Notes under the pieces: model-generated | The model's database searches: none | What the model saw: only the letters and a program-made list of their open reading frames with translations | Told to the model about the DNA's origin: nothing | In this document: piece after piece, positions 1 through 64,000 of the stretch | Layout: each line of letters opens with the position of its first letter | Position numbering within the stretch: the stretch's first letter is position 1 | Made by a program: the position numbers and the translations under genes | Origin: Terriglobia bacterium | GTDB taxonomy: Bacteria; Acidobacteriota; Terriglobia; 20CM-2-55-15 | Reading direction: 5' to 3' | DNA length: 64,000 bases | NCBI GenBank assembly: GCA_965198225.1 | Contig: CBDAOY010000007.1 | Coordinates: 544,001-608,000, forward strand

Positions 1-388
1 CGTCGCCTACCGTGCTTCCAACGAGGTGTCGGTCCGAATCGAGGAATTGATCCGGGTCGGGGAAGTGATCGATGCTGGGCTGGGGGCCGGCGCCAATCAG
101 CTCCAGGGAATCAGCTTCGGGCTGGAGGACGACCTGCCCGCGCGCGAGAACGCGCTCAGGCAGGCAGTCGCGGAGGCGCGCCGGAAGGCCGCGGCGATGG
201 CCGACGCTTTGGACGTCGAGCTCGGCTCGATCATCTCTGTCGAGGAAGGTAGTGTCTCCATAGCACGTCCCATGATGGACATGGGGGGCCGGGCGATGGC
301 GATGCAGGAGGCCGCCCCCACACCGGTTGCACCCGGCGAAGTGAGAGTCAGCGCCACCGTTTCCATCCGGTATCGGATCCTGCAGTAG
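1..388 (+). CDS. SIMPL/DUF541 domain protein, C-terminal part (5' end outside window)
   Basis: GANQLQGISFGL...ALRQAVAEARRKAAAMADALDVELG...PGEVRVSATVSIRY is the typical SIMPL C-terminus. Confidence 0.85.
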   Translation, partial: VAYRASNEVSVRIEELIRVGEVIDAGLGAGANQLQGISFGLEDDLPARENALRQAVAEARRKAAAMADALDVELGSIISVEEGSVSIARPMMDMGGRAMAMQEAAPTPVAPGEVRVSATVSIRYRILQ

Positions 389-390
389 CC

Positions 391-412
391 TGTAGGTGCG
401 GTCTTTGACCGG
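391..412. repeat. GTAG-type REP-like palindrome, single degenerate copy
   Basis: tGTAGgtgcggtctttgaccg matches the copies at 51490 and 58052. Confidence 0.6.
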
Positions 413-627
413 AACCATCTATTAGCGTCGGGCCCACCGTCCCCCTCCCGACGAAAGATTGAGCGTTCAAGCACTGATCGCTCTGTCCGGGTTTTGCGGA
501 GAAAGGCAGCTGGTCCGGCCCCCCCCCCCACGCCGGTTCCTCTCCAGTCGCGCCATTCCTGGTGTGCTCACACATAGCGCGACCGATCGTAGGGTTTCGC
601 TGTCTCAGGCCTGGGAGAAGAACTGGA

Positions 628-1560
628 TCAGCGGGACGAGATGAACTCGAACAGGAGGTTCGCCGCCAGCAGAGCCGTCACCTGACCCGGCCCGTCGTAG
701 AGCGGCGTAACCTCGACCAGATCGAAGCCGACGACGTCGAGTCCCTTCATCGCCCGCACGAAGGTCAGCGCCTCGTAACTGTCGAGCCCCCCGACTTCGG
801 GCGTACCGGTACCGGGGGCGAACGCCGGGTCGACGCAATCGATATCGAAGGACACGTAGATCTTTCCTTCTGCTCGAGATCGCATCTCATCGGCGATCTT
901 GCGGACGCCGTTCTCCCGAATCTCGTCGATAGTGATCCACCGGATGTCATGCTGCTTGTGAAAGTCGAAGTCGTCGGACGAGAACAGCGGGCCGCGGATA
1001 CCGATCTGTGTCATCCGATGAGTATCCACCAGGCCTTCTTCAACAGCTCGTCTGAACGGCGTGCCGTGAAAGTACTTGCCCCCGAAGTACTCGTCCCAGG
1101 TGTCGGGATGCGCATCGAAGTGAATCAGGCCGACCGGTCCGTGCTTCATGGCGACCGCACGAAGGATCGGCAGCGTGATGGAATGGTCTCCGCCGACCGA
1201 CACGGGTAGAATCGAGCGATCCAGGAGCCGCGTGATACCGGCCTCGACAAGTTCGTTGGTTTTCTCGATGCTGTTCGGGGCCGTATCGATGTCCCCGCAA
1301 TCGGCGACGTTATTGTTGTCGAATGGGTGGGATTCCAAATGCCGGTTGTAAGGTCGAATCAACGACGACTGTTCGCGAATCTCCCTCGGGCCGAAGCGGG
1401 CTCCTGGCCGGTAGGACGTCCCTCCGTCATAGGCGATGCCGGTAAGTGCGATGTCGACGTCTTCCAGATCCGGTACGTAGGGAAGCCTCATGAAGGTTGC
1501 CGGTTGGGAGAACCGGGGCGAGTTCATGGAGTCCTTAGGCTGGTATTTTCCCGGGCTCAT
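628..1560 (-). CDS. speB: Agmatinase (ureohydrolase family)
   Basis: GGDHSIT, HFDAHPD, SFDIDCVDPAFAPGTGTP motifs; the start could be 1560 or 1527. Confidence 0.88.
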   Translation of the reverse strand: MSPGKYQPKDSMNSPRFSQPATFMRLPYVPDLEDVDIALTGIAYDGGTSYRPGARFGPREIREQSSLIRPYNRHLESHPFDNNNVADCGDIDTAPNSIEKTNELVEAGITRLLDRSILPVSVGGDHSITLPILRAVAMKHGPVGLIHFDAHPDTWDEYFGGKYFHGTPFRRAVEEGLVDTHRMTQIGIRGPLFSSDDFDFHKQHDIRWITIDEIRENGVRKIADEMRSRAEGKIYVSFDIDCVDPAFAPGTGTPEVGGLDSYEALTFVRAMKGLDVVGFDLVEVTPLYDGPGQVTALLAANLLFEFISSR

Positions 1561-1642
1561 CAGCGGGCATCTTAACACGGGGCTCCGGCACCGGTTCCCG
1601 GTGCCGTGTGGCCCACTGGAGGCCGCTGACGGGATGCATTTC

Positions 1643-1915
1643 TAGTGACCTGCAACAGTGCTATCGGTACCAGCGTTCGGCGGAACGGCGTCGGATTCTA
1701 GGAGTGACGCCCGAGCCAATGCTGTTTCATTGCGAGGGAGTTACGACACCGAAGACGGCGCCGTTGGGCCGAACCCTTCGGGCCGATGGGGGTTGCGGGC
1801 GATCTCTTTGTCGGAAGCCGTCACCGATGAAAGAGCATCGCTTTCCGCCTCCCTCCTCGACCTCGCCCGCAAGACCCATCGGCGATGGTGCCGATAGCAC
1901 TGTTACAGGCCACTA
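1643..1915. mobile_element. MITE-like non-autonomous element with 30-bp terminal inverted repeats
   Basis: 1643-1672 tagtgacctgcaacagtgctatcggtacca versus the reverse complement of 1886-1915, tagtggcctgtaacagtgctatcggcacca (27/30); TA at both ends; no convincing ORF inside. Confidence 0.7.
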
Positions 1916-1920
1916 ATCCT

Positions 1921-2235
1921 TCAATCGGAGGCCGCCGGCGCCCAGAAACGGACTTCGCAGTGGCTGCATCGATAAGCGCGGGAAAAGATCCTCACTCGCT
2001 CCAGCCCCCGGCGCTTCGACCTCCGCGCTGCCCGTCCGCATGTGGGACACGGCTTGGTGCGATTCGGTTCGGAATGCCTGGGGGATTCCGTTGCACGCCA
2101 GATGGGCCCGAGCTGAATGCGGTCGCATTTCAAGCATCGCACGGGACGCCGCAAGGTCAGCAGTGCCAGGTAATCGGACAACCGGCCGAAGGGTTCCGGG
2201 CTCCAGTGGCTGTTGTTGCATCTCGGGCAGTGCAT
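1921..2235 (-). CDS. Hypothetical tandem zinc-ribbon protein
   Basis: Four CxxC pairs (CPRC, CLKC, CPTC, CSHC) in two similar halves. Confidence 0.6.
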   Translation of the reverse strand: MHCPRCNNSHWSPEPFGRLSDYLALLTLRRPVRCLKCDRIQLGPIWRATESPRHSEPNRTKPCPTCGRAARRSKRRGLERVRIFSRAYRCSHCEVRFWAPAASD

Positions 2236-2454
2236 CGGATCAGGCAGCTCCTACAATAACCCACAAAAAGGAAATTACTGTAAATCCTATCACCGCTGGT
2301 AGGCGCTTGTACAGGATGGGTTTGCTTCCCGATAGAGTCAAGCATTCCCCTTCGGTCAGCGAACGTCGGCGATCGAAACAAGTCGTCCACAAAAGGGCCG
2401 TAATGTGCTATTTTTTTCCGCCTAAACCAGTTCGCCTACGAAGGAGACCACATC

Positions 2455-2974
2455 GTGAAAAGATTGATCCTGGCTACCCTCATCGTGAGTGCGCCCCTCA
2501 TCAGCACCACGCTCGTTGCGCATCCCCACTTCAACAAGATTGTCAGCACCAACCTGGGCGGAGTTGATGTGAAGGTTAGCTACCTGACCGTCCCGGCCAA
2601 CGAATCCCACGCCCGCGAGGCCGCAGTCGGGCAGTTCATCTCGCCGCTCGAGCCTCAGTTCGAAACTTCCGGGAACCTGAAGGACGGCGCGAGCGACTGG
2701 AACCGGTGCGGGGGTGTCGATCCCGGCCGGGACTTACACCGTCGGCGTCGTCAAGGACGGCGCGAGCGACTGGAACCTGGTGCTGTATCCGGGTCGTGCG
2801 GGCGGAAACATGGACATGAGCCGGGCCATCACACTCAATTCGATGTTTTCGACCGAGGTGGGTACGACCGAGCATATTCTTATCGACATCACGCCCGGTC
2901 ACGGCGACCACGAGGGAATGGCAACCCTGACCATACACTTCGGCAGCCTGTTTATTTCAGGAGCGCTGTCTTAG
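2455..2974 (+). pseudogene. Secreted DUF2911-like protein, frameshifted at ~2680-2705
   Basis: Signal peptide MKRLILATLIV... then VDVKVSY; continues in another frame as GVSIPAGTYTV...WNLVL; a 25-bp sequence occurs at both 2680-2704 and 2753-2777. Confidence 0.6.
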
Positions 2975-2983
2975 GGACGTAGT

Positions 2984-3133
2984 CCGTAGGCCGTAGGCCG
3001 TTGTCCGTTGGGATGAAACGCAAAGCCGTCCCCCACCAACAGGCGGCCCTTGCCGTTGAGATCTGACGGCCGACCATCGACCACTGTCGAGGTGTGCGTA
3101 GTGTGCCGCAACGGCCTACGGACAACGGCCTAC
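2984..3133. repeat. Inverted heptamer (CCGTAGG/CCGTTGT) arrays between convergent genes
   Basis: Left arm ccgtaggccgtaggccgttgtccgttg; right arm caacggcctacggacaacggcctacg. Confidence 0.75.
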
Positions 3134-3138
3134 GCCTC

Positions 3139-3360
3139 TTACTCCTCCCGCCTCTCCTGCCACTCCTCGTACCAGGCCATCTGAATCGCTTCGAGTTTCT
3201 TTTCGTTGGATAACTTCGGATCGTCGTCGAAATCTTCGAGCGCCGTGGTCCAACGGAGCAGGTCTGTGAAGCGGATCGTCAGCGGGTCTTTGTCCGGGAA
3301 CTGGTCGCATAGCGCGATTGCGATGTCTTCGGAATCGATCCAGGTGATTTTTCGATTCAT
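3139..3360 (-). CDS. iscX: Fe-S cluster assembly protein IscX
   Basis: WIDSEDIAIAL...DPLTIRFTDL...SNEKKLEAIQMAW; last gene of the isc operon. Confidence 0.92.
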   Translation of the reverse strand: MNRKITWIDSEDIAIALCDQFPDKDPLTIRFTDLLRWTTALEDFDDDPKLSNEKKLEAIQMAWYEEWQERREE

Positions 3361-5159
3361 TGGATCTCCTTGACACGCTTGTTCTTGAGGGCTTTGCCGA
3401 TGGCCGCGGTCATGACGAGCTCCGCCAGCCGCATCGTGGCCTCGTTGACAGCCTCGATCGCGTCACGTATCGCCTCGTGATCCTCTGTCTTGATCGTGTC
3501 CTCCAGATGGCGGACAGCGTCGTCGATCTTCTTTTTTTCGTCGTCGGACAACTCTCCGTACTCCGGTTCCCCCCCCGAACGATCACAGGCCCGCAGCATC
3601 GTCCGGGCCTCATTGCGAGCTTCGATGACAAGTCGCGCTTCGATGTCGGCTTCGGCGTGCTCGAAGGATTCGAGGATCATTTCCTCGACCTGCTCGTCGG
3701 TCAGGCCGTAGGTCGGCTTGACTTCGATCGACTGGTATTTGCCGGTTCGCTCTTCCTTGGCAGAGACGCTCAAGATGCCGTCGGCATCGATCAGGAACTT
3801 CACCCCGATTCGAGGAAGGCCCGCCGGCATCGGTGGGATGTTCTCGAGGTCGAATTCCGCGAGGCTCCTGCAGTCGCCCACGAGTTCTCGCTCTCCCTGG
3901 AGGACATGAATCTTGACGTTCGTCTGACCTTCCACGTACGTCGTGAACGACTCGGTGGCGCTGGCCGGTATCGTCGAGTTCCGGGGGATGATCTGCGACA
4001 TCACACCTCCGATCGTCTCGATGCCGAGTGAAAGTGGCGTCACGTCGAGCAGGAGCGTATCCCTCCGGCTGCCGGATAGGATGTCCGCCTGTACCGCCGC
4101 TCCGAGAGCGACGACTTCTTCGGGGTTGAGCTCAGTGTGGGGCACCTGTCCGAACAACTCCTCGACCCGCTGACGAACCAGCGGGATGCGCGTCGAACCT
4201 CCGACCATGACGACTTCATCGATAGCCCCGGCGTCGATACCGGCATCCTTCAATGCCAGTCTGCAGGGAACGAGGGTCCGCTCAATGATCGGTCCGATCA
4301 AATCCTCGAATTCGCGGCGGGCGATTTCACGCGCGTAGTTGAGTGCGGGAAGGACGACGTCGGCCTCTCCGGCGCTGGACAGGTCTTCCTTCGCGGCTCG
4401 GACCCCAACCCGGATCTCCTGTATCGCATGCTTGTCGGGTTCAGTGCCCAACTCGGCCATCACCAACCGCATGAGCGCCTTGTCGATGTCGTCCCCACCG
4501 AGGTGCGTATCGCCTGCCGTGGATAGAACTTCGAAAATACCCTCACTGAGCTTCAGAATTGATATATCGAACGTACCCCCGCCGAAATCATAGACGGCGA
4601 TGATGCCCTGCTTCCCTTCCTGGAGGCCGTAAGCGAGGGAAGCAGCAGTCGGCTCGTTGACGATCCTCAGCACGTCGAGTCCTGCGATTCGACCGGCATC
4701 CTTGGTTGCCTGACGCTCGGCGTCGTTGAAGTAAGCCGGGACGGTGATCACAGCGTTTGTGATTTCCTCGCCCAGTGCCATTTCGGCGCGGCGCTTCAAC
4801 TCGCGCAACACGAATGCCGACAACTCCGGCGGCGTGTACTCCCGGCCGAAGATGTTGATCCGGACGATGTTCTCGCTCTCCGAAGAAACCTTGAACGGCA
4901 GGAGATCGAGATCGTCCTGTATGTCGTCCAGCCCCTTTCCCATGAAACGCTTGATCGAGAAGATCGTGTGTTCCGGGTCATCGATGATCTTCTCGAGAGC
5001 GCTGTCGCCGACAAGCACGCTCCCGTCTTCCTTGAAATAGGTGACGGACTGGACGATCTTCCGCCCGTCCGCGTCCTCGAGTATCTGGGGCACGCCGCCC
5101 TCCGCGATCGCGACGAGGCTGTTTGTGGTTCCGAGGTCGATTCCTATGAGTCTGGACAT
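3357..5159 (-). CDS. hscA: Fe-S protein assembly chaperone HscA (Hsp70 family)
   Basis: [30 protein letters not shown]; ATG overlaps the hscB stop (TAATG); isc context. Confidence 0.92.
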
Positions 5160-5728
5160 TACAGCGACACCTCGTTTTCGATATCCCGCTCCAGATTTCG
5201 GATGTAGGAAGCTCGAGAAATGACATCGGATAGTGAAGTCAGCTGCTGGCGGCGGTCTTCCTCGGACGCACCGGTTGAAACCAACGCGTCCCATCGGGCA
5301 AAGGCTTGGGAGAGCTCCTCGTCGTAGGCGCCCCGTTTATCAGCGATCTGCTCATGAAACTCCTTCAGTTCGTCGACCAGCCCACCGACGTCCTGCCCCG
5401 ACTGCCGTCCGGCGCGAATCTGCTCCAGCTCTTCGTTGATCTCGAAGACCTCCATGAGGAGGGTTTGTGGAACCTTGCTCCGCTCGATGGTGAAGCCGCG
5501 GCTTTCGAGCAGGTATTCCGCACGTTTGGTCGGGTTTTTCAACGTCCGGTAGCCATCGTTCAACCGGGCCGTCATCCGAAGAGCCTCTTCCTGTTCATCC
5601 TGGGAGCGGTCGGTATGGAAATCGGGATGATGTCTTCGACTGAGCTCGTGGAACCGCTTCTCCAGATCCGCCAGGTCCAGATTCAGGATCGGCGGCAGGC
5701 CGAATATCTCGAAATAATCCATGTTCAA
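5159..5728 (-). CDS. hscB: Fe-S assembly co-chaperone HscB
   Basis: J-domain with HPD, DYFEIFGL, LLMEVFEINEEL. Confidence 0.9.
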   Translation of the reverse strand: MNMDYFEIFGLPPILNLDLADLEKRFHELSRRHHPDFHTDRSQDEQEEALRMTARLNDGYRTLKNPTKRAEYLLESRGFTIERSKVPQTLLMEVFEINEELEQIRAGRQSGQDVGGLVDELKEFHEQIADKRGAYDEELSQAFARWDALVSTGASEEDRRQQLTSLSDVISRASYIRNLERDIENEVSL

Positions 5729-5779
5729 AAAATAAGGGCCGCGGGGAACGGCCCAGGTTTCCGACGGTAATCGGGCATG

Positions 5780-6106
5780 TCAGATCGAGAACGAATCGCC
5801 GCAGCCGCAAGACTTCTTCGCATTCGGGTTCATGAAGACGAATCCCTTTCCCATCAGGCCGTCGTCGAAATCGAGGACCGTGTTGTTGAGGTAGATGTAG
5901 CTCTTCAAGTCGCAATACAGCTTGACGGCCTCGCGTTCGAACACCTTGTCGCCCTTCCGGGTCTCCGACTCGAAGCCGAGGTTGTAGGACAGGCCGGAGC
6001 AGCCTCCGCCCTTGACGCCGACGCGCAAACCGCCGGCGTCGACTCCCTCTTTGTCCCGGAGCCTCTTGATTTCGTCGACGGCCCGGTCTGTGATTTCAAT
6101 CGCCAC
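5780..6106 (-). CDS. iscA: A-type Fe-S carrier IscA
   Basis: GGGCSG and NPNAKKSCGCGDSF. Confidence 0.9.
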   Translation of the reverse strand: MAIEITDRAVDEIKRLRDKEGVDAGGLRVGVKGGGCSGLSYNLGFESETRKGDKVFEREAVKLYCDLKSYIYLNNTVLDFDDGLMGKGFVFMNPNAKKSCGCGDSFSI

Positions 6107-6135
6107 TCCCTGACAACCTCCAGGTACTCGGACTT

Positions 6136-6531
6136 CTAGGCGCCGTCCTCGGGGTGTTTGTCTTTCCAGTCGTTGATGGCCGCCTTGATTGCATCTTCGG
6201 CCAGTACGGAGCAGTGAATCTTCACCGGCGGCAGGCTGAGTTCCTTCACGATTTCGGTGTTCTTGATCGTGAGAGCCTCATCCAGCGTTTTGCCCTTGAC
6301 CCACTCGGTTGCGAGACTCGAGCTGGCGATCGCGCTGCCGCACCCGAAGGTCTTGAACTTGGCGTCCTCGATGACTCCGCTCCCCTCGTCGACCTTGATC
6401 TGCAGCTTCATCACGTCGCCGCACTCAGGTGCTCCGACCAGGCCGGTGCCGACATCGTCCTCGTCTTTCTTGAACGAGCCGACGTTTCGCGGGTTGTTGT
6501 AGTGATCAACTACCTTTTCTGAATAGGCCAT
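6136..6531 (-). CDS. iscU: Fe-S scaffold IscU
   Basis: GAPECGDVM, KTFGCGSAIA, LPPVKIHCS. Confidence 0.95.
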   Translation of the reverse strand: MAYSEKVVDHYNNPRNVGSFKKDEDDVGTGLVGAPECGDVMKLQIKVDEGSGVIEDAKFKTFGCGSAIASSSLATEWVKGKTLDEALTIKNTEIVKELSLPPVKIHCSVLAEDAIKAAINDWKDKHPEDGA

Positions 6532-6589
6532 TTCCCATGATCTCCTTTGTTTCGAATGCCTCGCTGCTTGAAACGGTTAGCAATGATTC

Positions 6590-7816
6590 CTAAAGTGCTG
6601 CCCAGTTCACGGTTTTCAGGTCGATGCCTTCCTTCGCCATCTCGTAGAGCGGAGACAGGTCCCTCAGCCTCCGTACCGTCTCGGTCACTCGCTCGGCAAC
6701 GTAGTCGACCTCTTCTTCGGTGTTGAAGCGACCGATTCCGAAACGGATCGATGTGTGGGCCAGATCTTCTCCGACTCCCAGGGCTTTCAGCACGTACGAG
6801 GGTTCCAGGCTGGCCGACGTACACGCCGATCCTGAAGAGACTGCGATGTTGTCGATACCCATGAGCAGAGATTCGCCTTCGACGTAAGCGAAGCTCATGT
6901 TGAGGTTTCCCGGGACACGCCGCTCGAGGTCACCGTTGATGAACACTTCGTCCAGGTTTTCTTCGAACGTCGTCCGCAGTCTCTCCCGGAGCTGGAAGAT
7001 TCGCGCCATTTCCTCTTCAAGCTCTTCGGCGGCCAGCTCGGCCGCTTTTCCGAAACCGACGATACCGGGAACGTTGAGTGTGCCCGATCGCATTCCACGT
7101 TCATGACCGCCCCCGTCGATGAGCGGGCTCAGCAGGACCCTCGGCTTCCGACGTCGAACGTAGATTGCGCCGACTCCCTTGGGACCGTACATCTTGTGAG
7201 CACTGATCGACGCGATATCGACGTTCATTTCCTGGACATCGAACGGCACTTTGCCGACGGCCTGGACGGCGTCGGTGTGGAACAGAACGCCCTTTTCTCT
7301 GGCGATACGACCGATTTCCTTGACGTCCTGCAGGACCCCTACTTCGTTGTTCGCCATCATGATCGAGATCAGGATGGTCTTGTCGGTGATGGCGGCCTCG
7401 AGCTCGTCGAGATCGATCATGCCCAGCTTATCCACAGGCAGGAAGGTGACGCGGATGCCGTTCTTCTCGAGGTGTTTTGCGCTGTCGATGATCGCCTTGT
7501 GTTCGGTCACGCAGGTGATGATGTGATCACCCTTCTGCGCATACATCTCGGCGACGCCTTTCAGGGCGAGGTTGTCTGATTCGGTGGCCCCGCTGGTGAA
7601 AACGATCTCCTTCGGATTGGCGTTGATCAGCGCCGCAACCTGCCTGCGAGCACGATCGACGGCCTCTTCGGCCGTCCATCCGAATTGATGATTCCGACTT
7701 GCCGCGTTCCCGAATCGATCCTGGAAGTAGGGCAGCATCTCTTCGAGCGCCCTCGGATCGACCGGAGTCGTGGCGTGGTTGTCCATGTATACAGGGAGCT
7801 TGACCATTGTCGTCAC
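6590..7816 (-). CDS. iscS: Cysteine desulfurase IscS
   Basis: [25 protein letters not shown]. Confidence 0.95.
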
Positions 7817-7824
7817 CTCGGTTC

Positions 7825-8244
7825 CTATAGCTTCTCCAGCACTATGTCCGGCGTCGCCAGTTCGTGGATCGTTGTGTCGACCAGTACGTTGACGACCTTC
7901 TGCTTAAGGTTGCGCAGCGGATCGCGGATCGAGCACAGCAGGATCTGATCGCACTCATCGTCGGCTTCGCAGGGCGTCAGAAGAACCGGCCCTTCCAGCG
8001 CCTCGATCACGTCGATTACCGATATCGCCTCAGGATCCCGGGCCAGGGCGTAACCTCCGTTCGGTCCGTGATGCGACATCAGCAACCCTTCACGAACGAG
8101 ACGCTGAAGCACCTTCGCCAGCAGTTCCGGCGGGATGTTGTAGGTGCGTGCGATTTCGGGGGCACTGTGGGCAGTCTCATTGTTTAAAGTCAGATGTTTC
8201 AGCGCAATCAAGCCGTAGTCTGCCTTTTTGGATAACCTAAACAT
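7825..8244 (-). CDS. iscR: Rrf2-family regulator (IscR-like)
   Basis: [11 protein letters not shown]...GPNGGYAL..., three Cys (C-x5-C-x5-C); first gene of the isc operon. Confidence 0.75.
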
Positions 8245-8379
8245 CGCTGTGGCCTTCCGGGTTTGCGAAGCAATGCCGACCCAATCAATCCCCGATCTTT
8301 TTGATCGCCGATCAAATTGGTCGCCTTTAAGAGATAGAATAGACCCCACCGAACGATTTCGTCAAGCGCAGATTCCCTC

Positions 8380-9081
8380 TTATGGAGCGGAACCTGTTGA
8401 AATGTTTAGGATGGACAGGATCTCAGCGAGGCTCGAGATACACCAGACGTCGGTTGGAGGGCCCTGGTCGTGCCGACGGAGCAGGATGGCAGTCAGCCCG
8501 GCCCCGCCGGCCGCGGCAAAGTCCTCAATCAGTTGGTCTCCCACGAACAGCGCTTCGCCCGGTCGGACGTCCAGCGATCGGGTGGCCGAATGAAAGATGC
8601 GGGGGTCCGGTTTCGCGTATCCGCAGGACGCGGGTATCGTCACGGAATCCACCAGGGCTTCGAGTTGGAGCGCTTCGAGGACGTCCCCAAGCCGCGCGTC
8701 GAAATTGGAAACGATTCCAAGACTGTAGCCTCCGGCCCTTAGCGCTCTCAGCACCTCCGGGGTCTCGGAAAAACATCGCCATGTTCGGGCTGTTCGGAAC
8801 AGCTCGTAGAGTTCCTCGAAGAACGTGTCGAAACCAGAGACCGGTCCGACCTCGTCGAAGATCGAACGAACCATGGATTTCCAGGAATCCTTGTCCTTGG
8901 GCCCACCCGATACGCACCAATGGCGCAGAAAGGCGGCCTGTATCGCTTCCACCGTCGCGTCGGAGCCGTAGCCCAGGGCCACTTCACTGTAGAGTTCGCC
9001 GACCGTCCCTCGGGTGTCGAACAGAGTCCCCGCCGCGTCGAAGAGGACGGCTTTGATCCGAGTCGCATCGAAGTCCTCCAT
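8380..9081 (-). CDS. HAD-IA family hydrolase (REG-2-like)
   Basis: FDAAGTL, IVSNFD, KPDPRIF, VGDQLIED. Confidence 0.85.
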   Translation of the reverse strand: MEDFDATRIKAVLFDAAGTLFDTRGTVGELYSEVALGYGSDATVEAIQAAFLRHWCVSGGPKDKDSWKSMVRSIFDEVGPVSGFDTFFEELYELFRTARTWRCFSETPEVLRALRAGGYSLGIVSNFDARLGDVLEALQLEALVDSVTIPASCGYAKPDPRIFHSATRSLDVRPGEALFVGDQLIEDFAAAGGAGLTAILLRRHDQGPPTDVWCISSLAEILSILNISTGSAP

Positions 9082-9163
9082 CGTTTCGAGATTAGCACTT
9101 CCTCGTCTGTGGGTTACACTCCCGCGAGCGACTGACAAAACCGAGAAACCTGAGGAAACAGTC

Positions 9164-9796
9164 ATGAACGGAATAACCAATGGATCCGTCGAGAAGTACA
9201 TGCACGACCTTGTTCCGCCGCGCGATCCGGTGCTTCAGGAGATCGAAGAGCTGGCGGCGGAGCAGCGGATACCGATCGTCGGCCCCGCAGTCGGCCGGTT
9301 GCTCGAGCAGCTTGCCCGGTCGATCGACGCCGGCCGCGTATTCGAAATGGGATCGGCCGTCGGCTACTCCACGATCTGGCTCGCACGGGGAGTGGGAGCA
9401 GGCGGCAAGGTCTACTACACCGACGGGAGTCGGGACAGGGCGCGACAGGCGGAGGGCTATTTCCACCGCGCCGGCATCCGCGAACGGGTTGAAGTCATGA
9501 CGGGTAACTCCCTGGATCTCATCGACGAGACCGAGGGAGAATTCGATGTCGTCTTCAACGATGTCGATAAACACTACTACCCGGAGGTCTACCGTCGGGT
9601 TCGGGACCGTGTCCGCGCCGGCGGCCTACTCGTCACCGACAACGTCCTCTGGTCCGGGAGAGTGGCCGACCCGGGAGTCGACGACCGTGATACGGCGGCG
9701 ATCCGGGAGTTCAACGAGTTGCTGTACGCGGACGAGAGCTACCTGAACACCATCGTGCCGCTTCGGGACGGTGTGTCGATAGCCCTTCGAATCTAG
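9164..9796 (+). CDS. O-methyltransferase (methyltransferase-3 family)
   Basis: EMGSAVGYS, FNDVDK, TDNVLWSG, PLRDG. Confidence 0.88.
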   Translation: MNGITNGSVEKYMHDLVPPRDPVLQEIEELAAEQRIPIVGPAVGRLLEQLARSIDAGRVFEMGSAVGYSTIWLARGVGAGGKVYYTDGSRDRARQAEGYFHRAGIRERVEVMTGNSLDLIDETEGEFDVVFNDVDKHYYPEVYRRVRDRVRAGGLLVTDNVLWSGRVADPGVDDRDTAAIREFNELLYADESYLNTIVPLRDGVSIALRI

Positions 9797-9799
9797 TGA

Positions 9800-10075
9800 T
9801 CACGAGGTCGCGACGCGCACACTGTCGAGATCGACGAGCGAACGGCCGTTGTAGTCCTCTTCCCAGGGAATGTGCAAGGTAAGCGAATCACGGGTGGCGA
9901 CCAGTTCGGCCCGTCGTGATTCGGTTTCGGTTTCACCGATGAACGTCGTCGAGAATCCTTCGGTCTCGAAAAACCGCTGGATGGTCGGCAGGACGTCCTG
10001 GTAGACGCCGTCCCAGTTCTTTCCGAAATCTTCCCGCCTCAGAAACTCTTCCAGTCTCGCGACGATTTCGTCCAT
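9800..10075 (-). CDS. Hypothetical protein
   Basis: Acidic ORF with coding-like composition that fills the gap; no motif recognised. Confidence 0.55.
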   Translation of the reverse strand: MDEIVARLEEFLRREDFGKNWDGVYQDVLPTIQRFFETEGFSTTFIGETETESRRAELVATRDSLTLHIPWEEDYNGRSLVDLDSVRVATS

Positions 10076-10267
10076 CAGAACCGATTTTCCCAGATTGTCC
10101 TCCTCGTGTATAGTAGCTCGCCGTCGAATGGGATGAGCGCGACGAACTTGACTGAATTGGGATGAGATGTGACCGACGACTCAGCAACAAGGTGTTATTT
10201 CTGTGCGGCCTTCGCGGCAGCCTTTCCAGAGGTTTCTGGCGAGCCTACTCGTCACCGATGCAACGAT

Positions 10268-11233
10268 TTGATTTCGTTCAAACTGGCCAACCTCGACGAG
10301 GGAGACCTGGGCGGTCCAGCCATCGTCGTCGATGATCGTGTCCATGACCTGCAACGGGTCGCGGAGAGCATCGAGACGTCGCCCGCGACGGCGGAGATCG
10401 TCCTGCCTTCGAACAACCGCGAGCTGATCGAACAGTATGGGCGGTGTCGTGAACGCCTCTCCGAAATCGCGGCGGCGATCTCTGCCAAAGACTCTGCCGG
10501 GCTGGAGCCCGGCGAGACCAGTTTCCGTCCTCCGATCCTCTATCCGTGGAACCTGGTGGCGGTGGCGGTGAATTATCGGGCCCACGGCGAGGAGATGGAC
10601 CGTCAGCTCGATGAGGACTACCTCAAGGACCCGCCTTATCTCTTCACCAAGTCTCCCAGGGCCTGCTTGAGGGCAACGGGGGAGGCGCTGGTGATTCCGG
10701 AGGGTCGGGAGAAGATCGATTGGGAACTGGAGCTGGCGGCGATCATCGGGAAGAGGGCCACCAGGGTCCCCCGATCATCGGGAAGAGGGCCACCAGGGTC
10801 CCCCGAGCGCGCTCCGGAACACATCTGGGGGTTCGGCCTCATTCTGGACATGTCGGACCGGCAGATGTTGAAGCGGAAGAACGCGTTCTTCAACGTGGAT
10901 TGGTTCAATGCGAAGACGCGCGACGGCTTTGCTCCCATGGGTCCCTACATCGTCCCGGCCGAGTTCGTTCCCCAGCACGGGGACCTGCACATGCAACTCC
11001 GTGTCAACGATCAGGTGATGCAGGCCTACAGCACCCGGCACATGACCCACAACGTCGAAGAACTCGTCGAATTCATCTCGTCGATCCACACGCTGGAACC
11101 GGGCGACATCATCGCGACCGGCACTCCGCCCGGTGTCGGAAAGGGAAGAAAGCCTCCCATCTTCCTGAAACCCGGCGACATCATCACCGCCGAGATCGAG
11201 GGCATCTGCTCGATCACCACCCCTATCGCTTGA
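10268..11233 (+). CDS. Fumarylacetoacetate hydrolase family protein (start uncertain, 10169-10268)
   Basis: VNYRAH, IDWELELA, GFAPMGP, LEPGDIIATGTP; contains a 32-bp tandem duplication. Confidence 0.85.
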   Translation: MISFKLANLDEGDLGGPAIVVDDRVHDLQRVAESIETSPATAEIVLPSNNRELIEQYGRCRERLSEIAAAISAKDSAGLEPGETSFRPPILYPWNLVAVAVNYRAHGEEMDRQLDEDYLKDPPYLFTKSPRACLRATGEALVIPEGREKIDWELELAAIIGKRATRVPRSSGRGPPGSPERAPEHIWGFGLILDMSDRQMLKRKNAFFNVDWFNAKTRDGFAPMGPYIVPAEFVPQHGDLHMQLRVNDQVMQAYSTRHMTHNVEELVEFISSIHTLEPGDIIATGTPPGVGKGRKPPIFLKPGDIITAEIEGICSITTPIA

Positions 11234-11240
11234 CGGATCC

Positions 11241-11378
11241 TCAAATTTCAAATGTGCAATTTCGAACTTCCATTGTGGAATTTTCGTTAGTCAATTTGCG
11301 ATGGGCTCGTTTCATTGCAGATTTACTAATGGAGAATCCGCACTGGAGATCGTAGATTCGACATTCGAAATTTGAGAC
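11241..11378. repeat. Inverted pair of AT-rich ~65-bp repeats (homologous to 18373-18522)
   Basis: tcgaacttccattgtggaattttc...gtcaatttgcgat matches the reverse complement of 18373-18440. Confidence 0.7.
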
Positions 11379-11396
11379 TGTCGAGGGAACGCCTCG

Positions 11397-14300
11397 TCAG
11401 TTGTCCGGCTCGTCGGGCGGCAGGACCGGGCGTTTTCGGGAGATCGTGAAGATGTTGGCGTCCAGGTAGTCTTTCTTTTCGCGTTTGACCTGGTATTTCG
11501 ATTCCGCGAGAAACCGGGCGTGGGCCAGGTCGAACTGGAGGCCGGCACCGGCGACCATCTGGAGCCATTCGCCGCGGGCAGTCTCGTCGGGTGCCTCGGT
11601 GCCCCCTGCGAACACCGTCACGTTGGGGTGCCGGACCATGAAACTGTTCGAGCTGCCGCTCTGCTTCGACCCCTTGATCGCCGAGTAAATCATCACCCCG
11701 TCGTGGATGTCTCGCTTGTAGTTTTCCTGATCCCACTCGCCGTACTTGTTGTAGCGGCGGTACATCCGTTCGTTCAGCTCGGGAACGGTCTCCGAGATGG
11801 CGGCCGCGATTCGGTCCCGGATGGCGAAGGCGGTCCTTTCGTGGTCAGGGAACTTCGGGTCCTGGATGTAGTTGAATCCCGGCATGAACCAGCCGCGGGG
11901 CGCCCACCAGCTGCGGCCGTTCGGAGTCCGTGAACGAACCCAGGCGCTGTAACCGGCAAACAGCTGAACCCATTCGTGAGACGGGTATCCGTGCGGGTTC
12001 AGGACGATGTCGGGAAGCCACATCTGCCACAGGTCCTTCCGCACGGTGGTTTCCGGGTATTTCGGGTTTGCGTCCCACTGCCCGGACGTGACGTCGACGC
12101 CGAGCGACCCGAGGTATCCGGCATGGAGCATGAAATCAGGTGTGATCTCCTGCAGTTCGTAGGCGAGATCGGCGCCATCCGGGTTCGTGATCGGATGGAT
12201 GACGAAGTTGACGCTCTCGAGCAGCGGTTTGTACTCGTCGTCGGTCGTCAGCAGTTCGACCAACCTCAGGATGTGCGACGTACTCGAGACCTCGTTGGCG
12301 TGCTGCCGACCCGTGATGAAAAGCACAGGCTTCGTTGTGGAAAGCTTAGCCTGGGAATGGAATCGGCCCTCCAGTGGCGACATCACGTCCATCGCCCAGA
12401 TCCGCTTGTTCAGGTAAGAGCTGGTCGTGTAGAAGGGGCGGACCTCGGGGAAGCTCGCCAGCTCGGAGATGATCTGTTCGGCTTCACTGCTGTTGATCGG
12501 GTTGTCCCACTGCACGATCGGCTTCTGGCTGGGCGCGGACGCTTCGACTTTCGGCACCCGGTAGTAGCCGTCTTCGGTGCGCGACACGGATGCCGCCATG
12601 ACTTCTTCATGGCGGGTCTCGAATCGGATCGTGATGCTGTCGACACCATCGTAGGAAAGCCAGCTGTTGCCGAAGCCGAGTCTGTGGAACTCCTCGATGT
12701 TGTTGACCATCGCCGCGGCCTGTTCGCTCGACAGCAGCGTGCGATCGATCACCTCGCCACGGGCTTTCGTGATCAGCTCGTCTCGCTGGTTTTCCTCGGA
12801 ATCGGTTTCCTGCAGAAATTCGAGTGACACCACACCTTCACGGCCGACCTCGACGGTCTCGGCGATGATCTGCGGCGGCTCGATGTTGACGGGTACGAAG
12901 TCCTCGGTCCAACGCTGCTTGACTTTGCCGCGTTCCCGGAACTCCAAGTCGACCCGGGGGTTCGGCCCCGCCTTGCCCGTGAAACGGATCCGCGCCGTTC
13001 CGTCAGAACCTTCACGAGCAGGGCGAATCCTGGGGATCACGCGTCCGGGGTAGTTCAAACGCTCTCCGGCGTAGTACTGGCCCAGCAAGTCGAAGAACAG
13101 CAGCGTCTCGAAGTAAATGTCTTCGTGCATCGCCTCGAGCGCCGAGATCTGTTCTTCGTCGATTCCGATGCGGTAGTCCGGTTCGCTCATCCAAAGATCC
13201 ACTTCCAGTGAGCCGAAGTAGGGCGCCCATCGAGCTCGCGGCTTGCCCTCGTAGAGTTCGAGAACGTAGTTGTGGATCTGACCGAAGACCCGTTTCTGGA
13301 ACTCGTCCCAGAACCGTTCCGGATCGATCTTGACGCGTTCGTCGACGAGGGTCGCGCCTCCTATCTTCGCGACGATGCTTCCCGTCGTTACCCGGACTTG
13401 TTCGTACTGGGGAAACTGGTCGAACATCGGGCGGAAGACAAACCGCGGATCAAACGCCTCATTCAAGAACCGACGACCCTGGGCGTCGGTCGCCTCGACG
13501 CGGTAGATCGGGCCGGAGGTGGTCTTTTCGAACGTGATGTCGTCGACGGGTATGTTCAGGTCTCGAGCCAGGACTTCGTCGATCGGAAACAGTTCCTGCA
13601 GCCAACGGATCGGGGATTCAACCGTCTGCCAGCCTTCGGGTTCCAGCTCACGGAAGTAGATCGTGATCTTTCGGGCATCGGCAAGGCGGGGTTTCAGGTC
13701 GTCGTCGATCCAGCTGTAGCCCTGCTTGTAAGCAGACAGGACCCGAACTTCGGTCCTTTCTGGATTCGCTCCGGCCCGCACCAGCCGGTCGCGAAACTCT
13801 GTCTTCAAGCGTTGACGCATTTCCGGCGATTCGCTGACGCGAACTTCCAGATCGACGACCGCACCGGCTTCAATCTCCGGGATCAGTCGGGCAGAGATCA
13901 CCTCTCGGACGTCGGCAACCTCCCAGGCAACGTCGAAGGTCTCGTCGAAAACCGGTTCGGCCGAGAGGACATCGATGTTGGCGGCGGTAACGTTGATGTC
14001 GGGGAACTCACCTCGGATGTGTTCGAGAAACTCCTCGCCGCCGCGTTCGACGAACACTTTCATTTCGGCAGACTCCAGGTCGAGACCGTCGAGCTTCCGG
14101 GCCATGCGCCGGGCCTTGTAGAGTGCGGCGGCCGCCTGGGCTTCCGGAGAGCGCAGCGAGAAGAATCGACGCAGGTCATCCTGTACCTTCGCGAGATGGA
14201 GACTGTCCTTGCCGTAGTCCCAGGCGTAGGGCAGACGACCGGCGGCGTGCTCGATCGCACGATCCTCTCCGGCTCGGTCCCCCCCGATGATCACCAGAGC

Positions 14301-15137
14301 CGTGTGATCCTTCTCGAACGCCTTTCGGACGACTTCGATGCGACCCTGGCCGGGTGCAGGGTAGGAGGAGAACTTTCCGTCCTCGATCAGCTTCTGGACG
14401 TGGGGATTGGACCGTCCGATGAGTATCGGATTCTGGGGTTCCTGCTCTTGGCCGGCCACGAGAACCAGCGGGAGACGCAGGCCCGTTGTTTCCAGTCCGA
14501 TTCGGGCCGCGAGGTCGATGACACCCGGAGATTGGGTGTCCGGTCCGATATAAATCGTCGTTTCAGTCTTGTCGGGGATGAAATCGCTGTTGGAGTCTCC
14601 CAGCAGGCCATCCGGGCTGTAAAGGCGGGCCAGCGAGTATGTCTTCGACGACAGCTCTTCGTCGATCGGCTCTTCGGACGTGTCTTCCTCGTCTTCTTCG
14701 TCGTCCCCTTCCACGCCCTCTGAACCTGGTTCTTCCTCAGCGTCTTCAGGCGGCTGAGGAGACTCCAGTGATCGCGCCCATGCGTTCGCGTCCTCAGGAG
14801 CGGCTATTGCGATGACCTGCCGGTTTCCGTCGCTGGTTTCCACCACGGCTTCGGACCGCCCGCCGATGAAGCGGGTCGCAGCGCTACCGACCACGATAGC
14901 GACCGAGGAATCGCCGTTCGAGTAATCCGAGATCCGGTATCCGATGGGCAGATCGATCGACAGAGACTCGAAAGCCAGACGGGCCGCGACGTTCGCCGCG
15001 GCGGCGAGTTCGCCGGGCGTCGGATCATCGGCGACATACACCCTGGCGTTGACGTAGTCGATGACGCCGTCCTGATTGCGGTCCTCCAGAATCCCGGTCG
15101 GGAAGGTGATGAAAAGCAGGAAGATGAGGGTTTTCAT
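11397..15137 (-). CDS. Large secreted M14 zinc carboxypeptidase-domain protein
   Basis: Signal peptide; C-terminal GRQHANE, NPDG and NPHG M14 motifs. Confidence 0.8.
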   Translation of the reverse strand: MKTLIFLLFITFPTGILEDRNQDGVIDYVNARVYVADDPTPGELAAAANVAARLAFESLSIDLPIGYRISDYSNGDSSVAIVVGSAATRFIGGRSEAVVETSDGNRQVIAIAAPEDANAWARSLESPQPPEDAEEEPGSEGVEGDDEEDEEDTSEEPIDEELSSKTYSLARLYSPDGLLGDSNSDFIPDKTETTIYIGPDTQSPGVIDLAARIGLETTGLRLPLVLVAGQEQEPQNPILIGRSNPHVQKLIEDGKFSSYPAPGQGRIEVVRKAFEKDHTALVIIGGDRAGEDRAIEHAAGRLPYAWDYGKDSLHLAKVQDDLRRFFSLRSPEAQAAAALYKARRMARKLDGLDLESAEMKVFVERGGEEFLEHIRGEFPDINVTAANIDVLSAEPVFDETFDVAWEVADVREVISARLIPEIEAGAVVDLEVRVSESPEMRQRLKTEFRDRLVRAGANPERTEVRVLSAYKQGYSWIDDDLKPRLADARKITIYFRELEPEGWQTVESPIRWLQELFPIDEVLARDLNIPVDDITFEKTTSGPIYRVEATDAQGRRFLNEAFDPRFVFRPMFDQFPQYEQVRVTTGSIVAKIGGATLVDERVKIDPERFWDEFQKRVFGQIHNYVLELYEGKPRARWAPYFGSLEVDLWMSEPDYRIGIDEEQISALEAMHEDIYFETLLFFDLLGQYYAGERLNYPGRVIPRIRPAREGSDGTARIRFTGKAGPNPRVDLEFRERGKVKQRWTEDFVPVNIEPPQIIAETVEVGREGVVSLEFLQETDSEENQRDELITKARGEVIDRTLLSSEQAAAMVNNIEEFHRLGFGNSWLSYDGVDSITIRFETRHEEVMAASVSRTEDGYYRVPKVEASAPSQKPIVQWDNPINSSEAEQIISELASFPEVRPFYTTSSYLNKRIWAMDVMSPLEGRFHSQAKLSTTKPVLFITGRQHANEVSSTSHILRLVELLTTDDEYKPLLESVNFVIHPITNPDGADLAYELQEITPDFMLHAGYLGSLGVDVTSGQWDANPKYPETTVRKDLWQMWLPDIVLNPHGYPSHEWVQLFAGYSAWVRSRTPNGRSWWAPRGWFMPGFNYIQDPKFPDHERTAFAIRDRIAAAISETVPELNERMYRRYNKYGEWDQENYKRDIHDGVMIYSAIKGSKQSGSSNSFMVRHPNVTVFAGGTEAPDETARGEWLQMVAGAGLQFDLAHARFLAESKYQVKREKKDYLDANIFTISRKRPVLPPDEPDN

Positions 15138-15266
15138 GGAACGGGATCTTAACACCAGGGAGAAGTGCATTCAAAGAAACGCCAATTTCGACCTCAACCT
15201 CCAATTTCGAAATTCGAATGAACAACCTTCAATGTGGATTAGTGAATAGACAACCTCCAATCCCGC

Positions 15267-15557
15267 CTACAGGCGTTTTGTGATTGCAGCCATCTCCTCG
15301 GGTGTGAACGCGCGCATCGTCGTCGACCGAACATTTCCGTTTTTGCCGACTGCCAGGGTGAAGGCGCTGATGCTTTCGTCATCTTCTGCCTCGAAAACGG
15401 CGACGAGGTCAAAGGGCCCGACGGTGTAATGTGCGCTCAACATTTTGACGCCAAACTTGGCGGCCAGTTTCTGGCTCTGTTTGAGCCGGCTCGTTGATCT
15501 CTTGATGTTCCGGATTCCCTGATCGGTGAAGTTGATGAGACTGACGTAGGTAACCAT
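15267..15557 (-). CDS. GYD domain protein
   Basis: YVSLINFTDQGIRNIK...YTVGPFDLV...GNVRSTTMRAF. Confidence 0.85.
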   Translation of the reverse strand: MVTYVSLINFTDQGIRNIKRSTSRLKQSQKLAAKFGVKMLSAHYTVGPFDLVAVFEAEDDESISAFTLAVGKNGNVRSTTMRAFTPEEMAAITKRL

Positions 15558-15687
15558 CGTGTAAACCTCCTGGGTGTGATGGAATCTTGAGGGAGAAAGA
15601 ATAGAACAGACCCGAAGCCTCCGCCAGCCATTGACCGTGATCCGAATCGCCTGACCCGTCCCACCGTGCTTTCCGAGAGGCTGTCTT

Positions 15688-15763
15688 AACCACGGAGGCG
15701 CGGAGACACGGAGGGGGACAGGCAGGTGATCTATCTCTTCTCCGTGCCTCGGGCCTCCGTGGT
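15688..15763. repeat. Inverted ACCACGGAG-type repeat pair (also at 26976-27003)
   Basis: aaccacggaggcgcggagacacggag ... ctccgtgcctcgggcctccgtggt. Confidence 0.65.
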
Positions 15764-15799
15764 AATAGTCTTTTCGTGCCTGAGGTCCTTTTGGGACGA

Positions 15800-16861
15800 T
15801 TAGTCGTGGAGGTCGATCCAGCGGCCTTCTGCGGAGGAGCGGCGGGCCGCATCGAGGACCAACTGGCTGGCGACGCCGTCTTTGAAGCTAGGCGAAGGCG
15901 AGGACAGCCTGCGGTCAATGGCGTTGACGAGGGAATTGATAAGGACGCGAAACGGCGCTCTCAGGAAGGGGCCGGGTTCTCTCGGTAGCTGGTAGCGCGC
16001 AGGTATGGTCAACGTTTCTACCTTCCGATTGGAACGCTTGCCTCCGGAGATATCGACACACTTGTAACCGGGCAGGACAAGCTGTCCTTCGCTGCCGTAG
16101 ATCCCGATCTGGGACTCTTCGACGCCCGCGACTGCGCTCATGTGGACGATGGCTCGCGCGTCGGAATCAAACTCCACGATCATGACGTATGCGTCGTCGC
16201 TGGTGACGGCGTGTCCTTCCCGTTCTCTTACGAATGTCACCAGATCGCAGAACACACGCCGCGGTTCCCCGACCCAGAGTCGTAGCGAGTCGACGGCGTG
16301 CGAACCGATGGCGCCGAGTAATCCGCCTCCGCGGTCCCGGTCCGACCACCAGTCCCATCCGACGTCCTCAGGTTTGGAGCGCCACCCGAAGTGACGTGTG
16401 AACTCCACCATCCGAACCTTTCCGACATAGTTCTGGTGCAGGAGGTCGGCGAGGTAGGTTCGTGCAGGGAGGTACCTGAACTCGAAGTCGACCATCGCCA
16501 CGACACCTGCCTTCGTCGCGGCGGCTTCCATACGCTGGGCCTCTTCCGCGTTCATGGCGAACGGCTTTTCACAAAGGACATGGATGCCACGCTCTATGGC
16601 CGCCAGTGCCATCGAACAGTGGAGTTCGGTCGGGGTCGCGATGCTGACCAGGTCCGGCTTCTCTTCATCGAGCATTTCCTCGAAATCCGTGTACGCGCCC
16701 GGGACGCGGTGCTCCTGCGCGACCGAACGGGCGCGGTCGGCCCGTCCGCTGGAGACAGCGACGACCCTCGTGCGGTCGTGGGACTGAAAGACCGGAATCT
16801 GGACGCCGCCCGCAAACGAGGTGCCGGCTACGGCTACGCGTATAACATCTGGCTCTGCCAT
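15800..16861 (-). CDS. Gfo/Idh/MocA oxidoreductase
   Basis: HVLCEKP, GGGLLGAIGSH. Confidence 0.9.
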   Translation of the reverse strand: MAEPDVIRVAVAGTSFAGGVQIPVFQSHDRTRVVAVSSGRADRARSVAQEHRVPGAYTDFEEMLDEEKPDLVSIATPTELHCSMALAAIERGIHVLCEKPFAMNAEEAQRMEAAATKAGVVAMVDFEFRYLPARTYLADLLHQNYVGKVRMVEFTRHFGWRSKPEDVGWDWWSDRDRGGGLLGAIGSHAVDSLRLWVGEPRRVFCDLVTFVREREGHAVTSDDAYVMIVEFDSDARAIVHMSAVAGVEESQIGIYGSEGQLVLPGYKCVDISGGKRSNRKVETLTIPARYQLPREPGPFLRAPFRVLINSLVNAIDRRLSSPSPSFKDGVASQLVLDAARRSSAEGRWIDLHD

Positions 16862-17006
16862 TTCGATTATGCTCCGGGCGCGGCAAAGGTGCCCCGAAGG
16901 TCCCGCAATTTATCAGGTTGTACAGGGGGTTTCAACGTGCACGTGTTGCGCCAGTCTCGTCGTAATCCGTTTCGGCTGCCACATGCTACAATCGTCGGTT
17001 TGAATT

Positions 17007-18314
17007 ATGGCTAGAATCATTCCATTCAGAGCTCTTCAGTACTCGGCCGACCGGGTTCCGATCCAGGACGTCGTCACTCAGCCCTACGACAAGATCTCAA
17101 CCGAGATGCAACAGCGTTACTACGACCTGCATCCCAACAATCTCGTCCGAATCCTCCGTGGCAAGAGCGAAGCCGGCGATGACGGGGACGCCTCGGTCTA
17201 TACTCGAGCGGCCTCCTACCTGGCGAAGTGGCGTGATGAGGGAATCATCGGACAGGTTCCCGAACCCTCATTGTTTGCTTATTTTCAGCGGTTTGAGACG
17301 CCGGGTTCGGGCGAGGTGCGTACCCGTAAAGGGCTGATCGGGCTTTGCAGGCTGGAAGACTACGCCAACCGGGTCGTCTTTCCGCACGAGCGAACAATGA
17401 CCGGGCCCAAGCAGGATCGTCTCGAACTGCTGCGCCGTACCAAAACCCATTTCGGTCAGGTCTTCCTGATGTATTCCGATCCTGACCGCAGCGTCGATCG
17501 GATGCTGGAACAGGCTTCAACCGAAGCGGCCGACACGATCGTGCGCGACGAATACGACGTAGAGCATTCTCTCTGGCGTATCTCCGATCCCGCGACGATT
17601 GAAGCCATCCAAGGCGCCATGGCCGAGCAGAGCCTCCTGATAGCGGACGGCCACCACCGGTACGAAACGGCACTGGCTTTTCGGGACGAGATGCGCACCG
17701 AGAATGGCTCCGCCGACGCCGGGGGCTACGAATGGCTCATGACGACGATGGTCAACATGGAAAGTCCCGGCGTCGCCATTCTCCCGACCCACCGCGTCGT
17801 GTCAAACGTGGCGGACTACGATCCCGGCGGGCTGGTCCACCGCGCCAGCGAATTCTTCGACGTCTCCGAAACCGTCGATCTCCGGAGCCTGGAATCGGAA
17901 CTGGAAGCGAGCGGGGACGAACGCCCCACGATTGGTGTCTGCGGAAAGGGGGACGATCGGTTCGTGTTGCTGAAGCTCAAGCCTGGATTGGATCTACCCG
18001 CGATCCTGCCCGGCGTCTCGGAGTGCGAGGCCAATCTGGATGTCGTCGTGCTGCACCGACTCGTCCTCGACAAATGCATTGGTATTTCCGCGGACGACGT
18101 TCGAGCCGGAAAGTACCTCTCCTACGTCCGGGGTCTGGACGCAGCCGTCGAGCGTGTACGGGAGCAGGACTGCCAGGCGGCGTTTCTGCTCAACGCGACG
18201 CGGATCGATCAGGTTCGCGACATTGCCTTCGGCGGGGACGTCCTGCCCCAGAAATCCACGGACTTCTACCCGAAGGTCCTGTCGGGCCTGACCATGTATT
18301 GCATGGAACCGTAG
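17007..18314 (+). CDS. DUF1015 family protein
   Basis: TQPYDKI, PHERT, IADGHHRYE, PQKSTDFYPK. Confidence 0.9.
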   Translation: MARIIPFRALQYSADRVPIQDVVTQPYDKISTEMQQRYYDLHPNNLVRILRGKSEAGDDGDASVYTRAASYLAKWRDEGIIGQVPEPSLFAYFQRFETPGSGEVRTRKGLIGLCRLEDYANRVVFPHERTMTGPKQDRLELLRRTKTHFGQVFLMYSDPDRSVDRMLEQASTEAADTIVRDEYDVEHSLWRISDPATIEAIQGAMAEQSLLIADGHHRYETALAFRDEMRTENGSADAGGYEWLMTTMVNMESPGVAILPTHRVVSNVADYDPGGLVHRASEFFDVSETVDLRSLESELEASGDERPTIGVCGKGDDRFVLLKLKPGLDLPAILPGVSECEANLDVVVLHRLVLDKCIGISADDVRAGKYLSYVRGLDAAVERVREQDCQAAFLLNATRIDQVRDIAFGGDVLPQKSTDFYPKVLSGLTMYCMEP

Positions 18315-18315
18315 A

Positions 18316-18655
18316 CCGTTATCCGTAGGCCGTTGTCCGTTGGGGTCCTACGGACCCTGGTAGGTCCGGAGATGATTGCAGATTGACGTATTGAAAATTC
18401 CACAATGGAAATTCGAGGTTGCAGGTTTGAGATTTCAAATCGTGTGACTCCGGGCAATCTCGAATTTTCGATTTCGAATCACCAAATCTGCAATGCGGAA
18501 TTTTCGATAGGACAATCTGCAATACATCCAGGGCTGTCGCCCTCGCATTAGCTCTCCCGCCACGAGTTGCGTGCGGTTCCCGCAGACAACAATGGGATGC
18601 CACGCTGTCCCGAAAACGGCCTACGAGGGTCCGCAGGACCCCAACGGCCTACGTC
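18316..18655. repeat. Composite repeat: long inverted heptamer-derived arms enclosing an inverted AT-rich repeat pair
   Basis: 18337-18358 versus 18626-18647 inverted at 21/22; inner repeats at 18373-18522. Confidence 0.75.
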
Positions 18656-18664
18656 CCGTCCCCC

Positions 18665-21103
18665 CTACTCCGGCCTTAACGCTACGATCGGGTCGACACG
18701 CGATGCACGCAGCGCTGGAATGTAGGTCGCGAGGAGGGCGGTTACCGACAGGAGCAGCGCGGCGGCGCCGAATGTCCACGGATCGGTTGAGCTCAGTTCG
18801 TAAAGCTGGCTTGCCATCACCTGGCTCAAGGCCCATGCGCCCACCAACCCTCCGCCGACCCCCAGGATCGCAACGAGCATTCCGTGGCGCATCACGAGCG
18901 ACCGCACGTCGTCGGGCCGGGCGCCGAGAGCCAGGCGGATTCCCATCTCGCCGGTTCGTTGTGCAACACCGTAGGAAATGACGCCGTACACGCCGATCGA
19001 CGCTAACAGCAGTGCGACCACGCCAAAGGCAGTGAGCAGCAGCATGCTGAAGCGCTCGCGGGCGACCGAGACAGCCACTATTCGGTCCAGGGGCGAGGTC
19101 TGCCCCAGCGCTAGATTCGGATCGAGCGACGACACCTTGGTCCTCACGTCCTGGACGAGGTTCAGCGGATCCCCCCGGGTTCGGAGCGTCATGGTCATTC
19201 GTCGGAAAGGGGCCTGGTCCAGGGGAAAGTAGAGCGACGGCGAAGAGGCCTGCGCCAGGCTCGAGTACTTCACGTCGCCGACGATTCCGACGATCTCGAC
19301 GCGGTCGTTCGAAACCCGCCCAAGAGGACCGTATTCGCCGCCGACGCCGCTGATCGTCTTGCCGATCGGGTCTTCGTCGCGGAAGTAACGCTGCCGCGCG
19401 GCCTCGTTGATGATCGCGACCGCTGGACCGTCCCGGCTATCCCGAACCTCGAAGCCTCGGCCCCGAATCAGGGGTATTCCCATGTTGCGGAAGAAGCCGG
19501 AGGCTACCTGGCGCGAGTACACCTGAGGTTCCTGCCCAACCTCCGGCGTCGGTCGACCGTCGAGGACGACCTTGACCTGATAATCCAGCTGCAAGCTCAG
19601 CGGAAGCGTCGATGTCGCTGCGACCGATTCAACCCCCGGCAGGGCCTTGAGTTCTCGGAGCAGCCTGGAATAGAAATCGGCGATTCCCTCGAAATCCGGG
19701 TAGTGGGCGAACGTAAGCCCCAAGTCGAAGGTCAGCATCCCGTCCGGGTTGAAGCCGGGGTCGGTACCGGAGAGTTTGGAGAAACTGCGAACAAGCAGGC
19801 CCGATCCAACGACGAGAACGACCGCCAACGCGAGTTCGGAGACGACGAGCGAGGTGCGGAGGTGTCCGCGGCTGGCGCCGGACGTCGAGCCGCGTCCCCC
19901 GTCGTGGAGCGAATCCTGGAGATCCGTCCGGCCCAGACGAACTGCCGGCGCCAATCCAAAGAGAAAACCGGTCAACACGGTTGTTGCGAGAGCGAACAGG
20001 AGCACCTGTGGATTGACAGAAAGCTCTCCGAACCCCCCAAGCTCGGCCGGGCCGAAAACGGTCAGGCTTCGGATCAGCCAGTAGGCGAGTCCCAGGCCAA
20101 CGATCGCCCCGACCGATGCCAGCACGACGCTCTCGGTGAGCAACTGTCGCGTGATCCGCCATCGACCGGCGCCCAGGGCAGCTCTCAAAGCGATTTCGCG
20201 ACTCCGCGCGGTCGCTCGTGCGAGCAGGAGGTTGGCCACGTTCGCACAGGCGATCAGGAGCAGGACTCCCGCAGCGCCGAAGAGGATCAGGATTGCCGGG
20301 CGGAGATCCCCCACCACCGCATCCTGGAGCGAAGTCGCCGTGACTCCGTAGCCGCGGTTCGAGCCGGGATACTCTTGCTGCAGCCGGTCGGCGACGACTC
20401 TCATTTCCCCCCGCGCCGATTCCACGGTCGAACCGGGTCGCATGCGGCCGAAGACGTCGAAGATTCGCACACCCCGGGCAAACATCTCGTTGTCGACGCT
20501 GATGGCGAGCCATACCAGCGACGATCCCGGGAAGTCGAACCCCGGCGGCGCCACGCCGATCACGGTGATCGGGCCGCCTTCCATCGTCACGGACTTTCCG
20601 ATGATGTCGGGATCGCCGCTGAGCCGGTTCTGCCAGAGCGCGTGCCCGATGACGACGACGCCCTCCCCGTTGGCGGTTCCGTCCTCGGGCGTGAATGTAC
20701 GCCCCAGAACCGTCGAGACGCCAAGGACGTCGAAGTAATTCGGCGTGACTCCGTGTCCGAGGACCTTCACCGCGTTGCCCTCGTCGTCCACCATCGTCAA
20801 GTCGTATTCTGCGTATCCTGCCAGATCCTCGATCACCGGGCTGGCTTCGATGAAATCCCGCATGTCGGGCGCCGACATCATGTCGCGCTCGATGCCCCCC
20901 TCCTGGTTGGAAGACCACACCCGGATCAGTTCATCGGGCTCAGGGTAGGGGAGTGGGTACAGGAGGACGGTATTGACGACGCTGAAGATGGCCGTCGTCG
21001 CGCCAATCCCGAGGGCCAGGGTCAGGGCCGCGACGATGCTGAAACCGGGATTGCTCCGGACGGACCGGAGGGCGAAACGGACATCGTGAAGAAGAAAATC
21101 CAT
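18665..21103 (-). CDS. ABC transporter permease, duplicated MacB/FtsX (ADOP-type orphan permease)
   Basis: LTLALGIGATTAIFSVVN, LLIACANVANLLLAR, EMGIRLALGA, RASRVDPIVALR. Confidence 0.92.
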   Translation of the reverse strand: MDFLLHDVRFALRSVRSNPGFSIVAALTLALGIGATTAIFSVVNTVLLYPLPYPEPDELIRVWSSNQEGGIERDMMSAPDMRDFIEASPVIEDLAGYAEYDLTMVDDEGNAVKVLGHGVTPNYFDVLGVSTVLGRTFTPEDGTANGEGVVVIGHALWQNRLSGDPDIIGKSVTMEGGPITVIGVAPPGFDFPGSSLVWLAISVDNEMFARGVRIFDVFGRMRPGSTVESARGEMRVVADRLQQEYPGSNRGYGVTATSLQDAVVGDLRPAILILFGAAGVLLLIACANVANLLLARATARSREIALRAALGAGRWRITRQLLTESVVLASVGAIVGLGLAYWLIRSLTVFGPAELGGFGELSVNPQVLLFALATTVLTGFLFGLAPAVRLGRTDLQDSLHDGGRGSTSGASRGHLRTSLVVSELALAVVLVVGSGLLVRSFSKLSGTDPGFNPDGMLTFDLGLTFAHYPDFEGIADFYSRLLRELKALPGVESVAATSTLPLSLQLDYQVKVVLDGRPTPEVGQEPQVYSRQVASGFFRNMGIPLIRGRGFEVRDSRDGPAVAIINEAARQRYFRDEDPIGKTISGVGGEYGPLGRVSNDRVEIVGIVGDVKYSSLAQASSPSLYFPLDQAPFRRMTMTLRTRGDPLNLVQDVRTKVSSLDPNLALGQTSPLDRIVAVSVARERFSMLLLTAFGVVALLLASIGVYGVISYGVAQRTGEMGIRLALGARPDDVRSLVMRHGMLVAILGVGGGLVGAWALSQVMASQLYELSSTDPWTFGAAALLLSVTALLATYIPALRASRVDPIVALRPE

Positions 21104-21199
21104 TGAGAAAGAAGGAGGCCGTTAACGTCGTTCCCCGACCTGTTTGCGTAGTGAACACCCGGGGATCGCAGTCAGTTAGTCCGATAGGGCGTTCCCAAA

Positions 21200-21269
21200 C
21201 TTTTCTGCTTAGCGGACACCCGGGGACAGGGCTATACCCCTGTCCCCCTCACATTGGCTCTCTCACGGG
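21200..21269. repeat. Dispersed ~70-80-bp repeat, copy 1
   Basis: ttctgcttagcggacacccggggacaggg...ccctgtccccctcaca..ggctctctc, also at 26878-26943 (reverse) and 47045-47110. Confidence 0.75.
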
Positions 21270-21301
21270 CCTTTCTTGCGCAACTGACTACCGACTACTG
21301 A

Positions 21302-22429
21302 CTACTTCTTCCCAATGTACCGTGGATCTGAAGTATCAGTCCACCGCACGGCAAAGATCTTCTGCAGTTTCTCGACCAATTCCCCGCGAAGCTCGAAGAG
21401 CCGCCGCTGCTGCCGCGGCTTTCTCTTCGTCAAGGCGTATGCCGTCAGCAGCGGCAGTGCGATCGTCGAGTCGACATAGCAGACGACGGCGTCGGGCAGC
21501 TGATCCGGGTCGACCTTTCCCCAGCTGACAGCTTCGGCCGGTGTCGCGCCCGACAGCCCTCCCGTGTCTGGGCGGGCGTCGGTGAACTGCAGGTAATAGT
21601 CATGCCCTTTTTCTTCAAGACCCAGGACTTCCTGAATCTGGGGTTCGGTCTGCAGGAGGAAGTTCTTTGGGGACCCCCCGCCGATCATGATCGCTCCGCT
21701 CTTCTTGCCCGCCTGCTTGGCGTCGTAGACGATGGCGGCCGTTTCGTTGACGTCGGCGTTGACGTCGATGAGGAGCTTTTGACCGAGTAAGGCGTTCGCC
21801 GCGACGTTCATCCCGATGGAACTGTCCCCGGGCGAGGAAGTGTAGATGGGTATCCCGCACTCATGGGCCACTCCAAGGACGGACTTACCGTCGATTCCGA
21901 GGACGCGTTCCCGCTCCAGGACGTACCGGCCGAGACGATAGTGGAATTCGGCCGAGCTCATCGTGGTCTGGAACTCGGCCTCACTGACGACTTTCTTTAC
22001 GAAGTTGTCTGTTTCGACCAGGACGTCGTACTCGAAAAGGATGTCGTAGATTCGGACGACACCTTCGTCGCGCAGCTCCCGGTCGTCGATCTCGTGAGAC
22101 CCGCGCCTCATCTCCAGACCGAGACCGAAGTGTATATCGTGGTACAGGTTCGCCCCGGTCGAGACCATCCAGTCGATGAACCCGGCCCGCATCAGGGGCA
22201 CGATCGCGGCCATTCCCAGCCCAGCAGGGGTCATCGCTCCGGAAAGGCTCATGCCGACAACGACGTCGTCTTCGAGGAAGCGCTGGGTGAACAGATGGCA
22301 GGCCTCGCGGAACCGCGCAGCGTTGTACGCGTTGAAAGTCTCGTCGACGAGGTCGACGATTGACGTTCCGGCCTCGATCTGCGGAGGATCGATATTCTTG
22401 CCGTGCAGGAAGTGCTTGTTGTGGGTCAT
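21302..22429 (-). CDS. Deoxyhypusine synthase-like protein (homospermidine biosynthesis)
   Basis: [42 protein letters not shown]. Confidence 0.88.
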
Positions 22430-22486
22430 ATCTCAGGACAGCCTCGAGGGCGAAAACCGGGAGTCAAGCAGCCCGTTACAGGGCCA

Positions 22487-22960
22487 CTAATAATCGAACC
22501 CGTCCGTTCGGATCCGGACGAAAGGTTCTCCGCCCTCCACGCGACCGCCGTTGACGACCTCTCCGATAACGAGCCAATGATCTCCAGCTTCGGTCGCACC
22601 GGCCAGCTTGCACTCCAGGAAGCCCGCAGCGTCGTTGAGCACAGGGATGTCCATGTCGTGGAGTGAGGTGTCCAGGCCATCAAACGGGTCGCCGTCTTCG
22701 GGGACTCCCTGCCAGAAACGCTGAAGGGACTTCTTGCTGCTCTTGCTCATGATGCTCACCGCGAACCGCTTCGATTCCCGAATCATCCGGGTGATCGGAC
22801 GGCTGTGCTGGATGGCCGTCACGATCATGGGGGGATCGAACCCGGCCTGCTGGATGAACGATGCCAGCATGGCCGCCCGGCGTCCTTCATGAGCCGTCGC
22901 CAGGATGAAAACCCCGCTGGGGATCAGGGCGAGTCCTTGACTGATACCCTCGCGTTTCAT
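22487..22960 (-). CDS. Flavin reductase domain protein
   Basis: PSGVFIL, QAGFDPP, LEC...GDHWLVIGEV. Confidence 0.85.
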   Translation of the reverse strand: MKREGISQGLALIPSGVFILATAHEGRRAAMLASFIQQAGFDPPMIVTAIQHSRPITRMIRESKRFAVSIMSKSSKKSLQRFWQGVPEDGDPFDGLDTSLHDMDIPVLNDAAGFLECKLAGATEAGDHWLVIGEVVNGGRVEGGEPFVRIRTDGFDY

Positions 22961-23099
22961 CAATATGCTCCTTTACAATGCCTGCGGGAAAAAGCCTATT
23001 CTGACGGACTTGACTACTGTTTTCAACAGACGCAGTTTGCCGGCAGCGCGGTCAAGACCCCACTGCCAGTCTGCACGACGGAGGGGCCATTCGATACCG

Positions 23100-24287
23100 A
23101 TGAACGAAGCCTTGATCGACTCTCTGCAGCAAGCCCTGCGCCGGGAGGGCGTGGATGGCTGGCTGTTCTACAGCTTTCGCGGCAGCGATCCCATCGCCGA
23201 GAATATCCTCAAGCTGGACCGTTCCCAGATTTCGAGCAGGCGTTGGGCATATTTCGTCCCGGCGGAGGGCACACCCCAGAAGGTCGTCCACGCCATCGAG
23301 TCGCATGCTCTGGACACGTTGCCAGGGGAAGACCGCGTTTACCTCCCATGGCAGCAACTTCACGAGCATCTCCGCGATGCGATGTCGGGCGCCCGCAGAG
23401 TCGCGATGCAATACTCGCCGATGAACGCAATCCCATACATTTCCAGGGTGGATGCGGGAACCGTGGAACTGGTTCGGCATTTCGGCATCGAAGTGGTTTC
23501 CTCAGCGGACCTGGTTCAGATGTTCGAGGCCGTGTGGACCGAGGGGCAGCTCGAAACGCATGTGTACGCGGCGAGGAACCTCCGGCAGATCGTGGATGAG
23601 GCATTCGGCGAGGTCCGCCGGCGAGTCCGCGACGGGATCTCGACCGATGAGTTCGACATTCAGAACTTTATCTGGTCGCAGTTCGATCTCCGGGACATGA
23701 CCTCGGCGGACCGACCGATCGTCGCGGTCAACGCCAACAGCGCCGACCCGCACTACACGCCCGATGCCCAACGCAAGGACCCGATCGACGACGGCGATTT
23801 CCTTCTGATCGACCTGTGGGCAAAGCGGCGGGTTCCGCAGTCGGTCTACGGCGACATCACCTGGACCGGCTACGTCGGGGAGTCGGTGCCGGATCGCCAC
23901 GAGAACATCTTCAAGGTCGTCCGTGACGGACGGGACGCCGCCCTGCGGCTCGTCGAAGAGCAGGCCGGGACGGCGACGCTGCGTGGGTGGCAGGTCGATG
24001 AGGCGGCCCGTCGATCCATCACCGACGCGGGCTATGGAGAGTATTTCATCCACCGCACGGGGCACTCAATCCACGAGGAGGACCACGGCAACGGCGCGAA
24101 CATCGACAGTCTCGAGACGCAGGACAACCGCAGACTCATGACTGGAACGTGTTTCTCGATCGAGCCCGGAGTCTACCTGAAAGGGGACTTCGGGGTTCGG
24201 AGTGAGGTTGACGTGTACCTCGGCGAGGACGGCCCTCTCGTCACCGGCGTTCCGATCCAGGAATTCGTCATCCCGATTCTCGCGTGA
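23100..24287 (+). CDS. M24 metallopeptidase (Xaa-Pro aminopeptidase-like)
   Basis: LIDLWAK, GDITW, HRTGHSI, SIEPGVY, GVRSE. Confidence 0.88.
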   Translation: MNEALIDSLQQALRREGVDGWLFYSFRGSDPIAENILKLDRSQISSRRWAYFVPAEGTPQKVVHAIESHALDTLPGEDRVYLPWQQLHEHLRDAMSGARRVAMQYSPMNAIPYISRVDAGTVELVRHFGIEVVSSADLVQMFEAVWTEGQLETHVYAARNLRQIVDEAFGEVRRRVRDGISTDEFDIQNFIWSQFDLRDMTSADRPIVAVNANSADPHYTPDAQRKDPIDDGDFLLIDLWAKRRVPQSVYGDITWTGYVGESVPDRHENIFKVVRDGRDAALRLVEEQAGTATLRGWQVDEAARRSITDAGYGEYFIHRTGHSIHEEDHGNGANIDSLETQDNRRLMTGTCFSIEPGVYLKGDFGVRSEVDVYLGEDGPLVTGVPIQEFVIPILA

Positions 24288-24922
24288 TGGCCGGCAGCGA
24301 GAAAATCATCATCGAGGGGCCGGCCGGCAGCCTCGAGTGCCTCTGGCTTCCGTCCGGATCCGATCCTCTCGATCGCGCTGTCGTCCTCTGCCACCCCCAT
24401 CCCCTCTACGGCGGGACGATGGAAACCAAGCTCGTGGCACGCACGGCGAAGAAATTGAGCGAATCCGGCTTCCAGACCCTTCGTTTCAACTTCAGGGGAG
24501 TCGGCCGGAGTGAAGGGAAGTGGGCCGAAGGTGCGGGCGAGCGCGACGACCTGCGGGCCGCGCTCGACTTCGTCCGTTCCCGGCTGCCCGAATGTCGGCT
24601 TGCCGTGTTCGGTTTCTCCTTTGGTGCCTGGGTCGGTTTGGACGTCGGCAACAGCCGGTCCGATGTCGAAGCCCTGGTGGGAGTGGCGCCTCCCGTGGGC
24701 CGCGTCGCGTTTGATTCTCTCCGGGACTCGAAGAAACCGAAGCTGATCGTCTATGCGGGCCGCGATGAAATAGTCGACCCCGGAGCACTGTTGGAGTGGG
24801 CTTCCGGTCTCCTGGAACCGAAAGAAGTGGCCGGAGTGCCCGACGCGGACCATCTTTTCACGGCCCAGGTCGACGAAGTCGCCGGAATGGTTGCAGCCTT
24901 CCTCCTGGAACTGCCTGGTTAG
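24287..24922 (+). CDS. Alpha/beta hydrolase
   Basis: HPHPLYGGTM, RFNFRGVG, GFSFG, DHLF. Confidence 0.88.
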   Translation: MAGSEKIIIEGPAGSLECLWLPSGSDPLDRAVVLCHPHPLYGGTMETKLVARTAKKLSESGFQTLRFNFRGVGRSEGKWAEGAGERDDLRAALDFVRSRLPECRLAVFGFSFGAWVGLDVGNSRSDVEALVGVAPPVGRVAFDSLRDSKKPKLIVYAGRDEIVDPGALLEWASGLLEPKEVAGVPDADHLFTAQVDEVAGMVAAFLLELPG

Positions 24923-25073
24923 CCCCTGTAACGGGGCCATCAGGCTTCCTCAACCGATTGCCCAGCCTTTTCCTGCTAACCATCTGTGGACCACAGGTGT
25001 CCACACGGGTAGGATAAAAGTATCGGGTTACGGTAGGCTCAGGGTGGCCTTGAGCCTAACTTCAGGAGGTTTC

Positions 25074-25784
25074 ATGCGAAGTTTCTCGATCGTAATCGTT
25101 CTCATGCTGGCTGTGGCCCTACCTGGCCTGGCCCAGCTGGACGAAAAGGTCGCCGACCGGTTCTGGTCGTCGACGAAGATCCTCGAGCAACTCGTCAACG
25201 CTCCCGACGGCGGGATTCCCCAGAAGTTGCTGAGGGACGCCGAATGTGTCGGCGTGATTCCGTCGGTAAAGCGCGCCGCCTTTGGAATTGGCGGGCGGTA
25301 CGGACGCGGTGTCGTAGTCTGTCGCAAGGATGAAGGAACGGGCCCATGGGGAGCGCCCTCGATGATCTCGCTCAGTGGGGGGAGTTTTGGTTTCCAGCTC
25401 GGAGGGCAGTCCACTGATGTCCTGATGCTGTTCATGAGTCCGGACAGCATGAGGCACTTGCTCAAGGACAAACTGACCATCGGCGGCGACATCTCGGCTG
25501 CGGCAGGGCCCAAGGGCCGCACGGTGTCTGCCGAGACCAGCGCGACGATGCGGGCCGAGATCCTGACCTACGCACGAAGCCGCGGTCTCTTCGCGGGCAT
25601 ATCCCTCGAGGGTGCCGTTCTCAAACCGGATAACGATGCCAACACGGCTCTATACGGCGGGAAGGTGAATGCGACGGATTTACTCGTGGAAGGAAAGATG
25701 TCCGCTCCCGAGCCGTCCCAGAGGTTCATCGAGACCCTGACACGGGTGGCCGCGCGTGAAGCTGAGTCCCCCAACAATCCCTGA
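25074..25784 (+). CDS. Lipid-binding SYLF/Ysc84 domain protein
   Basis: Signal peptide; GGSFGFQLGGQSTD, YARSRGLFAGISLEG. Confidence 0.9.
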   Translation: MRSFSIVIVLMLAVALPGLAQLDEKVADRFWSSTKILEQLVNAPDGGIPQKLLRDAECVGVIPSVKRAAFGIGGRYGRGVVVCRKDEGTGPWGAPSMISLSGGSFGFQLGGQSTDVLMLFMSPDSMRHLLKDKLTIGGDISAAAGPKGRTVSAETSATMRAEILTYARSRGLFAGISLEGAVLKPDNDANTALYGGKVNATDLLVEGKMSAPEPSQRFIETLTRVAAREAESPNNP

Positions 25785-25893
25785 TCATGCGTTGTGGGGA
25801 CGGCACACCGGTGCCGTCTCCGGACAATCTCGGCGCCTCCCTTTTTGATCGATTCGGCTCGCCGTTCGCCCGATTTTTGCCGTCCACCTGAAC

Positions 25894-26835
25894 ATGAGTG
25901 ACGACCAACTGGATTTGAGTAAATCGGTTTCCCTGTTCGCGCGCGACCTTGGCGTAGTCGAACTGACGGGACCAGACCGCGTTTCCTGGCTGCAAGGGAT
26001 GGTTTCCAACGACGTCGCAAGGCTGGGAGCCGGAGAGGGCTGCTACGCCGCTCACCTCAGTCCGCAGGGACGGATGATTTCACACATGTTCGTCCTTGCC
26101 GATGAGGACGCTCTGTGGCTCGAGCTCGAGCGCGACAACGTTGCTTCGACGATCGAAGAACTCGACAAGCTCCTGATCATGGAGGAAGTCGAAATCCGCG
26201 ACCGGTCCGACGAGTTCTCGCTCGCTACGCTGTTCGGAGACGGAGCTCCCTCGATACTGGGGACGTGGATCGGTGAGCCTCTGGCAATTCCGACGCAATA
26301 CGGGCATCGCCGTGTCGGTCAGTCCCGGGTTGTCTGCGGAGATCTAGGCCACGACCTCATCGTCCCGGTCGAGGAGATGCCGGGAGTTCGAAACAGACTG
26401 CTCGAGGCGGGAGCGACCCCGCGTGAGGCCGACGTCTGGAATCGCGTTCGAATCGAGGCTGGACTTCCTGCCTACGGCGTGGACGTGGACCGAACGACGA
26501 CGCTGCCCGAGTTGGGAGAAAAAGGAATCGACTACGACAAAGGGTGCTACATCGGCCAGGAAGTCGTGGCCAAGATCAAGTACATCGGCCACGTCAACCG
26601 CCGGTTTGTCGGGCTGAAGCTCGAACACGCTCTCCTGCCCGCCCCGAGGTCTCCGGTACAGATGGCCGACAAGGAGATCGGGTACGTGACCAGCGCGGTT
26701 CACTCTGCGAGGGTCGGTTCCGGAATCGCCCTCGCATTCGTGCGCCATGGCGCCGGCAAGCCCGGCACCGAAGTCGCAGTCCTCACCGAAGGTGAACCCC
26801 AACCCGCTACCGTCGTCGACCTCCCTTTCGTTTAG
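25894..26835 (+). CDS. ygfZ: Folate-binding YgfZ/GcvT-like protein
   Basis: KGCYIGQEVVAK signature. Confidence 0.85.
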   Translation: MSDDQLDLSKSVSLFARDLGVVELTGPDRVSWLQGMVSNDVARLGAGEGCYAAHLSPQGRMISHMFVLADEDALWLELERDNVASTIEELDKLLIMEEVEIRDRSDEFSLATLFGDGAPSILGTWIGEPLAIPTQYGHRRVGQSRVVCGDLGHDLIVPVEEMPGVRNRLLEAGATPREADVWNRVRIEAGLPAYGVDVDRTTTLPELGEKGIDYDKGCYIGQEVVAKIKYIGHVNRRFVGLKLEHALLPAPRSPVQMADKEIGYVTSAVHSARVGSGIALAFVRHGAGKPGTEVAVLTEGEPQPATVVDLPFV

Positions 26836-26877
26836 GCGCGGAGCCACGGAGATCTTTCTCTTTCGCCGACCAAAGTT

Positions 26878-26943
26878 CCGTGAGAGAGCCGCTGTGAGGG
26901 GGACAGGGGTTTGCCCTGTCCCCGGGTTTCCGCTACGCAGAAG
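26878..26943. repeat. Dispersed ~70-80-bp repeat, copy 2 (reverse orientation)
   Basis: Reverse complement aligns with 21200-21269. Confidence 0.75.
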
Positions 26944-27009
26944 ACTCGGTGAACGCTGCAACCTGCCACCAAGACCTCCGTGCCTTCGCGCCTCCGTGGT
27001 TAATTCTTC

Positions 27010-27906
27010 CTAGGCTCTTGGGTTGAAGGTGGAGGACTTGGCGAGTTCTTCGAAGTGACGGCGTTCGACCTCGGACAGGTCTTTCGGGACGACGATCTTC
27101 AGACGGACGTAGTGGTCTCCGCGGCCGCCGCTCCGTACGCAGAGGCCCAGTTCCCTGAGGCGAAGTTTCTGGCCGGAACTGACGCCTGCAGGAACTTTTA
27201 TTTCACTCTCGCCGTCGAGGGTCGGGACCCGGATGGTCGTTCCCAACGCTGCCTCCCATGGGCTGAGAGGTACCTCGACCTCCGTGTTGTCCCCGTCCAC
27301 CTTCAGCTCGAGCGCCCCGCCGGGGACGCGGATCTGGCTGCCGTCGCGCGCGCCGGGTGGAATGCGAACCTCGATGGACTTCTGCTTGTCGTCGACCCGC
27401 AGGTTGAGTTTGCGAGTCGTGCCACGGTGCATTTCCTCCAGGGGCAACCGGAGTTCGGTTTCCACCTTGTTCCGCGCCCGACCGGATCGGGACCGGGGTC
27501 TTCCGCCGGCCGCAGAACCACGGCCTCGTCCGGCGCCCATCTGGCCGAAGATCGACTCGAAGAAATCGCTGAAGCCACCGCGTCCCCCGAGTCCGCCGCG
27601 TGCACCGAAGATGTCTTCGAAGTTGAAATCCGTCTGGAAACCTTCGAAACCCGGTGGAGGCGTAAAATCGGCTCCGTGCTTCCAGTTCGGACCGAGCTGG
27701 TCGTATCGTTTCCGTTTTTCCACGTCGCTAAGCACTTCGTAGGCTTCCTGGATTTCCTTGAACCGGTCCTCGGCATTCTTGTTGTTCGGATTGACGTCGG
27801 GATGATACTTGCGCGCGAGCTTCCGGTAGGCTTTCTTGATCTCTTCATCGGACGCAGTGCGCCCGACGCCGAGGGTTTCGTAATAATCCTTGAACGTTAC
27901 GGCCAT
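27010..27906 (-). CDS. DnaJ-class chaperone (CbpA-like, no zinc finger)
   Basis: KDYYETLG...YHPDVN, G/F-rich linker, SPWEAALG. Confidence 0.9.
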
Positions 27907-28008
27907 GTGTCGTCGGCAGCGCGCTTGATCCGATGGATCAAGCGTCCCTACAGTTATATAGGCCGCGAAGGCTGGAATTCCAGGATGAAAACGAAGGTTT
28001 GCGCGGCA

Positions 28009-28830
28009 TCAGACGGGGACTTCGAGCCCCTCCTGGGCGGCGATGACGTTGGGATGAATCTGTCGGGCCAGCGCGAGGATCTCTTCGATGGCAGCGTCGT
28101 CGTGGTAGGGATCGTGGTGGAAGAGAACGACCTTCTTCGCATTGACTTCCAGCGCGCTTTCCACCGATTGCTTCCACGTGCTGTGACCCCACCCCACGTG
28201 ATCGGGATACTCTTCGGGGGTGTACTGGGCGTCGACGATGAGACAGTCGGCGTCCCGGGCGAGTTCCTTGAAGTTGTTGTCACTCCAGTCCGGACCTCGC
28301 TCGACGTCGGTGCAGTAGGAGATCACCTTGTCGCTTTGCGTGATGCGGTATCCGACGCAGCCTTGTGGATGATTCAGCTTCTTCACCAGAATACTGGCCT
28401 CCGCCACCCGGAACGTCCCCTCAACCAGGTCGATGTAATCCCTGACGCATGGAAGCTTGGACATGTCGACTGGAAAGTAGGGGTTGGCCATGATGCCGGC
28501 CAGCGCATCCATTACCAGGTTCGCGTCCCGGCGGCCGGCGAAGTAAAAGGTGAAGTGGTTGTCCTCGGAGTAGAGCGGAGTGAAGAACGGAAGGCCCTGA
28601 ATGTGGTCGATGTGGAAGTGACTGAAGAAAACGTGAGCCCGAATTCTCGAGCCGTTGAATTCCTCCTCGAGTTTCTTTCCCAGGAGTCGGATACCGGTTC
28701 CGCCGTCGAATATCAGGATCTCGTTTCCGTCTGTACGAACCTCGACACAGGATGTGTTGCCGCCGTAAACGAGATTCTCTTTGAGGGGTGTCGGCGTGGA
28801 ACCCCTTACACCCCAGAATCTGACACGCAT
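28009..28830 (-). CDS. MBL-fold metallo-hydrolase
   Basis: WGVRGS, GGNTSC, SHFHIDHIQG, WGHS, FHHDP. Confidence 0.9.
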   Translation of the reverse strand: MRVRFWGVRGSTPTPLKENLVYGGNTSCVEVRTDGNEILIFDGGTGIRLLGKKLEEEFNGSRIRAHVFFSHFHIDHIQGLPFFTPLYSEDNHFTFYFAGRRDANLVMDALAGIMANPYFPVDMSKLPCVRDYIDLVEGTFRVAEASILVKKLNHPQGCVGYRITQSDKVISYCTDVERGPDWSDNNFKELARDADCLIVDAQYTPEEYPDHVGWGHSTWKQSVESALEVNAKKVVLFHHDPYHDDAAIEEILALARQIHPNVIAAQEGLEVPV

Positions 28831-28932
28831 TCAGCGTTCCCCTCTCGAAGTGCCATCAGGATGCGGAAGTATATAGCAGCACACGGTATAAGTCCAAGAG
28901 GCCGCCCTGAGCGTCGCAGGCGTTGCTCTTTG

Positions 28933-30078
28933 TCACACTTCAAGAAACTTGGGATAACGCACCAGGTTGCGGCATCCGGACTCGGTGACGACAACGACAT
29001 CTTCAAGACGGACCCCGCCCATCCCCGCGTAATACAGACCCGGTTCCACCGTGACCACATGATTCTTCTTCAGTCGATTCCGGGCTCGGAGGCCGAAAGT
29101 GGGCGCTTCATGAACGTCCAGACCCAGTCCGTGGCCGGTTCCATGGAAGAAGCCTTGCATACGGCCATCCGAAAAGCCCGTCTCAAAACCGGTTCGCCGG
29201 AAATGTTCGAGAATCTCGTTGTGGATGTCATAGGCGTTTGCCTGGTGACGGATCAATCGCATCCCGATTTTCTGGGCCTGTTTGACTGACTGGTACGCGT
29301 TCTTGAGCCGGTCCGATGCGCGACCTCGAACCACCGTGCGCGTGATATCTCCAAAGTAGCCGGTCTTCTGGGACCGGGGAAAGATATCGATGATGATCGA
29401 ATCTTCCGCGCGTATGGGACCGCTGCCTTCGTTGTGGGGGTCGACTGCCTGCTCACCCGATGCCACAATCGTATGGCTGGGAACGCAGCCGCGTTCCATG
29501 ATCGTCGTGTTGATGATGCTTTTGAGGCGTTCCGATGTCAGCCGGGATCCGTTAAGGTAGAGATAGCGGCTCTTACCGATCCGCGTCCGTCGAAGCGCCT
29601 CGATCCCGGCATCCATTCCTCTTTCGGCGATCCGGAGCGATTCTCGAATCTTCCGGATCTCGTCATCAGACTTGATTTCCCGTCGCGGCCAGAAAGGATC
29701 GGGTTCTACGACGACTCGGACGCGCATCGCGCGCAGCGCGTCAGCCAGGCCGGCCGGGAAACTGGAGGGCACCAGAACGCTCTTGACGTCCAGGTCGCGG
29801 AATACTTCCCGAACCACCTCGGCTGTTGAGGGAAACCCGACGCCCCTCGCCCCGAGCCTGCTGACGTATTCGCTCTGTTTCAACACCACGTCGGCACTGG
29901 CTTGTTCGCGGGCTCGATCGAACTCCAGGTCGCTCATCACGACGTACTTCTTCCGGCGGCGCATGATAAAGATGAACGGGTCCGGTACGAACATCCGCGT
30001 GGCCCACAACATGTTCGCGTCGGTTTCGCTGTCGGCGACGATCAGTCGGGTATCAGGACGCGTGGTATATTGAGCCAT
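28933..30078 (-). CDS. M24 Xaa-Pro peptidase family protein
   Basis: IIDIFP, GDITRT, HGTGHGLGLDVHE, TVEPGLY, GVRLED. Confidence 0.9.
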   Translation of the reverse strand: MAQYTTRPDTRLIVADSETDANMLWATRMFVPDPFIFIMRRRKKYVVMSDLEFDRAREQASADVVLKQSEYVSRLGARGVGFPSTAEVVREVFRDLDVKSVLVPSSFPAGLADALRAMRVRVVVEPDPFWPRREIKSDDEIRKIRESLRIAERGMDAGIEALRRTRIGKSRYLYLNGSRLTSERLKSIINTTIMERGCVPSHTIVASGEQAVDPHNEGSGPIRAEDSIIIDIFPRSQKTGYFGDITRTVVRGRASDRLKNAYQSVKQAQKIGMRLIRHQANAYDIHNEILEHFRRTGFETGFSDGRMQGFFHGTGHGLGLDVHEAPTFGLRARNRLKKNHVVTVEPGLYYAGMGGVRLEDVVVVTESGCRNLVRYPKFLEV

Positions 30079-30081
30079 AGC

Positions 30082-30807
30082 ATGTCTAAGACTGCGGGAA
30101 TCGTCGTCATAGGCAACGAGATCCTGTCCGGCAAGACGCGTGATGAGAACGCCGCGTACTTTCTCCGAGAGCTCAGGGACCTGGGTGTCGACGTCCGAAA
30201 GGTGTCGGTCATCCCCGACGAACTCGAGTGCATCCGCGACGAGATTCAGTCGTTCTCATCCCGTTTCGACTTCGTCTTCACGTCAGGCGGTGTCGGACCC
30301 ACTCATGACGATGTCACGATCGAAGGCATCGCCTCGGCTTTCGGCCGCGGCGTCTACCGCCACCGGGAACTGGAGTCGATGCTTCGAGGATACTATCAGG
30401 AGAGCGTGACCGAGGCCACGCTGCGTATGGCGAACGTGCCTGAAGGGGCTTTCCTCGTCCAGCGCGGCCGGATGTGGTTTCCTGTAGTGGCCGTCGAAAA
30501 CGTCTACACTTTTCCGGGAGTACCGGAAATACTCGTGGCCAAATTCGATCGGATCAAGGAGATGTTCCGCCAGGATCCGTTCTTTGTGAAGGAAGTGTTC
30601 CTGCGCGCCGACGAAGGTCAGATTGCCGACATCCTCCACGAGATCATCGACAGATTTCCGGAACTACTCCTGGGTTCCTACCCCACCTTCAATAACCCCG
30701 ATTACATGGTCAAGCTGACGCTGGAATCGAAGGACAAGAGCTATCTCGACGAAGCGTTCGACACCCTGGTGGGCCGGCTGACCGAAGCCGAGATCGCGCC
30801 CCTGTAG
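30082..30807 (+). CDS. Molybdopterin-binding / CinA N-terminal domain protein
   Basis: IGNEILSGKTRDEN, SGGVGPTHDD, FPGVP. Confidence 0.85.
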   Translation: MSKTAGIVVIGNEILSGKTRDENAAYFLRELRDLGVDVRKVSVIPDELECIRDEIQSFSSRFDFVFTSGGVGPTHDDVTIEGIASAFGRGVYRHRELESMLRGYYQESVTEATLRMANVPEGAFLVQRGRMWFPVVAVENVYTFPGVPEILVAKFDRIKEMFRQDPFFVKEVFLRADEGQIADILHEIIDRFPELLLGSYPTFNNPDYMVKLTLESKDKSYLDEAFDTLVGRLTEAEIAPL

Positions 30808-30815
30808 GGGGGGAT

Positions 30816-30988
30816 CGTAGGCCGTAGGGCGTTATCCGTAGGTCGTTGGAGTCTGAGCGGCGGTGACCGCCGGTTCTTACGGAATCAGTTCTCCCTTTCC
30901 GACTTTTCTGCCTAACGAAAACCCGAGAGTCAAGAGCCAAACTTCAATAAGGGACAACGGATAACGGCCTACGGACAACGGCCTACGA
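30816..30988. repeat. Inverted heptamer arrays (CCGTAGG family)
   Basis: cgtaggccgtagggcgttatccgtagg ... acggataacggcctacggacaacggcctacg. Confidence 0.75.
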
Positions 30989-31018
30989 ACTAGTAGCCGG
31001 TGGCCACCGGCTACTAGT
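30989..31018. repeat. Perfect 30-bp palindrome
   Basis: ACTAGTAGCCGGTGG|CCACCGGCTACTAGT. Confidence 0.9.
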
Positions 31019-31119
31019 CAAACAACCCAGGCTGCTCATGCCTCCGGATCGGTATAGCGTCCAGGACTGCGTCAAAACCCAACTCCGCACACAGGGGGTG
31101 ACCTGTTCGGGATGCCCTT
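31013..31119. repeat. 107-bp direct repeat of the 3' end of the 5'-3' exonuclease gene (left boundary of the islet)
   Basis: Matches 33648-33755 except for a 1-nt indel (acagggggtg vs acagggtggtg). Confidence 0.95.
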
Positions 31120-31482
31120 CGATGGCGCGATGATGGGCTGCTCACGCAATCCCGCCCACCTAGCAATACCCGGCCGAGGGCGGTCCATTGGAAAGCGATG
31201 GTTTCATGAACAGATCAGGTTGAACGGTTGGGGTGTTATGCGGAGCTGTAGGAGACAAGAGGCCGAGGACCGCGACAAATGGATCAAACAGCAACCGCGC
31301 CCGAAGCGCAGAATCGCACGGGCCGAAGCGCACGAATCCGCGAGAATGTGATCACTCGCGGGAGCGAAACCGAACAATCAGGGACTCCGTTTTGCCTCCG
31401 GAAGTCACGTGTCTTTTTTCGATCACCCGCGGTGTTCGTCGAGCACGGTCGGGCGTGTGGGGTGGCCTCTCGATCGGAACGC

Positions 31483-32287
31483 CTAGTTCGCTGCGCGGAC
31501 GTGCTCGATGCCCAGGGCCTCCAAGCGGTCAGCGATCGAACCGATGCCGGTGTACGCGGCCGCCATGAGATTGGGGCCGTAGAGGTGGGGTCGCCCTTCA
31601 CCGACGATTTCGGCGACCGCGCGGCGGAGGCTCTCCCGCAGAAGGAGATCCTCTCCCGGGTCGGGGACGTAGCTGTAGAAGAGGGCGCGCCGCGGCCGTC
31701 CGTCCTCCCGCTTCCAGGCGGAGTGCCAGAGCCGGTTGTGCCAGACCACCGCGTCGCCGGGATTCGTGTGGACCGATACCGCGCCGGGGATGCCGTCTCT
31801 TTTCAAGCGCAGGCGCGGTTTACCATCCTCCCATTCCCCGCACGCCGCAAACAACCCCTTGTTCCATTCCGCGTGATGGGTACCCGGAATGACATTGAGG
31901 GCGCCCTGCTGTGCGCTTGTTTCGTCCAGGTAGTACGTCACACGAATCGTCTGGACCGGGTCTCCCGGAACCCCTGCGGTGTGCCACGGCAGGTCGTCCA
32001 TGTTGGAAATGACATAGTTCCCCAGGTACAGGCAGGGTGTCGACCAGAGGTCCGTCATCGCCTCGAATCCGGGGGTGGGCGGCCGGTGCCGCAAATGCCG
32101 GGTCTCGATCCTCGGCGAAGAACAGGATCCGGCTGCCGGCATCGCCGAAATTGTCATACCGCGGCGCATCCGGCATCACGCGGTCGAACGTCTTGGTCAA
32201 CGAGTCGAGCTCGCCGGCCTCCAGACATCCCCGGACCACGACGAACCCGAACGCCCGAAACATACCGACTTCCAGCTCACTGAGCAT
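31483..32287 (-). pseudogene. PhyH-family Fe(II)/2-oxoglutarate oxygenase or halogenase-like enzyme, one frameshift at ~32070
   Basis: N-terminal FRAFGFVVVRGCL in one frame; LPWHTAG...YYLDETSAQQGALNVIPGTH...PGDAVVWHNRLWHSA...RRAL in the adjacent frame; G5 run at 32071-32075. Confidence 0.8.
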
Positions 32288-32515
32288 GCCGCGCCACTCC
32301 GGACATTCGATCTCCCGACAACCCCCGTCGGTCAGCGCGATCTATTCTAATCAACGGGTCGCCGAAAGGGTGCCATGCCCCCGCGACCCGGCAGCCGTCT
32401 GCCAGCGAGAGGCTACGGGATTTCTCTTGACTGTGCCAGGGCGCGATTCCAAGGTTGACCTAACGACTTCTCCGCAGATAAGACGAACAGTGACCTTACG
32501 TCGAGGGGGAACACC

Positions 32516-32905
32516 ATGCCGCAAAACGAAGAGGCGATCAAAGAACTCTGGGCGAAGCTCGTGGCCCAGTCGTGGGGGGATGCGAATCTGAGACAGCGCA
32601 TGCTCGATGAGCCGGCCGCGGTCTTGAAGGAGAACGGAGTTCAGGTACCCGACGGGTTCCGCGTCCACACCTTCGAGGACGACGGTCAGACCATCGTTCT
32701 ACCTGTCAATGTCGAGCCGGCTGAAACAGAGCTGTCCGAAGAGGAGCTGGAGTCCGTCGCTGGGGGCGTCGAAGTCATCGCCAACCCGACGATGGGCGCT
32801 TTGAAGGGCTTCGACTCACTGGAGTTCGTGGGCCCGTGCCTCAAACCCAAAGGTGCACTCGGGTCTGAAGGCGGGAAGACGGGTGCAATGGGGCCGTGCT
32901 TCTGA
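32516..32905 (+). CDS. NHLP-leader (nitrile hydratase-like) RiPP precursor 1
   Basis: KLVAQSWGDANLRQRMLDEPAAVLKENG...ELSEEELESVAGG double-Gly leader followed by a 45-aa core; RBS gaggggga. Confidence 0.9.
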   Translation: MPQNEEAIKELWAKLVAQSWGDANLRQRMLDEPAAVLKENGVQVPDGFRVHTFEDDGQTIVLPVNVEPAETELSEEELESVAGGVEVIANPTMGALKGFDSLEFVGPCLKPKGALGSEGGKTGAMGPCF

Positions 32906-32981
32906 ACCGACTAACGCGGCCATGGCTGCCTGGAGCTACAGGTACTCAAACAGGCAAACCGGATCGCGCCGGGGAAACGAT

Positions 32982-33380
32982 ATGCAAAACGAAGATGACA
33001 TCAAACAACTCTGGGCGAAGCTCGTGGCCAAGTCGTGGGAGGATGCGAATCTGAGACAGCGCATGCTCGATGAGCCGGCCGCGGTCTTGAAGGAGAACGG
33101 AGTTCAGGTACCCGCCGGGTTCCGCGTCCACACCTTCGAGGACGACGGTCAGACCATCGTTCTACCTGTCAATGTCGAGCCGGCTGAAACAGAGCTGTCC
33201 GAAGAGGAGCTGGAGTCCGTCGCTGGGGGCGTGGAAGTCATCGCCAACCCGACGATCGGCGCTTTGAAGGGCTTCGAGTCGCTGCTTGTCATCGGCCCGT
33301 GCGATGGACCTAGAGAGGGGATGGGTCCGTGCGCCCGGCCTAAAAGCGGGAAGACGGGTGCCATCGGGCCGTGCTTCTAG
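32982..33380 (+). CDS. NHLP-leader RiPP precursor 2
   Basis: Near-identical leader ending VAGG followed by a 49-aa core with three GPC motifs. Confidence 0.9.
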   Translation: MQNEDDIKQLWAKLVAKSWEDANLRQRMLDEPAAVLKENGVQVPAGFRVHTFEDDGQTIVLPVNVEPAETELSEEELESVAGGVEVIANPTIGALKGFESLLVIGPCDGPREGMGPCARPKSGKTGAIGPCF

Positions 33381-33575
33381 GTTTGCTGCTTAGGGTGCAA
33401 CAATAACGTCAGGGAACGCACCCCCTATTTGCAGTAAGCTGAGACCTGCACAGCGGCCAGACCGTCGCGGGGGACGGAATACGTACACGCCGGCGGACCT
33501 CACACCCGACGCACCACCGCGTCTATCAACGGACCGGCCCGCCGCAGGCGCAGACGGATAGTTTTTCTGGTCAGC

Positions 33576-33624
33576 ACCACCCCAGCGCTTCGCGCCACCC
33601 CTCCTCATCTGAGGAGGGGAGTTT
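33576..33624. repeat. CCCCTCC/GGAGGGG hairpin repeat (second copy at 46955-47014, opposite orientation)
   Basis: Reverse complement aactcccctcctcagatgaggaggggtggcgcg...ggggtggt resembles 46955-47014. Confidence 0.7.
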
Positions 33625-33648
33625 AGGTGTCGCCCCGGCCACGGACCA

Positions 33649-34566
33649 CTAGTCAAACAACCCAGGCTGCTCATGCCTCCGGATCGGTATAGCGTCCAGG
33701 ACTGCGTCAAAACCCAACTCCGCACACAGGGTGGTGACCTGTTCGGGATGCCCTTTGCGGTAGCGCAGCAAGTCGGGTGAGATGTCCATATCGACGTCGC
33801 ACCGAATCCTCGCCAGCTCGCGACTCATCCGGACAGTGTCCAGGTTTTCGCGGATGCGTTTGAGAATGCGCTCGCGTCCCCTGAATGAAACTCCGTCAAG
33901 GTCGGAGTTCACGATGTCTTCGACCGTTCGGCAGGCAGCCAGGAGTTTGCTGGCAGTCTTCCCCCCGACTCCCAGGACCCCGGGGATGTTATCGACGGAG
34001 TCGCCGAGCAGAGCCAGCAGGTCGGGCACCTGGGCGGGCTCAACGCCCAGCTTGTTCTTGACCCCAGCCCGGTCGAGCCAGACGTTCTTCGCGAGATCGT
34101 AGATCCTGATGCGTTGGTCGACCAACTGAGCAAGATCCTTGTCTCCGCTGACGATGACGACGGGATGACCCAGGTCAGCCATGCGCACGGCAAGCGATCC
34201 GATGACATCATCGGCTTCGAAGGTTTCGACCTGAAAGGCGGCGATGCCGACCGCTTCAGTGATCCGCTGGCAGTACTGAAACTGGATCTTCAGGTCGTCG
34301 GGCGGTGAAACCCGATTCGCCTTGTACTCGGTGAAGAGTTCACGCCGGAAAGAATGTGCCCCCTCGAACGCAGCAGCGATATAGGGGGGATCCTGCTCTT
34401 TGATGATGCGCAGCAGGGTTCGCAGGTAACCCAGCACCGCGTTGGTTTTCATCCCGGACGGGGCAGTGATCGTTTCGGGCAGACCGTAGTAGGCACGAAA
34501 GATGTAGTTCATCGCATCGATGAGGAAGACCGGTCTCGAATTGAGGGGTAGCGAAGTCACGTCCAA
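33649..34566 (-). CDS. Stand-alone 5'-3' exonuclease (Pol I N-terminal / flap endonuclease-like)
   Basis: LIDAMNYIFRAYY, YKANR, EADDVIG, SGDKDLAQL, GDSVDNIPGV.GVGGKTA. Confidence 0.92.
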   Translation of the reverse strand: MDVTSLPLNSRPVFLIDAMNYIFRAYYGLPETITAPSGMKTNAVLGYLRTLLRIIKEQDPPYIAAAFEGAHSFRRELFTEYKANRVSPPDDLKIQFQYCQRITEAVGIAAFQVETFEADDVIGSLAVRMADLGHPVVIVSGDKDLAQLVDQRIRIYDLAKNVWLDRAGVKNKLGVEPAQVPDLLALLGDSVDNIPGVLGVGGKTASKLLAACRTVEDIVNSDLDGVSFRGRERILKRIRENLDTVRMSRELARIRCDVDMDISPDLLRYRKGHPEQVTTLCAELGFDAVLDAIPIRRHEQPGLFD

Positions 34567-34636
34567 GCCCTACGAGTGATGTTTGAAACCTTTGAGAGCA
34601 ATCTGCCGTCAAAGCTGATCGCTGACGGCCAATTTT

Positions 34637-35017
34637 CTATTCATCCAAGATGGGAGTTGGACGCCGTTCGTCATCGATCGCCACGTAGATGACGGTCGCT
34701 TCGGTCACTTTGACGACCTCGCGATTCCCGTCCGGCCCGCAGCGCTCGGCTTCAACTTCGATATCCACGGTTACCGAAGTTCGTCCCAGACGCTCGGTTC
34801 GCGTGTAGAACGTGACGATGTCTCCGAGGTGGACCGGCGCGACGAACTCGACCTCTCGCATTGCCTTCGTGACGAACCTTTTCTTGGAGTGCTTCCGCGC
34901 CTCAGCTCCCCCGGCGAGGTCGAGGTGGCTCAGGATGACACCGCCGAAGATCGTTCCCAGCGGATTCGTGTCCTTGGGTAGCATCATCACTCGAATCGCA
35001 ACGCTTCTTTCGCTCAT
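34637..35017 (-). CDS. Acyl-CoA thioesterase (hotdog fold)
   Basis: [13 protein letters not shown]...D. Confidence 0.9.
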
Positions 35018-35023
35018 CCAGGT

Positions 35024-35653
35024 TCACCTCAGGAACGGATTCTGGGCCTTCTCGCGGCCAATCGACGTATTTGGGCCGTGTCCGGGGACGACAAGGGTTT
35101 CGTCGTCGAAAACCATCAGTTTTTGCTCGATGGAGCCGAGCAGTTCCGGCAGCGACCCGCCCCAGAGATCGGTACGCCCGATACTGTTGAGAAACAACGT
35201 GTCGCCGGTGAAAAGGATGGGACGATCTCCGCCCAGGTGAAAGGTCAGGCTGCCCGGGGTGTGGCCCGGTGTGTGAAGGACACCGACTTCCACGTCCTGA
35301 CAGCCGACCACGTCGCCGTCGTCGACGAATCGATCGATCTCTCCCCGGGTTGGGGTGGGAATCCCGATCCAGCCGGCCTGTGTCTCCAGGTTGTCGAAGA
35401 GGAACAGATCTTTCTCGTGGATGCAGGCGGGTGCCGCTGCCTGCTGTTGCAGTTGGTGAATCGCGCCGACATGGTCGATGTGGGCGTGCGTGCAGACGAT
35501 CTGCTTCAGCACGAGGCCTGCCTGGCTCAGATGCTCTAAGATCGTGCCGGGATCGTCCCCCGGGTCGACAACGATCGCTTCTCTGGTTTCTTCATCGGCC
35601 AGGATCGTGCAGTTGCACTGGAGGAGGCCCACCTGGAATGTGTCGATGATCAT
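35024..35653 (-). CDS. MBL-fold hydrolase (glyoxalase II-like)
   Basis: THAHIDH, TPGHTPG, GDTLF, PGHGP. Confidence 0.9.
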   Translation of the reverse strand: MIIDTFQVGLLQCNCTILADEETREAIVVDPGDDPGTILEHLSQAGLVLKQIVCTHAHIDHVGAIHQLQQQAAAPACIHEKDLFLFDNLETQAGWIGIPTPTRGEIDRFVDDGDVVGCQDVEVGVLHTPGHTPGSLTFHLGGDRPILFTGDTLFLNSIGRTDLWGGSLPELLGSIEQKLMVFDDETLVVPGHGPNTSIGREKAQNPFLR

Positions 35654-35732
35654 TTCTAAAGAGAGTGACGAGTGACAAGTGACGAGTGACAAGTAGGAAG
35701 TAACGCGCTTGCTCTGGTGTTCGTCACTAATG

Positions 35733-36151
35733 TCACCGTTCGATTACCGCGGCGTCGAGCACCTTCAGCGTGGCGTCGACGGCCTTGTCACGGCCTTCGG
35801 GTCACGGCTGGGGATCTCCTTCTCCTCTCCCGGAGCAAGCCTCTGATTGATGACAATCCGATCGCTTTCTACGATTGCGCCTCTGTCGTTAACGTAGGTG
35901 GCTTCCAGCGCGATCTCATCGTACGTGGTTCGCGAGCTGTCGTTGCGGAGTCGAATGATCCAGGCCGGGCGATCACCACCAACGTCGGGCACGAACTCAC
36001 TGTGCGTGATGACGATTTCCCCTGCGGGGTCGGGGCCTCCGAACCAACCCGCGATCGAATCCCCGTACGATCGGTAGCCGAGAACGACGACGATCAGAAT
36101 GAGGATGGCCCGTCGTCCTGCGACCCAACGGCGGGATCGGAGAAAATTCAC
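35733..36151 (-). CDS. Hypothetical membrane-anchored protein, probable frameshift near 35795
   Basis: N-terminal hydrophobic helix; an alternative frame gives a natural-looking end RDKAVDATLKVLDAAVIER* at 35733 (the ORF track stops at 35765). Confidence 0.55.
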
Positions 36152-36173
36152 GGTTGTCCTTCTTGGGCGGGCC

Positions 36174-37361
36174 TCAGGGGCTTTCTTCCTCGAGCGTCAG
36201 TTCGATGTCGACCTGTTGCTTGCCCCGGATGACGGTGACCGGTATGCGCTCGCCGGGCCGACGTGGCTCGAGCGCCGCGCTGACTTCTTCCACCGCGTTG
36301 ACTCCTCGCCCATCGACTTCGACGATGACGTCTCCACCGATCCCGATCAAGGAGTTTCCGACGCGCACCTGCCTTGTCGCGCCACGGATTCCGCCCCTCT
36401 CTGCAGGACTGCCGGGGATGACATCGACGACGAGTACTCCCGAATCAGTGCCGAGATCGAGAGCCTCGGCAATCTGTCCCAGCCGATCCAGCCCGATTCC
36501 CCTGAATCCCATGAAAACGCGCCGGACTCTCCCATAAGTGATGAGATCGGTCGTCACGCGCTTCACGGTTTCTACGGGAACAGCAAAGCTGATTCCGATG
36601 TTGCCCGTATTCGACGGGGAAACGATAGCGGTGTTGATGCCGATGACTTCGCCGCTGGTGTTGAGGAGCGGCCCTCCCGAATTACCGGGGTTGATCGCGG
36701 CGTCGGTCTGGATGATCCCTTCGATTATCCGGCCGTTGCCCGCCTGGATGGAACGGCCCAGCGAGCTGATGATTCCCGTGGTCAGGGTTCCTTCCAGACC
36801 GAAAGGATTGCCGATCGCCAGAACCTTCTGGCCGACCTGGATTCCCTCAGTCGAGCCGAGTGGAATGGCAACGAGGTCTGACGGAGGCGCGTCGATCTTG
36901 ATGACAGCGAGATCGTTGCTCGGATCGGCTCCGACGACCTGTGCCTCGTACTTGCTCTGGTCCCACAGCGTGACCTCCAGCCGCCGGGCACCTTCGATGA
37001 CGTGATAGTTCGTGAGGACGTTGCCGGTGTTGTCGATCAGCACGCCCGAGCCGCTGCCGGATTCCGGGACGGGTTGGAGGAAGAAATTGTAAGCCAGCGT
37101 GGTCGAGGTGATGTTGACGACGCCACGGCTGTAGGTTCGGTAGATGTCGACGTTATTGCGTTCGTCGGCGCTCATCTCCTGTTCGGCCAGCGGAGCAGAG
37201 GCCGGCGCGGAAGCGAGCGTGACATCCGGGGTGACCGCCTCGACTCCCTCTGCCGGTCTGGACACGGGTTGCGGCCGCAACGGTCGCCATTCCAGCGCGA
37301 CGTAAACCATCGCCGCGGTGATGATCGAGGACAAGAGGGCGATTCGGAATCCCTGTTTCAT
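36174..37361 (-). CDS. HtrA/DegS-like trypsin serine protease with PDZ domain
   Basis: LTNYHVI, DLAVIKI, IQTDAAINPGNSGGPL; C-terminal PDZ. Confidence 0.92.
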   Translation of the reverse strand: MKQGFRIALLSSIITAAMVYVALEWRPLRPQPVSRPAEGVEAVTPDVTLASAPASAPLAEQEMSADERNNVDIYRTYSRGVVNITSTTLAYNFFLQPVPESGSGSGVLIDNTGNVLTNYHVIEGARRLEVTLWDQSKYEAQVVGADPSNDLAVIKIDAPPSDLVAIPLGSTEGIQVGQKVLAIGNPFGLEGTLTTGIISSLGRSIQAGNGRIIEGIIQTDAAINPGNSGGPLLNTSGEVIGINTAIVSPSNTGNIGISFAVPVETVKRVTTDLITYGRVRRVFMGFRGIGLDRLGQIAEALDLGTDSGVLVVDVIPGSPAERGGIRGATRQVRVGNSLIGIGGDVIVEVDGRGVNAVEEVSAALEPRRPGERIPVTVIRGKQQVDIELTLEEESP

Positions 37362-37496
37362 CTTTGTCTATGGCTCTTTAAGACGTCGGCTCTGCTATGC
37401 AAATCGTAGGCCGGTCCGTTTCCAGAAAGCGATAAGCTGCGGCGCCTCGCGCCGTCAGCTTCATCACGATGAACCACGTCGGTGCACGCAAAATAA

Positions 37497-38453
37497 TTAT
37501 GCCGCATGAAGTTCAACGATGTCACCGTCGTCCAGGATGAAATCGCGCGCGACCATGATGCCGTCGATCTTGCCCTCCCCCCACAGCTTGGCGAACTTGA
37601 GTGTTTCGGCCAGGTCTCGATGTACGGAACCGGCCAGGTCCAGAACCGTGCTTCCCCGGGACAGCACGAAGGGGTCCTTGCGTTCGGCTTTTTTCCCCGG
37701 AACCTTGGTATAGACTCTTACCAGTTCGAGGAATTCGTAGACCTTCCTCTTGAAGGCCTCGACTTCCGGCGACGTCGCCGAGGTGCTGGAGAACGGGATC
37801 ATGGGAAGGTTGTCGGCGTAGATTTCCAGCACGATCTGCGCCCTGACAGCCGCTTCGGCGTCGTCGCTCTTGTGGCCCACGATCAGGGTCTTCCGTTCCT
37901 TCAGGTCCGTCTTCCCCTTCTCCAGAACCTGTTCGGTCGACTCCATGTGATCCAGGACGGAGTCGTCGGACAGATCGACTGTCCACAGGACGGCATCTGC
38001 GTTCCGGATAATCTGCGGCACCCAGTATTCCATGTGTTCGGCCGACACGGGCGGGAGGTCCACCAGCTGCAGGTGGACGTCTTCGTAGATCAGTATCCCC
38101 GGAACAGGTGCGCGGGTCGTGAACGGGTAGTCCGCGACTTCGGTTCGAGCATTGCTCAGGCGCGCCAGGAGTGCGGACTTGCCCGAGTTGGGGGCGCCCA
38201 CCAAAGCCAGCTGCCGCGCGCCTTCCCGCTCCACGTGAAAGAAGTCGCGCCGCGCCCCGGACTTCTTGCCCGACGATTCCTTTCGCAATGCCGACAGCTT
38301 CTTCTTCAGTTCGGCTCGCAGTTTTTCGGTACCTTTGTGCTTCGGAATGATGGCCATCATCTCCTGAAGCGCAACCAGCTTTTCCGGCGGAGTCTGGGCT
38401 TGTTTGAACCGCTGTTCCGCCTCCAGATACTGGGGAGTGAGGTTCGCCGGCAT
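37497..38453 (-). CDS. GTP-binding protein with TGS domain (DRG-like)
   Basis: MPANLTP, KHKGTEKL, GAPNSGKS, ADYPFTT, DGDIVELH. Confidence 0.88.
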   Translation of the reverse strand: MPANLTPQYLEAEQRFKQAQTPPEKLVALQEMMAIIPKHKGTEKLRAELKKKLSALRKESSGKKSGARRDFFHVEREGARQLALVGAPNSGKSALLARLSNARTEVADYPFTTRAPVPGILIYEDVHLQLVDLPPVSAEHMEYWVPQIIRNADAVLWTVDLSDDSVLDHMESTEQVLEKGKTDLKERKTLIVGHKSDDAEAAVRAQIVLEIYADNLPMIPFSSTSATSPEVEAFKRKVYEFLELVRVYTKVPGKKAERKDPFVLSRGSTVLDLAGSVHRDLAETLKFAKLWGEGKIDGIMVARDFILDDGDIVELHAA

Positions 38454-38520
38454 GAGCTAAGAATAGCACAGCGGGGCGACGGTGCAACTCTGCCCTGACC
38501 GGGGTTAACTACTTTAATTT

Positions 38521-39762
38521 TCAATGCGTTTCGGAAACTGTCCGGGGCTCCGGGATGAACACGCAGACGGCGGGAATCAGAATGGTCACGGACGCTGCGA
38601 TCCAGCCGACGGCCGCGAAGCCGGCCGCATCGTAGGCGGTGGCTGAAACTAAGGCCAGCGTTGCGATTCCCAGCTGGGACGCCGCGTTCCGTATCGCGAC
38701 ATAGGAACCTCGGACTTCGGGTCCGACCAACTCCGTCGTCAGGGCATGCAAGGGCGCCTGCCTCGCTGATGCCGCCACGCTGAGCAGACCGATTCCGGCA
38801 AAGAGCGCCCATCCCCACTGGAGACCGGAAACCGTGATGAACATGATTGCCAGAACAAGGTTGGCCGCGATGATAATCTTTTTCTTGCCAATGCGATCGG
38901 AGAGCCAGCCCGACAGCGGTGACGCCGCGGTTGCCGTCACACCGGCCGCCATGAAGAGCAATCCGATTCCCTCGATCCCGATGCCCTGACTCGAACGGAG
39001 CCAGACGCCGACGAAGGTGAGGAAACCGACGAGCCCCCCCGAGGTCAGGAACGCGGCGGCTATTCCTGCGAGCCGATTCCGGATCCGCAAGTGGGCAAAC
39101 ACCGCCGCCGGGGAAATCCGACCTTCACGACGCTGATCGGACGGCAGAAAAAGGGTGGTCGTCAACAGCATCCCCAACCCCGCCACCGCCAGGCCCGCGA
39201 ACACCCATCGCCAGCCCAGCCTCGCGGTCACGAAAGCAGCGGCGGGAATACCGATTCCAAAGGCGAGGAAGTAGGCCATCGATATGATTCCCATCGCTCT
39301 GCCCCGGTGTTCGTACGGGTAGAGATCCGCGGCATAAGACAGCGCCAGGGTGGATAGCGCCCCAGCCCCCAAACCTGTCAACATGCGCGTCCACAGCAAA
39401 GTGCTAAAATAAGGAGCCAGGTATGTCAACAGCGATGCTGTGCTGAACAGAGCCAGAGCCAAACAGATCAGCCGCTTGCGACCGAGCCTGTCTGATACGG
39501 TGCCGGCGAGAAGAGCGAATGCCGCGGACGCCAGTGCGTAGGTCGTGACGAGAATTCCGGCCCGGCCGGGCGCAATACCCAGATCCTCCGCCATGAAGGG
39601 GAGCAGCGGAGGGATGAGTTGGGTGTCGGCGACTCCCAGAAACAGGACACCGAACAGAACAAGAGCCGCACTCCACCGGAAGCGGCCGGCCTCAGTTGCC
39701 GCAGAAGAAGCGGCGTCGCTCGCCGCTCCGGGACGCCCGCCCGGTTCGTTGGCAGAGGGCAC
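38521..39762 (-). CDS. MFS transporter
   Basis: Many hydrophobic helices; GTVSDRLGRK and GWLSDRIGKK motif A. Confidence 0.9.
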   Translation of the reverse strand: MPSANEPGGRPGAASDAASSAATEAGRFRWSAALVLFGVLFLGVADTQLIPPLLPFMAEDLGIAPGRAGILVTTYALASAAFALLAGTVSDRLGRKRLICLALALFSTASLLTYLAPYFSTLLWTRMLTGLGAGALSTLALSYAADLYPYEHRGRAMGIISMAYFLAFGIGIPAAAFVTARLGWRWVFAGLAVAGLGMLLTTTLFLPSDQRREGRISPAAVFAHLRIRNRLAGIAAAFLTSGGLVGFLTFVGVWLRSSQGIGIEGIGLLFMAAGVTATAASPLSGWLSDRIGKKKIIIAANLVLAIMFITVSGLQWGWALFAGIGLLSVAASARQAPLHALTTELVGPEVRGSYVAIRNAASQLGIATLALVSATAYDAAGFAAVGWIAASVTILIPAVCVFIPEPRTVSETH

Positions 39763-39837
39763 CGGCGGATTCTACCACACGGTTTTCTGCCGTCGTGGGA
39801 GCTCGACGACGCAGAAAGAAGCGGAGAGGATGACAAT

Positions 39838-42264
39838 TTGAAGAGCGATTTCGGAGACCCTCAAGAGATTCAAGCCCGGATTCCTTCCATACCAGAGGAG
39901 TTGCCGATCCTGCCGGTTCGGGACACGGTGATCTTCCCGACCGCGGTCATGCCTCTGACGGTCGGGCGGGAGAGCTCGGTTCAGCTCGTTAATGACGTGC
40001 AGGGCGGTGACGCCCTTTTGGCAGTGCTGACTCAGAGGGACAAAGTCGTAGAGTCACCCGCCCCCGAGGACCTCTACGAAACCGGGACCGTGGCGGTCGT
40101 CCATCGCGTCATGCGAACCCCTGAGGGCAACCTGTTCGTCATCATCATGGCGATCTCTCGCCTGAGGGTCGTCGAATTTACTCAGTTTGAACCCTATCAT
40201 CGCGCCCGGATCGAACTCCTGACGGACGAGCCCGAAGACGAAGACGACGTGAATTTCAAGGCGCTCCGGCGCAGCGTGTTGGGGCAGTTCGAACGGGTGA
40301 TCGAGCTGTCACCGCAGCTTCCCGATGATCTTCAAACCTTCGTCCTCAATATCGAAGAACCCGGCCGGCTCGCCGATTACATCGCCACCAATCTTCCGAA
40401 CCTCACGGTGGAGTCTAAACAGTTCGTCCTGGATCAGACCGGTGTGCGAGAGAGAATGGATTTCCTGAACACGGAACTCGCCAAAGAGCTCGAGGTGCTG
40501 GAACTGCACACGAAGATCCAGACGCAGGTGGAGGAGGAGGTCGGCAAGACCCAGCGCGAATACTTCCTCCGCGAGCAGCTCCGCGCAATCCAGAAAGAGC
40601 TCGGCGAGACGGACGATTCGCAGCGGGAAATCGATGAGCTCAGGGAGAAAATCGAGCAAGCCGAGATGCCGGAGGAGGCGCTGAAAGAGGCGGAGCGTGA
40701 GTTGACCCGACTGCAACGAATGTCGCCGGCGGCGGCCGAGTATACAGTCACCAGAACGTATCTGGACTGGCTGGTGACCCTGCCCTGGAGCATCCTGTCG
40801 AAACAGAAGGTCGACATCGTCCACGCGAAGGAAATCCTCGAGCGGGACCACCACGACCTGGAGAAGATCAAAGAGCGGATACTCGAACATCTCGCCGTCC
40901 TGGAGTTACGGCCGGAAGGGAAAGCACCGATTCTTTGTTTCGTCGGACCTCCCGGGGTGGGAAAGACTTCGCTCGGACGTTCGATCGCCGAGGCCATGGG
41001 CCGGAAGTTCATACGGATGTCACTGGGTGGAATGCGGGATGAGGCGGAGATCCGCGGCCATCGTCGAACCTACATTGGAGCGCTACCGGGTCAGATCATC
41101 CAGAGCATCCGCAGGGTTGGTACACGGGACCCTGTCCTGATGCTCGACGAGATCGACAAACTTGGCGCCGACTTCCGCGGAGATCCGGCCGCCGCGCTGC
41201 TCGAAGTGCTCGATCCGGAGCAGAACGTCGGTTTTCGCGACCACTACCTGGATGTTGCATTCGATCTGTCGCGAGTCTTTTTCATCACCACGGCGAACGT
41301 TCTGGACACGGTTCCGTCCGCTTTGAGGGATCGGATGGAAACAATCGAGCTGCCCGGCTACACCGAGGAAGAGAAAGTGCAGATCGCAAAGCACTATCTG
41401 GTGCCCCGCCAGCGGGAAGACAATGGCGTCGAGCCGGACCAGATCCTCTTCGATGAAGATGCCCTCCAGTACATCACCCGACACCACACGCGTGAAGCGG
41501 GCGTCCGGAACCTCGAGCGTGAGATCGGAAACATTTGCCGGAAGTACGCCCGAAGAATCCTCGAAGGTGAGCCACCGCAGGCCGAGGTGACCCAAGAAGT
41601 CATTTCGGACTTGCTGGGGGCCCGCAAGTTTCAGATTGCCGAAGAACTCGAAGACCGCGTCAAACGCCCGGGCGTTGCGGTTGGCCTTGCCTGGACGCCG
41701 GTTGGAGGTGAGGTCTTGTTCGTCGAGGCCAGCCTTACCGGCGGCGGCCGTCACCTGACTGTTACGGGCCAGGTCGGAGACGTTATGCAGGAGTCTACGA
41801 AGGCTGCCCTGACCTGGGTCCGGTCGGTGGCGCCCCGGCTGGGTCTGGAGTCGGACTTCTACAAGGACAGGGACATCCACATCCACGTGCCATCGGGATC
41901 GATCCCCAAGGACGGGCCGTCGGCGGGCGTCACGATGGTTACCGCACTGGTCTCGGCGCTTATGTCCCAAGCCGTGAGACCAAAGCTGGCCATGACGGGG
42001 GAGATCACACTGAGCGGTCATGTCCTTCCGGTCGGCGGGATCAAGGAGAAGGTGCTGGCGGCGCGTCGGGCCGGCGTGGAAGAAGTCGTTCTGCCCGCCG
42101 AGAACGAGAAGAACGCTCTGGAGGAAATACAGGACGAACTGCGCAGCTCCATCCGTATCCGGTATGTCAAAACCATTGAAGACGTGCTGGATCTCGCCTT
42201 CCCGGAACCCGTATTGCTTCCATCTGTGGCCAGCGGGGTTTCTGAAGCTTCGAAGAGCCAGTGA
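39838..42264 (+). CDS. lon: ATP-dependent Lon protease (start uncertain)
   Basis: LPILPVRDTVIFP, GPPGVGKT, RRTYIGALPG, PKDGPSAG, GGIKEK. Confidence 0.95.
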   Translation: MKSDFGDPQEIQARIPSIPEELPILPVRDTVIFPTAVMPLTVGRESSVQLVNDVQGGDALLAVLTQRDKVVESPAPEDLYETGTVAVVHRVMRTPEGNLFVIIMAISRLRVVEFTQFEPYHRARIELLTDEPEDEDDVNFKALRRSVLGQFERVIELSPQLPDDLQTFVLNIEEPGRLADYIATNLPNLTVESKQFVLDQTGVRERMDFLNTELAKELEVLELHTKIQTQVEEEVGKTQREYFLREQLRAIQKELGETDDSQREIDELREKIEQAEMPEEALKEAERELTRLQRMSPAAAEYTVTRTYLDWLVTLPWSILSKQKVDIVHAKEILERDHHDLEKIKERILEHLAVLELRPEGKAPILCFVGPPGVGKTSLGRSIAEAMGRKFIRMSLGGMRDEAEIRGHRRTYIGALPGQIIQSIRRVGTRDPVLMLDEIDKLGADFRGDPAAALLEVLDPEQNVGFRDHYLDVAFDLSRVFFITTANVLDTVPSALRDRMETIELPGYTEEEKVQIAKHYLVPRQREDNGVEPDQILFDEDALQYITRHHTREAGVRNLEREIGNICRKYARRILEGEPPQAEVTQEVISDLLGARKFQIAEELEDRVKRPGVAVGLAWTPVGGEVLFVEASLTGGGRHLTVTGQVGDVMQESTKAALTWVRSVAPRLGLESDFYKDRDIHIHVPSGSIPKDGPSAGVTMVTALVSALMSQAVRPKLAMTGEITLSGHVLPVGGIKEKVLAARRAGVEEVVLPAENEKNALEEIQDELRSSIRIRYVKTIEDVLDLAFPEPVLLPSVASGVSEASKSQ

Positions 42265-42408
42265 AAGGGTGACGGATCGGCCGCCAGCCTCGCCGCGACT
42301 GTTGTTAAGTCAATATTACAAAAGAGTTCCCGCTTTGACAGGAACTCTGACTCCGCCTTATATTTTGACTAGCGACAACGCTTCAGTGTCAAGCTTCTCC
42401 GTTGTGTC

Positions 42409-43740
42409 ATGGAAATGACGAGCACCTCTACCGAGACCGAGTTTACAGCCTGGTTTGAATGCTTCTCGGGTTGCGGAGACCGGTACCCGCTGGACGAGAT
42501 CGTGTACCGCTGCAAGAACTGCGACGGCCTCCTCGAGGTCCGTCACGATCACGACGCGCTGGGGATGGTCGGGCCCGAGCAGTGGAAGGAGCTTTTCGAT
42601 TCGCGGCTCGCCGGCTCGAGTGGCGTCTGGTCGAAGAAAGAGTGGGTTCTTCCCCTCGTCGCGCCCGCCGACATCGTGTCGCTGGGCGAAGGCAACACGC
42701 CCATGATTTCCAGCCCCAGGATGGCCGCGGATCTCGGTGTCGAGGAACTGCACATAAAACAGTGCGGGACCACGCACACCGCGTCGTTCAAGGATCTGGG
42801 GATGACTGTGCTCGTTTCGATGGTCAACAGGATCCGTTCGAGGATTCGTGCGGTGGTTTGTGCATCGACTGGCGACACGTCGGCGGCCCTGGCGGCCTAC
42901 TGTGCCGCGGCAGGAATACCGTCGATCGTGTTTCTGCCCAGGGACAAGGTGTCGCTGGCGCAGTTGATCCAACCGATATCCAACGGGGCCCTCACCCTGT
43001 CGCTCGACACCGACTTTGACGGCTGCATGAAGATCGTGCAGGAGGTGACCCGGGATCCGTCGATCTATCTGGCCAACTCCATGAACTCGCTGCGCGTCGA
43101 AGGGCAGAAAACTATCAGCGTCGAGATCGTCCAGCAACTGGGGTGGGAGGTCCCGGAGTACGTCGTCGTACCCGGCGGCAACCTTGGCAACATTTCCGCG
43201 ATCGGAAGCGGTTTTCTCTTGATGAGGGAACTGGGATTGATTTCACGGCTTCCGCGGCTCGTCTGTGCGCAGACAGAGAAGGCCAACCCGCTCTACAGAG
43301 CGTACCTTGACGGCCTGGAGGCGCTTGAACCGGTCGTCGCCCAGCCGACGATGGCGACGGCCATTCAGATCGGCAACCCGGTGAGCTTTCCCAAGGCGGT
43401 CCGCGCCCTTCGGGCGACGGACGGGATCGTCGAGCAGGTCAGTGAGGCCGAGCTGGCCGACGCGGCGGCCTACGGTGACCGGTTCGGTTTCTTTAACGAT
43501 CCGCAGACGGGCGTCGCTCTGGGCGTGACGCGAAAGCTGATTCGTTCCGGAACCATCCCGGCAAGCGCTCGGGTCGTGGTGATCAGCACGGCCCACGGTT
43601 TGAAGTTCATAGACTTCAAGTTGCAGATTCACCAGGGCCAGATTCCCGATACCGATCAGGCGCTGCGGAACCTTCCCGTGGAGGTCCCGGCGGATGTCGA
43701 CGAAATCCGGGCAACGATCAATGGAACGCTACCTGCATGA
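42409..43740 (+). CDS. thrC: Threonine synthase
   Basis: GEGNTP, SFKDLG, CASTGDTSAA, PGGNLGN, STAHGLKF. Confidence 0.92.
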   Translation: MEMTSTSTETEFTAWFECFSGCGDRYPLDEIVYRCKNCDGLLEVRHDHDALGMVGPEQWKELFDSRLAGSSGVWSKKEWVLPLVAPADIVSLGEGNTPMISSPRMAADLGVEELHIKQCGTTHTASFKDLGMTVLVSMVNRIRSRIRAVVCASTGDTSAALAAYCAAAGIPSIVFLPRDKVSLAQLIQPISNGALTLSLDTDFDGCMKIVQEVTRDPSIYLANSMNSLRVEGQKTISVEIVQQLGWEVPEYVVVPGGNLGNISAIGSGFLLMRELGLISRLPRLVCAQTEKANPLYRAYLDGLEALEPVVAQPTMATAIQIGNPVSFPKAVRALRATDGIVEQVSEAELADAAAYGDRFGFFNDPQTGVALGVTRKLIRSGTIPASARVVVISTAHGLKFIDFKLQIHQGQIPDTDQALRNLPVEVPADVDEIRATINGTLPA

Positions 43741-43802
43741 CAATCTGTTGCGACCTGAAATATCTCTTGTTTCAGCAAGTTAAGGTCTTCATCGGGTGAC
43801 GT

Positions 43803-46800
43803 GTGGTCAAAATGAACACAGTGTGGCGACTAATGTTCTCACTGATTGTGGTAGTGATCGTCGCGCTGATCGTGGCATTGCCTGCGTCCGCACAGTCGAT
43901 TCTAAGCTTCCCGCACGTTGTCCAGACCCCCACCGTCCGGACAGCCTTTTCGCTGTCGAATCTCTCTGATTTGGACGCAGAGGTCGATTTCACCCTCTAC
44001 TCTCTTGACGGCAGAATCGTCACCGGTCTCGCAAACCCCGTGCGCTACCGCATCGAGGCTCGGGGGGCGCTTTCGATGTTCGCGGACGAAGTGTTCGCGG
44101 CCAACGGATTCGAAGGCTGGGTTCAGGTAACGAGTCCGACCTCCGGAATAGACGGGTTTCTCTACGAGGGTGACTTCCGATCCGCTCTGGACGCCGCGCG
44201 CGGGGCAGTGGCCCTTACGGACCAGATCGTGCCCTGGCTGGGCGATTCCGGCGGTGATCTCCGTATCATCAACTCCTCCTCTCAGGCAGCGTCCCTCAAC
44301 GTTGCGTTTGCCAACAGCCGGGGAGACATCGTCGGCTCGGTGCCGGCGATCCTGAACGCCAACTCGGGTATCAGCGTCCCGACTTCCGATTTCATACTGC
44401 AGGGAGGCGGAAACCTGACGGCCCGGGTGACGTCCAGTGTCGGGGTGGTAGCCCAGGCCCTGGTCGAAACGAACGGCTCTCTCGTTCTCGTGAACGGGCA
44501 ATCAGCATCCGCAACAGCTACCGTTCGTAGGGCTCCCCACGCAATCCTCGGCAACGGTTTTGATTCCATGCTGGTTCTTGCGAACCCGACGGGCCAGGCG
44601 GTGACCGTTTCGGCGACGTTCTTCGACGAGAACGGCGGTCCGGTTCATGCTTCGCTCAGTGCCCCATCGCAGCAACTCCTCACCATTCCGGCGAACGGCT
44701 CGGTTTCAGTCGGCGCCACCCAGTTGACGGGACTCCTTTTTGCCCCGGCCGTAAATGGATGGATCGAAGTGACTTCGCCGAACGTTCCCCTCGGTGCCTC
44801 GGTCGTGATTACCCAAGGCTTGAACCGGACGGTCTACCCGTTGCAGAGCGAGGGTCTCGGCCGGGTCTTCTACCCACAACTTTCGGAAGCACAAGGTCTG
44901 TTGACGGGACTCGTCCTGGTGAATCCGAGTCCGGTTTCCGCCACAGTTGCACTCAGGCTGGTCGATGGCGACGGTTTCGCGATCAGCAGTTCGGAAATCG
45001 AGTTGGCGGCCAATTCGAAGCAGACCGCGTATGTGCGCGACATCCTGCCGGGGTTCGACCCCAGCCGGGGTGGGCTGCTCTTGCTGGAGTCTTCGGAACT
45101 CTACGGGCTCGAGATCGTTGGCGACGAGGGAGGTGGGTTGCTTGCCGCCGTTGAACCCGGATCCCTGACAGCCGACTTCGAACCGAAGCCGAGTACGGCT
45201 CGACCCGAGCTGGTGGACGTCTCCCCGCTCGAGGGGCGAACGGGCGATTCGATTCGGATACGCACTTCGAACGTGGGTGACGACGGCACGGTGTTTCTCG
45301 GGGACCGGCCCCTCACCGCGCGGTTCCTGGCTCCCGGCATCGCAATTCAGGTCGTCGACATCCCCGCCATCGAACCCGGATTCGTCGACCTGCGAGTCCG
45401 CTCCGCGGACGGGCGCGAATCCGACCCCGTGCCTATACTGGTGCTGCCGGACGACGCGACTTCCCTGCGAGAGGTTCGTGGCCGAGCTTTCTACGAGAAA
45501 GTGGACATCGGCACCGACGGGTTGAACCTGGCTCGTCCGGTCATGGTGCCGATACGATACGCCCGCGTAGACATCCTGAACCGTCAGACCGGCCTTCTCG
45601 TTTCGGTCGCTGATACTGATGAGAACGGCCATTTCCGTGCCGCCGTCCCGGAAGGTCCCGATTACAGTCTTCGTGTCCTGAGCCAGCTCCGATCTTCAGA
45701 GGCCGTTGTCGCCGACAACACCAACGGCGGATCCGTTTTCTTTGTGGGCGCGGACGTCGACACCGAGGGGACTCCGATTCTTGTACGCGCGGGATTCGAC
45801 GCGAACGTCGGGCGCTTTCAACATTCTCGAAGTCGTTAGACGGGGCAGTGCCTACGTGGATGCAGTCGAGCCGGCCCTGCAATTGCCCCAGTTGACGATC
45901 TTCTGGAGTCCTATCAACACGAACCGTGATGGAAACCCGTTCCTCGGCGAAATCGGAGGCACGTTCTTTGACGTTTCCGACTCTACCGCCTTCATTCTCG
46001 GCGACCGAGCTACCGATTCCGACGAGTTTGATGACTCGGTGATTCTCCACGAGTACGCTCACCTGCTCGCGGCCAGGTTCTCCGCCGATGATTCTCCGGG
46101 CGGGGCGCATGTTCTCGGCGATGTCCTTGATCCCCGCGTCGCCTGGTCGGAAGGCTGGGCTAATTTCTTTTCCGCCGTCGTGCGAAACGATCCCGTCTAC
46201 CGGGATTCCATGGGACAGGACGGCGCAACAGCTCTCGAGTACGACCTCGAGGTCAACAGTCCGGCCGGAGACCAGCCCGGATACTGGAGTGAGTTTTCCG
46301 TTCATTCGATTCTGTGGGATCTGTTCGATGAAAGTGATGATCCCGGCGACGTCTTCCAGCTTCCGTTTACCACAATCTGGAGCGCCTTCAGATCGCTGGC
46401 CCTGGAGCGGTTTGTGTACTTGCCCATTTTCCTCGACCGTTTGGCCGCCCTTGACCCGGAAGCAGCTTCCATCCTGGACCAGATCGTTCGGCTGCGGGCC
46501 ATAGATTTCTCATCGGCAAACGATCCCAGCGTCTCGAACCCCTTCCCACGCATACTCCCGGACACGTTGCCGGTCACCGGGGAGGTCGATTCGGCGTCGC
46601 GCGCGCGAGACAATCTCGCGCAATCGGCACATCTCTATTCTTTCGACGTCGATGGCGGGGCCGTTTCGATCCGCCTGGATGTGACGGGGCTCGGTCCGGC
46701 GCAGAACCCAGACGCGAACGACCTGGATCTGTTCCTGAGGGATTCGGAGGGGCGCATCATCGCGCGTTCCGATCGAGGCTTGAACGGACAGTCGGAATTG

Positions 46801-46923
46801 ATCTCGACATTCCTGCCTGAAGGACGGTACGTAGTCGAAATTCGCAGTTTCTACACTCGAGGCGAGACCGGAGAGTTGGTCTTCAATTCCGGTGCCTACC
46901 GGCTGATCGTGAGGCGGCCGTAA
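43803..46923 (+). CDS. Large secreted multidomain zinc metalloprotease-like protein, split by a 1-nt frameshift at ~45785
   Basis: Signal peptide, repeated beta-rich modules, IPT/TIG-like region; second frame has ILHEYAH...WSEGWANF and a PPC-like DLDLFL...GRYVVEI. Confidence 0.7.
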
Positions 46924-46940
46924 GGCGGCCTGCGGCCGCC

Positions 46941-47190
46941 AGTAGTCAGTAGTCAAACTCCCCTCCTTGGTGGATAAGGAGGGGTGGATGCGCCGAAGGC
47001 GCAGACGGGGTGGTTTCCGGGGTCGGCTAGCCTTTTCTCACGTTCCTGCTTAAGCCAACACCCGGGGACAGGGCCAGGCCCCTGTCCCCCTCACAGTGGC
47101 TCTCTCGCGGATCATTTCGCTCAACCAACAACGCGGACAACGGCCTACGCGCAACGGCCTACGGATAACTGACTACCGACTACTGACTAC
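46941..47190. repeat. Cluster of four repeat families between convergent genes
   Basis: AGTAGTC heptamers, CCCCTCC hairpin (46955-47014), ~70-bp dispersed repeat (47045-47110), ACGGCCT heptamers, GACTACT heptamers. Confidence 0.7.
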
Positions 47191-48369
47191 TTCTTCAATC
47201 CCGTAGCACTCCACGGCAGCCGCAACCCCCGAACCTCTCGGTACCGAACAGCCCTGATCCGCCAAGGCCTCTTCCAGCGCACCCAGCAGGAGCAAGATGT
47301 TGTTTCGGATCGACGAAGAGCCCATCAGGCCGATCCGCCAGATTTTTCCCCTCAGTGGGCCGAGACCGCCGACGATTTCGATTCCGTATCGTTCCAGCAG
47401 GAGCCGCCGCACTGCAACGTCGTCCACCCCATCCGGAACCAGGACCGTGTTCACCGTCCACGCTCGATTCTCGGGGCGGGCAAACATTTCCAGGCCCATC
47501 GCCTCGATTCCGGCTACCAGCGCCAGGTGGTTCTGCCGGTGCCGGGAGAACCGGTTCGCCAGTCCTTCCTCTTCGATTATTCGGAGGGCTTCGCGCATCG
47601 CGTAGTTCAAGTTGATCGGTGCCGTGTGATGGTAGACGCGATTGGTCTTTCTCCAATACTTGCCGAGCAACGACAGGTCCAGATACCAGCTCTGCACGGG
47701 AGTCGAACGCTTCTCAAGCTTTCGAATCGCCTTGTCGGAAAGCGAAACAGGCGCGAGACCCGGCGGGCAACTCAAACACTTCTGACTGCCGCTGTACACG
47801 AAATCGAGGTTGTTTTTCGCCGCCGCCAGCGGTTGTCCGCCGAGCGACGCGACCGCGTCCACGATCGAAACGATGTCCCCGCGCCCGCAGATCTCCGCCA
47901 GTGGTTCGAGCGGTTGTGCGACGCCCGTCGAGGTCTCCACGTGAACGAAGCCCAACACGCAGGGCTTACACTCGTCGATTGCCCGGCTGATCTGTTCGGG
48001 TTCAAACACCTCTCCCCATTCCGCTTCGAGCCGGGTCACCCTGCCGCCTGCCCTCTCGGCAATGTCGGCCATACGGCCGGCAAAGAAGCCGGAGCTGCAG
48101 ATCAGGACGGAATCCCCGGGCTCGATCATGTTGACCAGGGCCGCTTCCATTCCCGCGGTACCGGTACCCGAGATCGGAAGCGTCAGCGTGTTTTCGGCCT
48201 CAAAAACCATCCGAAGGCCGTCCTGTACCACGTCCATTACTTCACCCTCGAAGACAGGGTCCATGTGGCTGAGCACGGACTGGGACAACGCGTCCATGAC
48301 GCGGGGGTCGACATCGCTGGGCCCCGGGCCCAGCAGAACTCTGAATGGGGCGTGAAACTCCTTGGTCAA
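47173..48369 (-). CDS. Alanine-glyoxylate aminotransferase family (class V PLP)
   Basis: LLGPGPS, SGTGTAGME, HVETSTG, DAVASLGG, SGSQKCL. Confidence 0.9.
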   Translation of the reverse strand: MTKEFHAPFRVLLGPGPSDVDPRVMDALSQSVLSHMDPVFEGEVMDVVQDGLRMVFEAENTLTLPISGTGTAGMEAALVNMIEPGDSVLICSSGFFAGRMADIAERAGGRVTRLEAEWGEVFEPEQISRAIDECKPCVLGFVHVETSTGVAQPLEPLAEICGRGDIVSIVDAVASLGGQPLAAAKNNLDFVYSGSQKCLSCPPGLAPVSLSDKAIRKLEKRSTPVQSWYLDLSLLGKYWRKTNRVYHHTAPINLNYAMREALRIIEEEGLANRFSRHRQNHLALVAGIEAMGLEMFARPENRAWTVNTVLVPDGVDDVAVRRLLLERYGIEIVGGLGPLRGKIWRIGLMGSSSIRNNILLLLGALEEALADQGCSVPRGSGVAAAVECYGIEEVVSSR

Positions 48370-48398
48370 TTCGATACGTGCTCCGTCGAGATGGAAAA

Positions 48399-49052
48399 CT
48401 ACTGCGTTCCCGCCAGGGCCTGCTCAATCAGATCGTTCACCTGATCGGACTTCATTTCCCCTACGACGACGTACGGGTTCTCGACGTCACCGTCGACGAT
48501 GATGATGTTGAACGGCGTTCCCCACTTGCGGCTGTCGCCCAGAGTTTTTCGTAGAAGGTACTGGAAGGTTTCCATTCGGATGGTTTCCCGCTCATCGTAC
48601 GCCACGACGCTACCGATGATGACCGGGTACTTCATATCATGCTTCGCTATGAAATCCCGGACCTTGTCGATTTCGCTGTACTCGGTCCGTGTCACGATTT
48701 CCAGGCCCCGGGAGTGGTACTTCTCGTAGAGTTCTCCGAGGTAGGGCGCTTCGTAGTTGCAGTTCTTGCACCACTCTGCCGTGTAGGAGAGAAGCAGGAT
48801 CTTCGCCTGTTCGTATTCCGGTTCTGCCGGCAAGTGGAAGTTCACCCTCCCACCATCCAGAGCCGTTCCGTAGAAATCCTGGAACCGAAACAAATCTTTG
48901 AGCTTGGCCAGGTCGGCGGGGACCGTAACGGGATTGTCGGAGAGATACTTGGCCAACACCTCCGACGCCTTTACGTGCAGCAGATCCGCGTACTCATGAT
49001 CATCAGCGACCGGCGCCTGCAGTGCCAACGCAAGGATCAGACTCGAGATCAT
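48399..49052 (-). CDS. Secreted TlpA-like thioredoxin
   Basis: Signal peptide; AEWCKNC...EAP; WGTPF. Confidence 0.8.
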   Translation of the reverse strand: MISSLILALALQAPVADDHEYADLLHVKASEVLAKYLSDNPVTVPADLAKLKDLFRFQDFYGTALDGGRVNFHLPAEPEYEQAKILLLSYTAEWCKNCNYEAPYLGELYEKYHSRGLEIVTRTEYSEIDKVRDFIAKHDMKYPVIIGSVVAYDERETIRMETFQYLLRKTLGDSRKWGTPFNIIIVDGDVENPYVVVGEMKSDQVNDLIEQALAGTQ

Positions 49053-49128
49053 AGCCACCTCCAAACTCTCGATTATACCCCGTACTGGACACCCATTACG
49101 AACATCGGAAAATGAACTACCGACTACT

Positions 49129-50880
49129 CTACAAACAGTACCGGTCCCCATCGATCAGCGCTTCCGCTATTCGGCGGCGCGCGGCAACTGTATCGGTCGG
49201 GACCCAGGCGAGGACTCTTCGCAGGGCCGCCAGACGATCGGTGAGATCTCCCCCGTCGGTGACGGAGGCAAGTGCCTGGCGGCCGGCCGATTCCAGGCGC
49301 ATCGTCGCATCGGTGATGAACGTGCTCACGATGTCGGGATAGAGGTCATTGTTCCCCTTCGAAAAGCGGCAGAGGGCCGTGTCGATCGCGTAGGTCTCGA
49401 TGACCATATTGCTGAGGTGCATGAGGAGCTCCTGCTGATCCCGGATGTCTGTCCCATGTTTCTGCATGACCGATCCGGCGACGAACAGGGAGGCGGTCCT
49501 TGCCTGTGCGGCGGCCCCATCTGGACCATGCATCCCTCCCGAAGCTTTTACGGGCGATCCTGAGAGCGCGTCCTCGACGGCGGCGGCGGTCGCTTCCATC
49601 AGCGGCAGGGCACCCGACTGAGCCCGCTTGACGAGCATCGTCGGGATCAGCAGGCGGTTGATCTCGTTCGTTCCTTCAAAAATCCGGTTTACCCGGGAAT
49701 CCCGGTAGTAGCGCTCGACGGCATACTCCTTGCTGTAGCCATAGCCGCCGTAGATCTGAACCGCCTCGTCGACGACGTAGTCGAGCACCTCGGTGCCGAA
49801 GACCTTCAGGATCGAGCACTCGATCGCGTATTCTTCGATCGCCTTCATGACCTGGGCCGACTGAGCTTGATCGACTATCGCCAGACCGGCATCCATCAGG
49901 CCGGCCGTTCGATAGACCATCGCTTCGGTGATCCAGATCCGGATAGCCATCTCGGCGAGTTTGTGCTGGATTGCCCCGAAAGAGGCGATCGGCCTGGTGA
50001 ACGCGACACGTTCCTTCGCGTAGCGGATCGAATCGTTCAACGCGGTCTTGCTGCCGCCAGCGGCGTTCGCACCGAGTTTCGCCCTCCCGGTGTTCAGGAT
50101 ATTGAAGGCGACACGATGTCCCTTACCTATTTCTCCCAGGAGGTTTTTAGCAGGGACCTGAGCGTTGTCGAGGATCACGGTGCTCGTGGAAGAGCCCAGC
50201 AGCCCCATCTTCTTTTCTTCCGAGCCGACGGAGACGCCGGGATGTTTCCTCTCCACGATGAAACAGCTGAATTCGTCGCCGTCGACTTGAGCGAATGTCA
50301 CGAAGACATCGGCGAATGCCGCGTTCGTGATCCACATTTTCTCGCCGGAGAGGATCCAGTGCCTCCCATCCCCACTCCTGGACCCTCTGGCCCTGGCCGC
50401 CAGAGCGTCAGAACCGCTGCTTGCCTCCGACAGTGCATACGAAGTGAAGAGCTCTGCTTTGCAGAAGCGCGGCAGGTACTCGAGCTTTTGCTCTTCGGTC
50501 CCGAAGTAAACGATGGGCAGTGTTCCGATGCCGGCGTGTCCACCGTAGGACACTGCGAAGGATCCGACGCGGCCAAGCTGTTCTTGGACGATCATCGCCG
50601 AGACCTTGTCGAGGCTTTCGCCCCCGTACTTTTCCGGAACTTCGATGCCCAGCAGGCCCAGCTCACCGCATCGTCGCAGGAGCGAAGTCGTGACCTCCCA
50701 GTCCTTGCTTTCGATCTCTTCAACGCGTGGCACGACCTCCGCTTCGACGAACTGTTGAGTCATTTCGCGGATCAATTCGTGCTCTTCGGAAAAATCTTCG
50801 GGGGTGAAAACGTTCTGCTCGGGGCTCGCATCCAGCAGAAAACTGCCGCCCTTTCCGGAACTGGTTACAGATTCTTTCAT
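49129..50880 (-). CDS. Acyl-CoA dehydrogenase
   Basis: YALSEASSGSDA, GEKMWITN, QIYGGYGY, RIFEGTNEI. Confidence 0.93.
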   Translation of the reverse strand: MKESVTSSGKGGSFLLDASPEQNVFTPEDFSEEHELIREMTQQFVEAEVVPRVEEIESKDWEVTTSLLRRCGELGLLGIEVPEKYGGESLDKVSAMIVQEQLGRVGSFAVSYGGHAGIGTLPIVYFGTEEQKLEYLPRFCKAELFTSYALSEASSGSDALAARARGSRSGDGRHWILSGEKMWITNAAFADVFVTFAQVDGDEFSCFIVERKHPGVSVGSEEKKMGLLGSSTSTVILDNAQVPAKNLLGEIGKGHRVAFNILNTGRAKLGANAAGGSKTALNDSIRYAKERVAFTRPIASFGAIQHKLAEMAIRIWITEAMVYRTAGLMDAGLAIVDQAQSAQVMKAIEEYAIECSILKVFGTEVLDYVVDEAVQIYGGYGYSKEYAVERYYRDSRVNRIFEGTNEINRLLIPTMLVKRAQSGALPLMEATAAAVEDALSGSPVKASGGMHGPDGAAAQARTASLFVAGSVMQKHGTDIRDQQELLMHLSNMVIETYAIDTALCRFSKGNNDLYPDIVSTFITDATMRLESAGRQALASVTDGGDLTDRLAALRRVLAWVPTDTVAARRRIAEALIDGDRYCL

Positions 50881-50884
50881 TCGC

Positions 50885-51406
50885 CTATGACTCGGGACGG
50901 AAAACAAATGAATCTAATACGCGGGGCAGGGCGAGTTCAATCGCCTTTTCGACGGCGTCTTCGGCGGAGACGGCACGGTAGAGTGCCGAGGATGACCTTT
51001 CACCGCCGTCGATGGAAAACTCCCAGGTCCTCAGCCCGACGACCGGCGTGCCGACCTTTAGAGCCAGAGCGATCTCGGAAAGCGTGCCGGCTCCGCCCGT
51101 GATCGCGATCAAGCAGTTGGAAGTCAGAGCGTTGATCGCGTTGCGGGCGTTACCCATCCCGGTGACGATCGGTACTTCCACATAGGGGTTGGCACTCTTC
51201 TCGTCTTCAGTTGGCAATATGCCGACGACGAGACCTCCCGCGGCGGCGGCTCCCATCGAAGCCGCTTCCATGACGCCGCCACGCCCGCCACAGATGAGGA
51301 TGGCGCCCTTCTCAGCAATCCGACGCCCGACCTCTTCAGCCAGGCTTGCGGTCTCGGCGTCGCAGCTTCCGGCTCCCATGACTCCGATGCGTAGTTTGCG
51401 TTTCAT
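50885..51406 (-). CDS. TIGR00725 family (LOG-like) protein
   Basis: CGGRGGVMEA, TGMGNARN, GGAGTLSEI. Confidence 0.88.
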   Translation of the reverse strand: MKRKLRIGVMGAGSCDAETASLAEEVGRRIAEKGAILICGGRGGVMEAASMGAAAAGGLVVGILPTEDEKSANPYVEVPIVTGMGNARNAINALTSNCLIAITGGAGTLSEIALALKVGTPVVGLRTWEFSIDGGERSSSALYRAVSAEDAVEKAIELALPRVLDSFVFRPES

Positions 51407-51489
51407 GTTGGAAGAAGTCACGGTGGCTAGTGATAGCTCTTCAGGATCTAACCCTTTCCGACTTTTCTGCTTAGCCAACACCCGGGAAG

Positions 51490-51557
51490 TGTAGGTGCGC
51501 TCTGTGAGCGCACATTGTTTCGGTTCGCCGAATGTGCGGTCATAGACCGCACCTACA
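51490..51557. repeat. GTAG-type REP doublet (inverted pair)
   Basis: tGTAGgtgcgctctgtgagcgcac ... gtgcggtcatagaccgcacCTACa. Confidence 0.8.
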
Positions 51558-51584
51558 ACTGAATTAGCGCGGCCTGGGGCCGCG

Positions 51585-52418
51585 CTAATTCATCATCGCC
51601 CGTATCCGATGCAGGTCTTTCAGGTACTTCTCGATGTCCTCCCGGTCATCCGCCTCAGGGCGATCCTTGAGGTACCGCTTCAGATCCCGCGCCGCTCCGT
51701 CGAAATTCCGGACCTGGAGGCGGAGCAAGCCGCGATCGCGGTACAGCTCCTCGGCGGCGGGTTCGATCACGGCCAGGAGGTCGACCATCGTCAGGGCCTT
51801 GTCGAACGCCTCAACCTTCAGATAGATCACCTTCAGGTTGTTGAGCATGCGCGCCAGTATCTGTCGGTTTGTGACGCGCCGCAGCCATCGATCGGTGCTC
51901 TGGCCGTCCTCGAGGTTCATCTGACCGATAAAATCGCGGCATTGCTGTCGTGTCAAGACGGACCCCGCATTGAAGGGATCCAGGAAGATCTCTTCGTCTC
52001 CCGAGCGGTATTTCACGACGAAGTGTCCCGGCATTCCGACTCCCTCGACGGGAAACTCCAGCCGGCGAGCGACCTCCAGGTAGATCGCCGAAAGCGTGAT
52101 CGGGATACCGATCCGGCGGTCGATGACGTCGTTCAAAAAGCTGTTTCGGGGATCGTAGTAGTCGGACGTGTTTCCGCGGAAACCGTAGTCGACGAATAGT
52201 ACGTGGTTGATCCTGTCGATGGTTTCCAGGGGTTGAGCGTCGTCGCCGAGGGCAGCCCGCACGCTGTCGGCCATAGTGTCGAGCTGGTCGAGGTAGGGCC
52301 GTAGCGACAGCTGCGGGTATTCCTCACAAGCCATCAACAGCGCGGCTTCGGCCAGCGGGATTCCCAGGTCCGGGAGGGTGATGAGTTGCTCAAACGTTTG
52401 CCGGGATCGTGTGGTCAC
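51585..52418 (-). CDS. SirB1-family transglutaminase-like protein with TPR
   Basis: FRGN..DYYDPRNSFL, RIGIPITL, MPGHF, RMLNNLK, RDRGL. Confidence 0.9.
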   Translation of the reverse strand: MTTRSRQTFEQLITLPDLGIPLAEAALLMACEEYPQLSLRPYLDQLDTMADSVRAALGDDAQPLETIDRINHVLFVDYGFRGNTSDYYDPRNSFLNDVIDRRIGIPITLSAIYLEVARRLEFPVEGVGMPGHFVVKYRSGDEEIFLDPFNAGSVLTRQQCRDFIGQMNLEDGQSTDRWLRRVTNRQILARMLNNLKVIYLKVEAFDKALTMVDLLAVIEPAAEELYRDRGLLRLQVRNFDGAARDLKRYLKDRPEADDREDIEKYLKDLHRIRAMMN

Positions 52419-52573
52419 GCCCTATCGCTCCTTCCGCTCGCCGACCTCGACGATCGAGGGCGATGAAATCGAACAAGTCCGGAGGTCGAAGGACATAGGA
52501 ACAAACTTAGCACGTTTTCGACGTAGGGGAACGGACCCGAACAGCGGGACGGAGCGGGTTGTAGCCGCCCGGT

Positions 52574-54871
52574 TCAGTTGTCCAGTATCTCGCGAATTCG
52601 CCTCGCCAGCGTGTCCCTGCTGTAAGGTTTTGCCAGCAGCTCCACTCCGGGTTCCAGGCGTCCATGGTGGACGACAGAGTCCACTGTATATCCGGAGGAA
52701 AACAGAACCCGGATGCCGGGACGCAGTTCGACGACTCGCTCTGCCAGCTCTCTGCCCGTCATCCCTCCCGGCAGCACCACGTCGGTCAGTAGCAGATCAA
52801 TGTCGGGTAGTCCGTCCAGTATCTTCATCGCCGAGGGTCCGTCCCGGCAGGCAGTGACGTCGTAGCCGAGCGATCCCAGCGCGAGATTGATGAATGCCCG
52901 GACATCGGGATCGTCCTCCACCACGAGGATCCGTTCTTTCCCTGACGCTACCGGTCCCGACGGGGCCGGAGCGGGATCTCTCGGCACCTCGCGGGATTGG
53001 GAACGTGGCAGGTAGAGCTTTACCGTCGTTCCGTTGTTCGGCTCCGAGTAGATGGCGACGTGTCCGCCCGACTGTTTGACGAAGCCGTACACCATGCTCA
53101 ACCCGAGACCGCTTCCCTTGCCGATTTCCTTCGTCGAGAAAAAGGGCTGAAAGGCTCTTTCGGCGACCTCGGGGTTCATTCCACATCCGGTGTCGCTGAC
53201 AGCAACCATCACGTAGGGCCCGGGGCGCACCTCCGGTTGCGCTTTGGCGTACTCCTTGTCGAGGCGGGAGTTTGACGTTTCGATCGTCAGCTTGCCGCCT
53301 CCGGGCATCGCGTCCCTGGCGTTGAGTGCGAGGTTGAGTATCGAGCTCTCGAGTTGTCCGTCGTCAATCAGCGCTTTCCAGAGCCCGCCCCCACAGACGT
53401 TCTCAATCCCGATGTCCTCGCCCAGTGTCCGTCGCAGAAACTCCGTCATGGCGGATACCAGCAGGTTCACGTCGGTGGGTCTCGGATTGAGTGTCTGCTT
53501 GCGCGAAAACGCCAGTAGCTGCTTTGTCAGGCTCGCCGCCCGGTTGGACGATTTCAGCGCGAGTTCCACGAATCGCTGGGCTTCGGGCTGGCCCGCGGTC
53601 GAATCCTCGAGGAACTCCAGATTCCCGATTGTGCTTGTCAGAATGTTGTTGAAGTCGTGTGCAACGCCGCCGGTGAGCTGACCGACCGCTTCCATCTTCT
53701 GGGCCTGCTTCAGTTGTTGTTCCTGTTGCTTGCGTTCCGCGATGTCACGGACCGAGCCGACCAGAACGTGTCGGTCCGCGATCAGAACGTCGGAGACGGC
53801 TACTTCGATGGGGAAGAGCGTCCCGTCCCTCCGGCGTCCCTGCATCTCTTTCGGTCCCTGGCCGACCAGTTGGGAGCCGAGGTAGTCGTTATGCTGCGTC
53901 TCGTCTGGCGTCGGCATCAGCGAGGTCACAGGCTGCCCCCGAACCTCCTCGGCCGAGTATCCGAAAATCAACTCGGCGGCCTGATTGAATGACTCGATGT
54001 GACCGGCTTCGTCGGCCGTGATGATCCCGTCGGCGGCGCGGTCCATGACGGCCCTCAGGCGGGCTTCGCTCTGCCGGATTTCCTCTTCCGCCTGGACGCG
54101 CGAGGTGATGTCCTGCACGGTCCCACTCATCCGGACCGCTTGCCCGCCCTCGAACGTCACTTCGGCTTCCTGATGCACGGTGCGGATCCCGACGTGGGGC
54201 ACGAGGATGAGGTGGTCGATGCTGAATGGTTTCTGCTCATGCACGGCCTCGTCGACCGTATGCCGGACCAACTCCCTTTCGTCGGGGTGAACCGAGTCGA
54301 GGAAAGATTCAAAGGAGAGATCGAATTCATCCGGCTTCAGACCGAAGATTCGGTACATCTCGTCCGACAGCTGCAGGGAGTCGTGGACGATGTTCCAGTT
54401 CCAACTCCCCATATGTGCGATACGTTGTGCGTTGGCGAGACTGGCCTCCCGGTCCTTCAACGTGTAGGTCAACTCGCCCAGCGCGTCATCGGTTTCGAGC
54501 ACTTTTTCCCCGGCAGCGGTCAACGCATCCGTCAAGTCGAATATGCGCCGGCCGACCGAGATGATGCCGAACGCAATCGAACCCACCGCTACAAGCGAAA
54601 GAAGCCATCTCTCGTTCAAGTGCAGGCCTTCCATCAGCGCCATGGACCGCCCTGCTCCGACGATGGAGGGGAACAGGTACATCGTCAGGAGATCGACGAA
54701 ATAGAAGAGGGCAAACAGGAGAAGTCCGAATGAAATCGCTACCAGGCCTTTCGCGCTCCCACGCAGGGAGGGATGCCGGCGGTTACGGAAAACCCAGTAG
54801 ATCGCCCCGCCGGAGACCCAGATGATCAGCAGGTCGAAGACGGTCATCAGGAGCGTGGATTCCCAGATCAT
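52574..54871 (-). CDS. Membrane PAS-PAS hybrid sensor histidine kinase with receiver domain
   Basis: AHDFNN H-box, NLALNARDAM, DTGCG, GSGLGL; C-terminal VVEDD...TDVVLP. Confidence 0.93.
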   Translation of the reverse strand: MIWESTLLMTVFDLLIIWVSGGAIYWVFRNRRHPSLRGSAKGLVAISFGLLLFALFYFVDLLTMYLFPSIVGAGRSMALMEGLHLNERWLLSLVAVGSIAFGIISVGRRIFDLTDALTAAGEKVLETDDALGELTYTLKDREASLANAQRIAHMGSWNWNIVHDSLQLSDEMYRIFGLKPDEFDLSFESFLDSVHPDERELVRHTVDEAVHEQKPFSIDHLILVPHVGIRTVHQEAEVTFEGGQAVRMSGTVQDITSRVQAEEEIRQSEARLRAVMDRAADGIITADEAGHIESFNQAAELIFGYSAEEVRGQPVTSLMPTPDETQHNDYLGSQLVGQGPKEMQGRRRDGTLFPIEVAVSDVLIADRHVLVGSVRDIAERKQQEQQLKQAQKMEAVGQLTGGVAHDFNNILTSTIGNLEFLEDSTAGQPEAQRFVELALKSSNRAASLTKQLLAFSRKQTLNPRPTDVNLLVSAMTEFLRRTLGEDIGIENVCGGGLWKALIDDGQLESSILNLALNARDAMPGGGKLTIETSNSRLDKEYAKAQPEVRPGPYVMVAVSDTGCGMNPEVAERAFQPFFSTKEIGKGSGLGLSMVYGFVKQSGGHVAIYSEPNNGTTVKLYLPRSQSREVPRDPAPAPSGPVASGKERILVVEDDPDVRAFINLALGSLGYDVTACRDGPSAMKILDGLPDIDLLLTDVVLPGGMTGRELAERVVELRPGIRVLFSSGYTVDSVVHHGRLEPGVELLAKPYSRDTLARRIREILDN

Positions 54872-55145
54872 TCTGCGGCTCGATGAGCTCGACTAACTCG
54901 CTTGTGGATGTTCCGACACAGTGGCTTCTGCTGCGGTTTCGCTTCTCGAGGGGGGTTCTGGCGCTCGATTATATGAGGGTGGCAGTCTTTCTGCAATCCG
55001 TCCGCGGCTTCAGACCCGGGCTGCTGGCATTCAGTGGAGTTGACGATGCAGCCTGTCAACCCAAGGATTATCTCGCTCTGATACCGTTGGACCTGTTCTG
55101 GAGGGAGAGAGCGTGCAATCAACTGATGTATAATTTCCGTTTCGT

Positions 55146-56246
55146 ATGGGAGAGGCGAAGATAGACTCGGAGATTGCAAGAAAGGTCAAGCAGGGAGAAC
55201 GACTTAGCTTCGAGGACGGCGTCGCGCTGTACCGCAGCAGCGACGTACTGGGGTTGGGTCGACTGGCCGAGAGGGTACGGGTGCGTCTCAACGGTCATTC
55301 CGCCTACTACAACGTCAACCGTCACATCAATTACACCAACGTCTGCGTCATCGACTGTCAGCTGTGTCAGGGCGCCTACGCCCGCAAGCCGGGTGAAGAC
55401 GGCGGCTACACGATGGACCTGGAGCAGGTCTTCCGGTTTGCCGCGCAGAAATACAACGATTCGGTGACCGAGTTTCACATCGTCGGCGGACTCAACCCGG
55501 AGTTGGAGTTCCAGTACTACATCGATTTGCTTGCAGGTCTAAGGCAGCGCTTTCCGGGGGTCCACCTGAAAGCTTTCACGATGGTGGAGCTCGATTTCTT
55601 CACGAAGATTACACGCCAGCCCCTGGAGTGGGTAATCGGGAAGCTTCGCGACGCCGGAATGGGAAGCTGTCCCGGCGGCGGCGCGGAGATTTTTGCCGAG
55701 CGCGCGCGACCGATGATTGCCGGACACAAGATATCGGGAGATCGCTGGCTCGAGTGTGCACGAACCGTTCATCGCATGGGCATCCGCTCGAACGCGACCA
55801 TGCTCTACGGGCACATCGAGACGACCGAGGAGCGGGTGGATCATCTGATCCGACTGCGCGAGTTGCAAGACGAAACAGGAGGGTTTAATTGCTTCATCCC
55901 GTTGGCCTTTCATCCCGAGAACACCGTGCTGGAACACCTACCTCCGACGACCGGCACGGACGATATCCGAACCATCGCGGTGTCGCGTCTGATGCTCGAT
56001 AACTTCTCCCATATCAAGGCTTACTGGGTCACGATCACGCCGTCGCTGGCTCAGGTCGCTCTGCGGTTCGGCGCCGACGACCTGGACGGTACGATCATCG
56101 AAGAGAGGATCATCCACGGCGCCGGCAGTCAAACCAGTCCCGGTTTGACCAGAGAGGAGATCGAGCAGCTGATTCGGGACGTCGGATGCGACCCGATCGA
56201 GCGCGACACGCTCTACAATCGGGTCGGCAAGAAGCAGGCGGTGTAG
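55146..56246 (+). CDS. mqnE: Aminofutalosine synthase MqnE (CofH-like radical SAM)
   Basis: NRHINYTNVC..DCQLC, HIVGG, PGGGAEIF, NATMLYGHIE, HIKAYW. Confidence 0.85.
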   Translation: MGEAKIDSEIARKVKQGERLSFEDGVALYRSSDVLGLGRLAERVRVRLNGHSAYYNVNRHINYTNVCVIDCQLCQGAYARKPGEDGGYTMDLEQVFRFAAQKYNDSVTEFHIVGGLNPELEFQYYIDLLAGLRQRFPGVHLKAFTMVELDFFTKITRQPLEWVIGKLRDAGMGSCPGGGAEIFAERARPMIAGHKISGDRWLECARTVHRMGIRSNATMLYGHIETTEERVDHLIRLRELQDETGGFNCFIPLAFHPENTVLEHLPPTTGTDDIRTIAVSRLMLDNFSHIKAYWVTITPSLAQVALRFGADDLDGTIIEERIIHGAGSQTSPGLTREEIEQLIRDVGCDPIERDTLYNRVGKKQAV

Positions 56247-56295
56247 ACGACGGGTCCAGCTTACCTGTCCCGCAATCCAGGCACCGGAAGCGCGC

Positions 56296-57009
56296 ATGCT
56301 GAACCCGAAAGTGATGGCCCTGGCGAAAAAAGCGGTTCCTTCGGCCATCTATCGTCGCCTGGATCCGTTCGAGGCTACCATTGCCTCCTTTGTCGAGAGC
56401 GTCGCCACGAACACGCCCGACGACCATCTGGTTCTGGATGCCGGCGCCGGCGAGTCGCGATTCCGGGGACTGTTTGACCACGCCCGCTACCTAACGATCG
56501 ATTTCGGGTTAGGGGATCGAGACTGGGATTACAGCGGCCTCGACATCATCGGGAGGTGCGAGGAGCTGCCGCTCGCTGATGCGAGCTGCGATAGGGTGCT
56601 CTCGGTGGTCGTGTTGGAGCACACACCCGAACCGGCCCGCGTGATCGAGGAATTCCACCGGGTGCTGAAGTCTGGAGGCAGTGTGCACATGGTCGTGCCG
56701 CACATGTGGGAAGAACACCAGCGTCCCTTCGATTACTTTCGATACACCGCGTCGGGGATTCGCTACCTCCTCGAGGAGTCCGGCTTCCGGATTCTGGAGA
56801 TTCGCCCGGTGGGCGGGTTTTTCTGGCAACTCGGCAGACGGCTGATGGGCGTACTGGCTTTTACGCAGAAGGGTTGGAGGTGGATTCTCTTTCCCTTACT
56901 GGCGCCGATCTTCGGGTTGTTCCTGCCGCTCTGCTGTTATTATCTCGATGCGCTCGATCGAGACCGTGCGTACACGTTGGGTTATGTCTGTGAGGGACTG
57001 AGAGAGTGA
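56296..57009 (+). CDS. Class I SAM-dependent methyltransferase
   Basis: LDAGAGE, VLEH.PEP, PFDYFRYT. Confidence 0.88.
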   Translation: MLNPKVMALAKKAVPSAIYRRLDPFEATIASFVESVATNTPDDHLVLDAGAGESRFRGLFDHARYLTIDFGLGDRDWDYSGLDIIGRCEELPLADASCDRVLSVVVLEHTPEPARVIEEFHRVLKSGGSVHMVVPHMWEEHQRPFDYFRYTASGIRYLLEESGFRILEIRPVGGFFWQLGRRLMGVLAFTQKGWRWILFPLLAPIFGLFLPLCCYYLDALDRDRAYTLGYVCEGLRE

Positions 57010-58040
57010 ATCGCAAGATAGGGAACCGGATGAGGATCGCGGCCAGTTATTTTCGCCGACAGGCGGTGCTGCCCGGCGGGCCCATCGAAGTCACGCTGGA
57101 GAGCACTGCGAAGTGTAACCTCTACTGCCCGATGTGTCCCCGTCACATCTATACCTTCGACGACGAGAGCATGGACCTGGATCTTTTCCGGAAGATTGTT
57201 GCCGACTGCAAGGACTACGTCGAGTTCGCCTGGCCGTACGGTATCGGCGAGCCGATGATTCATCCGGACATTTTCGAGATGATCCGGATCACGCGTGAAG
57301 CGGGCATTCGAACCGGGATGTCCACCAACGCTACCCTTCTGGACGACAAACGTGCCGACATGCTGCTCGATTCCGGATTGGACTACCTGATTCTGGCCTT
57401 CGACGGCGCCACGAAGGAGAGCTACGAGAGGTACCGCGTCGGGGCCGAGTTCGAGCGGACCCGGCAGAACATTTTCAATCTCCTGAAGAAAAAGCTCGAC
57501 CGCGGATCATCGATGTTCACCGTCGTCCAAATGGTCCTCCTGAAAGATAACCAGCACGAGGTCGACGCATACCGAAAGCTTTGGGATATCGAAGGCGTGG
57601 ACGAAGTACGTTTCAAGCGCGACGAAGTCCACATCGACGGGTCTCGCATCCCCGATTCGCAGCTGGAGGGCCAGCGGCGGAACCCCTGTCATCTCCTGTG
57701 GCGCGGACCACTCTACGTGCGCTACGACGGAAAAGCATTTCCGTGTTGCTACATGTACGACGAGGAACCGATAGGTGACTTGCGGGAGCAGTCCGTGATG
57801 GAGGTCTGGAACTCTCCGGCCATGGTCGCGTTGCGTGAGGCACACCTGGCCGGTGACGTCAGCGACTACCCTCTATGCCAGAACTGCCAGGCGGTACGCC
57901 CCGGCCTGCCCGCATTTTACGGCAGCCTGATGGTCGACGGCCTGACCGTCCGGAAGGCCGTCCCCGTCCTGGAAAAACTCGCGAAGTTTTACAAGATCAA
58001 CGTTTTTGAGAAGAAGCAGCCGGCAGGACTGGCTGACTAA
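57006..58040 (+). CDS. Radical SAM protein with SPASM/Twitch domain
   Basis: CNLYCPMC, GEPMIHP; C-terminal C...PCC...CQNC. Confidence 0.88.
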   Translation: MNRKIGNRMRIAASYFRRQAVLPGGPIEVTLESTAKCNLYCPMCPRHIYTFDDESMDLDLFRKIVADCKDYVEFAWPYGIGEPMIHPDIFEMIRITREAGIRTGMSTNATLLDDKRADMLLDSGLDYLILAFDGATKESYERYRVGAEFERTRQNIFNLLKKKLDRGSSMFTVVQMVLLKDNQHEVDAYRKLWDIEGVDEVRFKRDEVHIDGSRIPDSQLEGQRRNPCHLLWRGPLYVRYDGKAFPCCYMYDEEPIGDLREQSVMEVWNSPAMVALREAHLAGDVSDYPLCQNCQAVRPGLPAFYGSLMVDGLTVRKAVPVLEKLAKFYKINVFEKKQPAGLAD

Positions 58041-58051
58041 GTGATGGTGAC

Positions 58052-58156
58052 TGTAGGTGCGCTCTATGAGCGCACATCCCAAGTAACTGTAGGTGCGGCT
58101 CTATGACCGCACATCTCGAGAACCAGAACAATGTGCGGTCATAGACCGCACCTACA
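58052..58156. repeat. GTAG-type REP triplet
   Basis: Two direct and one inverted copy of tGTAGgtgcg(c/g)tctatga(g/c)cgcac. Confidence 0.8.
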
Positions 58157-58167
58157 CCGGGACCCAA

Positions 58168-58626
58168 TCACGTCCTGAACCTTATCTCCGCCAACATGAA
58201 CGCCATACCCTCCGGGACCACCGATAGAGAAACGAAGTCCGGTCCGAGGAACTCCCGAAGCGTGTCGACGAGGTCGGCGTCGATACGGTCGATCCGCAGC
58301 GCAGCCCGGTGCATCTTCCCGTCCGACGTCAGCTCGCAGTCCAGCGGGTCCAGTGCCTTCATGAGGCGGTGGAGCCGGCCGGCAAGAGTCTCCAGGTTAA
58401 CTTCGCCATCGACTCGAACAATCGTCTCTTTCGGAAGCCAGCAGAACTTCTCGGAACCGTAGAGAATCCGGTAGTTGCTGCGCTTTATCTCCAGAACCAG
58501 CCCTGCTTCGCGTGGGATTCCGAGTTGGTCGCGGTGATACGGGGATCGACAGTAGACGAAGTCTCCGACATCGATTCGTTTGGATTTCAAGCTTACAGTG
58601 TAAGGAAATTCATGTCCGAGGAGCAA
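58168..58626 (-). CDS. Hypothetical protein (start uncertain)
   Basis: Coding-like ORF with a possible SH3-like N-terminus (VGDFVYC...GLVLEI). Confidence 0.55.
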   Translation of the reverse strand: MLLGHEFPYTVSLKSKRIDVGDFVYCRSPYHRDQLGIPREAGLVLEIKRSNYRILYGSEKFCWLPKETIVRVDGEVNLETLAGRLHRLMKALDPLDCELTSDGKMHRAALRIDRIDADLVDTLREFLGPDFVSLSVVPEGMAFMLAEIRFRT

Positions 58627-58697
58627 TTAACCGTCACCGGCTCTGCCAAGATTGGCCGCCGCGGCAAAGGCGCATCGTACCTTCTCTCGGAGGCTTA

Positions 58698-59861
58698 CTA
58701 TCCCGTTGCGCAGACGAAGTCCGGAATGGCTTCCAGATCGATGCTGGCGTTTTCACCGCACGTCTGACAGTTGGGATCGCGTCGCACATTGAACTGGCGG
58801 AAAGTCGCGCCGAGAGCGTCGTAAACCATCAGACGTCCGGACAGCGGATCTCCGATATCGAGCAGCAGCTTGATGGTTTCCGTTGCCTGTATGATGCCGA
58901 TGATTCCGGGCAGCACGCCGAGAACGCCCGCTTCGTCACAGCTCGGCGCCAACTCCGGCGGCGTCGCTACGGGGTACAGACAGCGGTAGCAGGGTCCTTT
59001 ATAAGGGATGAACGTAGAGGCCTGGCCGTCGAAACGAAAGATGCTGCCGTAGGCTACCGGTTTTCCCAGCATCACCGCCGCGTCGTTGACGAGATAGGCG
59101 GTGGCAAAGTTGTCAGAACCGCTCACAATGACGTCGTATCCAGAGAGGAGGTCGAGCGCGTTCGACGCGTCGAGCCGAAGGTTGTGAGTCAGTACCTTGA
59201 CGTCGGGGTTGACCTCAAACAGAGTCCGGCGGGCGGAGTCGGTCTTGGGTATTCCGACCGATGAGCTCCAATGCAGAATCTGTCGCTGCAGGTTTGATTC
59301 ATCCACGACATCGTTGTCGATCAGGCCGAGTGTCCCGACTCCGGAGGCCGCCAGGTAGACCGCTGCGGGCGAGCCCAGGCCCCCCGCACCGACGAGCAGC
59401 ACCTTGCTCTTGAGAAGCTTCAGCTGACCTTCCTCGCCGACTTCAGGGATTTTGAGATGGCGGCTGTATCGGGCCATCTGATCCTTACGCACAGACTCCG
59501 GGACTTCGAAATCGTAACCGCTGTTCTTCCACGCCCCGTATCCGCCCGCCATCGAGACGACATTTTGATACCCAAGCTCACTCAGACTCTTCGCGGCCAG
59601 GGCAGAGCGGACGCCACCCGCGCAGTACAGAATGATCGGACCCTCCTTGTCGGGGACGATCCGCTCCACTTTGACTTCGAGGAAGCCACGGGGCAGAAAG
59701 AGGGCGCCGCGGAGGTGTCCCTCGTCCCATTCATCCTTCTCGCGGATGTCAATCAGGGTGAAGTCATTGTCGCCGTTCAGCTTATCGTTGACTTCCTGGA
59801 CACTCACCTCGCGGATCTCGGCCTTCACTCCGGCGAGCATTTCTTTGAAGTTCGAACTCAT
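58698..59861 (-). CDS. moeB: MoeB/ThiF adenylyltransferase with N-terminal rhodanese domain
   Basis: LYCAGGVRS; RYSRHL, GAGGLGSP, SNLQRQ, CYRC, CQTC. Confidence 0.88.
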   Translation of the reverse strand: MSSNFKEMLAGVKAEIREVSVQEVNDKLNGDNDFTLIDIREKDEWDEGHLRGALFLPRGFLEVKVERIVPDKEGPIILYCAGGVRSALAAKSLSELGYQNVVSMAGGYGAWKNSGYDFEVPESVRKDQMARYSRHLKIPEVGEEGQLKLLKSKVLLVGAGGLGSPAAVYLAASGVGTLGLIDNDVVDESNLQRQILHWSSSVGIPKTDSARRTLFEVNPDVKVLTHNLRLDASNALDLLSGYDVIVSGSDNFATAYLVNDAAVMLGKPVAYGSIFRFDGQASTFIPYKGPCYRCLYPVATPPELAPSCDEAGVLGVLPGIIGIIQATETIKLLLDIGDPLSGRLMVYDALGATFRQFNVRRDPNCQTCGENASIDLEAIPDFVCATG

Positions 59862-59995
59862 GATTCTCCTCTTCCCGATTGCAGGAAGTTAATCAATCAA
59901 CTTTGTCATGTTGCGATCTTCAAAAGTACAACAAAGTGAGAGTTTTGGGAAGCCCGCAGGCGTTTTCGGTAGTGTCCTAGAGGACACCACCGACG

Positions 59996-60691
59996 TTATG
60001 CCGCCTCCCAGTCATCGCCCCGGGCTCTCAGATCGTCGAGGACCTGCTGCATTCGGTCGTGACATCGGCGGACTTCATCCTCAGTGGCGTCGGCCCGGAT
60101 CCAGATTGGAGCTGCCTGGAACACCCTCGCCCGTGTAAAAGGCAAAGGGATCTGAAAGTGATCCCAGCTGTCGAACTGAATCCGGCGTTTCATCGCGATG
60201 TGGAAGCAGAAGATCGCGGCTCCTGTTTTCCGAGCAAGGATTGCCGGACCCTGTTTGGCGACGTAGCGTGGCCCACGCGGCCCATCGATGGTGAACGCAA
60301 CGTCGTATCCGGCACGTATGCCGCGCGCCATTTCAGCCAACGCCCGCAGTCCCGCCCTCGAACTGGATCCCCTCGCGGCTCCGTAGCCGTGCCTGCGGAT
60401 ACATCGCGCGATGTATTCACCGTCGAAATTGAGACTCGTCATCACGATGATGCCGCGGTTCCTCCAGTACCAGGTGGCGGGGAAGATGCGGCCATGCCAG
60501 AAGGTGAAAATTGCCCGGGATCCCGCGTTGTGGATTCCGTCGAGATGTTCCGATCCAGTGGATTCCCAACGCACGCTGCGCCCGATGATCGCAGTCATCC
60601 AGTATCCGACAGATGCGATGGCTGCGATCTTGACGCGCTGGCTCAGGGAAAAACGGCGTGCGTCGTCGATGGCCTGTTGCGCGTTTATCAG
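59996..60691 (-). CDS. DUF374 lysophospholipid acyltransferase family protein (start at 60598 ATG or upstream CTG at 60691)
   Basis: FWHGRI, DGEYIA, RGSSSR, DGPRGP, SWDHFQIPLPF. Confidence 0.85.
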   Translation of the reverse strand: MINAQQAIDDARRFSLSQRVKIAAIASVGYWMTAIIGRSVRWESTGSEHLDGIHNAGSRAIFTFWHGRIFPATWYWRNRGIIVMTSLNFDGEYIARCIRRHGYGAARGSSSRAGLRALAEMARGIRAGYDVAFTIDGPRGPRYVAKQGPAILARKTGAAIFCFHIAMKRRIQFDSWDHFQIPLPFTRARVFQAAPIWIRADATEDEVRRCHDRMQQVLDDLRARGDDWEAA

Positions 60692-60828
60692 AGGTAGTCT
60701 TTGGGATTGCGTACGAACTGGTCCTTACATCCGGAGGAGCAGAAGTAATACTCTTGACCCTTGAACTCGGTCTTGTACTCGGCAGTGTCTGGTTCGACCA
60801 ACATCTGGCAGACTGGATCGGTTTCCAT
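60688..60828 (-). CDS. YHS-domain small protein (46 aa, not in the ORF track)
   Basis: METDPVCQMLV...GQEYYFCSSGCKDQFVRNPKDYL; RBS AAGGAG. Confidence 0.88.
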   Translation of the reverse strand: METDPVCQMLVEPDTAEYKTEFKGQEYYFCSSGCKDQFVRNPKDYL

Positions 60829-60839
60829 CCGGTTCTCCT

Positions 60840-61130
60840 TCAAATCTGTTCGAGAAGCTCACCCATCTCCTGGCGATTCTTGCGGTCGCGTACGCCGGCG
60901 CGATCCTGTATCCAGAACCGCGACGCCTCGCGGACGATATCCTCCGCCGACGGGATGCCTGGTGCTTCGACTTCGCCCCCGGAGTTCTTGACGGCTGATT
61001 TCCGCTTGAGAAGCTTTCCGTCCATAACCATCAGGCTCCCGTAGAGGGGAGCGTCGACCGTCACCAGCGTCTTGGTCTGGCTCGAGAATATACAAATCTT
61101 TTCGATCGAGAGCTCGGAGACGTCGACCAT
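60840..61130 (-). CDS. Hypothetical protein
   Basis: RBS AAAGGAG; co-oriented and closely spaced with the YHS gene. Confidence 0.65.
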   Translation of the reverse strand: MVDVSELSIEKICIFSSQTKTLVTVDAPLYGSLMVMDGKLLKRKSAVKNSGGEVEAPGIPSAEDIVREASRFWIQDRAGVRDRKNRQEMGELLEQI

Positions 61131-61297
61131 GCCGCACTCCTTTCCGATCGGCCCCGGCCACTTCCTGCCGGGAGCGGATCAGGGGTGGCAACAAGGATAA
61201 ATCAAAAGCGGTCGGGAGAAAACCCGGTCCGGGAACTGTTGCCGACGATTCATCCAATGTTCGATGTGAAACGACCCGAAGTTCCTGCCGTCTAAAC

Positions 61298-61314
61298 TTG
61301 GCAAGCAAAATGCT
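61298..61314 (+). promoter_or_regulatory. Candidate sigma-54 (-24/-12) promoter
   Basis: TTGGCAAGCAAAATGCT, GG-N10-GC spacing, just upstream of the RBS of 61340. Confidence 0.5.
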
Positions 61315-61339
61315 CGGTGGATGGTCCAGGAGGTGAACC

Positions 61340-61501
61340 ATGATCTGTCCAAGATGTATGACTGAAGGGGAAGTTGCTTATTCGGCGCTGTCTAACGGGT
61401 TGGTGTGTCTGGTTCCCGAGTGTGGATGGGAGCAGGAGCTGGATTCCGCCGAAGCCTACGAACTCGTTGTCGGATTCGAAGAGACGGCACTCTGTGCCTG
61501 A
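61340..61501 (+). CDS. Small Cys-rich zinc-ribbon-like protein (53 aa, not in the ORF track)
   Basis: MICPRCMTEGEVAYSALSNGLVCLVPECGWEQELDSAEAYELVVGFEETALCA; strong RBS AGGAGGTG. Confidence 0.7.
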   Translation: MICPRCMTEGEVAYSALSNGLVCLVPECGWEQELDSAEAYELVVGFEETALCA

Positions 61502-61563
61502 GCCCGGAAAGATCTAAGGCGACTGTAAGGCCAATTAAAACAGTAATATGGAAGTAGGGATCC

Positions 61564-61860
61564 CTACTTCACCCGGGCGATCAGCAACCCGCTCCGGTCA
61601 CGAATAAGGCCTCTCACTCCAAGGTGTCTACAGAGTAGTGCCGCCTTTTTGACGTTTTCAGCCGCGACGGTCAATATTTTGACCGGTTTCGGGGACTTCT
61701 TCAGCTGCACGAGAACCGACGTCAATTCATTCAGATCGTCTCCGTCTATCGAATACTCCTCGACCATCTCGTCTACAGGAATCGTCGACCGCTTCCACCG
61801 TCCTGAGGTGATTCCCAACCGTTTTCGGTGTCCCGGCCGGTCATGGGGCAGATCTGGCAT
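61564..61860 (-). CDS. Hypothetical protein
   Basis: RBS GGAGGA upstream; no motif recognised. Confidence 0.55.
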   Translation of the reverse strand: MPDLPHDRPGHRKRLGITSGRWKRSTIPVDEMVEEYSIDGDDLNELTSVLVQLKKSPKPVKILTVAAENVKKAALLCRHLGVRGLIRDRSGLLIARVK

Positions 61861-61974
61861 CGCTTCCTCCCTCCATATCTACTACTATCGGTGATTCGCT
61901 CAGTGACAGTTAATCCGGCGCGGAAAAGTTCCAGCCCCCTTGCGGCGAACCAGCCGCGATATAGAATCGGATCA

Positions 61975-62676
61975 ATGAAAACGAAGTTGATGCTGTTCGA
62001 CGTGGATCTGACTCTGGTGAACACTGGTGGTGCCGGACTGCGAGCCCTGGATCGAGCCTTCCGAGAAGTTCTTGAAGCAGAAAACGCCACCGATGGCGTG
62101 CTGCCGCACGGTAAGACCGACCTGGCCATCATCCGCGAAATCTGCCACCGGAGCGATCTGCCCGATATCGTCGAGGTCGAGTCGGTTGTTGCCAGTTTGC
62201 TCGAACGCTATGTCTACTACCTTGAAGACGAGGTTGCGAACTCGGACAATTATCGTGTTCTTCCGGGAATTCGAGAGATTCTGGTGGACATGCAGAACCG
62301 CGGCGACGTCCTGACCGGACTGGCGACCGGCAACGTCGAAATCGGAGCGCGAATCAAGCTCGAGCGCGGGGGACTGAACGGGTATTTTCCGTTCGGAGGG
62401 TTTGGTTCGGATTCCGAGGACCGATCCGACGTCGTGCGGAAGGCGGGGCGGGCTGGAGCGGAGTGGCATCGGGCCCGGATCGATCCCGACGACACGTTTG
62501 TCATCGGAGACACCTCGAGGGACGTGGCCGCGGGCAGGGAAGCTGGTTTTCGGACCGTGGGCGTGGCGACCGGTCGCCATAGTGTCGAGGAACTCAAAGC
62601 CAGCGGAGCCGATCTAGTGATTTCCGACTTCGAATCTGGCCGCGATCAGTTCTTGCGCTCCACACGCATCACGTAG
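61975..62676 (+). CDS. HAD-family hydrolase (phosphoglycolate phosphatase-like)
   Basis: FDVDLTL, LATGN, IGDTSRD. Confidence 0.88.
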   Translation: MKTKLMLFDVDLTLVNTGGAGLRALDRAFREVLEAENATDGVLPHGKTDLAIIREICHRSDLPDIVEVESVVASLLERYVYYLEDEVANSDNYRVLPGIREILVDMQNRGDVLTGLATGNVEIGARIKLERGGLNGYFPFGGFGSDSEDRSDVVRKAGRAGAEWHRARIDPDDTFVIGDTSRDVAAGREAGFRTVGVATGRHSVEELKASGADLVISDFESGRDQFLRSTRIT

Positions 62677-63737
62677 ATGTCGACTCGGTCGAGCGGGCGC
62701 TCCGCGTAGGCTTCGACCAACTCTATTTCCCCAACGACATCCATCCCTTCCACGACGTGACCAAACACCGTGTAGAAGTCATCCAGCGGTGGCTGGTCCC
62801 CGAGCACGATGAAGAAGGACGTCAGCGCGCTGTCGCGTGCTTCTCCGCGAGCCATAGACACGATTCCGGCCGTGTGCCTGATGTCGTTGATCTCGGCGTT
62901 GATCGGCACCACGAATTCCTGGGCGGCCTGCGGGTAGGGTTCGGTCCGGGTGTTCAGGTCCCCCGCCTGGATTACGAATCCCGGCGCGACTCGGTGGAAG
63001 GCCGTCTTGTCGTAGACACCCAGTGCCGTCAGCCTCAGAAAGTGGCGTACGTGGTTCGGTGCCTTGTCGGGAAAGAACTCCAGAACGATGTCCCCCCTGG
63101 AAGTCTCCATCACGACACGGTGTTCGGCGAGTTCCTCGATTGTTTCTTCGGTGAACGGCGGAACCGGCGGCGGAGGGATCGGCCGGATCGTGATCCCCAG
63201 GATCTCTATCCGTTCCTCCGCAATCTGTTTTTCATCGGTCGGAGCCATCGAAATTCGGTCGACGACTTCCAATCCCTGGACGACGCGGCCAAAGGCGGTG
63301 AAGAGGCCGGTGAACTGCGGTTGGTCCCCGACACACACGAAGAACTGTGCGCCCGCGCTGCTCGCCTCCCCGGGCAACAGTGTGGCGACCACGATGCCGC
63401 TCGTGAATTCAAGGTCGCTGATTTCCGGTTCGAGCCCCATGTTGAAACCGCCCGAACCATACAGTTCTCGCTGTTCGGGCTCCCTCGTCAGTGGGTCCCC
63501 GGTCTGAACGATCCCGTGGGCCACCATGCTGTGGAACGTCGTCCCGACGTAGAAATCCTCGCGCGCCAGCTCGAGGAAGTGATCGACGTGGCTGGGCGCC
63601 TGTTCGGGGTAGAACTCCATGACGAACGCGCCTTCCGACGTTTCGATGACAGCCTGGATTTCATCGAGACCGAGTGAGGCGACGTCCTCGGGCTGGCCCT
63701 GCTGAAACAGGAGGAAGAAGAGAAAGAATGCGGTCAT
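62646..63737 (-). CDS. Secreted peptidyl-prolyl isomerase with two cyclophilin domains
   Basis: Two copies of the ETS.G...APxHV..F...FH...Q.GD...FF...FG.VV.G..VV pattern. Confidence 0.88.
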   Translation of the reverse strand: MTAFFLFFLLFQQGQPEDVASLGLDEIQAVIETSEGAFVMEFYPEQAPSHVDHFLELAREDFYVGTTFHSMVAHGIVQTGDPLTREPEQRELYGSGGFNMGLEPEISDLEFTSGIVVATLLPGEASSAGAQFFVCVGDQPQFTGLFTAFGRVVQGLEVVDRISMAPTDEKQIAEERIEILGITIRPIPPPPVPPFTEETIEELAEHRVVMETSRGDIVLEFFPDKAPNHVRHFLRLTALGVYDKTAFHRVAPGFVIQAGDLNTRTEPYPQAAQEFVVPINAEINDIRHTAGIVSMARGEARDSALTSFFIVLGDQPPLDDFYTVFGHVVEGMDVVGEIELVEAYAERPLDRVDIYVMRVERKN

Positions 63738-64000
63738 GGTTCTCTCAATCGCAGGTCTTCGGCTTCCATTTTTAGATTCAGGGTTCTCTCGATCGAACGT
63801 TCCACACGCGCCCTGCGTCGACGTTCGAGATCGGCCTTCCTGGTCAATCCCCGGTCCTCGAGTTCGGCGATCGATTCCCCGAGCCGGACCAGTCGCTGAT
63901 CGTAGAGAGCTAGGGCCCGGTTGTAATCGTCGATCGCGTCGGAGTACCGCTTGCGCTGGACGTAGATGGCGCCTCTGGAAAAATAGGCGTCGGCATGGCG
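63734..64000 (-). CDS. TPR-repeat protein, C-terminal part (5' end outside window)
   Basis: HADAYFSRGAIYVQRKRYSDAIDDYNRAL; ATGA overlap with the PPIase start. Confidence 0.75.
   Translation of the reverse strand, partial: RHADAYFSRGAIYVQRKRYSDAIDDYNRALALYDQRLVRLGESIAELEDRGLTRKADLERRRRARVERSIERTLNLKMEAEDLRLREP

What the first reader, a model, noticed from the sequence alone, without database searches (positions are those of the whole stretch)
31013..33755. Candidate new RiPP system on a mini-islet: two GPC-motif NHLP precursors plus a halogenase-type Fe/2OG enzyme
Seen: the whole cargo between the 107/108-bp direct repeats is two NHLP-leader precursors and one divergently transcribed PhyH-fold enzyme. 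No YcaO, LanM, radical SAM epimerase or C39 peptidase-ABC exporter lies nearby. Known: NHLP leaders mark proteusin-type and TOMM-type RiPPs, which normally sit with such maturases and exporters. Inference: this is either a minimal RiPP module whose tailoring enzyme is a Fe/2OG oxygenase or halogenase, or a mobile precursor cassette feeding a maturase encoded elsewhere in the genome.
Basis: partly seen in the sequence, partly recalled or inferred. Interest (0 to 1): 0.9.

Follow-up and report, generated by a model that had tools for sequence, protein, structure and literature searches.

The report
Orphan peptide genes beside dead oxygenase
A small inserted stretch of DNA carries two intact genes for leader-bearing peptide precursors next to a broken oxygenase gene, so it is most likely not the self-contained new peptide-natural-product pathway it first looked like.

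Summary
A 2.5-kb segment flanked by 107/108-bp direct repeats carries two tandem NHLP-leader precursor genes with GPC cores. It also carries a divergently placed PhyH-family Fe/2OG gene with H-T-A where relatives have H-x-D. Eight related genomes have the two flanking genes adjacent, so the segment is an insertion.

The main interpretation, a minimal RiPP module tailored by this enzyme, is poorly supported:
- The PhyH gene carries a frameshift that contigs of three independent sequencing runs reproduce without a difference.
- All 16 aligned homologues, and 25 of 27 genomic loci, keep H-x-D.
- None of the 27 loci has an NHLP gene within 10 kb.
- Five of those genomes have no NHLP gene over the curated cut-off at all.

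The second interpretation, a mobile precursor cassette served from elsewhere, is partly supported. The precursor family is confined to one genus and stands alone in the sister genomes too. The genome has no YcaO, MNIO or PqqD-type RRE. It has one LanM, whose own precursor leader is only 26-28% identical, and its single C39-ABC exporter gene is split.

Verdict: two orphan NHLP precursor genes and a dead oxygenase gene on an integrase-less islet. A recently lost Fe/2OG peptide-modifying enzyme remains possible, at about 0.1.

The parts
30989..31018 (.). Perfect 30-nt palindrome (terminator-like hairpin) between the MoCF/FAD-synthase-like gene and the displaced exonuclease 3' end. The left repeat starts inside its second arm.
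   Evidence: self-match on the opposite strand; reverse complement equals itself
31002..31119 (-). Left direct repeat: an orphan, displaced copy of the last ~95 coding nt plus 12 nt downstream of the 5'-3' exonuclease gene. It has a 1-nt deletion relative to the right copy.
   Evidence: (tblastn 83% over 36 aa)
31120..31482 (.). Non-coding spacer of the islet. It holds a ~42-46-nt element (about 31293-31345) with 4 further partial copies in the genome, and a terminator-like hairpin on the minus strand.
   Evidence: no Rfam match
31483..32287 (-). PhyH-family Fe(II)/2OG dioxygenase pseudogene. N-terminal frame 32066-32287, C-terminal frame 31483-32067, one frameshift at the junction. H-T-A replaces H-x-D (codons 31975-31983). 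The distal His is kept (31723-31725).
32288..32515 (.). 228-nt divergent intergenic region between the PhyH start and the first precursor. No sigma-70-like site was found.
32516..32905 (+). Precursor A, 129 aa: NHLP leader 32516-32767 ending in VAGG, then a 45-aa core with 2 GPC motifs, ending GPCF.
32982..33380 (+). Precursor B, 132 aa: NHLP leader 32982-33230 ending in VAGG, then a 49-aa core with 3 GPC motifs, ending GPCF. 300 nt of leader DNA are 96% identical to precursor A (tandem duplicate).
   Evidence: (D1)
33540..33635 (.). REP-like repeat with an internal palindrome, at the right inner end of the islet. It has 32 further hits in the genome, and copies in related genomes.
   Evidence: (depth about 900-2100 against about 4-20 beside it)
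33637..33755 (-). Right direct repeat: the 3' end now used by the exonuclease gene.
33649..34566 (-). 5'-3' exonuclease gene, the target of the insertion. It is intact.

Best explanation
The 2.5-kb segment is a horizontally acquired islet without an integrase. It entered the last ~107 nt of the 5'-3' exonuclease gene and brought a replacement 3' end, which produced the direct repeats. This is the pattern of an integrative element recombining at a gene's 3' end, here reduced to cargo plus attL/attR-like repeats.

Its cargo is:
(i) two tandemly duplicated, intact genes for NHLP-leader, double-glycine-type peptide precursors. They belong to a small family found only in this genus, with a conserved leader and hypervariable cores; here the cores are Cys-bearing GPC cores.
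(ii) a PhyH-family Fe/2OG dioxygenase gene that is now a pseudogene, with one fixed frameshift and the iron-binding Asp replaced by Ala.

The islet is therefore not a working, self-contained RiPP pathway. If the peptides are made, they depend on functions encoded elsewhere. For the family as a whole the most economical route is leader cleavage and export by the genus's C39-peptidase ABC transporter, with no tailoring by the neighbouring enzyme. In this genome that transporter gene is split, so the two precursors may currently be unprocessed orphans.

Shown: the anatomy, the insertion, the broken PhyH, the lack of PhyH-NHLP linkage elsewhere, and the orphan status of the family.
Inferred: the integration mechanism, the export route, and the absence of tailoring.
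For: Insertion:
- In 8 related genomes (G001, G002, G003 of the same genus; G005, G006, G012, G015, G016 of the same family) the two flanking genes match with 75-358 bp between the two matches.
- The left repeat keeps the native hairpin, and the right repeat restores the reading frame, which ends ...HEQPGLFD as in G002.
- None of the genome's 32 integrase matches lies in the window.

PhyH is broken:
- The two frames abut at profile positions 74/75.
- Contigs of runs X1 (1298 nt, depth 21.5), X3 (1045 nt, 7.6) and X5 (960 nt, 2.2) cover the site with 0 other letters and 0 gaps.
- The 191-aa truncated product was seen on 3 contigs. A variant on another contig has a second frameshift.

PhyH is not a RiPP enzyme by family:
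- 16 of 16 aligned homologues have H-x-D, as do 25 of 27 loci.
- 0 of 27 loci have an NHLP-leader ORF within +-10 kb: best E 1.6 among 5904 ORFs, while the window's own two score about 1e-43.
- At the 3 of these loci scanned, 5 of 6 neighbouring proteins matched: other PhyH paralogues, GFO/IDH/MocA, UxuA, a permease.
- 0 of 5 such genomes have TIGR03793 over the cut-off.
- The nearest solved structures are EctD, EvdO2, PhyH and SnoK hydroxylases, with no halogenase at E <= 0.01.
- There is no orthologue in the 33 other genomes of the organism's own family: best 51.7 bits against 311.

Precursors are orphans:
- Strong family matches occur only in genus g1, among the 34 genomes of the family and 400 sampled from the class.
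- In G001-G003 single copies lie with no maturase within 10 kb.
- The genome has no YcaO, MbnB/DUF692 or PqqD match.
- The C39-ABC locus is orthologous in G000, G002 and G003. It is whole only in G003 (697-aa open frame), 464 aa plus an inverted ATPase piece in G000, and 370 aa in G002.
Against: - PhyH and the precursors lie together inside one pair of repeats, head to head, 228 nt apart. They therefore arrived as a unit, and a 2.5-kb cargo of just these genes hints at a functional link in the donor.
- There is only one disabling lesion in about 800 nt, although the copy differs at 8 of 48 columns that are invariant in 16 homologues. Most of those changes, possibly including Asp to Ala, may therefore predate inactivation. 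In that case an H-x-A enzyme may once have worked.
- Fe/2OG hydroxylases are known accessory enzymes of NHLP pathways: PoyI, PhaI, EreI (passages of review PMC9505594).
- No integrase or excised form was seen, so the integration mechanism is inferred.
- No RNA or peptide data bear on the precursors.
- The genomic context of the one other GPC-type precursor (P0023) could not be fetched.
Confidence: 0.6

Rival explanations
1. The H-x-A PhyH enzyme was the dedicated tailoring enzyme of the GPC peptides in the donor: a peptide halogenase, or another radical Fe/2OG chemistry on the cores. It was inactivated only recently in this lineage, so the islet is a freshly dead, novel RiPP module.
For: - The genes were acquired together inside one repeat pair, in divergent arrangement.
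- The H-T-A...H motif is present, with the distal His and the Arg-rich 2OG region kept.
- There is a single frameshift despite 8 of 48 changes at otherwise invariant columns.
- Fe/2OG enzymes are known in NHLP pathways (passages).
- Two literature searches turned up no Fe/2OG RiPP halogenase; the halogenases among the 13 papers listed (of 28 that matched the terms) are flavin-dependent.
Against: - No intact copy was seen. Three runs and a further contig all carry the frameshift, and one assembly has two.
- No relative has H-x-A/G (0 of 16; 0 of 25 readable loci).
- No relative is linked to an NHLP gene (0 of 27).
- The nearest solved structures are hydroxylases, not halogenases.
- Loss of the Asp is also what a dying gene shows.
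- The cores have no obvious aliphatic hot spot or carrier that would point to halogenation.
Confidence: 0.12
2. The two Cys-bearing cores are substrates in trans of the genome's single LanM, as prochlorosin precursors scattered around the genome are for ProcM. The products would be lanthipeptides with rings closed onto the GPC cysteines.
For: - There is an intact LanM: TIGR03897, 862 bits against a cut-off of 304, beside an NHLP precursor on C6.
- Each core has 2 Ser and 2 Thr, with 2-3 Cys.
- LanMs that take NHLP precursors with conserved leaders and variable cores are documented (PMC12537861, section 6 read).
Against: - Leader identity to the LanM-adjacent precursor is only 26-28%.
- The studied NHLP-type LanM, DprM, rejected four foreign NHLP leaders (passages).
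- 10 of 13 aligned family members have no Cys in the core.
- G001 and G003 carry the family but have no LanM at E <= 1e-20.
- Precursor B has no Ser or Thr between its first and second Cys.
Confidence: 0.12
3. The module works today. Either the frameshift is bypassed or the two PhyH pieces assemble, and the enzyme modifies the peptides.
For: - Both frames are otherwise open, and the C-terminal piece starts with ATG.
- The frameshift lies a few bases from a run of five C on the coding strand.
Against: - No known slippery motif is present. By recalled knowledge, a C5 run is too short for efficient transcriptional slippage.
- The N-terminal ORF runs on for 82 out-of-frame residues.
- A second assembly has a further frameshift.
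- The iron ligand is missing as well.
Confidence: 0.03
4. The whole islet is inert debris. The precursors are not expressed and merely have not yet decayed.
For: - The only C39 exporter is split.
- The PhyH gene is dead.
- No sigma-70-like promoter was found.
- Repeated elements crowd the islet.
Against: - Both precursor ORFs are intact, with Shine-Dalgarno-like purine runs upstream.
- The leader is conserved while the cores diverge by substitutions and indels without breaking the frame. That is the usual signature of precursors under selection.
- The genome has expanded the family to four strong copies, against one in each sister genome.
Confidence: 0.13

Closest known systems
NHLP-leader RiPP precursors (TIGR03793; proteusin-type and NHLP-type lanthipeptide precursors such as OspA and DprE1-7)
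   Same: An ~84-aa nitrile-hydratase-like leader that scores over the curated cut-off and ends in a double glycine. The leader is conserved and the cores are hypervariable. Several copies occur per genome.
   Different: No maturase or exporter lies beside them here or in sister genomes. The GPC-repeat cores were not found elsewhere, apart from one metagenomic relative. Most family members have no Cys.
Prochlorosin-type arrangement (many precursors, some remote, served by one promiscuous LanM; recalled, and referred to in PMC12537861)
   Same: Precursor genes scattered over the genome. There is a single LanM in the genome.
   Different: The leaders here fall into groups only 26-42% identical to the LanM-adjacent one. 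Sister genomes keep the family without LanM.
Fe(II)/2OG hydroxylases of NHLP pathways (PoyI, PhaI, EreI; review passages)
   Same: An Fe/2OG-type gene next to NHLP precursor genes.
   Different: Relatedness could not be tested because none of their sequences was at hand. The gene here is frameshifted, lacks the Asp ligand, and its own orthologues are not in RiPP clusters.
Fe/2OG halogenases with H-x-A/G...H (SyrB2, WelO5, BesD types; recalled)
   Same: PhyH-like fold family. Ala stands in place of the carboxylate ligand, and the distal His is kept.
   Different: The gene is broken. No halogenase appears among sequence-detectable solved relatives. All relatives are H-x-D. No carrier protein or other halogenase context is present.
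CIME-like remnants of integrative elements (att-flanked cargo without recombinase; recalled)
   Same: The cargo is flanked by direct repeats that duplicate the 3' end of the target gene. The target gene is restored. The site is empty in relatives.
   Different: No integrase lies in the window. No excised circle or second occupied site was seen. Other family genomes have unrelated genes in this gap without such repeats.

Membership tests
NHLP leader peptide family RiPP precursor (TIGR03793) | Leader matches the curated model over its cut-off | tested here: met
   64.8 and 66.8 bits against a cut-off of 50.9
NHLP leader peptide family RiPP precursor (TIGR03793) | Double-glycine leader end followed by a variable core | tested here: met
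   VAGG at residues 81-84 and 80-83. The cores diverge while 300 nt of leader DNA are 96% identical.
NHLP leader peptide family RiPP precursor (TIGR03793) | Genomic association with a maturase (YcaO, LanM, radical SAM) and an NHLP-type C39 ABC exporter with HlyD | tested here: not met
   None in the islet or near it. In the genome: no YcaO; LanM only on C6; the C39-ABC is split; TIGR03794 best 58.8 bits against a cut-off of 156.
NHLP leader peptide family RiPP precursor (TIGR03793) | Post-translational modification of the core | not testable with these tools
   Needs mass spectrometry.
Proteusins (NHLP precursor plus radical SAM epimerase and further tailoring) | PoyD/OspD-type radical SAM epimerase in the cluster | not tested
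   I knew no accession for a model of this enzyme family. Only SPASM (2 matches, neither near an NHLP gene) and PqqD (0 matches) were searched.
Class II lanthipeptide precursor | LanM encoded with the precursor | tested here: not met
   The only LanM is on contig C6, and the islet is on C7.
Class II lanthipeptide precursor | Core with Cys and Ser/Thr able to form thioether rings | tested here: met
   2 Ser, 2 Thr and 2-3 Cys per core.
Class II lanthipeptide precursor | Leader like that of the LanM's cognate substrate | tested here: not met
   26-28% identity to the C6 precursor leader. For comparison, foreign NHLPs were not accepted by DprM.
PhyH (PF05721) Fe(II)/2OG dioxygenase | Match to the Pfam model | tested here: met
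   39.4 bits against a cut-off of 22 on the C-terminal frame. Homologues of 261-285 aa are 37-54% identical.
PhyH (PF05721) Fe(II)/2OG dioxygenase | H-x-D/E...H facial triad and an intact reading frame | tested here: not met
   H-T-A instead of H-x-D. Frameshift at about 32066.
Fe/2OG halogenase | H-x-A/G...H motif | tested here: met
   WHTA at 31975-31986(-) and distal His at 31723-31725(-).
Fe/2OG halogenase | Intact, expressible gene | tested here: not met
   The frameshift is reproduced in contigs of 3 runs. A second frameshift occurs in another assembly.
Fe/2OG halogenase | Relatives or structures that are halogenases; halide-binding second sphere | tested here: inconclusive
   The profile search of solved structures finds only hydroxylase-type enzymes. 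The second sphere was not modelled.
Integrative-element remnant (CIME-like) | Direct repeats duplicating the target, and an empty site in relatives | tested here: met
Integrative-element remnant (CIME-like) | A cognate recombinase somewhere, and evidence of excision or repeated use of the site | tested here: not met
   No integrase in the window. No joints in the laid contigs. In G008, G011 and G017 the gap holds other genes, and no repeats of the exonuclease end flank them.

The most novel reading that the evidence does not exclude
The islet is the freshly inactivated copy of an undescribed RiPP module. In it, a PhyH-fold Fe/2OG enzyme that lost its carboxylate ligand (H-x-A, the halogenase-type site) acts on NHLP-led peptides with repeated GPC motifs. 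That would be the first Fe/2OG halogenase, or a related radical C-H/C-S chemistry, in ribosomal peptides. Intact copies would then circulate in the same host-associated community.
Probability: 0.1. Interest if true: 0.85.

Novelty: new member of a known kind. Interest (0 to 1): 0.35.

Why it matters
If the plain reading is right, this is a caution for genome mining. A neat-looking "precursor plus odd enzyme" mini-cluster can be an accident of mobile cargo plus gene decay. It also documents a genus-restricted family of stand-alone NHLP precursors whose processing machinery (the C39 exporter) is itself eroding in two of three genomes.

If the minority reading is right, it would open Fe/2OG halogenation, or related radical chemistry, on ribosomal peptides. 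The two literature searches run here listed no such chemistry. The reading is directly testable by co-expression.

Tried and rejected
1. RNA evidence. The one RNA run (X13) laid only on 33585-33800, the repeat element and the exonuclease end. It says nothing about expression of the precursors.

2. LanM binding. Complex prediction with LanM residues 1-700 and precursor B gave no verdict (score 0.02). It is not used either way.

3. Context of the only other GPC-type precursor, P0023. The scans of genome contigs and metagenome contigs were already spent.

4. Core-only protein search (residues 84-132). It returned only the protein itself, from 1 candidate.

5. Metagenome scan with the precursor alignment. 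It gave 7 loci with leaders only 33-44% identical. By eye (no family scan run), L050 and L053 look like classical clusters with large transporter-like and cyclodehydratase-like ORFs. I use them only as an informal contrast.

6. Rfam search on 30700-33800: no match at E <= 1.

7. Promoter and terminator scan: 0 promoter-like sites, and 2 terminator-like sites against 2.8 expected. Uninformative.

8. GC profile. The PhyH part is at 0.64-0.67 against 0.55-0.62 in the flanks. Too weak to use.

9. Integration hot spot. G017, G008 and G011 have 1-3.4 kb of other genes in the same gap, but no repeats of the exonuclease end flank them. Recurrent site-specific use is not shown.

10. SrpE-type class. 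Its core is LCCCW, with a YcaO and a flavin brominase (passages of PMC10858898). It is not the GPC type.

11. Weak tblastn hits of the cores next to PhyH orthologues (E 4-6). They lie antisense to the start of an oxidoreductase gene and were rejected as chance.

12. The C5:470-kb "NHLP" matches are a true nitrile hydratase locus, judged by eye from the subunit sequences.

13. Atlas look-ups. The precursor gives NHLP clusters at 0.85-0.86. A housekeeping peptidase gives clusters whose commonest phylum label is Verrucomicrobiota. That is a lead only and is not used.

Supplements of papers were not asked for; Table S1 of PMC12537861, which lists the leader sequences, might bear on the LanM comparison.

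Full report
**What is there.**
- The window is G000:C7:544001-608000 of a 6.4-Mb, 9-contig genome, and the window itself has 60% G+C.
- Two direct repeats lie between a MoCF/FAD-synthase-like gene (30082-30807, +) and a 5'-3' exonuclease gene (33649-34566, -). They are at 31002-31119 and 33637-33755.
- Aligned, the two copies are identical from CTAGTC onward except for one 1-nt indel.
- The right copy is the last ~95 coding nt plus 12 nt downstream of the exonuclease gene. The left copy is an orphan duplicate of it.
- The left copy is preceded by a perfect 30-nt palindrome at 30989-31018, and the right copy keeps only a degenerate half of it. So the left copy is the displaced original end, and the incoming DNA supplied the end now in use.
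- Between the repeats lie, in order:
  - a 363-nt spacer;
  - a PhyH-family gene on the minus strand (31483-32287);
  - a 228-nt divergent gap;
  - two precursor genes on the plus strand (32516-32905 and 32982-33380);
  - 256 nt that end in a REP-like element.

**It is an insertion.**
- A DNA search of 30 relatives matched both flanking genes in 8 genomes with only 75-358 bp between the two matches: G001, G002 and G003 of the same genus, and G005, G006, G012, G015 and G016 of the same family.
- Nothing between the repeats matched in those genomes, apart from short repeated elements.
- The genome has 32 tyrosine-integrase matches, and none lies in the window.
- In three further family genomes (G017, G008, G011) the same gap holds other genes, and no repeats of the exonuclease end flank them.
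- I read the islet as the att-flanked remnant of an integrative element, or as a single-crossover insertion of a circle that carried the 107-nt homology. Which of the two is not resolved.

**The precursors.**
- Both score over the curated cut-off of TIGR03793: 64.8 and 66.8 bits against 50.9.
- Their leaders end in VAGG.
- The cores are 45 and 49 residues long, with 2 and 3 GPC motifs, 2 Ser and 2 Thr each, and both end in GPCF.
- 300 nt of leader DNA are 96% identical between the two genes, while the cores differ by substitutions and indels. This is a tandem duplicate with a diverging core.
- The word-based protein search found 13 relatives at E <= 0.001 among 35 candidates.
  - The leaders are highly conserved.
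  - The cores are variable, with a loose LK[SG]F...SL motif just after the leader.
  - Only one other protein, P0023 (69% identical), has GPC motifs, three of them.
- The exhaustive profile search found 4078 proteins at E <= 0.001, but only 6 at E <= 1e-30.
- Of the 161 proteins I examined (P0021-P0181), 4 contain GPC: the window's two, P0023, and an unrelated Cys-rich core, P0108.
- A core-only search returned only the protein itself.

**The precursor family stands alone everywhere I could look.**
- Strong matches (109-195 bits) occur only in the organism's own genus, in G000 to G003. This holds among the 34 genomes of the family and 400 sampled genomes of the class.
- G000 has four strong copies: two in the islet and two on contig C8.
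- The C8 copies lie with a third, more distant NHLP gene between two sensor kinases and a giant adhesin-like gene.
- G001, G002 and G003 each have one copy. Within 10 kb their neighbours are outer-membrane or TonB-type proteins, DUF885, a MacB-type permease and, in G003, a prophage integrase. No maturase is among them.

**Machinery in the genome.**

| Function | Result |
|---|---|
| YcaO | no match |
| MbnB/DUF692 | no match |
| PqqD-type RRE | no match |
| SPASM radical SAM | 2 matches. One is in the window at 57006-58040, beside mqnE, and is under every NCBIfam cut-off. |
| LanM | 1 match, 862 bits, on C6 beside an NHLP precursor with a Cys-bearing core |
| C39 peptidase domain | 1 match, on C5 |

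- The C39 gene stops after 464 aa, at model positions 1-416 of 708. Its ATPase part lies inverted 2.2 kb away, next to a HlyD-like gene.
- The locus is orthologous in the sister genomes. It is whole in G003 (697-aa open frame) and truncated in G002 (370 aa).

**The LanM hypothesis.**
- LanM is present in G000 and G002 but not in G001 or G003 at E <= 1e-20.
- The islet leaders are 26-28% identical to the leader of the LanM-adjacent precursor.
- In the one biochemical study I read in part (PMC12537861; outline, section 6 and passages), the NHLP-type LanM DprM modified variable cores but rejected four foreign NHLP leaders.
- A complex prediction gave no verdict and is not used.

**The PhyH gene.**
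- The C-terminal frame matches PF05721 at 39.4 bits against a cut-off of 22.
- Homologues of 261-285 aa are 37-54% identical.
- The family profile matches the N-terminal frame (positions 1-74) and the C-terminal frame (positions 75-267) back to back at window ~32066/32067. That is one clean frameshift.
- Logan contigs of three runs with three host labels and three studies cover 31310-32607 with no differing letter and no gap: X1 1298 nt, X3 1045+283 nt, X5 339+960 nt. The best holder may be the source sample, but the other two are independent of it.
- The truncated 191-aa product was recorded on 3 contigs. A variant on another contig has a second frameshift near the C-terminus.
- At the facial-triad column all 16 aligned homologues have H-x-D, and the window has H-T-A.
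- In 27 loci from named genome records, 25 show WH[ST]DG. The records are MAGs labelled Poribacteria, Latescibacterota, Caldilineaceae and Dehalococcoidia. In the other two I found no motif: L036, whose ORF is short, and L039, a 32% hit.
- The window copy deviates at 8 of 48 columns that are invariant in the 16 others. Each of the others deviates at 0-4 of 40-44. The window copy is also the most distant member, so this is only suggestive.

**PhyH relatives are not RiPP enzymes.**
- Among 5904 ORFs of 30 aa or more in the 27 loci (+-10 kb), none matches an NHLP-leader profile built from this genome's six leaders. The best E is 1.6, while the window's own two score about 1e-43.
- At the 3 of these loci scanned (6 neighbouring proteins, 5 with a match), the neighbours are further PhyH paralogues, a GFO/IDH/MocA oxidoreductase, UxuA and a permease.
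- Five of these genomes, searched whole with TIGR03793, have no match over the cut-off. One has two sub-threshold matches in a single 270-aa frame, the pattern that the true nitrile hydratase gives in G000.
- The nearest solved structures by profile are ectoine hydroxylases, EvdO2, PhyH-named dioxygenases and SnoK. No halogenase appears at E <= 0.01.
- None of the 33 other genomes of the organism's own family has an orthologue: best 51.7 bits against 311. The gene therefore came in with the islet.

**Weighing.**
- Against a working PhyH-RiPP module:
  - a fixed frameshift;
  - a missing metal ligand;
  - no intact or H-x-A relative;
  - no PhyH-NHLP linkage anywhere else.
- For a past link:
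  - The three genes arrived as one 2.5-kb unit, head to head.
  - There is a single lesion in about 800 nt, which suggests the gene died recently. Asp to Ala may therefore predate its death.
  - Fe/2OG hydroxylases are known accessory enzymes of NHLP pathways: PoyI, PhaI, EreI (passages of review PMC9505594).
- Two literature searches listed no Fe/2OG halogenase acting on a RiPP. The halogenases among the 13 papers listed (of 28 that matched the terms) are flavin-dependent. A third search, for NHLP together with PhyH, found no paper. These searches cover only the held library.

**Verdict.**
- The main interpretation, a candidate new RiPP system tailored by a halogenase-type Fe/2OG enzyme, is not supported as a living system. 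It survives only as a roughly 0.1 possibility of a recently dead one.
- The alternative, a mobile precursor cassette served from elsewhere, fits better. However, no matching maturase was found, and the only dedicated exporter is broken.
- The best description is two orphan NHLP-leader precursor genes of a genus-restricted family, plus a PhyH pseudogene, on an integrase-less insertion.
- Interest is moderate to low (0.35). Novelty: a new member of a known kind.

**Limits.**
- Only contigs, not raw reads, were laid.
- No expression or mass data exist.

Noticed in passing
window 33540-33635: A ~90-nt REP-like element with an internal palindrome. It gives 32 further hits in this genome, and copies occur in related genomes (G004, G007, G008, G009, G011, G014). 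Contig depth over it is about 900-2100 against about 4-20 beside it.
   Followed up: partly
window 30815-30988: Long imperfect inverted repeat (arms 30815-30848 and 30955-30988, 71-88% complementary) with 14-nt tandem units, just downstream of the MoCF-like gene. Possibly another repeat-element family.
   Followed up: no
G000:C5:290201-294638 (L077:10202-14638): The genome's only C39-peptidase ABC exporter gene is split. The C39 plus membrane part (464 aa) lies on one strand. The ATPase part (268 aa) and a HlyD-like gene lie on the other, with two small ORFs between that I took by eye for a toxin-antitoxin pair (one scanned, no Pfam match). The orthologous gene is whole in G003 and truncated in G002.
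   Followed up: partly
G000:C6:465747-469643 (L011:5748-9643): An intact class II lanthipeptide locus: a 1102-aa LanM beside a 139-aa NHLP precursor with a Cys-bearing core, with two ABC half-transporters without a C39 domain about 1.4 kb beyond it. An orthologous LanM and precursor occur in G002.
   Followed up: partly
G000:C8:1152513-1153841 (L009:12514-13842): Three tandem NHLP precursor genes without Cys in two of the cores. Two end in the same ...SIRSFGSLQMFGR tail. They lie between two Reg_prop/Y_Y_Y sensor kinases and a >1900-aa cadherin/Big_9 adhesin-like gene. No maturase is adjacent.
   Followed up: partly
window 57006-58040: A radical SAM/SPASM gene under every NCBIfam cut-off (best 122.8 bits against 380). 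It lies after mqnE and a methyltransferase-like gene, 24 kb from the islet. No link to the precursors is shown.
   Followed up: no
window 31269: One contig of run X1 lacks 24 nt here, which points to a length variant of the islet's left spacer in the population.
   Followed up: no
L050 and L051 (metagenome contigs): A distant NHLP precursor (39% identical leader, core ending ...CLYESY) sits beside a 394-aa FAD-binding-type ORF and large transporter-like and cyclodehydratase-like ORFs. It looks like a classical halogenase/azoline-type NHLP cluster. This is judged by eye only.
   Followed up: no
protein hits P0036-P0045 and others: Many relatives of the leader profile are 170-400-aa proteins with 2-4 tandem NHLP domains before one double-glycine site and a Gly/Tyr-rich tail.
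   Followed up: no
L072:10687-11931 (G003): In G003 a prophage-like region (integrase, terminase-like genes) lies directly downstream of the orthologous stand-alone precursor gene. In G002 the same site has no such region.
   Followed up: no

Follow-up and report, generated by a model that had tools for sequence, protein, structure and literature searches.

A frameshifted PhyH-fold gene beside two NHLP precursors and its probable kinship with a small clade lacking the Asp iron ligand

Organization of the locus

We analysed a 64,000-nucleotide stretch of a Terriglobia genome (contig CBDAOY010000007.1), referred to here as the window. A PhyH-family gene lies on its minus strand at 31483-32287 in two reading frames, the N-terminal piece starting at 32287 and the C-terminal piece ending at 31483. 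This gene and two divergently oriented genes for NHLP-leader RiPP precursors, 228 nt away, are the only genes between two duplicated borders, within an insert of 2.5 kb. The features of the locus are as follows.

31013-31119, minus strand: second, displaced copy of a 5'-3' exonuclease 3' end (~107 nt); left insert border
31483-32058, minus strand: C-terminal piece of the PhyH gene (P0001), 191 aa, with the whole double-stranded beta-helix core
32059-32077, minus strand: frameshift zone, containing a G5 run at 32071-32075; a net 2-nt loss after H-P-R-I fits best
32066-32287, minus strand: N-terminal piece, 74 codons; its PF05721 match is weak and falls short of the cut-off (E 0.036)
32084-32086, minus strand: Pro68, a private change at a conserved column (Leu, Phe or Val in homologues) and possibly decay
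32516-32905, plus strand: NHLP-leader RiPP precursor 1, 129 aa; TIGR03793 at 64.8 bits (cut-off 50.9)
32982-33380, plus strand: NHLP-leader RiPP precursor 2, 132 aa; TIGR03793 at 66.8 bits (cut-off 50.9)
33648-33755, minus strand: right insert border, formed by the 3' end of the intact exonuclease gene (5'-3' type, 33649-34566)

The C-terminal piece matched PhyH (PF05721) with an E-value of 1.1e-9 and 39.4 bits, above the gathering score of 22, which places it in this family. The N-terminal piece was 36 to 54% identical to the N-termini of homologues. A 334-aa ORF on the plus strand (31279-32283) was considered and rejected as a gene; it runs antisense and has no Pfam match.

Both precursors exceeded the TIGR03793 cut-off and carry a double-glycine site followed by a variable core. 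The core of precursor 1 has 45 aa, beginning after the GG site at 32768, and contains two GPC motifs; that of precursor 2 has 49 aa, beginning at 33231, and contains three. The leaders are identical at 240 of 247 nt, whereas the cores have diverged but end alike. All five core cysteines of the two precursors stand in Gly-Pro-Cys, and the cores are devoid of Trp.

The sequences at 31013-31119 and 33648-33755 are the same save for one 1-nt indel. This duplicated-border pattern probably marks an insertion at the 3' end of the exonuclease gene, of which no integrase remains, and the PhyH gene probably arrived together with the two precursors. GC3 was 0.75 to 0.81 in the insert genes and 0.69 to 0.79 in nine flanking genes (one further value, 0.36, probably derives from out-of-frame coordinates); lying within or just above the flank range, the composition does not mark the insert. 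No Rfam match was found in 30780-33800 and no sigma-70-like promoter was found, and terminator-like sites numbered 2 against 2.2 expected. Several repeats lie at or near the borders. A perfect 15-bp inverted repeat (30989-31018) overlaps the stop codon in the displaced copy of the exonuclease 3' end, and imperfect inverted and short direct repeats without an Rfam match occupy 30815-30988, in the gap after a plus-strand gene ending at 30807. A palindromic element at the right insert end (33575-33625), present in a single copy in the window, resembles REP-type repeats. Elsewhere in the window, two ORFs (678 and 405 aa; DUF5719 and a PPC domain) occupy different frames of the plus strand at 43803-46923; they overlap by ~134 nt and look like a single secreted protein broken near 45800.

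The break in the reading frame

The first-pass annotation of this DNA had reported a frameshift near the G run. The frameshift was confirmed, but a slip in the run was not the favoured position of the break, as an extra base there would leave the helix one residue short. The conserved His (32077) and the Met that opens the C-terminal piece (32058) are 19 nt apart in the window gene, compared with 21 nt in all 86 near-full-length homologues, which are ungapped in this region. The N-terminal frame runs on as H-P-R-I, matching the family. A net loss of 2 nt at ~32063-32065 is thus the simplest account. The G run is the only run of at least five in the gene and adjoins the break, and another gene of the window is also apparently split, so that a read error is possible; nevertheless, we consider the break fairly likely to be real. 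The private Leu68Pro change, four codons upstream of His-Pro, was counted toward real decay, and so was P0002, which lies on a different contig, starts at the same Met, reads HTA and carries a second break. The P0001 cluster occurs on three contigs, which may not have been sampled independently. The window gene has four private changes at conserved columns, and 7 of the 86 intact homologues have at least four, so that this count appears high but not extreme. With no uninterrupted frame of about 267 codons and with these signs of decay, the gene is a frameshifted copy, probably a dead one of a member of the Asp-less clade described below.

The W-H-T-A motif and its relatives

The residues of the iron site and its surroundings, all on the minus strand, are listed here with their occurrence in 80 aligned relatives with an HxD motif and in six sister proteins with an HxT motif.

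31986-31975: W-H-T-A (codons TGG CAC ACC GCA), the proximal His26 followed by Ala28 at the Asp-ligand position
31983-31981: proximal His26, codon read from the sequence; shared by 80/80 HxD relatives
31977-31975: Ala28 (GCA); the column is Asp in 80/80 HxD relatives and Thr in 6/6 sisters
31725-31723: distal iron ligand His112 (RLWHSA); in 80/80 HxD relatives and 6/6 sisters
31692-31687: Arg pair of PRRAL, codons read from the sequence
31690-31692: Arg123, the sole invariant column among 104 aligned proteins
32008-32016: Tyr15 and Ile17, clade-specific residues of the site lining; most HxD relatives have Asp and Trp at these positions, the six sisters Phe and Leu
31960-31962: Asp33 (His+7), candidate relocated acid; Glu in 6/6 sisters, an acid in 0/80 HxD relatives
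31942-31944: Arg39; Lys in 79/80 HxD relatives, aligned with Lys137 of HygX

The motif is real and in register. His26, Trp25, His112 and Arg123 are each present in 80 of the 80 HxD relatives, whose column 28 is likewise invariably Asp, and the missing Asp is therefore not an alignment slip. The codons at 31986-31975 and those of the distal His and the downstream Arg pair bear out the first-pass annotation, which had noted WHTA in place of WHxD with the other residues retained. The protein lacks the His-x-Asp/Glu...His facial triad of canonical PhyH hydroxylases because of Ala28. It retains the two His and the 2OG-binding Arg of the halogenases (His26, His112 and Arg123), and Ala occupies the carboxylate position both here and in P0002. 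Arg123 aligned with the corresponding Arg of EctD and of EvdO2, and we presume that it is the residue binding the C5 carboxylate of 2OG.

The first searches returned 97 proteins: 92 with HxD, the window gene and P0002, two without the region and one with a disturbed frame. HxD was thus present in 92 of the 95 non-self matches, and none of these HxD proteins exceeded 53% identity over the full C-terminal piece. A single genome scan yielded 31 loci (13 Poribacteria, 7 Latescibacterota, 6 Caldilineaceae and 5 others), and no Asp-less relative was among them; all 30 loci that cover the motif have HxD. An exhaustive HMMER search retrieved P0099, which is intact and reads H-T-T, and a search with a four-row alignment added five further HxT proteins (P0242-P0246). 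The six HxT relatives read PWHTTG[LM]PGE; four of them look full length, while P0246 has no start and the end of P0244 is altered. Among the 108 relatives of at least 150 bits that cover the His, from 276 fetched proteins, there were 99 HxD, 6 HxT, 2 HxA and 1 disturbed sequence. The two HxA sequences are the window protein and P0002, and no intact HxA relative was present among the 276. Conservation of HxA in intact homologues, on which the first-pass annotation would have had its proposal checked, was therefore not found. Its condition for abandoning the proposal, namely that close intact homologues all have HxD, applies to the great majority of the matches but not to the phylogenetically nearest ones. 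The HxT proteins are 44 to 50% identical to the window protein, and the best HxD relatives reach 53%.

In NCBIfam, none of five PhyH proteins matched a family above the cut-off, and the clusters returned by the ESM Atlas were generic ones for PhyH and NHLP. Searches of plasmids yielded a single distant match for P0243 and another for an NHLP precursor. Among more distant PhyH relatives, P0122, P0181, P0234 and P0221 have HxG, three of them as W-H-G-G, and may form a separate Asp-less group; three others have HxE. One HxD relative (L028, 8001-8568) is itself frameshifted directly after the motif.

A clade without the Asp ligand

In a tree of 38 rows, the window protein grouped with the six HxT proteins and with P0091, a fragment 56% identical to the window protein in which the motif region is absent (support 99/98). 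Residues 13-40 and 107 were then taken out of the trees to avoid circularity, and the group was kept, with an SH-aLRT of 80 in 36 rows and support of 83/89 in 27 rows, although it was not starred. It is thus very likely that the window protein belongs to an HxA/HxT clade.

The Asp-less proteins differ from the HxD relatives at more than the ligand. At column 28 the window protein has Ala and all six sisters Thr. All seven Asp-less proteins have four further changes in the site. Column 15 is Tyr in the window protein and Phe in 6/6 sisters, as opposed to Asp in 70/80 HxD relatives, and column 17 is Ile and Leu (6/6), respectively, as opposed to Trp in 68/80. At column 33, seven residues after the proximal His, the window protein has Asp and the sisters Glu (6/6), whereas the HxD relatives have Arg in 55/80. 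Column 39 is Arg in the window protein and in 6/6 sisters. Both His and Arg123 are invariant across the clade and the HxD relatives. The seven proteins may reflect a single evolutionary event, and the co-variation does not therefore count as independent evidence.

The clade, which is small, undescribed and has intact members, would have arisen from the HxD family, its Asp ligand being lost (to Ala here and to Thr in the six sisters) as the surrounding site was rebuilt. The uncharacterised HxD family of Poribacteria, Latescibacterota and Caldilineaceae would be the parent, with 38 to 56% identity, the same length and the same conserved blocks. The loss of Asp predates the window lineage and has been kept in intact genes. 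The first-pass annotation had allowed that Ala could be pseudogene drift. This does not hold for the loss of Asp, which intact relatives share, but may hold for the Ala itself, since a single transition would turn the Thr codon ACA into GCA. Its counter-argument, the two substitutions from GAC to GCA, fails because the nearest motif-bearing relatives have Thr.

Structure models and fold comparison

The AlphaFold model of the C-terminal piece (191 aa, 104-row alignment) had a pLDDT of 94. Its best fold matches were PhyH-type Fe/2OG enzymes: SptF was the top Foldseek match (E 2e-7), and EvdO2 was the best in VIA-align (Z 10.9, RMSD 2.7, 124 aligned residues), compared with 8.6 for SyrB2. The intact sister P0243 was modelled from an eight-row alignment with a pLDDT of 80, residues 103-107 being under 50. 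HygX, AviO1, EvdO1, EvdO2 and SnoK gave its best folds, with Z scores of 17-19; SnoK, AviO1, EvdO1 and HygX (17.7 to 18.8) ranked above HalB (16.0), CurA (14.7) and SyrB2 (14.1). In these models the ranking would indicate fold and not function. A complex prediction of the C-terminal piece with Fe and precursor 1 had a score of 0.16 (mark, 0.32) and weighs on neither side of the argument.

The comparison with HygX is of interest for the site. In HygX the motif is HxG, the Glu has been relocated and Lys137 sits in the resulting gap; this enzyme is an oxidative cyclase and not a halogenase (PMC13374393). The window protein likewise lacks the acid of HxD. In the clade profile, Arg39 aligned with Lys137 of HygX and provides a comparable basic residue, yet 79/80 HxD relatives have Lys there as well. 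The acid of HygX belongs to an E-x3-H motif before the distal His, and this position is Asn108 in the window protein and Thr in 6/6 sisters; the parallel with HygX is therefore inexact. Identity to HygX and to the orthosomycin and nogalamycin oxygenases is at most 24%, and their substrates are sugars or anthracyclines.

The Fe/2OG halogenases (SyrB2, CytC3, CurA-Hal, BesD/HalB, WelO5, AspX and BtnX) share with the window protein the DSBH fold, the two His, the 2OG Arg and Ala in place of the carboxylate. However, there is no close sequence relation (the family profile matched BtnX weakly, with an E-value of 2.4e-6 and over the N-terminal part only), the sisters have Thr rather than Ala or Gly, and a new acid is present at His+7. 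Furthermore, NHLP precursors are found nearby here instead of a carrier protein.

Chemistry of the Asp-less site

Fe/2OG enzymes form an Fe(IV)=O species and abstract hydrogen, and the halogenases among them exchange the acid for Ala or Gly, which lets a halide bind iron (PMC13489965; PMC8407142). We favour, with a probability of about 0.45, the reading that the window gene is a frameshifted copy from a carboxylate-free PhyH-fold Fe(II)/2OG clade that carries out a non-halogenating oxidation. In an intact member, two His and 2OG would bind the Fe, and the Fe(IV)=O formed there would abstract H. Something other than halide would fill or block the third facial position, the most likely candidate being the acid at His+7, directly or via water, and Arg39 would occupy the gap left by Asp, as in HygX. 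Such an enzyme would hydroxylate, desaturate or close a ring rather than chlorinate. Asp33 may, however, merely pair with Arg39.

The first-pass annotation had proposed a possible aliphatic halogenase acting on a ribosomal peptide. On this reading, the open site would take chloride and the enzyme would chlorinate an unactivated C-H bond, possibly on the NHLP cores, with Arg39 as a second-sphere anion binder. The absent carboxylate and the otherwise intact site, with two His, Ala and the 2OG Arg in the window protein, agree with this proposal. In addition, the same motif has been used to mine 946 predicted halogenases, of which AspX and BtnX were validated (PMC13489965), and a single D-to-G change made SadA chlorinate (PMC8407142). 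The want of a HygX-type Glu four residues before the distal His, the weak profile match to BtnX and the co-insertion with precursors also speak for it. However, with Thr in the sisters, an acid at His+7 and HygX as a precedent, the assignment as a halogenase is weakened: the only HxA sequences are broken genes, the Ala of the window gene is one base from a Thr codon, and the added acid, if close to the site, would be unfavourable for an anion. Another Asp or Glu as third ligand was what the first-pass annotation had named as evidence against halogenation, and the His+7 residue, acidic in 7/7 Asp-less proteins, is a candidate for such a role. Motif-only HxA/G calls can moreover be false positives (PMC12871659), and HygX is one such case. 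Reported Fe/2OG halogenases have Gly or Ala only at the carboxylate position in the accessible part of PMC13489965. We thus regard halogenation by this clade as rather unlikely, and a halogenase that also acts on a RiPP as distinctly so. For SyrB2, we assume that Asn123 (His+7) and Thr143 line the chloride site; no supporting paper was found, and this was not used as evidence.

The clade could also be non-catalytic or metal-poor, that is, a binding protein or an accessory subunit that keeps the fold and the His pair and does not activate O2. One of three iron ligands is gone, Thr is not a reported substitute, and metal-independent cupins are common (PMC13489965); in the accessible part of the supplementary 2His-Xn table there are four matches to 'thr', and the two shown are taxon names. 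No relevant HxT halogenase or oxygenase was found in the largely open-access literature searched, and PMC2938197 uses 'HxT' for a different motif. Against this, both His and both Arg are kept in 7/7 Asp-less proteins over ~50% divergence, which is what continued binding of Fe and 2OG would predict, and we find a non-catalytic clade improbable. An ordinary HxD hydroxylase that has decayed or been misread, with an Ala of no functional meaning, would fit the frameshift, the four private changes including Leu68Pro, the second break in P0002, the prevalence of HxD among the non-self matches and the second gene of the window that looks split. It does not explain the four further site changes or the tree position, both in common with intact HxT proteins, and P0002 likewise reads HTA; this account is very unlikely. 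Its weaker form, in which Thr drifted to Ala after the death of the gene, may be true alongside the non-halogenating oxidation that we favour.

More speculatively, a two-His iron site might chlorinate aliphatic C-H bonds of the NHLP cores, or the open site may instead take the Cys thiolate of Gly-Pro-Cys as a ligand and form a C-S bond by rebound; taken together, these open-site possibilities appear unlikely.

Relationship to the NHLP precursors

The likeliest substrates of an intact enzyme would be the two co-inserted precursors, at their repeated Gly-Pro-Cys. We regard this link, for which co-insertion is the chief argument, as about as probable as not. Independent of the chemistry, the enzyme may instead be a passenger that does not act on the precursors, these being either orphans that are modified in trans or what is left of a larger cluster, a reading whose chances we place slightly below even. 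No NHLP match was found in 478 kb around the 31 related loci, all HxD or weak; no precursor lies within 8 kb of the HxD family members. The 49 neighbour ORFs at 11 of the 31 loci were mostly sugar-metabolism, oxidoreductase and other PhyH genes. A complete proteusin/NHLP cluster was not found either, as no class-defining maturase (cyclodehydratase or lanthionine synthetase) and no peptidase/transporter was present in the insert or among the 57 window ORFs scanned, and the divergent genes do not form one operon. On the other hand, the enzyme and the precursors are the sole genes between the duplicated borders, and the occurrence of every core Cys in one repeated motif would fit a site-specific modifier. 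The ribosomal-peptide substrate of the first-pass annotation is thus favoured by the probable co-insertion and disfavoured by the absence of such precursors from 31 of 31 related loci.

Fe/2OG hydroxylases of NHLP precursors are known, namely PoyI, EreI and PhaI (PMC9505594). They resemble the present gene in being encoded with an NHLP precursor; unlike the insert with its one enzyme, their clusters contain several. NHLP clusters with varied enzymes, cupins included, are common in sponge symbionts (PMC9426513). RiPP halogenation is also known, NHLP-led cases included, through the flavin-dependent enzymes SrpI (on the NHLP precursor SrpE), MibH and ChlH (PMC12615548). These enzymes have another fold and mechanism and act on Trp rings, which the present cores lack. 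In the literature searched, nothing relevant turned up on PhyH enzymes with NHLP precursors, and no title named a radical halogenase acting on RiPPs.

A row of genes for an MqnE/CofH-like radical SAM protein, a methyltransferase and a radical SAM/SPASM protein lies on the plus strand at 55146-58040, 22 kb from the precursors. HxD relatives often occur in runs of several PhyH genes (L001, 5696-8573; L002, 4278-8570; L030, 8001-9511), some of which include mannonate dehydratase or Gfo/Idh oxidoreductase genes.

Implications

Loss of the carboxylate from the facial triad is the main signature for mining radical halogenases. The value of the present locus is limited by the broken copy, by the bulk cataloguing of putative HxA/G PhyH halogenases and by a peptide link drawn from one locus. 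Putative Ala/Gly halogenases annotated as PhyH, including some from Poribacteria and Acidobacteriota, appear in the accessible part of a published supplementary table, and the window family may already sit in the halogenase atlas of PMC13489965. From its sequence, the window protein appears to be an Fe/2OG oxygenase of the PhyH fold that is atypical in lacking the site carboxylate; it is neither a canonical HxD hydroxylase nor a demonstrated halogenase.

Action of the enzyme on the GPC-rich NHLP cores, if true, would be new RiPP chemistry, in the form of halogenation at aliphatic positions or of oxidation directed at Cys. All RiPP halogenases that the accessible part of the review PMC12615548 names are flavin-dependent, and a halogenase acting on these cores would be the first Fe/2OG radical halogenase on a ribosomal peptide. 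If either open-site reading, chlorination or the thiolate, is true, the HxT sisters would represent an iron site of a new kind, 2His-Thr. The locus exposes a clade that lost the carboxylate in two ways, to Ala and to Thr, with a co-ordinated rebuilding of the site. This undescribed HxA/HxT clade with its rebuilt site is the durable finding, and its intact members make it possible to ask directly if a site without the carboxylate is necessarily that of a halogenase and if Thr is compatible with halide.

What the first reader, a model, noticed from the sequence alone, without database searches (positions are those of the whole stretch)
32516..33380. Tandem NHLP precursors with repeated [VIM]GPC motifs and a shared GKTGAxGPCF terminus
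Seen: core 1 (45 aa) is VEVIANPTMGALKGFDSLEFVGPCLKPKGALGSEGGKTGAMGPCF. Core 2 (49 aa) is VEVIANPTIGALKGFESLLVIGPCDGPREGMGPCARPKSGKTGAIGPCF. Every Cys (2 and 3 respectively) lies in a hydrophobic-G-P-C motif. I do not recognise this motif from described NHLP cores, which tend to be Val/Ala-rich or Cys/Ser/Thr-clustered. Inference: GPC is a repeated recognition site for a Cys- or Pro-directed modification, or a metal-binding unit.
Basis: partly seen in the sequence, partly recalled or inferred. Interest (0 to 1): 0.8.

Follow-up and report, generated by a model that had tools for sequence, protein, structure and literature searches.

The report
Orphan NHLP peptide pair with Gly-Pro-Cys units
Two duplicated genes for secreted-peptide precursors, in which every cysteine sits in a Gly-Pro-Cys unit, arrived in this soil-type bacterium on a small inserted DNA piece together with an oxygenase gene that is now broken, so the motif is real and rare but what it does remains unproven.

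Summary
Window 32516-32905 and 32982-33380 encode two NHLP-leader precursors (TIGR03793 64.8 and 66.8 bits, cut-off 50.9).

Only one other GPC core was found, an ENA protein with 3 GPC. The other 10 relatives in that alignment share a box about 10-15 residues after the GG site, but have no Cys.

The pair lies on a 2,635-bp insertion flanked by about 118-nt direct repeats. The insertion is absent from 3 of 3 same-genus genomes. Its only other gene is a PhyH-like 2OG oxygenase. That gene is split by one base in a C5 run, and short-read contigs of three runs from three studies show the same letters. It also reads H-T-A where relatives have the iron-binding H-x-D.

No intact maturase lies nearby. 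The genome has one LanM of the CCG type on another contig, no YcaO and no MNIO enzyme, and its only C39 exporter gene is split.

Best reading (0.35): an orphan, horizontally acquired precursor pair in which the GPC cysteines act as loop-closing or metal-binding thiols. Rivals are LanM acting in trans, a lost PhyH partnership, an unknown maturase, and dead remnants.

I rate it a new variant of a known kind, of moderate interest.

The parts
32516..32905 (+). NHLP-leader precursor 1 (129 aa): leader 32516-32767 ending VAGG, 45-aa core 32768-32902 with 2 GPC units
   Evidence: ORF and translation; TIGR03793 64.8 bits, cut-off 50.9
32982..33380 (+). NHLP-leader precursor 2 (132 aa): leader 32982-33230, 49-aa core 33231-33377 with 3 GPC units
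   Evidence: TIGR03793 66.8 bits; Pfam NHase_alpha 33.9 bits, cut-off 27.2
32521..32820 (+). First copy of a 300-nt tandem duplication (second copy 32984-33283, 96% identical) covering leader and start of core
   Evidence: the repeat finder family D1; 6 non-synonymous and 0 synonymous codon differences in 82 leader codons
32831..32839 (+). GPC unit 1 of core 1 (V-G-P-C). The other units are at 32891-32899, 33294-33302, 33324-33332 and 33366-33374
31483..32287 (-). PhyH-like Fe(II)/2-oxoglutarate oxygenase gene, divergent from the precursors and split into two reading frames. It reads H-T-A where relatives have H-x-D
   Evidence: Pfam PhyH 39.4 bits on the C-terminal piece. The two pieces align end to end with relatives of about 262-278 aa. 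WH-x-D motif survey. Profile aligns this motif with ectoine hydroxylase 4MHR
32071..32075 (-). Run of five C (five G on the + strand) where the reading frame of the PhyH-like gene changes
   Evidence: Three-frame translation and sequence. Same letters, with no gap, in Logan contigs of runs X1, X3 and X5 from three studies
31002..31119 (.). Left direct repeat: a copy of the 3' end of the 5'-3' exonuclease gene
   Evidence: the repeat finder D2 plus D4, 97% and 96% identity, spacing 2635-2636; the translated remnant is seen
33637..33755 (.). Right direct repeat: the true 3' end of the 5'-3' exonuclease gene (33649-34566, minus strand)
33570..33624 (.). Dispersed repeat of about 55 nt at the right edge of the insertion
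   Evidence: 36 further blastn hits to the 111-nt query in the genome, about 26-37 covering this core; depth spike of 895-2111 against about 4-20 nearby, and many loose ends, in the laid contigs

Best explanation
These are two recently duplicated genes for NHLP-leader, double-glycine RiPP-type precursors. They were acquired on a 2.6-kb insertion together with a PhyH-like oxygenase gene that is now dead. They belong to a small precursor subfamily, found here only in Terriglobia MAGs, whose members are regularly encoded without a maturase next to them. One sub-branch of that family (these two plus one ENA protein) has a basic Gly/Pro-rich tail in which every Cys is held in a G-P-C unit. Inferred: the structured leader is cut after Gly-Gly by a peptidase/exporter encoded elsewhere. 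Also inferred: in the released 45- and 49-residue peptides the GPC cysteines act as free thiols that close loops by disulfide or hold a soft metal, with Gly-Pro giving the turn that presents each thiol. On this reading they are not sites for an enzyme encoded at this locus. Shown: the genes, the leader family, conservation of the motif, the insertion, the broken oxygenase gene, and the lack of a local maturase. Inferred: export, the cut at GG, and the chemistry of the thiols.
For: The leaders pass TIGR03793. The residues at -4, -7 and -12 from the GG boundary are V, L and L. A paper names hydrophobic residues at those positions as directing C39 peptidases (PMC12537861, section 6 read). GPC holds 8 of 8 Cys in the three Cys-bearing family members, against 0.37% of Cys genome-wide. 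Family members without Cys and without a maturase nearby were seen at G017/L025, G016/L026 and the own-genome C8 locus. G017 (96% complete, one contig) has a family member but no LanM. Flanking genes over about 15 kb each side are housekeeping. The genome gave no YcaO and no MNIO match at 97% completeness. The PhyH-like gene is frameshifted in three independent short-read assemblies. The core is predicted disordered (pLDDT about 42), which fits a flexible tail.
Against: Core 2 and P0003 have three Cys, an odd number for internal disulfides. The genome's only C39 exporter gene is split into a 464-aa C39+membrane part and a 268-aa ATPase part on the opposite strand 2.2 kb away, so no intact leader peptidase was identified. 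No transcript evidence was obtained. Such strict conservation of Gly-Pro before each Cys would also fit an enzyme recognition site.
Confidence: 0.35

Rival explanations
1. The peptides are class II lanthipeptide precursors processed in trans by the genome's single LanM, as prochlorosins are by ProcM. Ser/Thr in the cores would be dehydrated and the GPC cysteines would close (methyl)lanthionine rings.
For: One LanM exists (C6, 1102 aa, TIGR03897 862 bits). It sits next to its own NHLP precursor. It reads C-C-G where LicM2 (6ST5) reads C-H-G. PMC10027976 (passages read) links the CCG motif to highly promiscuous LanMs that act on precursors spread over the genome. Each GPC core has 4 or more Ser/Thr, including a Thr 6-7 residues before the last Cys in all three proteins.
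Against: The leader is only 28% identical to the LanM's neighbouring precursor. An NHLP-specific LanM, DprM, did not accept four other NHLP leaders (PMC12537861, section 7 read). Core 2 has no Ser/Thr between its first and second Cys. Ser/Thr positions other than two Thr are not conserved among the three cores. LanM chemistry does not explain an invariant Gly-Pro. The family also occurs in G017, which gave no LanM match.
Confidence: 0.2
2. An unidentified maturase encoded elsewhere recognises either the GPC units or the conserved box that follows the GG site in the whole family, and modifies Cys or Pro.
For: GPC is invariant over two genomes, and the box L-K-[SG]-F is nearly invariant in 13 family members (L95 at 90% or more). 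Precursors of this family are usually orphans, which suggests machinery acting in trans.
Against: No candidate was found. The own genome gave no YcaO and no MNIO match. It has only two SPASM radical-SAM genes; the one inside the window (57006-58040) lies next to MqnE and scores far below every peptide-maturase cut-off. The Cys-free members cannot share a Cys-directed step.
Confidence: 0.2
3. The PhyH-like oxygenase was the cognate tailoring enzyme of the GPC peptides in the donor, acting as a hydroxylase or, with Ala in place of the iron-binding Asp, in a halogenase-like or thiolate-ligated way. In this genome the partnership is lost and the cassette is decaying.
For: The oxygenase gene and the two precursor genes are the only genes on the 2,635-bp insertion, and they are divergently arranged 228 bp apart. 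2OG/iron enzymes acting on long-leader precursors are documented (MppG; 10.64898/2026.10.04.756588, abstract and section 6 read). It reads H-T-A where most of the relatives surveyed read H-x-D, including six of the seven closest that cover the site; P0016 reads H-T-T. A PhyH-family halogenase is in the PDB list (9pv1, BtnX). That Asp-to-Ala/Gly marks 2OG halogenases is recalled knowledge.
Against: None of the 9 loci of PhyH relatives from other phyla (8 plus L033) has an NHLP-like ORF within 6 kb. The enzyme has no extra domain for leader binding. The gene is frameshifted in three studies' assemblies, and a database variant (P0014) diverges again after residue 137. The tree does not resolve whether the two Asp-less proteins are sisters, so the loss of Asp may simply be decay.
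Confidence: 0.15
4. The two genes are non-functional leftovers of a fragment of a foreign gene cluster. They are neither expressed nor matured.
For: The neighbouring gene is dead, there is no local maturase, the exporter gene is split, and the leader differences between the copies are 6 non-synonymous to 0 synonymous.
Against: Both reading frames are intact, with coding-like third-position GC (0.75 and 0.73) and purine-rich stretches before the starts. The duplicated pair is letter-identical over the stretches covered (32740-33070 and 33203-33600) in contigs of three runs from three studies. GPC is kept in a relative that is 69% identical.
Confidence: 0.1

Closest known systems
NHLP (nitrile hydratase-like leader peptide) RiPP precursors, TIGR03793
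   Same: Leader of about 83 residues that scores above the curated cut-off, ends in V-A-G-G, has hydrophobic residues at -4, -7 and -12, and occurs as tandem paralogues with diverging cores.
   Different: No maturase or exporter is adjacent. The core motif [hydrophobic]-G-P-C was not found in any other family member beyond three proteins.
Prochlorosin-type systems (ProcM/SyncM: one CCG-motif LanM, many scattered precursors)
   Same: One CCG-motif LanM in the genome, with long-leader precursors encoded far from it and cores that hold both Ser/Thr and Cys.
   Different: Leader only 28% identical to the LanM's own precursor. Cys are in a fixed motif rather than in hypervariable contexts. No experimental link.
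Class II double-glycine bacteriocin precursors (Pfam PF10439)
   Same: GG cleavage site and a leader end of that type; weak sub-threshold matches (15.3 and 17.2 bits, cut-off 27.1).
   Different: The leader is the long structured NHLP type, and the genome's only C39 exporter gene is split.
2OG/iron hydroxylases of long-leader RiPPs (e.g. MppG on a Nif11-type precursor)
   Same: A 2OG oxygenase gene is encoded beside long-leader precursors.
   Different: The enzyme here is PhyH-like with a single domain, lacks the Asp of the iron triad, and is frameshifted. MppG is reported with a His/Asp triad and an RRE domain.

Membership tests
NHLP leader family (TIGR03793) | Score above the curated cut-off over the whole model | tested here: met
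   64.8 and 66.8 bits against 50.9, model positions 3-77 of 77
NHLP leader family (TIGR03793) | Leader ends in a Gly-Gly cleavage motif with hydrophobic residues at -4, -7 and -12 | tested here: met
   V, L and L at those positions before G-G; the criterion is taken from PMC12537861 section 6
Class II lanthipeptide precursor (LanA of a LanM) | A LanM in the same gene cluster or genome | tested here: inconclusive
   One LanM in the genome, on contig C6, not at this locus
Class II lanthipeptide precursor (LanA of a LanM) | Leader of the kind the LanM recognises | tested here: inconclusive
   28% identity over 72 residues to the LanM's neighbouring precursor; a published NHLP LanM rejected foreign NHLP leaders
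Class II lanthipeptide precursor (LanA of a LanM) | Dehydrated Ser/Thr and thioether rings in the product | not testable with these tools
   Needs mass spectrometry
Proteusins (NHLP precursor plus radical-SAM epimerase) | Radical-SAM epimerase gene beside the precursor | tested here: not met
   No radical-SAM gene among the 20 flanking genes scanned. The window's SPASM gene at 57006-58040 lies by MqnE, 24 kb away, and its best family score is 122.8 bits against a cut-off of 380
TOMM / azol(in)e NHLP precursors | YcaO cyclodehydratase in the cluster or genome | tested here: not met
   PF02624: no match in the own genome, 97% complete
MNIO-modified Cys peptides (methanobactin, TglA, bufferin type) | MbnB/TglH/ChrH-family enzyme | tested here: not met
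   PF05114: no match in the own genome
PhyH-family Fe(II)/2OG oxygenase (the neighbouring gene) | Pfam PhyH match and an intact reading frame | tested here: not met
   Pfam match 39.4 bits, but the frame is split at the C5 run, confirmed in three runs
PhyH-family Fe(II)/2OG oxygenase (the neighbouring gene) | H-x-D ... H iron triad | tested here: not met
   H-T-A at the H-x-D place; the distal His is present
Fe(II)/2OG halogenase | Ala or Gly in place of the triad's Asp (recalled criterion), plus halogenating activity | tested here: inconclusive
   Ala is present, but the gene is broken, the closest Asp-less relative has Thr, and activity is not testable here

The most novel reading that the evidence does not exclude
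The G-P-C units are the substrate sites of the neighbouring Asp-less (H-x-A) PhyH-like 2OG/iron enzyme in lineages where that gene is intact. Either a Cys thiolate fills the open iron site and directs oxidation of the adjacent Pro or Cys, or the enzyme is a peptide halogenase. Either would be a RiPP modification not yet described for NHLP precursors.
Probability: 0.07. Interest if true: 0.8.

Novelty: new variant of a known kind. Interest (0 to 1): 0.35.

Why it matters
NHLP precursors are a well-known entry point to RiPP chemistry. A core motif that fixes every cysteine behind Gly-Pro, conserved across two genomes, could mark either a new Cys/Pro-directed modification or a simple thiol-based peptide. 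The locus also gives a clean small example of how precursor genes travel: a 2.6-kb insertion with target duplication, which lost its only enzyme gene after arrival. The practical value is limited for now. Only three such sequences were found and no working enzyme is attached, so progress needs the bench or the neighbourhood of the one foreign relative.

Tried and rejected
- Core-only search. A search of the 5.8-billion-protein set with core residues 84-132 returned only the query. A search seeded with P0003 returned the same family plus two distant leaders. No further GPC core was found.
- ESM Atlas with the core: no usable hit.
- JGI metagenome scan with the three GPC proteins: 595 pattern matches, none a relative.
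- Genome collection scans. The scan with the family alignment found only the two sister MAGs. A class-level search of 400 genomes with P0003 found no GPC relative outside the own genome. The neighbourhood of P0003 therefore could not be read.
- PhyH relatives: 8 loci from other phyla plus L033, 9 in all, with no NHLP-like ORF by a family HMM. A tree of 30 PhyH relatives did not resolve the position of the window's protein.
- Radical-SAM/SPASM gene in the window: rejected as a partner because of its distance, its MqnE neighbour and its low family scores.
- AlphaFold2 of precursor 2 with 13 sequences: mean pLDDT 52.5, core below 50. This gives no fold information on the core.
- Promoter/terminator scan of 32200-33700: 0 promoter-like sites, and one terminator-like site on the minus strand, no more than the shuffles gave.
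- Rfam on the whole window: no match.
- Composition: the insertion is 0.60-0.65 GC against 0.57-0.60 beside it. This is not distinctive.
- RNA. The one RNA-labelled run laid (X13, 8% of the sampled words) covers only 33585-33800, the dispersed repeat and the exonuclease end, and none of the precursor genes. This is neither evidence of expression nor of silence.
- Runs X1, X3 and X5. One of them may be the sample the genome was assembled from, so at most two are independent.
- Complex prediction was not used. LanM plus precursor exceeds the size limit, and an enzyme-substrate pair was judged unlikely to give a usable verdict.
- Supplements of the papers cited were not opened.

Full report
**What is there.** The window holds two adjacent plus-strand ORFs, 32516-32905 (129 aa) and 32982-33380 (132 aa). 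The second starts at the ATG homologous to the first gene's start; the mechanical ORF begins at a GTG at 32853.

Both match the NHLP leader model TIGR03793 over model positions 3-77 of 77, at 64.8 and 66.8 bits against a cut-off of 50.9. They also match Pfam NHase_alpha more weakly, at 25.6 and 33.9 bits against a cut-off of 27.2.

The leaders end in V-A-G-G, with V, L and L at -4, -7 and -12. PMC12537861 (section 6 read) describes hydrophobic residues at these positions as directing C39 peptidases.

The five Cys lie in V-G-P-C, M-G-P-C, I-G-P-C, M-G-P-C and I-G-P-C.

In the long ORFs of this genome, only 55 of 14,939 Cys are preceded by Gly-Pro. No other short ORF carries two or more GPC near its end.

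A 300-nt stretch covering leader and core start is duplicated at 96% identity. The leaders differ at 6 codons, all non-synonymous.

**How widespread it is.** A search of about 5.8 billion proteins found 13 relatives. A second search seeded with the closest foreign relative found the same set plus two distant leaders.

In the alignment, all 13 share the leader, and 12 share a Leu in a box of the form L-K-[SG]-F-x-x-[FL] some 10-15 residues after the GG.

Only three proteins have any Cys in that tail: the two of this window and P0003 (133 aa, 69% identical, from an ENA contig of 2.04 Mb). P0003 has three Cys, all in G-P-C. Two of them align with the first and last GPC of both window proteins, and the middle one aligns with core 2. 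So GPC holds 8 of 8 Cys in this sub-branch, while 10 of 13 family members have no GPC at all.

The following found nothing more:
- a core-only search;
- the ESM Atlas;
- a JGI metagenome scan;
- a 400-genome class sample.

**Where it sits.** Sister genomes carry titles naming Terriglobia MAGs, and the window is contig C7:544001-608000 of a 6.4-Mb genome. The 20 flanking genes I scanned are housekeeping:
- M24 peptidases;
- DnaJ;
- a GcvT-like protein;
- MBL hydrolases;
- a MoCF/FAD-synthase-like protein;
- a 5'-3' exonuclease;
- a thioesterase;
- an HtrA-like protease;
- a GTPase;
- an MFS transporter;
- Lon.

The exception is a minus-strand PhyH-like gene at 31483-32287, divergent from the precursors.

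In 3 of 3 same-genus genomes, the MoCF-like gene and the exonuclease gene lie 314-357 bp apart. Here about 2.99 kb separate the matching ends.

The extra DNA is bounded by a direct repeat of about 118 nt, at 31002-31119 and 33637-33755 (spacing 2635-2636). The repeat is the 3' end of the exonuclease gene.

The insertion therefore carries three genes only: the PhyH-like gene and the two precursors. At its right edge lies a 55-nt dispersed repeat, with 36 further blastn hits to its 111-nt query in the genome.

**The oxygenase gene is dead.** Its N-terminal 74 codons and C-terminal 194 codons lie in different frames. They align end to end with full-length relatives of 262-278 aa, and the frame changes at a run of five C at 32071-32075.

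Short-read contigs of three runs from three studies cover 31310-32607 (X1), 31310-32354 (X3) and 31648-32607 (X5), with no differing letter and no gap. The frameshift is therefore not an assembly error of this genome. One of those runs may be the source sample.

A database variant (P0014) is identical over 137 residues and then diverges. This suggests a second break in another assembly.

At the iron-binding H-x-D the protein reads H-T-A, while most of the relatives surveyed keep H-x-D, including six of the seven closest that cover the site. The seventh, P0016, reads H-T-T. A profile of the subfamily aligns this motif with W-H-S-D of ectoine hydroxylase 4MHR. That these are the iron ligands there is my recollection.

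The subfamily is rare, with 214 representatives at E up to 0.001 and 8 at 1e-30 or below. Nine loci from other phyla were checked (8 plus L033), and none has an NHLP-like ORF within 6 kb. A tree did not resolve whether the two Asp-less proteins are sisters.

**What else the genome offers.** TIGR03793 matched eight places in the genome. Six score above the cut-off:
- the two in this window;
- three in tandem on C8, between two-component genes and a 2728-aa adhesin, with no maturase; two of these have leaders like ours and Cys-free cores;
- one on C6, next to a 1102-aa LanM and two ABC transporters.

The two below the cut-off are on C5 and were not followed up.

The C6 LanM is the only one in the genome. 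It reads C-C-G where LicM2 reads C-H-G, the motif that PMC10027976 (passages read) ties to promiscuous LanMs acting on scattered precursors.

Against LanM action in trans:
- the leaders are only 28% identical;
- the family also occurs in G017, which gave no LanM match.

The genome gave no YcaO and no MNIO match. It has two SPASM genes. The one in the window lies by MqnE and scores far below peptide-maturase cut-offs.

The only C39 exporter gene is split. The C39 and membrane domains (464 aa) are on one strand. The ATPase (268 aa) is on the other strand, 2.2 kb away, with two small genes between.

**Reading.** What it does cannot be read from the sequence.

I put 0.35 on the plainest account. 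This is an orphan, horizontally acquired precursor pair of a family that normally lacks a neighbouring maturase. The pair would be cut at GG by machinery encoded elsewhere, and its GPC cysteines would serve as thiols, closing loops or holding a metal. The AlphaFold2 model gives no fold for the core (pLDDT about 42), which fits a flexible Gly/Pro tail but proves nothing.

The rivals are:
- LanM in trans, 0.2;
- an unknown trans-acting maturase, 0.2;
- a lost partnership with the PhyH-like enzyme, 0.15;
- dead remnants, 0.1.

The boldest reading still open is that the Asp-less PhyH-like enzyme acts on GPC in lineages where it is intact. Precedent exists for 2OG/iron enzymes on long-leader precursors (MppG; 10.64898/2026.10.04.756588, abstract and section 6 read).

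**Novelty in print.** The following searches returned nothing that describes this motif or pairing:
- 'NHLP' with 'phytanoyl-CoA dioxygenase': 0 papers;
- 'GPC motif' with 'peptide' and 'leader': 2 papers, of which 1 was listed and is unrelated;
- 'nitrile hydratase-like leader' with 'dioxygenase' and 'hydroxylation': 2 papers, seen as listings only;
- RiPP, halogenase and ketoglutarate terms: 12 papers.

These searches cover only the open library held here. I rate the finding a new variant of a known kind, with moderate interest.

Noticed in passing
window 33570-33624: A dispersed repeat of about 55 nt. The own genome gave 36 further blastn hits to the 111-nt query, about 26-37 of them covering this core, on contigs C5-C9. 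In the laid metagenome contigs it gives a depth spike of 895-2111 against about 4-20 nearby. It sits at the right edge of the insertion.
   Followed up: partly
G000:C5:287962-294637 (L055): Two small double-glycine peptides (90 and 59 aa) lie upstream of the genome's only C39 exporter gene. That gene is split: C39 plus membrane domain (464 aa) on the + strand, and the ATPase domain (268 aa) on the - strand 2.2 kb away, with two small genes (143 and 97 aa, not scanned) between them.
   Followed up: partly
G000:C8:1144983-1162283 (L009, L010): Three tandem NHLP precursors. Two have leaders like the window's and Cys-free cores that share the same post-GG box. They lie between two Reg_prop/Y_Y_Y histidine kinases with a LuxR-type response regulator and a 2728-aa cadherin/Big_9 adhesin, with no maturase nearby.
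   Followed up: partly
G000:C6:460579-469642 (L011): The genome's single LanM (1102 aa, C-C-G zinc motif) with its own NHLP precursor (Cys/Ser/Thr-rich core) and two 621-aa ABC transporters that lack a C39 domain.
   Followed up: partly
window 55146-58040: An operon-like row of an MqnE-type aminofutalosine synthase (490.7 bits, cut-off 434.55), a methyltransferase-like protein and a radical-SAM/SPASM protein that reaches no family cut-off.
   Followed up: partly
window 30815-30988: Inverted repeats of 22-34 nt, built from short repeated units, lie just after the MoCF-like gene and to the left of the insertion.
   Followed up: no
window 31269: A contig of run X1 lacks 24 nt here, in the non-coding left part of the insertion. 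This is strain-level length variation.
   Followed up: no
L025 (G017) 11008-17580: In a sister genome, the single family member lies beside what look, by eye only, like integrase and phage-type genes (not scanned against families). This again places the family next to mobile DNA.
   Followed up: no
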